From IMG/VR virus record IMGVR_UViG_3300005340_000005: a DNA stretch of 20,000 nt; one strand, 5' to 3'. The stretch is from an uncultured virus (IMG/VR IMGVR_UViG_3300005340_000005) (lineage: Duplodnaviria; Heunggongvirae; Uroviricota; Caudoviricetes). Shown here piece by piece: positions 1 through 20,000 of this stretch. Each line of letters opens with the position of its first letter. Position 1 is the stretch's first letter. Under the pieces are notes generated by a model. It did no database searches, was not told where the DNA came from, and saw nothing but the letters and a program-made list of their open reading frames with translations. A program made the position numbers and the translations under genes.

Positions 1-156
1 TATGTGACTTCCCTGTACACGCAGACTCGCCACACTTTGGAGACGAGAGCTCACACGTGCACGCCGGACACGAACGGACGCTGCAAGTACTGCCCGGTTG
101 TAATGGTCCCCGCGCTTGCCGCACAGGCCCGAACTGGAGAGTTAACCAATGCCTAA
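1..156 (+). CDS. 3' end of a hypothetical protein (partial)
   Basis: Frame 1 is open from base 1 to TAA at 154-156 (…HTCTPDTNGRCKYCP…GELTNA*) and overlaps the next ATG at 149, as other coupled genes here do. Confidence 0.45.
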   Translation, partial: YVTSLYTQTRHTLETRAHTCTPDTNGRCKYCPVVMVPALAAQARTGELTNA

Positions 157-397
157 GACTGCGGACATAGCCAAACGATACGAGAAGCGAGAGCAACGTG
201 CAGCGCGCCTCGCAGGCCGCATTCAGAGCGCCGCCCCGTTCCGTACCAGCTCCGAAATAACCGGTCTTCCGAATCACGAGTACGCGGAGACCACTAAAAC
301 TGTCGAGCGACGCGGCCGCAAGAAGCAAAGCTTCAAGGCGCTGACTCACAGTAAGAGCTGTCACCGATGTTTTTTAGAGCACGGTCTTCCGTTTTGA
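149..397 (+). CDS. Hypothetical basic protein, 82 aa, with C-terminal HxxxCxxC
   Basis: GGAGAG RBS upstream of the ATG; same orientation as the operon. Confidence 0.6.
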   Translation: MPKTADIAKRYEKREQRAARLAGRIQSAAPFRTSSEITGLPNHEYAETTKTVERRGRKKQSFKALTHSKSCHRCFLEHGLPF

Positions 398-399
398 AA

Positions 400-555
400 T
401 TGGCTCGCCTCGGCACGGAGCAATAGCGCCGAGGTGCTCGAAAGAGGCAACGTGGGCGAGTCAAACAGTAAGGGGCGCTGCCGGTTCTCTTGTTGTATTG
501 AAGCACAAGAGAGTAACCCAATCGGGAGTTAGAAACCAGACCGGCAGCGCGCCCT
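400..555 (+). ncRNA. Candidate structured cis-regulatory RNA: two tandem three-way junctions
   Basis: First junction: stems 400-408/456-464 (one G-U), 409-414/428-433 and 435-439/444-449 (GAAA tetraloop). Second junction: 475-485/540-550 (perfect 11 bp), 486-493/505-512 (perfect 8 bp) and 514-519/525-531. Ends just before the AAGGAG RBS at 560-565. Confidence 0.5.
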
Positions 556-571
556 CGGTAAGGAGAAAGTT

Positions 572-2116
572 ATGGCAACCAGAACATCAGCAAAACCAAA
601 GAGCGGCGGCGGCGAGCTCGCTGTAAAGAAGATCCGCGCCGAGAACGTGGGCCCAATCTCCGAGTTTGAAGATAACGTCGCTCTTGGAGTCAACGAGGTT
701 CAGGCTGGAAACGGCCAGGGGAAATCCAACTTTATCGACTGGATCGCAGCATCAAGTGGGGCGCCGATTCCGCTCTCCGTGCTCGACGGTGAGAATGCCG
801 GCAGGCTGATCATTGATGGCTCTGTCGTTCTTGAGTACCAGCGGAAAAAGGGTAAGCAGCCTCACGTATCGCTCGCGTCAGTGAGTTCGGTTGCGCTGGT
901 CGTCGATCCCGGGATCAAGGATCCGGCCAGCGCCGAAGAGGCGCGGCTCAAGAACCTACTCAAGATGGTCGAGGCGGAGACCACGGAAGAGATGATCGAG
1001 TTCTTCCTCACGCACGAGGCGAAGAGCGATGAGGATGAGCCGCGGTTAGATACCGAGGCTTACGACTACGTGGACCTGCATTACGGCGTCGACAAGCTGA
1101 GGGAGCTCGACCCGGTTGCTGCCGCCGACGTGCTGATCAAGGGCACGGGCGGTCTTATCCACAAGCTGAAGCGCGAATACCGGGACGAGGCGGCGAATGC
1201 ACAGGCCCGGTACCAGGTAGCGCATCCGGAGAAACCGGAGAAGTTGTCCGACGTGAGCCTGCTTGATGCTGATGCTGAGTATCGGAATGCGGTGGGTGAT
1301 CATCGCCAGGTGCAGGGCGAGGCTTCGCAACGGGCGCAGCTTGAGAGGCAGAGAGCGGAGATTGAACAGACCCTCGGGGACAGGCCGGACGTGTTCGCGG
1401 CTGACGCACTCGTGGAAGGGGCGCAGGAAGGATACGACGAAGTTGCCGCCGAGATTATGGAGCTTGAAAAACGGCTCTCTGCCGCCCGTCAAAAGGCAAT
1501 CTCGGCAAAGGTGACGCTCGATCAGTTCAAGAAGGATGCCACCGAAGCTCGCCGGGCCGCGGAGTCCTGGGATCGTCGACAGGCGATTCTCGAGACTCCA
1601 ATCACTGGCGCGACAGCGGCGGACGTACTGAAGGCCGCGAATCGCGTCGACCTCGCCAAGTCTGCACTCGATCTCGCCAGAGAGACCACTGAGTACCGCA
1701 AGAAATTGGAAGTTGCACAGGCGGCGCGTGAAGAACGCGACCGGGCAACCGCTCGAGAGTCGGAGATCGAGAAGCTCGCGGACGGCGTTCCCGCGCGACT
1801 CGGTGCGCAATTCAACTCCCTGGGTATTCCGGATGCCAGGGTCAACAACGGCGTCCTCGAAGTGAAAAACGAGAAAGGTAAGTGGGAGCCGTTCCATCGG
1901 CGCAGCAAGGGCCAGCAGTGGCGATGGGCGCTGCCGATCTATGTGAAGCATAACCCCGGCGCGATGGTCGCCCTGCTCAAGGAAGCGTGGAACGAACTGG
2001 ACCTTGAGAGCAAGGGCGAGATCCATAAAGCCTTCGTTGAGGCTGCGGTAATCGGGGTGGTCGAAGTGACAACGAAGCGCGGCGAGGATCTCCACATCGA
2101 GAGATTCGTGGCGTAA
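572..2116 (+). CDS. SMC/Rad50-like (ABC-type) coiled-coil ATPase
   Basis: N-terminal Walker A (AGNGQGKSNF), long A/E/R/K-rich coiled coil, signature-like RSKGQQ, degenerate Walker B/D-loop (VALLKEAWNELD); AAGGAG RBS. Confidence 0.75.
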   Translation: MATRTSAKPKSGGGELAVKKIRAENVGPISEFEDNVALGVNEVQAGNGQGKSNFIDWIAASSGAPIPLSVLDGENAGRLIIDGSVVLEYQRKKGKQPHVSLASVSSVALVVDPGIKDPASAEEARLKNLLKMVEAETTEEMIEFFLTHEAKSDEDEPRLDTEAYDYVDLHYGVDKLRELDPVAAADVLIKGTGGLIHKLKREYRDEAANAQARYQVAHPEKPEKLSDVSLLDADAEYRNAVGDHRQVQGEASQRAQLERQRAEIEQTLGDRPDVFAADALVEGAQEGYDEVAAEIMELEKRLSAARQKAISAKVTLDQFKKDATEARRAAESWDRRQAILETPITGATAADVLKAANRVDLAKSALDLARETTEYRKKLEVAQAAREERDRATARESEIEKLADGVPARLGAQFNSLGIPDARVNNGVLEVKNEKGKWEPFHRRSKGQQWRWALPIYVKHNPGAMVALLKEAWNELDLESKGEIHKAFVEAAVIGVVEVTTKRGEDLHIERFVA

Positions 2117-2122
2117 CGAGAA

Positions 2123-2201
2123 GGCCTCCTCTCCCGTTGGACCTGCCACATCCTTTGCTCTGGGGTTCGCGGGAGAGGGGCTGAATAGAGAGGAAGCAAT
2201 G
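2123..2201 (+). promoter_or_regulatory. Long intergenic hairpin followed by an RBS cassette
   Basis: CCTCTCCCG 2128-2136 pairs with CGGGAGAGG 2170-2178, with an inner stem 2139-2144/2163-2168. Followed by CTGAATAGAGAGGAAGCAATG. No U-tract. Confidence 0.55.
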
Positions 2202-2810
2202 AACGCCTTCTATCTTCACAAGCCCGACGGAACGCGGACTGAAGTCTCTGCGTGTGGGGGCTGTGGCCTGGTCGCTGCCGCTGGGAACTACGATATTTCC
2301 GAGCGGTGCTGCACTTGCTACCACTGCGGGCAGCCTCTATCAGACGATGACAAGAAGGCGCGGAGGCAGGGCCATTCCGAATGCGACCAGGGAGCGCGTG
2401 CGCAGAGAGGGATTGAGAGGCTGGAGAAAGCGACTCTGGTTCCGGAGTACGACGGGCCGGTGTACTTCGAAGGTGGCCACGGCAGCCTCGGCGATGACTA
2501 CTTCGCTACTCCCGATGAGTTGGCCGAATACCTGGATGATTACTGCGAAGACGACTCGTCGCGGCCTGAGTTCGCATTCTGCTGCACGTCACGTCCGATA
2601 GCTCTCAGCGTCGACGACATCATCTATTCGGCAACCGAAGAAGCTTACGAAGATGCGAGCGGCGACCTTAGCGGAGTCGACGAACTGCGAGAGGCTGTGA
2701 GGTTGTTTAACGAGGCGAATAAGGCGCTGCTGACCTGGGATATGGACCCGAAGTTCAAGGCGGCGATTCCGGCGAGGGCGATGAGTTATGCCGATCGCGT
2801 GGATCGATGA
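2199..2810 (+). CDS. Hypothetical phage protein, Cys-rich N-terminus, acidic C-terminus
   Basis: GAGG RBS; CxxC motifs (CGGC, CYHC) and a CC pair. Confidence 0.8.
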   Translation: MNAFYLHKPDGTRTEVSACGGCGLVAAAGNYDISERCCTCYHCGQPLSDDDKKARRQGHSECDQGARAQRGIERLEKATLVPEYDGPVYFEGGHGSLGDDYFATPDELAEYLDDYCEDDSSRPEFAFCCTSRPIALSVDDIIYSATEEAYEDASGDLSGVDELREAVRLFNEANKALLTWDMDPKFKAAIPARAMSYADRVDR

Positions 2811-2979
2811 AGCGCCGCGACCAGACGAGCGAGAGCCCGGGCTGCTCGACAAGAGCGAACTCGATTGGGCGGCGCAGTTTGACATCGAGATTCGAGAGGC
2901 ACAACGCCGTGCTTACCTGGCCGTTCAGGAGTGCCACGACGAGTTGTACGCGAGGTTAGAAGAAGATGAGCGCACCTAA
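2788..2979 (+). CDS. Hypothetical protein, 63 aa
   Basis: Fills the gap between neighbours with short overlaps at both ends; acidic, helical composition. Confidence 0.6.
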   Translation: MPIAWIDEAPRPDEREPGLLDKSELDWAAQFDIEIREAQRRAYLAVQECHDELYARLEEDERT

Positions 2980-3850
2980 GAAGATTCAAGCGATCAATGG
3001 TCTGTGGCAGGCTACGGCCACCGAATACCACTCGGACAACGAGTACATCTCGCATTCGATGCTCGAGGACTTCCGGGACTCCATTCCGCGATTCGCCGGC
3101 CTGTTCGTTACGAAGACCATTGCAGCCGATGAGAGCAGTCAGGCGCAGGCGCTCGGCACTGCCTTCCACGCGTTCCTGCTCGAACCGGACATAGTTAACG
3201 ATCTGCTGGTCAAGTGGCCCGAAGGTGACGGTAAGACCGCAGAGGTACAGCGTGCACGTAAGAACGTTTGCCCGCAGGCCGGTAACGCCGCAACTCCAAA
3301 AGTAAGACACGTTGGCGCGCGGACAATAGTGACCGCCGACCAGTGGGACCAGGCGCAGAGGATGGCCGATTCAGCAAGACAGCATCCGCTTGTGCGCTCG
3401 ATGGTCGACCTACCCGGCTACTGCGAGCAGGCAGTCAGAGTTGAGTGCTCGGAGCTCGGCAAGCGCAAGGCGCGATTCGATAAGCTTTTCGAAGCTGGCC
3501 ACATTCTTGACCTGAAGTCGACTCGCCACATGGATCCGAAGGCATTCGCGAAAGACGCATATAACCTTGGGTACTTCCGACAGGCCGCGACCTACGAGGA
3601 CGTTCGCGACATCGCGATGGGCGCAGGACAGGCGGTCTTCATCTACGTGGCTACCTGCTCTGAGGAACCGTTCGAGACCATTGTCTACGAAGTGGAGCGG
3701 GAGGCGCTGGCCCTGGGTCGTGAGGAGAATCGCGAGTTGCTCTTTGAGTTGAGGGATCGTCAACGGCGGGATGATTGGTCAAGCCGATGGTCAGGATTGC
3801 AGAGATTGAACGCGCCGCAGTGGGCGCGAAGGCAAAGCGAAAGAGAATAA
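2966..3850 (+). CDS. RecE/exonuclease VIII-like PD-(D/E)XK nuclease (DUF3799-like)
   Basis: Motifs YH…ISHSML, LGTAFHAFLLEP, KARFD, ILDLKST and Y..QAA.Y; directly upstream of a RecT-like gene. Confidence 0.85.
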   Translation: MSAPKKIQAINGLWQATATEYHSDNEYISHSMLEDFRDSIPRFAGLFVTKTIAADESSQAQALGTAFHAFLLEPDIVNDLLVKWPEGDGKTAEVQRARKNVCPQAGNAATPKVRHVGARTIVTADQWDQAQRMADSARQHPLVRSMVDLPGYCEQAVRVECSELGKRKARFDKLFEAGHILDLKSTRHMDPKAFAKDAYNLGYFRQAATYEDVRDIAMGAGQAVFIYVATCSEEPFETIVYEVEREALALGREENRELLFELRDRQRRDDWSSRWSGLQRLNAPQWARRQSERE

Positions 3851-3864
3851 AGGAGACGATAGAT

Positions 3865-4920
3865 ATGAGCGCTGAAAATCAGCAGACCGAAACAAAGCCA
3901 AACGGACAGACGCCTGAGGATAAGGCGATTGAGAAGAAGAAGCCGCGAGAGCCGAAGCTCGGCGACGCCGCGACCGCGATGGATTTCAGCAACGGGGAAA
4001 ACTTTGCGCTGCTGCAGCGAGTCGCAGGGGTACTGGCCGACAGCGATCTTGTTCCCGCGATCTACAAGGGCAAGCTTGCCAATTGTTTAATAGCCTTGAA
4101 TATGGCCGAGCGGCTACGGGCCGACCCGTTGATGGTGATGCAGAACCTCTACATAGTCCAAGGGAAGCCTGGATGGTCTGCCAAGTTCCTCATCGCCACT
4201 GTCAACCAGAGCGGTAAATTCACAAAGCTACGCTACGAATGGGCCGGCGCGCCGAATACTCCCGAATGGGGCTGTCGCGCCTGGGCCATTGAGCTATTGA
4301 CCAACGAGCGCCTCGATGGTCCGTGGATCACTTGGAAGCTGGCGAACGACGAGGGGTGGGTCAACAAGAGCGGTTCAAAGTGGAGGACGATGCCGCTCAA
4401 GATGTTTATGTATCGCGCGGGCGCGTGGTTCGTGGATGTCTATTGCCCGGAACTGTCGATGGGCCTTCCTACCAGCGAGGACCTTGAAGACGCGCCGATT
4501 ATCGATCTCACCCGGACTGGCGATGGATATGGTTTTCAAGAGGCCCCCGACGATCAGCCCGCGAAACCCAACGGAAGTACGCAAGCTCAGAGTTTCGCGG
4601 ATCGATTGACGCAGCCTCGCGAGGGCGCAGCGCCGCTTCAGACCGAAGAGGAGCCAGAGCCCGTTGCCTCTTTTTCGCCCTCACCTGAGCCACAAGAAGA
4701 AGCAACCGAACAGCCCGCTGGCGACGGCGGGATGGCCGCTGAAGATGACCTCCGCGCCACAGCGCAGGCGCTTCTTGACAAATGCCTCGCAACATCGGGC
4801 AAGAAGATGACTACCCGCGAAAAGATGAAGACCGCTTTCAAGACGGAACTGGTCAAGGAGATCCCCGCTGCGAAGTTGGGCGCGGCAATCGACCTGCTCA
4901 ATTCGATTCTCGAAAGCTAA
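3865..4920 (+). CDS. RecT/Red-beta-like single-strand annealing protein
   Basis: Start moved to ATG 3865 (AAGGAG at 3850-3855). Core SDLVP.Y.GK.ANC.IA..MA.RL..DP.MVMQNLY.V.GKP…SKW.TMP..M..YRA…PE..MGL, then an acidic/Pro linker and a small helical C-terminal domain. Confidence 0.85.
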   Translation: MSAENQQTETKPNGQTPEDKAIEKKKPREPKLGDAATAMDFSNGENFALLQRVAGVLADSDLVPAIYKGKLANCLIALNMAERLRADPLMVMQNLYIVQGKPGWSAKFLIATVNQSGKFTKLRYEWAGAPNTPEWGCRAWAIELLTNERLDGPWITWKLANDEGWVNKSGSKWRTMPLKMFMYRAGAWFVDVYCPELSMGLPTSEDLEDAPIIDLTRTGDGYGFQEAPDDQPAKPNGSTQAQSFADRLTQPREGAAPLQTEEEPEPVASFSPSPEPQEEATEQPAGDGGMAAEDDLRATAQALLDKCLATSGKKMTTREKMKTAFKTELVKEIPAAKLGAAIDLLNSILES

Positions 4921-4925
4921 CAAGA

Positions 4926-5036
4926 TCTTGCGTGGCCGGGTAACGGGGGCTGAACGGGCACGCGGGAAAGGGCATCGTGGCTCGATGTGCAGCGAACTTC
5001 AAAGAGCTGCGGTGCCCTGAATGAGAGGAAGAAATG
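4926..5036 (+). promoter_or_regulatory. Two tandem intergenic hairpins followed by an RBS cassette
   Basis: Stem 4926-4934/4959-4967 (two G-U) and a 15-bp stem 4969-4983/5004-5018 (three G-U). Followed by CTGAATGAGAGGAAGAAATG. Confidence 0.6.
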
Positions 5037-5300
5037 GCGAAATTCAGAAAGAAGCCAGTCGTGATTGAAGCCATTAAATATCAAGCCGAACTTGGCAATA
5101 ATCGAATCGTGAATTGGCTTGCTCAACAGGGTGCAAATATCAGTGATTGGCTCTTCTTTGATGGCGAAATCACTATCCCAACGCTAGAGGGTCGCATGAA
5201 CGTGTCTGATGGCGATTGGATCATCAAGGGCGTCAAGGGTGAATTTTACCCGTGCAAAGATGACATTTTTCAAACCACGTATGAGCTGGCAGGCGATTAG
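5034..5300 (+). CDS. Conserved small phage protein (RKKPVVIEA…TLEG…GDWIIKGVKGEFYPCK.DIF..TYE family)
   Basis: Widespread phage motif pattern recognised by eye; GC about 45% by hand count (121/267). Confidence 0.9.
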   Translation: MAKFRKKPVVIEAIKYQAELGNNRIVNWLAQQGANISDWLFFDGEITIPTLEGRMNVSDGDWIIKGVKGEFYPCKDDIFQTTYELAGD

Positions 5301-5309
5301 GAGGGAGAG

Positions 5310-5951
5310 ATGGAAAGCGAAGTGATTCTCACGCACGAAGGCTTTATAAGGTCGCGGGGCTGGCTGCCAGCTGATGCTGCGTGCACGCTCTGGTGGAAAC
5401 GGGGAGACTACGACCTCACCAGCTACAAGACCTTGAGCGGTGCTTACCAGGATGAGATCGAGCGAGCCCAACGTGAGGGGATTGAACTGCCAGCGACAGT
5501 GAAGGCCCACCTTCTGAAGCGGGCGGGATGGACGGTTAACGCTGGCGGCCTGCTTTGGTATCAGCAGGAGGGAGAGGGGCACGGCGGCGTGTATTACACG
5601 CTGCGGGATGCCTACCGAATCCAGGTGCACCGCGATCGGTTTGAGCCAACACCCGAATCGCCTAAAGAGCAGCAACGGTTTGACGCTGTCGAATCGTTCC
5701 CCCCTTCTCCCGCATCCGCGGGCTATCCCTACGCTGAGGATTCAACCGACGAAGAGTGGACGACCTGCGCGAAGTGTCACGGCTCCGGCAAGACAGAGGT
5801 TGAGCCTCCGCACGCGAGCATTGAACGTGCGATCGCTATCTTGCTGCAAGCGCATACGAAGATGGACGTGGCGCAACGTGAGTTAGCTGAAGCCGAGAAC
5901 GCCTTCAAACGCATCGGGGAGCAGTTTCTTTTCGAGGAGCGAGGCAAATGA
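5310..5951 (+). CDS. Hypothetical protein with an internal duplication and one CxxCxGxG
   Basis: GGAGG RBS; ATGA overlap with the next gene; CAKCHGSG. Confidence 0.75.
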   Translation: MESEVILTHEGFIRSRGWLPADAACTLWWKRGDYDLTSYKTLSGAYQDEIERAQREGIELPATVKAHLLKRAGWTVNAGGLLWYQQEGEGHGGVYYTLRDAYRIQVHRDRFEPTPESPKEQQRFDAVESFPPSPASAGYPYAEDSTDEEWTTCAKCHGSGKTEVEPPHASIERAIAILLQAHTKMDVAQRELAEAENAFKRIGEQFLFEERGK

Positions 5952-6595
5952 GCGCATCGACTCTTTTCGAGCAGGACGTTGCGCCTGTCAGGCCGCAAGC
6001 TCGGCCAGCTAATCATAGGCTCGCGGGAATCGATCCCGGTGTCACCGCTGGCGCTATCGTCGTCCTTGAGCCAGGCCAGCCGCCGGTCAAGTTCCCTCTT
6101 CCCACGATCGAGATCAAACAGACCGACGGCAAGAAGAAGACCTTCTATGATCTGCCTGCGATTCGCCGCTTCCTGGTCGAACAGGATGTCGCCTTCTGCT
6201 ATCTCGAGACTCAGCAGCCACAGTCGAAGCCGGAAGTTCACCACTGCCCGAAATGCCATATCCCGGTTACCGTCGCGCCCTCGCAGGGGATTACAAGCAC
6301 CTTTATGACCGGCCGCGGATTCGGCGCGCTCGAAGGGCTGCTCGCGGGAATTCCGATCGGATACAAACTTGTTCATCCGCGTTCGTGGCAGCCGAGGATG
6401 CTGCCGGCCGGGAGTGGAGACACGAAGGCCCGCGCCAAGTTCGCAGCAAAGGCGATGTTCCCGACGATGGATTTAAGAGCGAACGAGCGCTGCAGGATCG
6501 ATCACACCGGAGTGGTAGATGCTTTATTGATTGCCACCTTTGGCGCGCGAGAAATGATGTGGACTGCTCCAGAAGATCCGGAGCTTGGATTTTAG
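5948..6595 (+). CDS. RuvC-like Holliday junction resolvase (phage type)
   Basis: Catalytic motifs LAGIDPG, YLE and GVVDALLIA, plus VHP.SW and K..A. Confidence 0.85.
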   Translation: MSASTLFEQDVAPVRPQARPANHRLAGIDPGVTAGAIVVLEPGQPPVKFPLPTIEIKQTDGKKKTFYDLPAIRRFLVEQDVAFCYLETQQPQSKPEVHHCPKCHIPVTVAPSQGITSTFMTGRGFGALEGLLAGIPIGYKLVHPRSWQPRMLPAGSGDTKARAKFAAKAMFPTMDLRANERCRIDHTGVVDALLIATFGAREMMWTAPEDPELGF

Positions 6596-6606
6596 GAAGA
6601 ACAGTT

Positions 6607-6907
6607 ATGAGCACTAAGTTTAGCGAACGAACACAGAAGATCATCGATCGGCTTGCCGCTCTCGACTATTCGGAGGCGAAGATTGATAAGGCGCGAGTGG
6701 AACTGGCCCTGGTGGCCCATTATGAGGCGCTCGGCCTGCCACCTCCGAAAGATCTCCGAAGGCTTCAAGACAACGCCCGGAATGCACACGGTGATGGTTG
6801 CTATCGGATCGATCGACGAGAAGGAAGAGATAACGGAAGAGTGGGTCAAAGCGCAAATGAAGGGACTCGGATGGTGGCCGCTTAACGGACCCAAGGAGGC
6901 AGAATGA
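6607..6907 (+). pseudogene. Frameshifted hypothetical gene (~100 aa if joined)
   Basis: The ATG 6607 frame reads protein-like to …LGLPPPK (6750). The +1 frame then reads ISEGFKTT…GLGWWPLNGPKEAE* and ends at the AAGGAGG/ATGA coupling at 6904-6907. Confidence 0.5.
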
Positions 6908-7056
6908 AGCAATCAATCCTTTGGCACGAAGACGGCGACACCGCTGTTATCACGCCCCAGCCAGGGCAAAAGGTTCGGGTGGAACTGCCGCCGACTCACT
7001 ATGCCGGTCCCTCCGACAAAGTGGATAACGCAATAGAGATCAGGCCGAAGGAGTAA
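6904..7056 (+). CDS. Hypothetical protein, 50 aa (not in the ORF track)
   Basis: AAGGAGG RBS at 6893-6899; MKQSILWHEDGDTAVITPQPGQKVRVELPPTHYAGPSDKVDNAIEIRPKE*. Confidence 0.7.
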   Translation: MKQSILWHEDGDTAVITPQPGQKVRVELPPTHYAGPSDKVDNAIEIRPKE

Positions 7057-7058
7057 CC

Positions 7059-7712
7059 GTGAGTCTCGATTATCGTTGCAAGCCTATCATTGAGTGGCCG
7101 GACAAGCTGACGCCTCACGGCCGGCGCAAGCGAGGGACATTCTCGACCTCTTACTCGCGCACGCTCATTCATCTCGAGCGCGAGTTGAATCATCTCAACG
7201 CGAAGCAGATCCTCTTTCAGCTTGCTCTCGACGAAAGCGAAATTCGCCTCGACGGTCGACCTCGAGCGGATGCCCGACCTTCTCACCCGGGCGTGATCGT
7301 TACCTTCAATTCAAAGCACGGGCCGCTCTCCTACTGGACCGATCAATACACCGACTGGCAGTCGAACGTGAGGGCGATCAGTCTGGCGCTCGAAGCCCTG
7401 CGCGCTGTCGATCGTCACGGAGTCAATAAGAGTGGCAGCCAGTATCAGGGATACAAGAGGCTGGGGACCAGCGAAGAGGCGAAGGCGAATGGATTCGCCG
7501 ACTGGTCTCAGGCTGCCGCCTTCATCGCCTCACATACGGGACTTGCCAGGATCTTCTCGGCCGACATCGGGACGTCGGAGGTGATGTTTAAAGCAGCCTA
7601 CAAGGAAGCCGCGAAGCGATTGCATCCCGACAATATTCAGACCGGGAATAATGAACTCTTTGTGAAGCTTCAGGACGCCGCAGCGGTCGTGCGGAAGAGG
7701 TTGGGATTGTGA
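7059..7712 (+). CDS. Phage J-domain (DnaJ-like) protein
   Basis: C-terminal KAAYKEAAKRLHPD…F.KL.DA J-domain with intact HPD; N-terminal PGV.V.F…D.Y..W..N.RAI.L.LEALRAVDRHG typical of this phage family; AAGGAG RBS. Confidence 0.85.
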   Translation: MSLDYRCKPIIEWPDKLTPHGRRKRGTFSTSYSRTLIHLERELNHLNAKQILFQLALDESEIRLDGRPRADARPSHPGVIVTFNSKHGPLSYWTDQYTDWQSNVRAISLALEALRAVDRHGVNKSGSQYQGYKRLGTSEEAKANGFADWSQAAAFIASHTGLARIFSADIGTSEVMFKAAYKEAAKRLHPDNIQTGNNELFVKLQDAAAVVRKRLGL

Positions 7713-8110
7713 AAGAGCGGCCAACGGGAATCATTCGAACGCTGCCTTACTTCGGCGCCGGTGGCACTGGCGACGAGGCGACAGACGCACGTGCTCGCGC
7801 GTATCGCCGGATGATGCGCGCCTTCAAAGAGATGGAGAGCGGAGACGGCAAGTACGTCCTTATCGCGTTCGGACAGAAGCCGACCGTTGAGGTCCTGCAT
7901 TGCTACATTCTGGTGGGCGGCGAGATTCGAGTCCGCGCGAACATCGCAGGCTGGGAGCCAGGTGACTCGATCGCAGGATTGCATTGTTGGGATGACACGA
8001 CGCGACATCCGAAGTGGCTTGCGGTGTTGACCGGTCCGGTGGTCTGGCCTGACGAGCCGGTGAAGAGACGCGGGTTCCAAGGGTTCAGATACACGGAGGA
8101 GCTGTTCTGA
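7709..8110 (+). CDS. Hypothetical protein, probable ASCH/PUA-like fold
   Basis: GTGA overlap; beta-rich core (CYILVGGEIRVRA) and C-terminal EPVKRRGFQGFRY, resembling the ASCH PhxGxQG tail. Confidence 0.6.
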   Translation: MKERPTGIIRTLPYFGAGGTGDEATDARARAYRRMMRAFKEMESGDGKYVLIAFGQKPTVEVLHCYILVGGEIRVRANIAGWEPGDSIAGLHCWDDTTRHPKWLAVLTGPVVWPDEPVKRRGFQGFRYTEELF

Positions 8111-8478
8111 TGCCACGCAATATGAGCTTCTCCAAAACTACTCCACAGGTTCGCGCCCGCACAAAAACGGTCACTCGGCGCACCGGTTGGTGGTTCCTGA
8201 AGCCTGGCGAAATCGTGAACGCGATCGAGAAGGGGCAGGGGCTCAAGAAGGGCGAGGAGGTAGTTGTCATCTGTCAGATTCGTATCGTCAGCACGCGGCC
8301 TGAGCCTCTGTCTCGCCTCATAAAAGACACTGCGTATGGATTCGGCGAAACCACTAAGGAGGGATTCAAGGACCATCCTGAATTGCAGTGGCCCGGGGTC
8401 TTCGCTGAGTTCTTCTGCGCCCTCAACGGGTGCGAGTTGGATACAGAAGTCAACCGGATCGAGTTTGAATATGTCTGA
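8110..8478 (+). CDS. ASCH-domain protein
   Basis: MSF…V.ARTKTVTRR.GW..LKPGE…EG F…F..FF…VNRIEFEY pattern; TGATG overlap. Confidence 0.75.
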   Translation: MPRNMSFSKTTPQVRARTKTVTRRTGWWFLKPGEIVNAIEKGQGLKKGEEVVVICQIRIVSTRPEPLSRLIKDTAYGFGETTKEGFKDHPELQWPGVFAEFFCALNGCELDTEVNRIEFEYV

Positions 8479-10033
8479 CAAATCAGCAATCGAATGGACC
8501 GAGGCGACCTGGAATCCGACGCGCGGATGCTCGATGGTCTCGCCGGGCTGCACGAACTGTTATGCCATGAAGCAGGCGCACCGCTTCTCTGGCGACAGCA
8601 GGACTACGAAGGCGGGCACGCGCACTGGGCCTCAGGCGTACTCGGGGCTCACTCGCTTGACCAGCAACGGGCCTGTTTGGACGGGCGAGGTCCGCCTTGT
8701 CGAGGCAAAGCTAGAAGTACCACTGCGTTGGAAGCGGCCGCGCCGAATCTTTGTCAACTCGATGAGCGACCTGTTCCACGAAAGACTGAGCGACGAGCAG
8801 ATTGATCGAGTCTTCGCCGTGATGGCGCTCTGCCCGCAGCATACCTTTCAAGTGCTCACTAAGCGCGCAGAGAGGATGCGCGACTACCTCTGCAGCCGCG
8901 ATACCTGGATTCGTCTGACCGAGCGGATCTTCAGAACCGTCTCGAAGTACAAGCTCGATGAATTCCTTCTTCTGCAATGCACCTTCGAACAAGACGAGCG
9001 ATCCTTTGTCAACATACCGATTTCCAACGCTTGGCTCGGCGTCTCCGTTGAAGACCAGAAGACCGCAGACGAGAGAATCCCCTGGCTCCTCAAGACTCCT
9101 GCCGCTGTTCGGTGGGTGAGCGCGGAACCTTTACTCTCGTCCGTGGATCTGTCAGAATATCTCAAAGGACACACACCGAATGACAAAGGACGATCAGGCA
9201 TTCTTGGCGCTGTTGGCGATCGGCGTATTCTCGATAGACGACAAGGGGCGTATCTGGCGACACCGGCGGCTGATAGCCGGGAGCAAAATCGGGTCGCCCC
9301 CGTTTTGGAAGGATTTGCCCAAGAAACGCCGGGCGGAAACCAGCAGTTCCGGGAAGAGGCGGGAGAACTCCAGCATTTATCTACGAGTGATGTTCACGAC
9401 TGTCGGGGACAAGCGATGGAGCGTGGATGCGCATCGGGTTGTCTGGATGACAGCCAACCAAAAGGATATTCCGCCAGCAATGGAACCCAACCACAAAAAC
9501 GGGAACGGAGCCGACAACAGACCGGAGAATCTCGAACTCCTGACCCATCCGCAGAACACTCTCCACGCGATCCACGAATTGGGCAAGATCGCTCGACCTC
9601 GGAAGATGAACGGCGACAAGCTGACACCCGCTCAAGTGTTAGAGGTTCGCAGTCTCTGCGACCAGAAGGCGATGGCGCGGAGCGAGATAGCGAAGCTGTA
9701 CGGTCTGAGTCTCAATTCAATCGTCAACATAGCCAACCGCAAGACCTGGAAATATATCCCCGAGTTGACTGGGTAATAATCGGCGGAGAATCCGGACCTC
9801 ATTCCAGACCCTTCGATGTCCAGTGGGCGCGAGACACCATCGCGCAATTCCGAGCCGCCGGCGTGCCCGTGTTTGTGAAGCAAATGGGCAGCAAGCCAAC
9901 TACCGACCACCGGACGCGACCCAAAGACGAAGGAGCTCACTGGACGACTCTTCTCAAAGACAAGAAGGGCGGCAACCCGGATGAATGGCCAGCGGATCTA
10001 CGCGTCCGCGAATTTCCGGAGGTCGCAAAGTGA
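8471..10033 (+). CDS. DUF5131 / phage gp37-gp68 family radical-SAM-like protein carrying a ~199-codon insertion
   Basis: Start moved to ATG 8471. Motifs IEWT.ATWNP.RGC, Cx6Cx2C (CSMVSPGCTNC), IFVNSMSDLFH, FQVLTKR, WLGVSVEDQ, SAEPLL, DWVIIGGESG and FVKQMG. Confidence 0.9.
   Translation: MSDKSAIEWTEATWNPTRGCSMVSPGCTNCYAMKQAHRFSGDSRTTKAGTRTGPQAYSGLTRLTSNGPVWTGEVRLVEAKLEVPLRWKRPRRIFVNSMSDLFHERLSDEQIDRVFAVMALCPQHTFQVLTKRAERMRDYLCSRDTWIRLTERIFRTVSKYKLDEFLLLQCTFEQDERSFVNIPISNAWLGVSVEDQKTADERIPWLLKTPAAVRWVSAEPLLSSVDLSEYLKGHTPNDKGRSGILGAVGDRRILDRRQGAYLATPAADSREQNRVAPVLEGFAQETPGGNQQFREEAGELQHLSTSDVHDCRGQAMERGCASGCLDDSQPKGYSASNGTQPQKRERSRQQTGESRTPDPSAEHSPRDPRIGQDRSTSEDERRQADTRSSVRGSQSLRPEGDGAERDSEAVRSESQFNRQHSQPQDLEIYPRVDWVIIGGESGPHSRPFDVQWARDTIAQFRAAGVPVFVKQMGSKPTTDHRTRPKDEGAHWTTLLKDKKGGNPDEWPADLRVREFPEVAK
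9146..9776 (+). mobile_element. Putative homing insertion element inside the DUF5131 gene (dual-coding)
   Basis: Separates normally near-adjacent motifs EPLL…DL and DWVIIGGESG. Bounded by degenerate in-frame direct repeats 9146-9163 and 9743-9760 (12/18 identical, 597 bp apart). Almost entirely occupied by an HNH ORF. Confidence 0.7.
9180..9776 (+). CDS. HNH homing-type endonuclease with C-terminal HTH, nested in the +1 frame
   Basis: AHRVVW…IP…NHKNG…DNRPENLE..T…N..HA (HNH_3-like) followed by KLT..QV.EVR…SEIAKLYGLS..SI.NI..RKTW; own AAGGA RBS at 9165-9169. Confidence 0.9.
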   Translation: MTKDDQAFLALLAIGVFSIDDKGRIWRHRRLIAGSKIGSPPFWKDLPKKRRAETSSSGKRRENSSIYLRVMFTTVGDKRWSVDAHRVVWMTANQKDIPPAMEPNHKNGNGADNRPENLELLTHPQNTLHAIHELGKIARPRKMNGDKLTPAQVLEVRSLCDQKAMARSEIAKLYGLSLNSIVNIANRKTWKYIPELTG

Positions 10034-10485
10034 ACCACAAACAACGTGTGGCGCTCGAGAATCACTGCCGCTTCGCTTTTGAGACGATGAACCCCGCGTT
10101 CCATCACCTGAGCGACGAAGGCTACAGTCTGATCATCACCGTCAATTCCGGTTATGAGTGAATCGAAGAAGGTTACGGCGGGCCAGTTTGGCACGCGAGC
10201 GCATCGAGCGGTTTGATCCAGATTCACAGTCGAATTCTCAGAGGCGTTGTCCATCACGCTCTGGAGGGTGTGGGCCTTCCACTATTGGGCGAGTGGGAAG
10301 AATGGACGGGCAAAGCATTCCATCTTCGTCGACGGCTTCGGCGCACGGAGGAAGAGATCATCGGTGCTGCGTGCGACTTGAGAGGAACTCCTGAAGCAAA
10401 GAGGCGCTATCAAGCTTCACTTTGGTTCTTGCCACCAGCCGGGTTGGAAGTGGCACTGCAAGAAATGTCGGAGGTCGCACGTTGA
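10030..10485 (+). pseudogene. 151-codon gene interrupted by one in-frame TGA (10159-10161); nonsense mutation or recoding
   Basis: GGAGG RBS and GTGA overlap at 10030. The same frame continues past the TGA (…TVNSGYE*IEEGYGGPVWHASAS…) into track ORF 10213-10485, which couples to the next gene. Confidence 0.65.
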
Positions 10486-11687
10486 CCAAGCAAGGAAACA
10501 TCTTCGACGACGTCCGAATGAAGCTCCCAGAGGCGATCGACCTTACTGTCGAGTCACTCAAGGCCTATGGTCTGAAGTATCGGCACTGGGCCATGGCCTT
10601 CTCTGGCGGCAAGGACTCGTCGGCGCTGGTTTCCTTGGTTGCTGTCCTGATCGAACAGGAACGGATTCCCGCTCCCGAAAGCCTCACGGTCTTCTACGCG
10701 GACACGCGCCAGGAGCTGCCACCGCTCTGGGTCTCAGCGATGGGCATTATGGACGCCCTGGGCGAGCGCGGCATTGAGACTCACGTCGTTCTGCCTCCGA
10801 TGGACAAACGCTATTTCGTGTACATCCTCGGTCGAGGAGTTCCTCCACCAAACAACAACACGCTTCGATGGTGCACGCGACAAATCAAAGTTGATCCGAT
10901 GGTTGCAGCTCTACGCGGTCAACGTGAACGCGCCGGCGAGAAACTCTTGATGCTGACCGGCGTTCGAGTCGGAGAGTCGGCCGCTCGAGATCAGAGGATC
11001 GCTCTCTCGTGCTCGAGAGACGGCGGCGAATGTGGGCAAGGTTGGTTTCAACAGAGCACACCTGAAAGCGTCGCAGATACATTGGCGCCGCTTCTTCACT
11101 GGAGAGTGTGTCACGTCTGGGCGTGGCTGGCCTCGCACGCACCGCTTGAAGGCTTCCCGACTCGGACAGTGGCGACGGTATACGGCGGCGATGAAGCAGA
11201 AGAGATGAACGCGCGGACAGGTTGCATCGGTTGTCCGCTTGCAACGAAAGACACTGCGCTTGACGCAATCCTAAAGCTACCTGAGTGGGCTTACCTCTGC
11301 CCGTTGAAGCGACTGCGGCCGCTCTACCGTGAACTAAGAGAGCCACGGTGGAGACTTCGACAGGCGGGAGCCGAGCGACTCAAGGACGGTTCTATCGCGG
11401 CCAACCCACAGAGGATGGGGCCGCTCACGATGGATGCCCGCCGGCACGGCCTATCAATTGTCCTCGGAGTTCAGGACGAGATCAACGCCGCGGCTCGGGC
11501 CACCGGTAGACCTTTAATCAGTCTCATCAACGACGAAGAGCAATCCCGAATCGAGCAATTGATCGAAGAGAACACCTGGCCAGAGAAGTGGTCGGGTGAC
11601 GAACCGGTTGCCGACGTGATGCTCGAAAAGATCTTCGGCGACGGATCTGCGCAGCCGTTGCTCGGAGAGGACTGGGGGCAGCTATGA
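10482..11687 (+). CDS. PAPS-reductase family PP-loop protein, DndC-like
   Basis: Start moved to TTG 10482 (GGAGG RBS, TTGA overlap). Motifs AFSGGKDS, ADT..E.P, GRG.P.P…RWCT..IK..P, TGVR..ES..R, APL..W…VW..L and RTGCIGC. Confidence 0.85.
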   Translation: MTKQGNIFDDVRMKLPEAIDLTVESLKAYGLKYRHWAMAFSGGKDSSALVSLVAVLIEQERIPAPESLTVFYADTRQELPPLWVSAMGIMDALGERGIETHVVLPPMDKRYFVYILGRGVPPPNNNTLRWCTRQIKVDPMVAALRGQRERAGEKLLMLTGVRVGESAARDQRIALSCSRDGGECGQGWFQQSTPESVADTLAPLLHWRVCHVWAWLASHAPLEGFPTRTVATVYGGDEAEEMNARTGCIGCPLATKDTALDAILKLPEWAYLCPLKRLRPLYRELREPRWRLRQAGAERLKDGSIAANPQRMGPLTMDARRHGLSIVLGVQDEINAAARATGRPLISLINDEEQSRIEQLIEENTWPEKWSGDEPVADVMLEKIFGDGSAQPLLGEDWGQL

Positions 11688-11935
11688 GAACACCAACCGC
11701 TCGACAGCTGGCGCGCCTCGCCGTGCTCGCACATCGCAAACGCGCATCAGGCATTCGCACTGACGCCGCCGGCAGCCCCAGCGAAAGCTTCAATCGGCCG
11801 CTGCTGAATCAGATTCGCCAGGCACGCTCGGAACTCTTCGACCTGGGACCGGCTCCGAGGTATGAGATCGCGGCGCTCGACAAGTGGAATATGCGTGGAA
11901 TTGAGAAGCGCGTGAGGAAGGCTTTGTATGGCTGA
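11684..11935 (+). CDS. Hypothetical basic protein, 83 aa
   Basis: ATGA overlap upstream and 8-nt overlap downstream. Confidence 0.6.
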   Translation: MRTPTARQLARLAVLAHRKRASGIRTDAAGSPSESFNRPLLNQIRQARSELFDLGPAPRYEIAALDKWNMRGIEKRVRKALYG

Positions 11936-12080
11936 GGACGGCCCTTCCTGCCCAACCTGCGGGGAACCAGCGGAGTGGCGCGACTGCCCGGAGTGCGGCG
12001 GTGCGGGAACCATTGAATGCGTCTGCCAGGGAGATGGCGGCGAGTACTACTGCCCGCTGGGGTGCGAGGGGTATGAATAG
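11928..12080 (+). CDS. 50-aa Cys-rich zinc-finger miniprotein, DnaJ-type CxxCxGxG (not in the ORF track)
   Basis: MAEDGPSCPTCGEPAEWRDCPECGGAGTIECVCQGDGGEYYCPLGCEGYE*; 8 Cys; GAGGA upstream. Confidence 0.75.
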   Translation: MAEDGPSCPTCGEPAEWRDCPECGGAGTIECVCQGDGGEYYCPLGCEGYE

Positions 12081-12088
12081 GAGGAATC

Positions 12089-12451
12089 GTGAGTAAGTCC
12101 TACGAACAGCATCTTGACGAGAGGTTGCGAACAGAGGCGGAACGCTTGGCCTACCTGCAAGCCTGCCTTGAACTCGGCGATGCGGATGTATTGCAGCTGG
12201 CTGTCCGGGATGTGCTTCGGGCCGCGGAACAGCCAGTGGCGTTACCGACGACTGGGTCGCTTGATCTTGAGGCGATAAGGGATATGCGGAAATTTCAGGC
12301 GAAGCTTCGCAAGGGTTTTATGACCTGCGTATCCAGCTCGCCCGATTACTACGTGAGGATTCAATTTACAAAGCTAGAGGATGCCCAAACCCTTTTTGGG
12401 GAAATGGCCCGTATCAAGGACTGGCCGACTGCGGGGGAGGCCGAAGCTTGA
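12089..12451 (+). CDS. Protein with an addiction-module antidote (HI1420-like) N-terminus and an unrelated C-terminus
   Basis: AGGAGG RBS; Y..HL.E.L.T……AYL.A.LE.GD…L..A.RDV.RA; no recognisable HTH afterwards. Confidence 0.65.
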   Translation: MSKSYEQHLDERLRTEAERLAYLQACLELGDADVLQLAVRDVLRAAEQPVALPTTGSLDLEAIRDMRKFQAKLRKGFMTCVSSSPDYYVRIQFTKLEDAQTLFGEMARIKDWPTAGEAEA

Positions 12452-12765
12452 CCTCCAAAAACCACTTCACAAAGGCGATCACAATCGCCACCTCGGCCTT
12501 CAATCGCGTCGTCGCAACCAACGAGCGGCTCGCCGAAGACCTGCGCCAGCGCAAGCAGCTGGTCATCAGCGACACCGCGGCGGTAGCAATCCTTCGTGAA
12601 GCCCTGGCCGGCGCTGTCGGCTGGCGCGAAAGAGCCCGGGCGCTGTTGGGGTTGAGCGAGCAGATTGAGTGTAGGAAGTGCGGTGACCTCTTTCCGAGCG
12701 GTGGGAAGCGGAAGAAGAGTTGTGGGAAATGCCGGTGGGATTATGCCACCAGGAGCTTTAAGTAG
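12448..12765 (+). CDS. Hypothetical protein, coiled coil plus C-terminal zinc ribbon
   Basis: GGAGG RBS and TTGA overlap; CRKCG.LF…CGKC. Confidence 0.7.
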   Translation: MTSKNHFTKAITIATSAFNRVVATNERLAEDLRQRKQLVISDTAAVAILREALAGAVGWRERARALLGLSEQIECRKCGDLFPSGGKRKKSCGKCRWDYATRSFK

Positions 12766-12771
12766 CCAGTT

Positions 12772-15438
12772 ATGCGTCGAGATAACAAACGCCAGAAGAA
12801 GATTGCGACTGACGACTATCAGGAGTTCTTGCGCAACAAGATCAACCTGGAGCACGAGTCTGGCTTTGTTGTCTCCGATGAGGATATTAACCCTGTCCTG
12901 ATGCCTCACCAGAGGGACGGGGTCAGATGGGGGCTACGCGGCGGTCAGCGAGCGCTGTTCGAGGCCTTTGGACTCGGCAAGAGTGTTCAGCAGCTCGAGA
13001 TCTGCAGGCTCGTCCTGAAGCATTTGGGTATCGGCCGGGCCCTAATCGTTACCCCTCTCGGCGTGCGCCAGGAATTCAAGCACGACGCGGTTGAGCTCCT
13101 CGGCTGGGACCAGGCGCCGACCTTCGTTCGGTTCAGCGAAGAAGTACTCGCGGCCGATGCCGTCAACATCTTTTTGACCAACTATGAATCGATCAGAGAT
13201 GGTCGCTTGGACGTCAATCTCTTCGATTGCATTAGTCTCGATGAGGCGAGCTGCTTGCGCGGCTTCGGCGGGACGAAGACCTTCCGGGAGTTTATGCGAC
13301 TCTTCGAAGGGAACCAGAAGCTGAAGTATCGCTTCGTTGCAACTGCTACTCCCTCACCGAACGACTACATTGAACTACTGGCCTATGCCGCATTCCTCGA
13401 GATCTCCGATGTCTCGGCCGCGAAGACTCGCTTCTTCAAACGCGACTCCACCAAAGCTGATCACCTGACTATTCATCCGCACAAAACCAGAGAGTTTTGG
13501 TTGTGGGTTTCGACCTGGGCGCTCTTCCTGCAGTCGCCGGCGGATCTCGGTTATGACGCCACCGGCTACGATCTCCCTGAACTCGAGGTTGTCTATCACG
13601 AGGTTAACGTTGATCACACGACCGCGCTCCCAGAACCTGACGGCCAATACCGAATGTATCGCGACTCCACTCACGGGGTCGTAGAAGCGGCCAGAGAGAA
13701 GCGAGATACATTGCCGCAGCGTGTTGCGAAGATGCAAGAGATCCTGGCTGAGAGTCCGGATGATCATTTCCTGCTCTGGCACGATCTGGAGGATGAGCGG
13801 CGCGCAATCGAGAAAGCTGTCCCATCGGCCGTCACGGTTTACGGGACACAGGACCTCGACGAAAGAGAACGCGCGGTAATCGACTTCAGCGAGGGGCGTA
13901 CTAAATATCTGGCTGGCAAGCCCGTCCTCGTTGGCTCAGGTTGCAACTTTCAATACCACTGCCACAGGGCAATCTTTGTTGGCATCGGTTTCAAGTTCAA
14001 TGACTTCATCCAGGCCTGCCATCGGATCCGGCGATACCTTCAGCCACATCGGGTAAGAATCGACATCATATACGCAGAGAGCGAGCGATCGGTCCTTCAG
14101 ACTCTTCAACGCAAGTGGGCGCAGCACGAAGAGATGTGCAAGACGATGACCGACATCATTCGTGAATACGGGCTCTCTCAGGAAGCGATGATGAAAGAGC
14201 TCACCCGCGGCTTCGGCGTCGAGCGAGTGGAGATCAAGGGCCCGAACCACACGATCGTAAACAACGACAGCATTCTTGAGTGCCGGGAGATGGAGAGCAA
14301 CAGCGTTCATCTGATTCTGACCTCGATACCGTTCTCCACACAGTACGAGTACTCGCCGAACTATGCCGACCTGGGCCACTCTGATGACAACGAGCACTTT
14401 TTCGAGCAGATGGATTTCTTGACGCCGAATCTGTTCAGAGTGCTTCAGCCCGGGCGGCTGGCTGCGATCCACGTCAAAGACCGAATCGTACCAGGTGGAG
14501 TCAATGGTCTCGGCTTCCAGACCGTCTACCCTTTCCACATCGATTGCGTTCAGCACTACCAGAAGCACGGCTTCGCCTACCTGGGGATGAAGACGATCGT
14601 CACCGATGTTGTGCGAGAGAACAAGCAGACCTATCGGCTCGGCTGGACAGAGCAGTGCAAGGACGGTTCCAAGATGGGAGTGGGTATGCCGGAATATCTA
14701 CTGATCTTCCGCAAGCCTCCCTCAGATGATGCAAACGCTTATGCAGATGTTCCGGTTGTGAAGTTCAAGACGCGCTATTCGAGAAGCAGGTGGCAAGTCG
14801 ACGCGCACGGCTTCAGTCGATCGAGCGGCAACCGCCTTCTCTCCCCAGAGGACCTGAAGGATATTCCGCATCACGCGATCTTCAAACTGTTTCGGCGCCA
14901 CTCGCTCGAGAATGTTTACGACTTCGAAGAGCACGTCAGGCTTGGAGAGTCACTGGAGACGTGCGGCCAATGTGATCATATCCACACCGCATCGAAAGGC
15001 TCCTGTGAGTGCGGCTGCAAAGGCAGCGGCCGGCTGCCTACCGACTTTATGTTGCTCCAGCCTCAATCCTGGTCGCCAGAGGTCTGGACCGACATCACGA
15101 GAATGCGAACGCTCAACGGAGCTCAGAGCGCGAAGGGCAAGGTGATGCACCTTTGCCCTATGCAATTCGACCTCTGCGACCGGGCGATCACCCAGTACAC
15201 GATGCCTGGCGAGACGGTACTGGATCCCTTTGGCGGCCTGATGTCGGTTCCATATCGAGCGATCAAACTCAGACGCAAAGGAATTGGGATCGAGCTGAGC
15301 CCGGGTTACTTCCTCGACGGAGCTGCTTACTGCGCCGCGGCCGAGCAGGAGATTGCAATACCGACCCTGTTTGATCTCGGCGATCCGGATGAAGAGGAAG
15401 ATGCAATCGCCCAGGCAGCCGTGGCGGTTGGAGACTGA
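12772..15438 (+). CDS. SNF2-like SF2 helicase fused to a beta-class N4/N6 DNA methyltransferase
   Basis: Helicase motifs FGLGKS, LDEAS, ATATP and QA.HR..R. MTase motif IV TSIPF precedes motif I VLDPFGG, with H.CP before it and GIEL after it. Confidence 0.9.
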   Translation: MRRDNKRQKKIATDDYQEFLRNKINLEHESGFVVSDEDINPVLMPHQRDGVRWGLRGGQRALFEAFGLGKSVQQLEICRLVLKHLGIGRALIVTPLGVRQEFKHDAVELLGWDQAPTFVRFSEEVLAADAVNIFLTNYESIRDGRLDVNLFDCISLDEASCLRGFGGTKTFREFMRLFEGNQKLKYRFVATATPSPNDYIELLAYAAFLEISDVSAAKTRFFKRDSTKADHLTIHPHKTREFWLWVSTWALFLQSPADLGYDATGYDLPELEVVYHEVNVDHTTALPEPDGQYRMYRDSTHGVVEAAREKRDTLPQRVAKMQEILAESPDDHFLLWHDLEDERRAIEKAVPSAVTVYGTQDLDERERAVIDFSEGRTKYLAGKPVLVGSGCNFQYHCHRAIFVGIGFKFNDFIQACHRIRRYLQPHRVRIDIIYAESERSVLQTLQRKWAQHEEMCKTMTDIIREYGLSQEAMMKELTRGFGVERVEIKGPNHTIVNNDSILECREMESNSVHLILTSIPFSTQYEYSPNYADLGHSDDNEHFFEQMDFLTPNLFRVLQPGRLAAIHVKDRIVPGGVNGLGFQTVYPFHIDCVQHYQKHGFAYLGMKTIVTDVVRENKQTYRLGWTEQCKDGSKMGVGMPEYLLIFRKPPSDDANAYADVPVVKFKTRYSRSRWQVDAHGFSRSSGNRLLSPEDLKDIPHHAIFKLFRRHSLENVYDFEEHVRLGESLETCGQCDHIHTASKGSCECGCKGSGRLPTDFMLLQPQSWSPEVWTDITRMRTLNGAQSAKGKVMHLCPMQFDLCDRAITQYTMPGETVLDPFGGLMSVPYRAIKLRRKGIGIELSPGYFLDGAAYCAAAEQEIAIPTLFDLGDPDEEEDAIAQAAVAVGD

Positions 15439-15440
15439 CG

Positions 15441-15626
15441 ATGCTGCTTCAACTGGTTCACTGCGAATACGACTGCGGTCTTTGCGGGACCGTTCACCGC
15501 TACACCGAGGGCATCACCTATGACCTTCATCGAGACCTGATGACTGGCAGTAGACGGTGGGTCTACGTGGAAGTGAAAGAGATTACCTACGTTGCGGAAG
15601 TAGCCGAACCGGGGAGCATTAGATGA
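15441..15626 (+). CDS. Hypothetical protein, 61 aa (CxxCxxxH)
   Basis: GGAG RBS; ATGA coupling to the next gene. Confidence 0.6.
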   Translation: MLLQLVHCEYDCGLCGTVHRYTEGITYDLHRDLMTGSRRWVYVEVKEITYVAEVAEPGSIR

Positions 15627-16156
15627 ATAAGGTTTACGACGACCGGATTTTTGACTTTCTTACTCCGGAACAGAAGACACAGGCGATCGAGTTGCGCGAC
15701 AAGGGAATTCCTCTGTGCGTCTTGGAGGGCTTCTACAGGGACCATAGAACGTCTCGGGTAGCAACCTGCCGGGTGGTGAATGTCGCCATAAAGATAGGCC
15801 TGCTAAAGCGTCCTCCCGCCTGTCAGGAATGCGGGAAGGCCCGACCCCATAAGGACGGGCGAGAGCCTATCCAGGCGCATCACGACGATTACAACAAGCC
15901 GCTGGAAATCAGATGGCTATGCGCGGGATGCCACAGCAAATGGCACATGCATAATAAGCCCATTGAGAAACTCCACCGACCGCCAACCGCCGATGAGGTC
16001 GCAAGAGCCGAAGCGCGCCTAGCCCGAGCTGATCAACTACGACAATCCGCCCAACGCTTGGAGAAGAAAAGACAGCGGCAGTGGGAGAGCGTGAAACAAG
16101 AGGTCGGACAACTACGCGCAACTCTAAATAGTCCAGAGATAGAGCATAGCGATTAA
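15623..16156 (+). CDS. HNH-like nuclease (zinc-binding) with C-terminal coiled coil
   Basis: G.L.RP..CQECG…IQAHHDDYNKPLEIRWLC..CH..WH. Confidence 0.8.
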   Translation: MNKVYDDRIFDFLTPEQKTQAIELRDKGIPLCVLEGFYRDHRTSRVATCRVVNVAIKIGLLKRPPACQECGKARPHKDGREPIQAHHDDYNKPLEIRWLCAGCHSKWHMHNKPIEKLHRPPTADEVARAEARLARADQLRQSAQRLEKKRQRQWESVKQEVGQLRATLNSPEIEHSD

Positions 16157-16227
16157 TCCGACGTTCGCAACACGACGAGCGCACACTACGAATTTAACTG
16201 GTAAGACCACTGGAAGGAGGAATGGAA

Positions 16228-16707
16228 ATGAGCACAGCAAAGAAAGGCAACGACGATTTTGAGCTATCTGCCGATGAGCTGGCGAAGCAGGAAGGGCGGC
16301 CAAAGCCAACCCTCGTGAAGAAGGGAGGGCAATCTGAACAGGAGCCGCCAGCCGAGCAAGCGGCTGAAGGCGATCTTACCGCCCAACGGCTGCCAGGGAT
16401 GGAGCTACCGCCGCCTCCGAAGCTGACCAGCAAACAGCACGCGCAGCTGACCTGGTTCGCGCAGAGATACGACAAGGCCAAGTATTCGCGGGTCGAGCTG
16501 AGCAACCAGGAGACGGTCGCCAAGAAGGAGCTTGAGGCCTACCTGAACAGCGTCGGGCTTGAAAGTTTTGTGTATCCGGGGCCTGACGGGAAGGTGATGG
16601 AAGTCTTTGTCGATCGGACCGAGGTAATCAAGACTCGCGAGCGCAAGGACGAGCCCGAATTGACTGAGCCAAACGCGGCCGGCGAGGAAGAACCAGAGGA
16701 CGAGTAA
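16228..16707 (+). CDS. Hypothetical acidic phage protein
   Basis: AAGGAGG at 16214-16220 favours ATG 16228 over 16222. Confidence 0.8.
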   Translation: MSTAKKGNDDFELSADELAKQEGRPKPTLVKKGGQSEQEPPAEQAAEGDLTAQRLPGMELPPPPKLTSKQHAQLTWFAQRYDKAKYSRVELSNQETVAKKELEAYLNSVGLESFVYPGPDGKVMEVFVDRTEVIKTRERKDEPELTEPNAAGEEEPEDE

Positions 16708-16716
16708 ACAGATCTA

Positions 16717-16745
16717 TTGTGGCCAGGCGAAAAATTGCGTACCTT
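16717..16745 (+). promoter_or_regulatory. Possible weak sigma70-type promoter ahead of the HNH-initiator-DnaB block
   Basis: TTGTGG-17 nt-TACCTT in one of the few intergenic gaps; partial match only. Confidence 0.25.
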
Positions 16746-16781
16746 CGCGGCGCAGAAAAATCTCGATTGGGAGGGGTTTGT

Positions 16782-17234
16782 ATGGACAAGAACGAACGAC
16801 GAGAAGCCTATCTTGCGAAACTCCGCGATCCGCGTTGGCAGAAGAAGCGGCTCGAGATTCTGAGCCGCGATAACTGGACCTGTCAGATATGCAGCGACAC
16901 TACTACCACGCTGCACGTCCATCATCGCGCCTATATGCGGGGGAAGGAGCCCTGGGACCACTTGGATGAATTGCTAGTAACGCTGTGTGAGCGCTGCCAC
17001 GAAGAGGAGACCTGGTGGGGTCAGGCTGCAGCAGAAGAACTCCTATTCCAGTTGCGGCGAAAGGGACTCTTTGACAAACAAATCTACAGCATCGCGGCGG
17101 GTATGGTCTTCGCACCGGAGTGGAAGGACAGGGCACGCTTAGCGTCTGCGATCGAATGGCTTTTCAGCGACACCGATGCTCAGAGTGGCCTTATTGCGGC
17201 GTACTTGGCAGCAAATCAGAAAGGCGAGGAGTGA
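16782..17234 (+). CDS. HNH endonuclease (McrA-like zinc-binding type)
   Basis: Start moved to ATG 16782 (GGAGG RBS). Y..KL.DPRWQKKRLEI..RD.W.CQ.C…LHVHH..Y…PW…L.TLC..CH. Confidence 0.85.
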   Translation: MDKNERREAYLAKLRDPRWQKKRLEILSRDNWTCQICSDTTTTLHVHHRAYMRGKEPWDHLDELLVTLCERCHEEETWWGQAAAEELLFQLRRKGLFDKQIYSIAAGMVFAPEWKDRARLASAIEWLFSDTDAQSGLIAAYLAANQKGEE

Positions 17235-18025
17235 TGGCCAAGCTGCCGTTTATCCAGCTCTACAAGGATGCCTGGGACCGTGACACTCGCGTCCTCTCTT
17301 TGGCCGCCCGAGGGCTTTGGGACACGATGCTGGTCAGGATGCACGATGAGAATCAGAGCGGCGTCCTGACCGGGAGCATAGAAGACCTCGCGCGGGCCAC
17401 ACATTGTTTCCCTGCTGAGTTTAGGAAGTATTTGGCCGAACTGGAAACGAAGCGGATTTGCGAGGTCCAGCGAAGTAACGGCTCTGTCACGGTCGTGAAC
17501 CGCCGAATGAAACGTGAGGCCGATGCGCGTGAAGCTGCGCGTTTACGGCAGTTACGGAAACGGCAGGGCGACGATGCGGACAATGTCACGGGTCCGTCAC
17601 GCCCCGAGTCCCCACCCGTGTCACAGCCCGGTCACGCGTCAGATGTAGATATAAAGAGATATAAAGAGAATACTTCATATTCAGTTGGTAGTTTAGGAGA
17701 GAGAAAGACTGTAGTAGAGGGGTCGGGGGCGGAAAGTTCTACTACAGATCTTCCTGGTGAGCACCAGAAATGGTTGGCGGATCTCGCTAAGAATCCTGCG
17801 TACCGCGGCATCGATCTCGAACGCTCCTACTGGAAACTCATCGCCCACTGTCGCCGCGAAGGGCACAAGCTCACACAGCGATACCTGCAGAACTGGCTCA
17901 AACGGGAACGTCCGGGCGATGAAGATTCGAGCCAGGATAACCAAAAACCTCAATATTCGAATGCAGAAGAGATAGCGCTCTTCCAAGCGAACCGTAAGAA
18001 AAAGAAGGAGAACGGGAATGGATAA
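17234..18025 (+). CDS. Phage replication initiator / replisome organizer (lambda O-analogue, DUF1376-like N-terminus)
   Basis: Start moved to ATG 17234 (TGATG overlap). P...Y..W..DT..LS..ARG.W...L..M N-terminus, internal iterons, NWL.R C-terminal domain; directly upstream of DnaB. Confidence 0.8.
   Translation: MAKLPFIQLYKDAWDRDTRVLSLAARGLWDTMLVRMHDENQSGVLTGSIEDLARATHCFPAEFRKYLAELETKRICEVQRSNGSVTVVNRRMKREADAREAARLRQLRKRQGDDADNVTGPSRPESPPVSQPGHASDVDIKRYKENTSYSVGSLGERKTVVEGSGAESSTTDLPGEHQKWLADLAKNPAYRGIDLERSYWKLIAHCRREGHKLTQRYLQNWLKRERPGDEDSSQDNQKPQYSNAEEIALFQANRKKKKENGNG
17585..17681. repeat. Putative replication origin: iterons plus AT-rich tract
   Basis: GTCAC at 17585, 17596, 17620 and 17631, with GTCCC at 17608 (spacing 11, 12, 12, 11). 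Followed by AGATATAAAG twice (17647-17666) and an AT-rich run. Confidence 0.7.
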
Positions 18026-19349
18026 ACTACTCGAAGCTGGGCTCCCCAGTGATCCCGAGGCCGAGCACTGTCTGCTCGGAACCCTGCTGCTCCGACCGTC
18101 ACTGCTCGACGAAATCGACGTCGCGATTCCAGAGTTCTACCAGCGGAGTTGCAGGCTGCTCTACGAGGCAATGCTCGACCTGAAAGCCGAAGGCCAGCCC
18201 GTCGAGTTTCACCCCCTTCGCGCCTTACTCGCTGACCGCGGAGTGCTCGAATCGATCGGCGGCGCCACCTGGATTGCTTCGCTGATCGACGGATTCGCCG
18301 GTGTGGGCGAAAAGTGGTACGCCGAGAGAATTCGTTCGAAGTATCTCCAGCGTCGGACTGTGCAAATCGGCAACGCGATTATGTCGAATGCGATGGATCC
18401 GGAGTCCACCGGCGCCGAAGCAGTCGAGTTTGCCGAGAAGGCAATTGCAGGTTTGACCGACGAATCGCAGGGAGTGAAGACAGGGGAGATCCGGTCTTTG
18501 GGCGACGTCGCGCTTGACCAGATCAACGCAATCAAAACCGGCAAGCCGCTCGACGCGATTGACAGTGGACTCGCTGAGCTCGATCGCGTGATGATCGGAT
18601 TCGAGCCCGAGACTCTCACTGTCGTTGGGGCGAGAACCGGAAACGGCAAAACAGCGTTCGGCCTGGCTCTCGCTTTGCACTGCGCAATCCAGGGGCGTCC
18701 GGTTGCTTTTTTCTCGCTGGAGATGAGCACGGTGACGCTGAGCCAGAGATTGCTTTCGATGCGCGCCGGCGTGCCCCTGCAGGCGATCCGGTACCGCAAA
18801 GTTTTCGGCGAAGATCTGGAGAAACTAGCCCACGCGCAGAGGGAGTTGAATTGCATCCCGCTCCACATCGACGACACTCGCGGACTAACCGCCTCTCAGG
18901 TGTGCGCCCGACTCCGTCGCTACAAGCAGCAACAGGGAACTGAAATCACAATCGTTGATTTTCTGACCCGGCTAAAATTCAACTCAAAGCGCGATCTTCG
19001 ACACGAGCTTGGCGACGCCGCGAAGGCGTTCAAGGACGCGAGCGGTGAATTCAACATCCCCGTGATCGCCCTGTCCCAACTCTCTCGGGCCTCGGTGAAA
19101 GAGGGCAAGCCGCGGTATCCCCAACTCTCCGATTTGCGTGAATCAGGAAACCTCGAGGAGGACGCCGACAACGTGCTTTTTGTGCATCGTGACGAGTACT
19201 ACGGCCGAACGGATGAGAATCACGGACTCGCGGACGTGATCGTAAGCAAACAACGCCAGGGGCCAGCACCAGAGTTTGTGAAGGTCGGGTTCCGCGGTGA
19301 GTATGTTCGATTCGAAAACTTATGGAAAGAGCGAGGCCTGTATGAGTAG
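18018..19349 (+). CDS. dnaB: Replicative DNA helicase, DnaB family
   Basis: P...EAE...LG N-terminus; GARTGNGKT, FSLEM, IVDFL, ALSQLSR, SDLRESG.LE.DAD and KQR.G. Confidence 0.95.
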   Translation: MDKLLEAGLPSDPEAEHCLLGTLLLRPSLLDEIDVAIPEFYQRSCRLLYEAMLDLKAEGQPVEFHPLRALLADRGVLESIGGATWIASLIDGFAGVGEKWYAERIRSKYLQRRTVQIGNAIMSNAMDPESTGAEAVEFAEKAIAGLTDESQGVKTGEIRSLGDVALDQINAIKTGKPLDAIDSGLAELDRVMIGFEPETLTVVGARTGNGKTAFGLALALHCAIQGRPVAFFSLEMSTVTLSQRLLSMRAGVPLQAIRYRKVFGEDLEKLAHAQRELNCIPLHIDDTRGLTASQVCARLRRYKQQQGTEITIVDFLTRLKFNSKRDLRHELGDAAKAFKDASGEFNIPVIALSQLSRASVKEGKPRYPQLSDLRESGNLEEDADNVLFVHRDEYYGRTDENHGLADVIVSKQRQGPAPEFVKVGFRGEYVRFENLWKERGLYE

Positions 19350-19479
19350 TGAGCAACACGATTACGACTCCGATGACATTCACCGTGTGGCGAACTGTCG
19401 CAAGTGCCAGGCTGATTTCGCGGTGCTCAAACGCGAAGACGAGATGCGTGAGAACCCGCCCGAGAAAGAGGCGTCGTGA
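19342..19479 (+). CDS. Hypothetical protein, 45 aa (HxxxCxxC)
   Basis: ATG 19342 overlaps the end of dnaB, with GAGG upstream; GTGA coupling downstream. Confidence 0.55.
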   Translation: MSSEQHDYDSDDIHRVANCRKCQADFAVLKREDEMRENPPEKEAS

Positions 19480-19682
19480 GAATCCGACAGCCCTTGAAAC
19501 TCATCGTGCGCTGCCGCGGTTGCGCGACCCCGCACGCGATCGAAACTCGCGACCTGAAGAACTACACCGGCTGGTGCGACAGGTGCACGGAGAAGCTTTG
19601 CGGACTGCGGAAGGCGACGAGGATTGAGTGGAGACCACGGCGAATAGTGGCGCGCCCAAAGAAACCGGCAATGGAGGCCTGA
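19476..19682 (+). CDS. Hypothetical zinc-ribbon protein, 68 aa
   Basis: CRGC…CDRC; overlaps at both ends. Confidence 0.65.
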   Translation: MRIRQPLKLIVRCRGCATPHAIETRDLKNYTGWCDRCTEKLCGLRKATRIEWRPRRIVARPKKPAMEA

Positions 19683-19837
19683 TGTTTTGAGTCATCGCGA
19701 ACAACGATCCGTCCGTCACGCGAATGGTCTACGCCGTTCAACGTGTCCAACTCGAGGCGTGGTTTCTGATCTACGCAGAGGGCGAATGGACCTGGATCGA
19801 CGCGAAGAAATGCCGGCCAGTCGAAGGGGCCGAGTGA
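19682..19837 (+). pseudogene. 51-codon gene with an in-frame TGA at codon 3
   Basis: GGAGG RBS and TGATG coupling at both ends; MF*VIANNDPSVTRMVYAVQRVQLEAWFLIYAEGEWTWIDAKKCRPVEGAE*. Confidence 0.6.
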
Positions 19838-19971
19838 TGGACGACCTCGCTCCGTTCCTGATCATCGGTGCCGTTGTAATCGTCGGGATGGTGCTCGCCA
19901 GGCGCTACGAGAAGCGTGTCTTCCGCGAACTCTTCGGGTGGCATCCTGACGACGACGAGGACGACAAGTGA
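19837..19971 (+). CDS. Small single-pass membrane protein, 44 aa
   Basis: MDDLAPFLIIGAVVIVGMVLARR… hydrophobic helix followed by a basic then acidic tail; TGATG overlap. Confidence 0.7.
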   Translation: MDDLAPFLIIGAVVIVGMVLARRYEKRVFRELFGWHPDDDEDDK

Positions 19972-20000
19972 GCGGCTCAATCGACGACGACATACCGGAA

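What the first reader, a model, noticed from the sequence alone, without database searches (positions are those of the whole stretch)
9146..9779. Hidden HNH endonuclease nested out-of-frame inside a stop-free in-frame insertion of a DUF5131 radical-SAM-like gene
Seen: a complete 198-aa HNH+HTH ORF with its own RBS lies in the +1 frame entirely inside the 520-aa DUF5131 ORF. Its TAA TAA stops are embedded in the codons of the conserved DWVIIGGE motif. The host frame has no stop across the insert and reads as S/Q/R/P/D/G-rich, probably disordered sequence. By hand count about 26 HNH codons end in T and about 30% begin with AA/AG/GA, so about 8 host-frame stops are expected and none occur (roughly 1e-4), which implies selection to keep the host frame open. 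There is no non-coding flank for a group I intron core and no intein termini (no Cys/Ser…His-Asn). Established: the EPLL…DL and DWVIxGGESG motifs are usually separated by a short, variable loop in this family. Inference: a non-splicing homing element tolerated as a disordered loop in the host enzyme. From memory, a similar arrangement (the 'ShiLan' insertion) was described in actinobacteriophage methylases; I do not know of one in DUF5131, and this needs a literature check.
Basis: partly seen in the sequence, partly recalled or inferred. Interest (0 to 1): 0.92.

Follow-up and report, generated by a model that had tools for sequence, protein, structure and literature searches.

The report
Hidden HNH gene inside DUF5131
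A selfish DNA-cutting enzyme gene is written one base out of frame inside a soil phage's radical-SAM-family gene, and selection keeps the host gene's own frame free of stop codons, so the host protein is most likely made whole with a floppy 200-residue loop rather than rescued by splicing.

Summary
A 198-aa HNH_3 ORF (9180-9776) lies in the +1 frame inside a 520-aa DUF5131 ORF (8471-10033). The host frame has no stop across it; shuffles expect 7-10.

Relatives were fetched through the HNH protein, so the sample is blind to the host frame. Of 43 HNH lineages (90% clusters), 42 are nested at the same DUF5131 position, in the same +1 frame, with zero host-frame stops (2-10 expected). The one free-standing member has 8, and nine more distant free-standing relatives have 4-29.

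Only the HNH frame shows purifying selection. The host-frame peptide is unconserved and predicted disordered. The insert is little more than the ORF, and no intron or intein signature was found.

Best reading: an I-HmuI-like homing endonuclease gene that is translated through rather than spliced. This is the lifestyle published in 2025 for the ShiLan domain of actinophage methylases, here in a new host gene. Mobility is suggested by a patchy distribution, but AU tests did not prove it. Splicing was not tested experimentally.

This scan has reported the same arrangement before on other DNA.

The parts
8471..10033 (+). Host gene: DUF5131 (phage Gp37/Gp68, radical-SAM superfamily subgroup). The 520-aa ORF reads straight through the insert.
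   Evidence: Pfam PF07505 E 4.9e-77 in two stretches, and phrog_2045 E 6.9e-93. Empty-site homologs of 300-350 aa are up to 63% identical.
8471..9163 (+). N-terminal host part, running through the conserved VSAEPLL...DLSEYL. It contains the invariant Cys20, Cys27 and Cys30.
   Evidence: It matches positions 1-216 of a profile built from 69 insert-free DUF5131 proteins. pLDDT is mostly above 90. The invariant columns are listed.
9164..9766 (+). Insert of about 603 nt (3n). The boundaries are approximate because insert-free homologs have a variable 15-40 aa loop here. In the host frame it is an S/R/G/E/Q/D/P-rich peptide.
   Evidence: hmmalign places 184 extra residues after profile column 219. 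There are 0 host-frame stops against 7-10 expected. Residues 234-426 have pLDDT below 50.
9165..9169 (+). Shine-Dalgarno-like AAGGA, 10 nt upstream of the HNH ATG.
   Evidence: Read from the sequence. 33 of 39 nested relatives with an intact 5' end have GGAG, GAGG or AGGA within -18..-4 of their start codon.
9180..9779 (+). Nested HNH homing-endonuclease ORF (198 aa) in frame host+1. It ends in TAA TAA (9774-9779).
   Evidence: HNH_3 E 3.8e-12 and phrog_59 E 5.9e-24. 31 called relatives are 39-72% identical. AF2 mean pLDDT is 87.6. I-HmuI (1U3E) is the best match by sequence profile (E 9.4e-7) and by fold (E 3.1e-4, prob 1.00).
9429..9560 (+). HNH_3 catalytic core (residues 84-127). H85, H105 and N117 are invariant across relatives, as is H129 just after the core.
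   Evidence: Pfam stretch 84-127. Invariant columns of alignment A1. Alignment to I-HmuI.
9594..9719 (+). C-terminal helix-turn-helix DNA-binding module of the endonuclease (residues about 139-180).
   Evidence: The window's own match is weak (HTH_7, E 0.006). The AF2 model has three helices at 150-185. Nested and free-standing relatives hit HTH_3 or HTH_38.
9767..10033 (+). C-terminal host part, starting at DWVIIGGESGP. It is in the same frame as the N-terminal part.
   Evidence: It matches profile positions 217-313. G438 and K470 are invariant, and GGESGP...R...W...QC...F.KQ.G is nearly invariant, in insert-bearing and empty alleles alike. pLDDT is mostly 86-96 in blocks of ten residues, with one dip to 62.

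Best explanation
The insert is a homing-endonuclease gene of the I-HmuI type. It has an N-terminal beta domain, an HNH_3 nuclease core and a C-terminal HTH. It has settled in a surface connection of a phage DUF5131 enzyme, between the strand ...VSAEPLL/DL..WL and the strand DWVIVGGESG.

It is expressed from its own start codon, in most lineages with its own Shine-Dalgarno site, in the +1 frame of the host mRNA. It is not removed by RNA or protein splicing. Instead the element is a multiple of three bases long and carries no stop in the host frame. Ribosomes translating DUF5131 therefore read through it and make the full enzyme with a roughly 200-residue, sequence-unconstrained, disordered loop.

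The frame relation makes this cheap. With the host frame at offset 2 of the HNH codons, a host stop needs an HNH codon ending in T followed by one starting with AA, AG or GA. NNT and NNC are always synonymous, so every such stop can be removed without changing the endonuclease.

Shown here: the nesting, the selection for an open host frame, purifying selection on the HNH frame only, purifying selection on the host part downstream of the insert, the lack of space or signatures for an intron or intein, and predicted disorder of the read-through peptide.

Inferred, not shown: that the endonuclease cuts insert-free DUF5131 alleles and spreads by homing, and that the loop-bearing enzyme is active.
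For: Nesting and selection. Loci were fetched with the HNH alignment, which is blind to the host frame. Only the best 80 of 425 metagenome matches and 80 of 167 viral matches were kept, plus 29 genome loci. Of 56 loci with a strong HNH-family match, 55 have DUF5131 flanks in frame HNH-1 and 0 host-frame stops, while the third frame has 4-23 stops. After clustering at 90% aa identity, 42 of 43 lineages are nested with 0 stops, against 2.0-10.3 expected from synonymous shuffles. The third frame matches expectation. Pooled over the 42 lineages, 0 of 2,088 codons preceding an AA/AG/GA codon end in T, against 18.4% (1,052 of 5,729) elsewhere.

Natural controls. L018 is free-standing, beside a UDG/DNA-polymerase gene, yet branches inside the nested clade (SH-aLRT 95-98). 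It has 8 stops against 8.5-8.7 expected. Nine more distant free-standing relatives have 4-29 stops.

Which frame is constrained. HNH codon positions 1, 2 and 3 vary 0.44, 0.35 and 0.62. Pairwise aa identity is 46.7% in the HNH frame, 23.2% in the host frame and 26.2% in the third frame.

The host part downstream is still under purifying selection in insert-bearing pairs: 75-87% aa identity, while four-fold sites are saturated at 36-45%. Its motif residues are invariant.

Anatomy. All inserts sit after profile column 219. 39 of 39 relatives start with ATG or GTG, and 33 of 39 have an SD core. In L027, L033, L041, L042 and L162 the ATG abuts the host WL codons, and the stop overlaps the codons around W of DWVIVGG.

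No RNA family was found in the window (E-value mode) or in 20 relatives totalling 87 kb.

Structure. Host flanks have pLDDT above 90 and the insert below 50. The HNH model has pLDDT 87.6, with I-HmuI as top hit.

A second, unrelated HNH lineage nested at another DUF5131 site (L034:1519-1989, also in the +1 frame) also has 0 host stops against 6.1 expected.

Precedent: the ShiLan domain (PMC11855218).
Against: There is no experimental evidence on splicing or on either protein product.

The one RNA library that holds the sequence (run X12) has only two contigs, 9174-9362 and 9459-9680. Both lie inside the insert and neither crosses a junction. The tool warns that DNA can be present in such libraries.

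Mobility is not proven. The host tree needs at least 10 changes of insert presence (8 forced by well-supported branches). However, an AU test does not reject all 37 insert-bearing hosts being one clade (delta lnL 91.7, p 0.141). It also does not reject the hosts of the two closest HNHs tested being sisters (p 0.37).

Four-fold sites are saturated in the insert and in the flanks, so no recent transfer could be dated. Higher identity in the near flanks (74-83% against 55-74% in control pairs) may reflect conserved motifs rather than co-conversion.

Six of 39 lineages have no SD core before the start codon, so how they initiate is open.
Confidence: 0.8

Rival explanations
1. Cryptic self-splicing element. 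The segment is removed after transcription (an unrecognised ribozyme embedded in the coding sequence) or after translation (an atypical intein), and the open host frame is incidental or serves another purpose.
For: Splicing was not tested. RNA-library contigs cover only the interior of the insert, which an excised intron could also explain. [quoted passage not shown]
Against: If the segment were spliced at the RNA level, there would be no reason for 42 of 42 lineages to avoid all host-frame stops.

The insert is the ORF plus 0-40 nt, which leaves no room for a ribozyme core. Rfam found nothing in the window or in 20 relatives.

For an intein: the host-frame peptide has no conserved blocks (23% identity, equal to the non-coding frame). 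Residue +1 is W, D, V, I or L rather than C, S or T. The segment has pLDDT below 50 with no Hint-like structure.
Confidence: 0.05
2. Domesticated or fixed insertion. An old HNH insertion is no longer mobile and is inherited vertically with DUF5131. The nuclease, or the loop, may have been co-opted for a phage function.
For: AU tests do not reject a single clade of insert-bearing hosts (p 0.141). All sampled copies are anciently diverged, with four-fold sites saturated. All site-219 copies form one HNH clade in one frame, consistent with a single origin. The HNH frame is under purifying selection across that whole depth.
Against: The window's host gene sits in a well-supported clade of 8 with 7 insert-free genes, and its best match is an empty allele (63%, P0002).

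At least 10 gains or losses are needed on two trees. HNH and host identities barely correlate (Spearman 0.15 over 528 pairs); HNH pairs at 81-88% identity sit in hosts that are 53-63% identical.

One member has moved to a different genomic context (L018). The host-frame loop is not conserved, so the loop itself is not co-opted.
Confidence: 0.1
3. The endonuclease is not made from its own start codon. It is made by a programmed +1 frameshift from the host frame, giving an N-terminal DUF5131-HNH fusion.
For: Six of 39 lineages lack an SD core, and their ATG abuts the host WL codons. The host and HNH frames differ by +1.
Against: 39 of 39 lineages keep ATG or GTG exactly at position 1 of the HNH family, and 33 of 39 keep an SD. 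The free-standing relatives start at the same position. No conserved slippery motif was looked for or seen.
Confidence: 0.04
4. Chance or compositional artefact: a long alternative open frame in GC-rich DNA.
For: The window is 55-61% G+C, and such DNA has long spurious ORFs.
Against: 0 of 30,000 synonymous shuffles are stop-free. The third frame and the minus frames of the same DNA carry 3-14 stops. The result is replicated in 42 lineages, with free-standing controls that carry 4-29 stops.
Confidence: 0.005

Closest known systems
ShiLan domain, and the Pacc40 gp60 insertion: hidden out-of-frame HNH endonuclease insertions in actinobacteriophage DNA methylases (Arsenault, Gosselin & Gogarten, Genes 2025, PMC11855218; earlier PMC9957025)
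   Same: An HNH endonuclease ORF of about 195-200 aa lies out of frame inside a conserved host gene. The host frame has no stop. The insert is barely larger than the ORF. The stop codon sits at the very end of the insert. No intron or intein signature is found. The read-through peptide is predicted to be a loop. I-HmuI is the best structural match (paper passages; here).
   Different: The host gene here is DUF5131, not a methylase, and the source is soil and other metagenome phages rather than mycobacteriophages. The HNH is in frame +1 here, against the 'third frame' reported in the paper. It has an ATG with SD in most copies, against a GTG with no detectable RBS. Its architecture is HNH plus a C-terminal HTH, against HNH flanked by zinc fingers. 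Homology between the two HNHs was not tested, because no ShiLan sequence was fetched. DUF5131 is not named in the paper.
I-HmuI, the intron-encoded HNH homing endonuclease of Bacillus phage SPO1 (PDB 1U3E)
   Same: It is the best sequence-profile hit (E 9.4e-7) and the best fold hit (E 3.1e-4, prob 1.00, 184 aligned columns). It shares the modular layout of beta domain, HNH core and C-terminal helical DNA-binding module.
   Different: I-HmuI is carried by a self-splicing group I intron (recalled). Here there is no intron. Sequence identity is only 14%.
Free-standing phage HNH homing endonuclease genes placed next to their target gene
   Same: More distant relatives of this HNH sit immediately downstream of an intact, insert-free DUF5131 gene (L049, L077, L110). 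The ShiLan paper describes the same adjacency for Tiff81 and Sashimi.
   Different: Those copies lie between genes and carry 4-12 stops in the -1 frame. The window's copy is inside the gene and is read through.
[quoted passage not shown]
   Same: A homing endonuclease is encoded in an alternative frame of a segment that the host frame reads through (keyword passages read).
   Different: In those cases protein-splicing domains flank the segment and remove it. Here no splicing domain exists.

Membership tests
ShiLan-type hidden (out-of-frame, translated-through) HNH insertion | Host reading frame free of stops across the whole insert | tested here: met
   0 stops against 7-10 expected in the window. 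42 of 42 nested lineages have 0 stops.
ShiLan-type hidden (out-of-frame, translated-through) HNH insertion | A complete HNH endonuclease ORF in an alternative frame that fills nearly the whole insert | tested here: met
   ORF 9180-9776 matches HNH_3 at E 3.8e-12.
ShiLan-type hidden (out-of-frame, translated-through) HNH insertion | No detectable self-splicing intron or intein features | tested here: met
   Rfam found nothing. The host-frame peptide has no conserved blocks. There is no C/S/T at +1. The insert has pLDDT below 50. This is computational only.
ShiLan-type hidden (out-of-frame, translated-through) HNH insertion | Disjunct distribution among host alleles, indicating homing | tested here: inconclusive
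   At least 10 changes are needed on the host trees. However, AU tests do not reject one clade (p 0.141 and 0.37).
ShiLan-type hidden (out-of-frame, translated-through) HNH insertion | Sequence homology to the ShiLan HNH, or the same frame relation | not tested
   No ShiLan sequence was fetched. The paper reports the 'third frame', whereas here the frame is +1, so the frame relation appears to differ.
HNH homing endonuclease (I-HmuI-like, Pfam HNH_3) | HNH (beta-beta-alpha-metal) motif with its His and Asn residues intact | tested here: met
   H85, H105, N117 and H129 are invariant in 31 relatives. They align to the I-HmuI core.
HNH homing endonuclease (I-HmuI-like, Pfam HNH_3) | Fold similarity to a solved homing endonuclease | tested here: met
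   The top Foldseek hit is 1U3E, E 3.1e-4, prob 1.00. The TM-score is low (0.38-0.43), as expected for an elongated multi-domain protein.
HNH homing endonuclease (I-HmuI-like, Pfam HNH_3) | Site-specific cleavage of the insert-free allele, and gene conversion | not testable with these tools
   This needs a biochemical assay or a phage cross.
Group I intron carrying a homing endonuclease ORF | Ribozyme core (P3-P9) flanking or surrounding the ORF | tested here: not met
   The insert is the ORF plus 0-40 nt. No Rfam intron match was found, even in E-value mode.
Intein | Hint-domain blocks, a Cys/Ser N-terminal residue, a His-Asn C-terminus, and Cys/Ser/Thr at +1 | tested here: not met
   The host-frame sequences at both junctions in 37-39 lineages show none of these. 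Host-frame identity is 23%, equal to the non-coding frame.
DUF5131 (PF07505; radical-SAM superfamily subgroup per RadicalSAM.org, PMC9477430, one passage read) | Pfam match above the curated cut-off on both sides of the insert, and conserved Cys triad | tested here: met
   259 bits against a cut-off of 28.9. C20, C27 and C30 are invariant. There is weak fold resemblance to spore photoproduct lyase (E 0.035, prob 0.89).

The most novel reading that the evidence does not exclude
Being translated through is a general third way, beside introns and inteins, for homing endonuclease genes to live inside essential or useful genes. It is a heritable property of the element itself.

In DUF5131 it arose at least twice, at two sites and from two separate HNH lineages, both in the +1 frame. 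The genetic code explains the choice of frame: in that frame every host stop can be erased by a synonymous T-to-C change.

At least 91 clusters (50% identity) of DUF5131 proteins carry the site-219 insert. That would make this the largest known family of such elements, and a natural system for measuring how much unstructured insertion an enzyme tolerates.
Probability: 0.55. Interest if true: 0.65.

Novelty: new member of a known kind. Interest (0 to 1): 0.55.

Why it matters
Homing endonuclease genes are usually thought to survive inside genes only by being spliced out, as introns or inteins. The 2025 ShiLan work proposed a splicing-free alternative, from about ten phages and without a statistical test of the open frame.

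This DUF5131 family supplies that test. It has 42 independent lineages with zero host-frame stops. It has a built-in control, since members outside the gene carry the expected number of stops. It also offers a simple code-based reason why the +1 arrangement costs the endonuclease nothing.

There are practical consequences too.
- Gene callers choose one frame or the other. The window's 520-aa product was absent from the protein collection while its nested HNH was present.
- As a result, either the endonuclease or the full-length enzyme is systematically missing from annotations, and DUF5131 proteins with unexplained 'disordered domains' are artefacts of a hidden gene.
- The insertion point marks a position where this radical-SAM-family fold tolerates about 200 extra residues.

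Tried and rejected
- Locus scans with the single HNH protein found nothing in viral or genome contigs. The alignment-based scans worked.
- A protein search restricted to the host-frame insert (residues 222-436) scored nothing at E <= 0.001. This fits an unconserved, low-complexity peptide.
- No whole genome is held for the window, so nothing genome-wide was done.
- tblastn of the HNH against 50,697 isolated-phage records gave only free-standing HNH genes at <= 35% identity among the 30 records listed. No cultured phage with this element was identified.
- Co-conversion: near-flank nucleotide identity is higher in pairs with similar HNHs (74-83% against 55-74%), but the same windows hold the most conserved host motifs, so I do not count it as evidence.
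- Dating by four-fold sites: these are saturated everywhere (31-58%), so they are uninformative.
- AU tests neither rejected one clade of all insert-bearing hosts (p 0.141) nor a sister relation of the L162 and L027 hosts (p 0.37).
- RNA evidence: one metatranscriptome run holds two contigs inside the insert only. There was no junction and no joint, and DNA carry-over is possible. Parts without cover say nothing.
- Hydrophobicity of the read-through peptide is only slightly below the shuffles (17.0% against 18.0%, mean z -1.0, lower in 34 of 42). This is too weak to claim selection for disorder.
- The Foldseek search of the host model gave only weak radical-SAM-type hits.
- One literature search failed on term format and was not repeated.
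Full report
WHAT IS THERE

The window carries a 520-aa ORF (ATG 8471 to stop at 10033, + strand). It matches Pfam DUF5131 (PF07505) at E 4.9e-77, but in two stretches separated by about 200 residues that match nothing. Inside that gap, in the +1 frame, lies a complete 198-aa ORF (9180-9776, followed by a second TAA at 9777-9779). This ORF matches HNH_3 (E 3.8e-12) and the HNH endonuclease family phrog_59 (E 5.9e-24).

An AAGGA sits 10 nt before its ATG. Its two stop codons lie inside the host codons GTA ATA ATC, which encode V-I-I of DWVIIGGE.

26 HNH codons end in T, and 59 of 199 begin with AA, AG or GA. Across 9146-9779 the host frame has no stop, the third + frame has 14, and the minus frames have 3-4.

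IS THE OPEN FRAME MORE THAN CHANCE?

Yes. Synonymous shuffling of the HNH ORF gives a mean of 7.1 host-frame stops, and none of 30,000 shuffles is stop-free. Recoding with the window's own codon usage gives 9.6 stops, again 0 of 30,000. Shuffling codon order gives 7.7 stops, with 2 of 30,000 stop-free. Ten other genes of the window have 3.7-12.1 stops per 198 codons in the same relative frame.

COMPARATIVE TEST

To avoid ascertainment through the host frame, I collected relatives through the endonuclease.

A protein search with the HNH found 31 called relatives, 39-72% identical. Notably, the collection holds the window's HNH as a called gene, while the 520-aa host product was not among the hits. 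Gene callers take one frame or the other.

The HNH alignment was then used to fetch DNA. This gave 80 metagenome loci (the best of 425 matches), 80 viral loci (the best of 167) and 29 genome loci.

I built a profile from 69 insert-free DUF5131 proteins and ran it over six-frame, stop-to-stop translations. Of 56 loci with a strong HNH-family match, 55 have DUF5131 sequence on one or both sides. In every one of these the DUF5131 flanks are in frame HNH-1, and there are zero stops in that frame across the HNH. The third frame has 4-23 stops.

Clustered at 90% aa identity, this makes 42 nested lineages. All have 0 stops, against 2.0-10.3 expected, and the third frame matches expectation. Pooled, 0 of 2,088 codons that precede an AA/AG/GA codon end in T, against 18.4% of the other codons.

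The 43rd lineage, L018, is free-standing. It lies between an unknown ORF and a UDG/DNA-polymerase-exonuclease gene. It has 8 stops in that frame, against 8.5-8.7 expected. In the HNH tree it branches inside the nested clade (SH-aLRT 95 and 98, quick tree). It therefore looks like an escape, after which the constraint lapsed.

Nine more distant free-standing relatives have 4-29 stops. Four further nested copies outside the 56-locus set all have 0.

WHICH FRAME CODES?

Variability at HNH codon positions 1, 2 and 3 is 0.44, 0.35 and 0.62. This is the signature of purifying selection on the HNH frame.

Pairwise aa identity is 46.7% in the HNH frame and 23.2% in the host frame, which is no more than the non-coding third frame at 26.2%. 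The read-through peptide is therefore selected only to be open, not for its sequence.

The host part downstream of the insert is still constrained in insert-bearing alleles. Its aa identity is 75-87% where four-fold sites are saturated. G438 and K470 are invariant, and the GGESGP...KQ.G motif is nearly invariant, in insert-bearing and empty alleles alike. That makes sense only if the downstream part is translated.

ANATOMY AND SPLICING

All inserts sit after the same profile column, 219. This lies between ...VSAEPLL..DL..WL and DWVIVGGESG, where empty alleles have a variable 15-40-residue connection.

39 of 39 lineages with an intact 5' end start with ATG (33) or GTG (6). 33 of 39 have a GGAG, GAGG or AGGA core within -18..-4.

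In five lineages the ATG directly abuts the host WL codons. The HNH stop always falls within a few codons of the W of DWVIVGG. The insert is therefore the ORF plus 0-40 nt, which leaves no room for a ribozyme core.

Rfam found no intron, either in the window in E-value mode or in 20 related loci totalling 87 kb. No intein features exist. There are no conserved host-frame blocks, and residue +1 is W, D, V, I or L.

AlphaFold2 with a 60-sequence alignment gives pLDDT above 90 for both DUF5131 parts. Residues 234-426 are below 50, with no secondary structure. The HNH frame folds confidently (mean pLDDT 87.6; beta domain, HNH core, three-helix C-terminal module). I-HmuI (1U3E) is its best match by profile (E 9.4e-7) and by fold (E 3.1e-4, prob 1.00).

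WHY THE +1 FRAME?

This is an inference from the standard genetic code. With the host frame at offset 2 of the HNH codons, a host stop needs NNT followed by AA, AG or GA. NNT and NNC are always synonymous, so every stop can be removed without touching the endonuclease.

In the other frame, Met (ATG) followed by an A-initial codon could not be repaired silently.

A second, phylogenetically separate HNH is nested at another DUF5131 site (L034:1519-1989, profile column 149). It is also in the +1 frame and is also stop-free in the host frame (0 against 6.1 expected).

The ShiLan paper reports the 'third frame', so that element seems to use the costlier arrangement. I could not check this on sequence.

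MOBILITY

The evidence is suggestive but not decisive. In a FastTree of 153 DUF5131 proteins (37 with the insert, 116 without), insert presence needs at least 10 changes. Eight of these are forced by well-supported branches, against a shuffle mean of 33. The window's gene lies in a well-supported clade of 8 with 7 empty alleles, and its best match is an empty allele (P0002, 63%). The empty alleles are those most similar to the window's protein, so the sampling around other hosts is uneven.

HNH and host identities barely correlate (Spearman 0.15, 528 pairs). HNH pairs at 81-88% identity sit in hosts that are 53-63% identical.

Against this, AU tests on a 77-row IQ-TREE did not reject all insert-bearing hosts forming one clade (delta lnL 91.7, p 0.141). 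They also did not reject the L162 and L027 hosts being sisters (p 0.37).

Synonymous sites are saturated in the insert and the flanks, so no recent transfer can be shown. The elevated near-flank identity may be due to motif conservation.

PREVALENCE AND CONTEXT

A profile of 24 insert-bearing proteins was searched against 1.84 billion cluster representatives. Among the best 150, 91 have a 150-202-aa insert (median 174) at the same position. 46,993 representatives match at E <= 0.001.

Nested copies occur in IMG/VR viral contigs and in MAG contigs labelled Gemmataceae, Binatia and Clostridia. One sits next to a terminase gene.

The window itself looks like a phage replication and DNA-modification module. 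It carries a DUF3799 PD-(D/E)XK protein, DUF5131, a PAPS-reductase-like protein, an 888-aa N6/N4 methylase and a DnaB helicase. It lies on a 69.7-kb metagenome contig. The same sequence is held by several rhizosphere and soil runs.

One metatranscriptome run holds two contigs, both inside the insert. This is uninformative about splicing.

LITERATURE

The ShiLan domain paper (PMC11855218; abstract, Results, Discussion and keyword passages read) describes the same lifestyle in actinophage methylases.

DUF5131, gp37 and Gp68 do not occur in that paper. No paper in the library holds both 'DUF5131' and 'HNH'. 'ShiLan domain' occurs in two papers only. Supplements were not consulted.

Two preprints describe out-of-frame endonucleases inside inteins (keyword passages only). 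DUF5131 is listed as a radical-SAM superfamily subgroup at RadicalSAM.org (PMC9477430; one passage). This agrees with the weak fold hit to spore photoproduct lyase.

Earlier notes of this scan report the same DUF5131 arrangement on other DNA. They agree with this report but are not independent evidence.

VERDICT

This is a new member, in a new host gene family, of a kind first described in 2025. The evidence for selection on the open host frame is unusually strong. Still to be shown experimentally are the absence of splicing, the two protein products and the homing activity.

Noticed in passing
L034:1236-3002 (same contig as L090): One DUF5131 gene carries two nested +1-frame HNH_3 ORFs. One is at profile column 149 (L034:1519-1989, 156 aa, HNH_3 E 7e-18). 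The other is at column 219 (L034:2143-2724). Both leave the host frame stop-free. The two HNHs belong to different branches of the HNH tree.
   Followed up: partly
L034:1212-1214: The same host gene has an in-frame TGA where homologs have Gly (PRWT-G-xVR). This could be a nonsense mutation, a sequencing error or a recoded codon. It is a single instance, so no conclusion can be drawn.
   Followed up: no
P0116 (481 aa), and P0254, P0269: At the second site (column 149), P0116 carries an HNH_3 domain in frame with DUF5131. P0254 and P0269 have inserts of about 160 aa there with no Pfam match in the host frame. In-frame and out-of-frame solutions may therefore coexist at that site.
   Followed up: partly
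L049:2501-3055, L077:2495-3088, L110:2498-3172: More distant HNH relatives stand free, starting at or within a few bases of the stop of an intact, insert-free DUF5131 gene. They carry 4-12 stops in the -1 frame. This may be the ancestral 'next to the target' arrangement.
   Followed up: partly
L018:1640-2203: A member of the nested HNH clade sits outside DUF5131, between an unknown ORF and a UDG/DNA-polymerase-exonuclease gene, with 8 stops in the former host frame. It looks like an escape from the nested state.
   Followed up: yes
window 10422-11687 and 12772-15438: The genes after DUF5131 are a 421-aa PAPS-reductase-like protein and an 888-aa protein with a C-terminal N6/N4 DNA methylase domain. 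Together they may form a DNA-modification module with DUF5131.
   Followed up: no
window 8110-8478 / 8471: The upstream 122-aa ORF overlaps the DUF5131 start by 8 nt (ATG 8471 lies inside the upstream ORF's last codons). This suggests translational coupling in a tightly packed operon.
   Followed up: no
window 8471-10033 compared with the protein collection: The public protein collection holds the window's nested HNH as a called gene (P0121, seen on 6 contigs). The 520-aa read-through DUF5131 was not among the hits for the same DNA. Either product is systematically missed by gene callers.
   Followed up: partly
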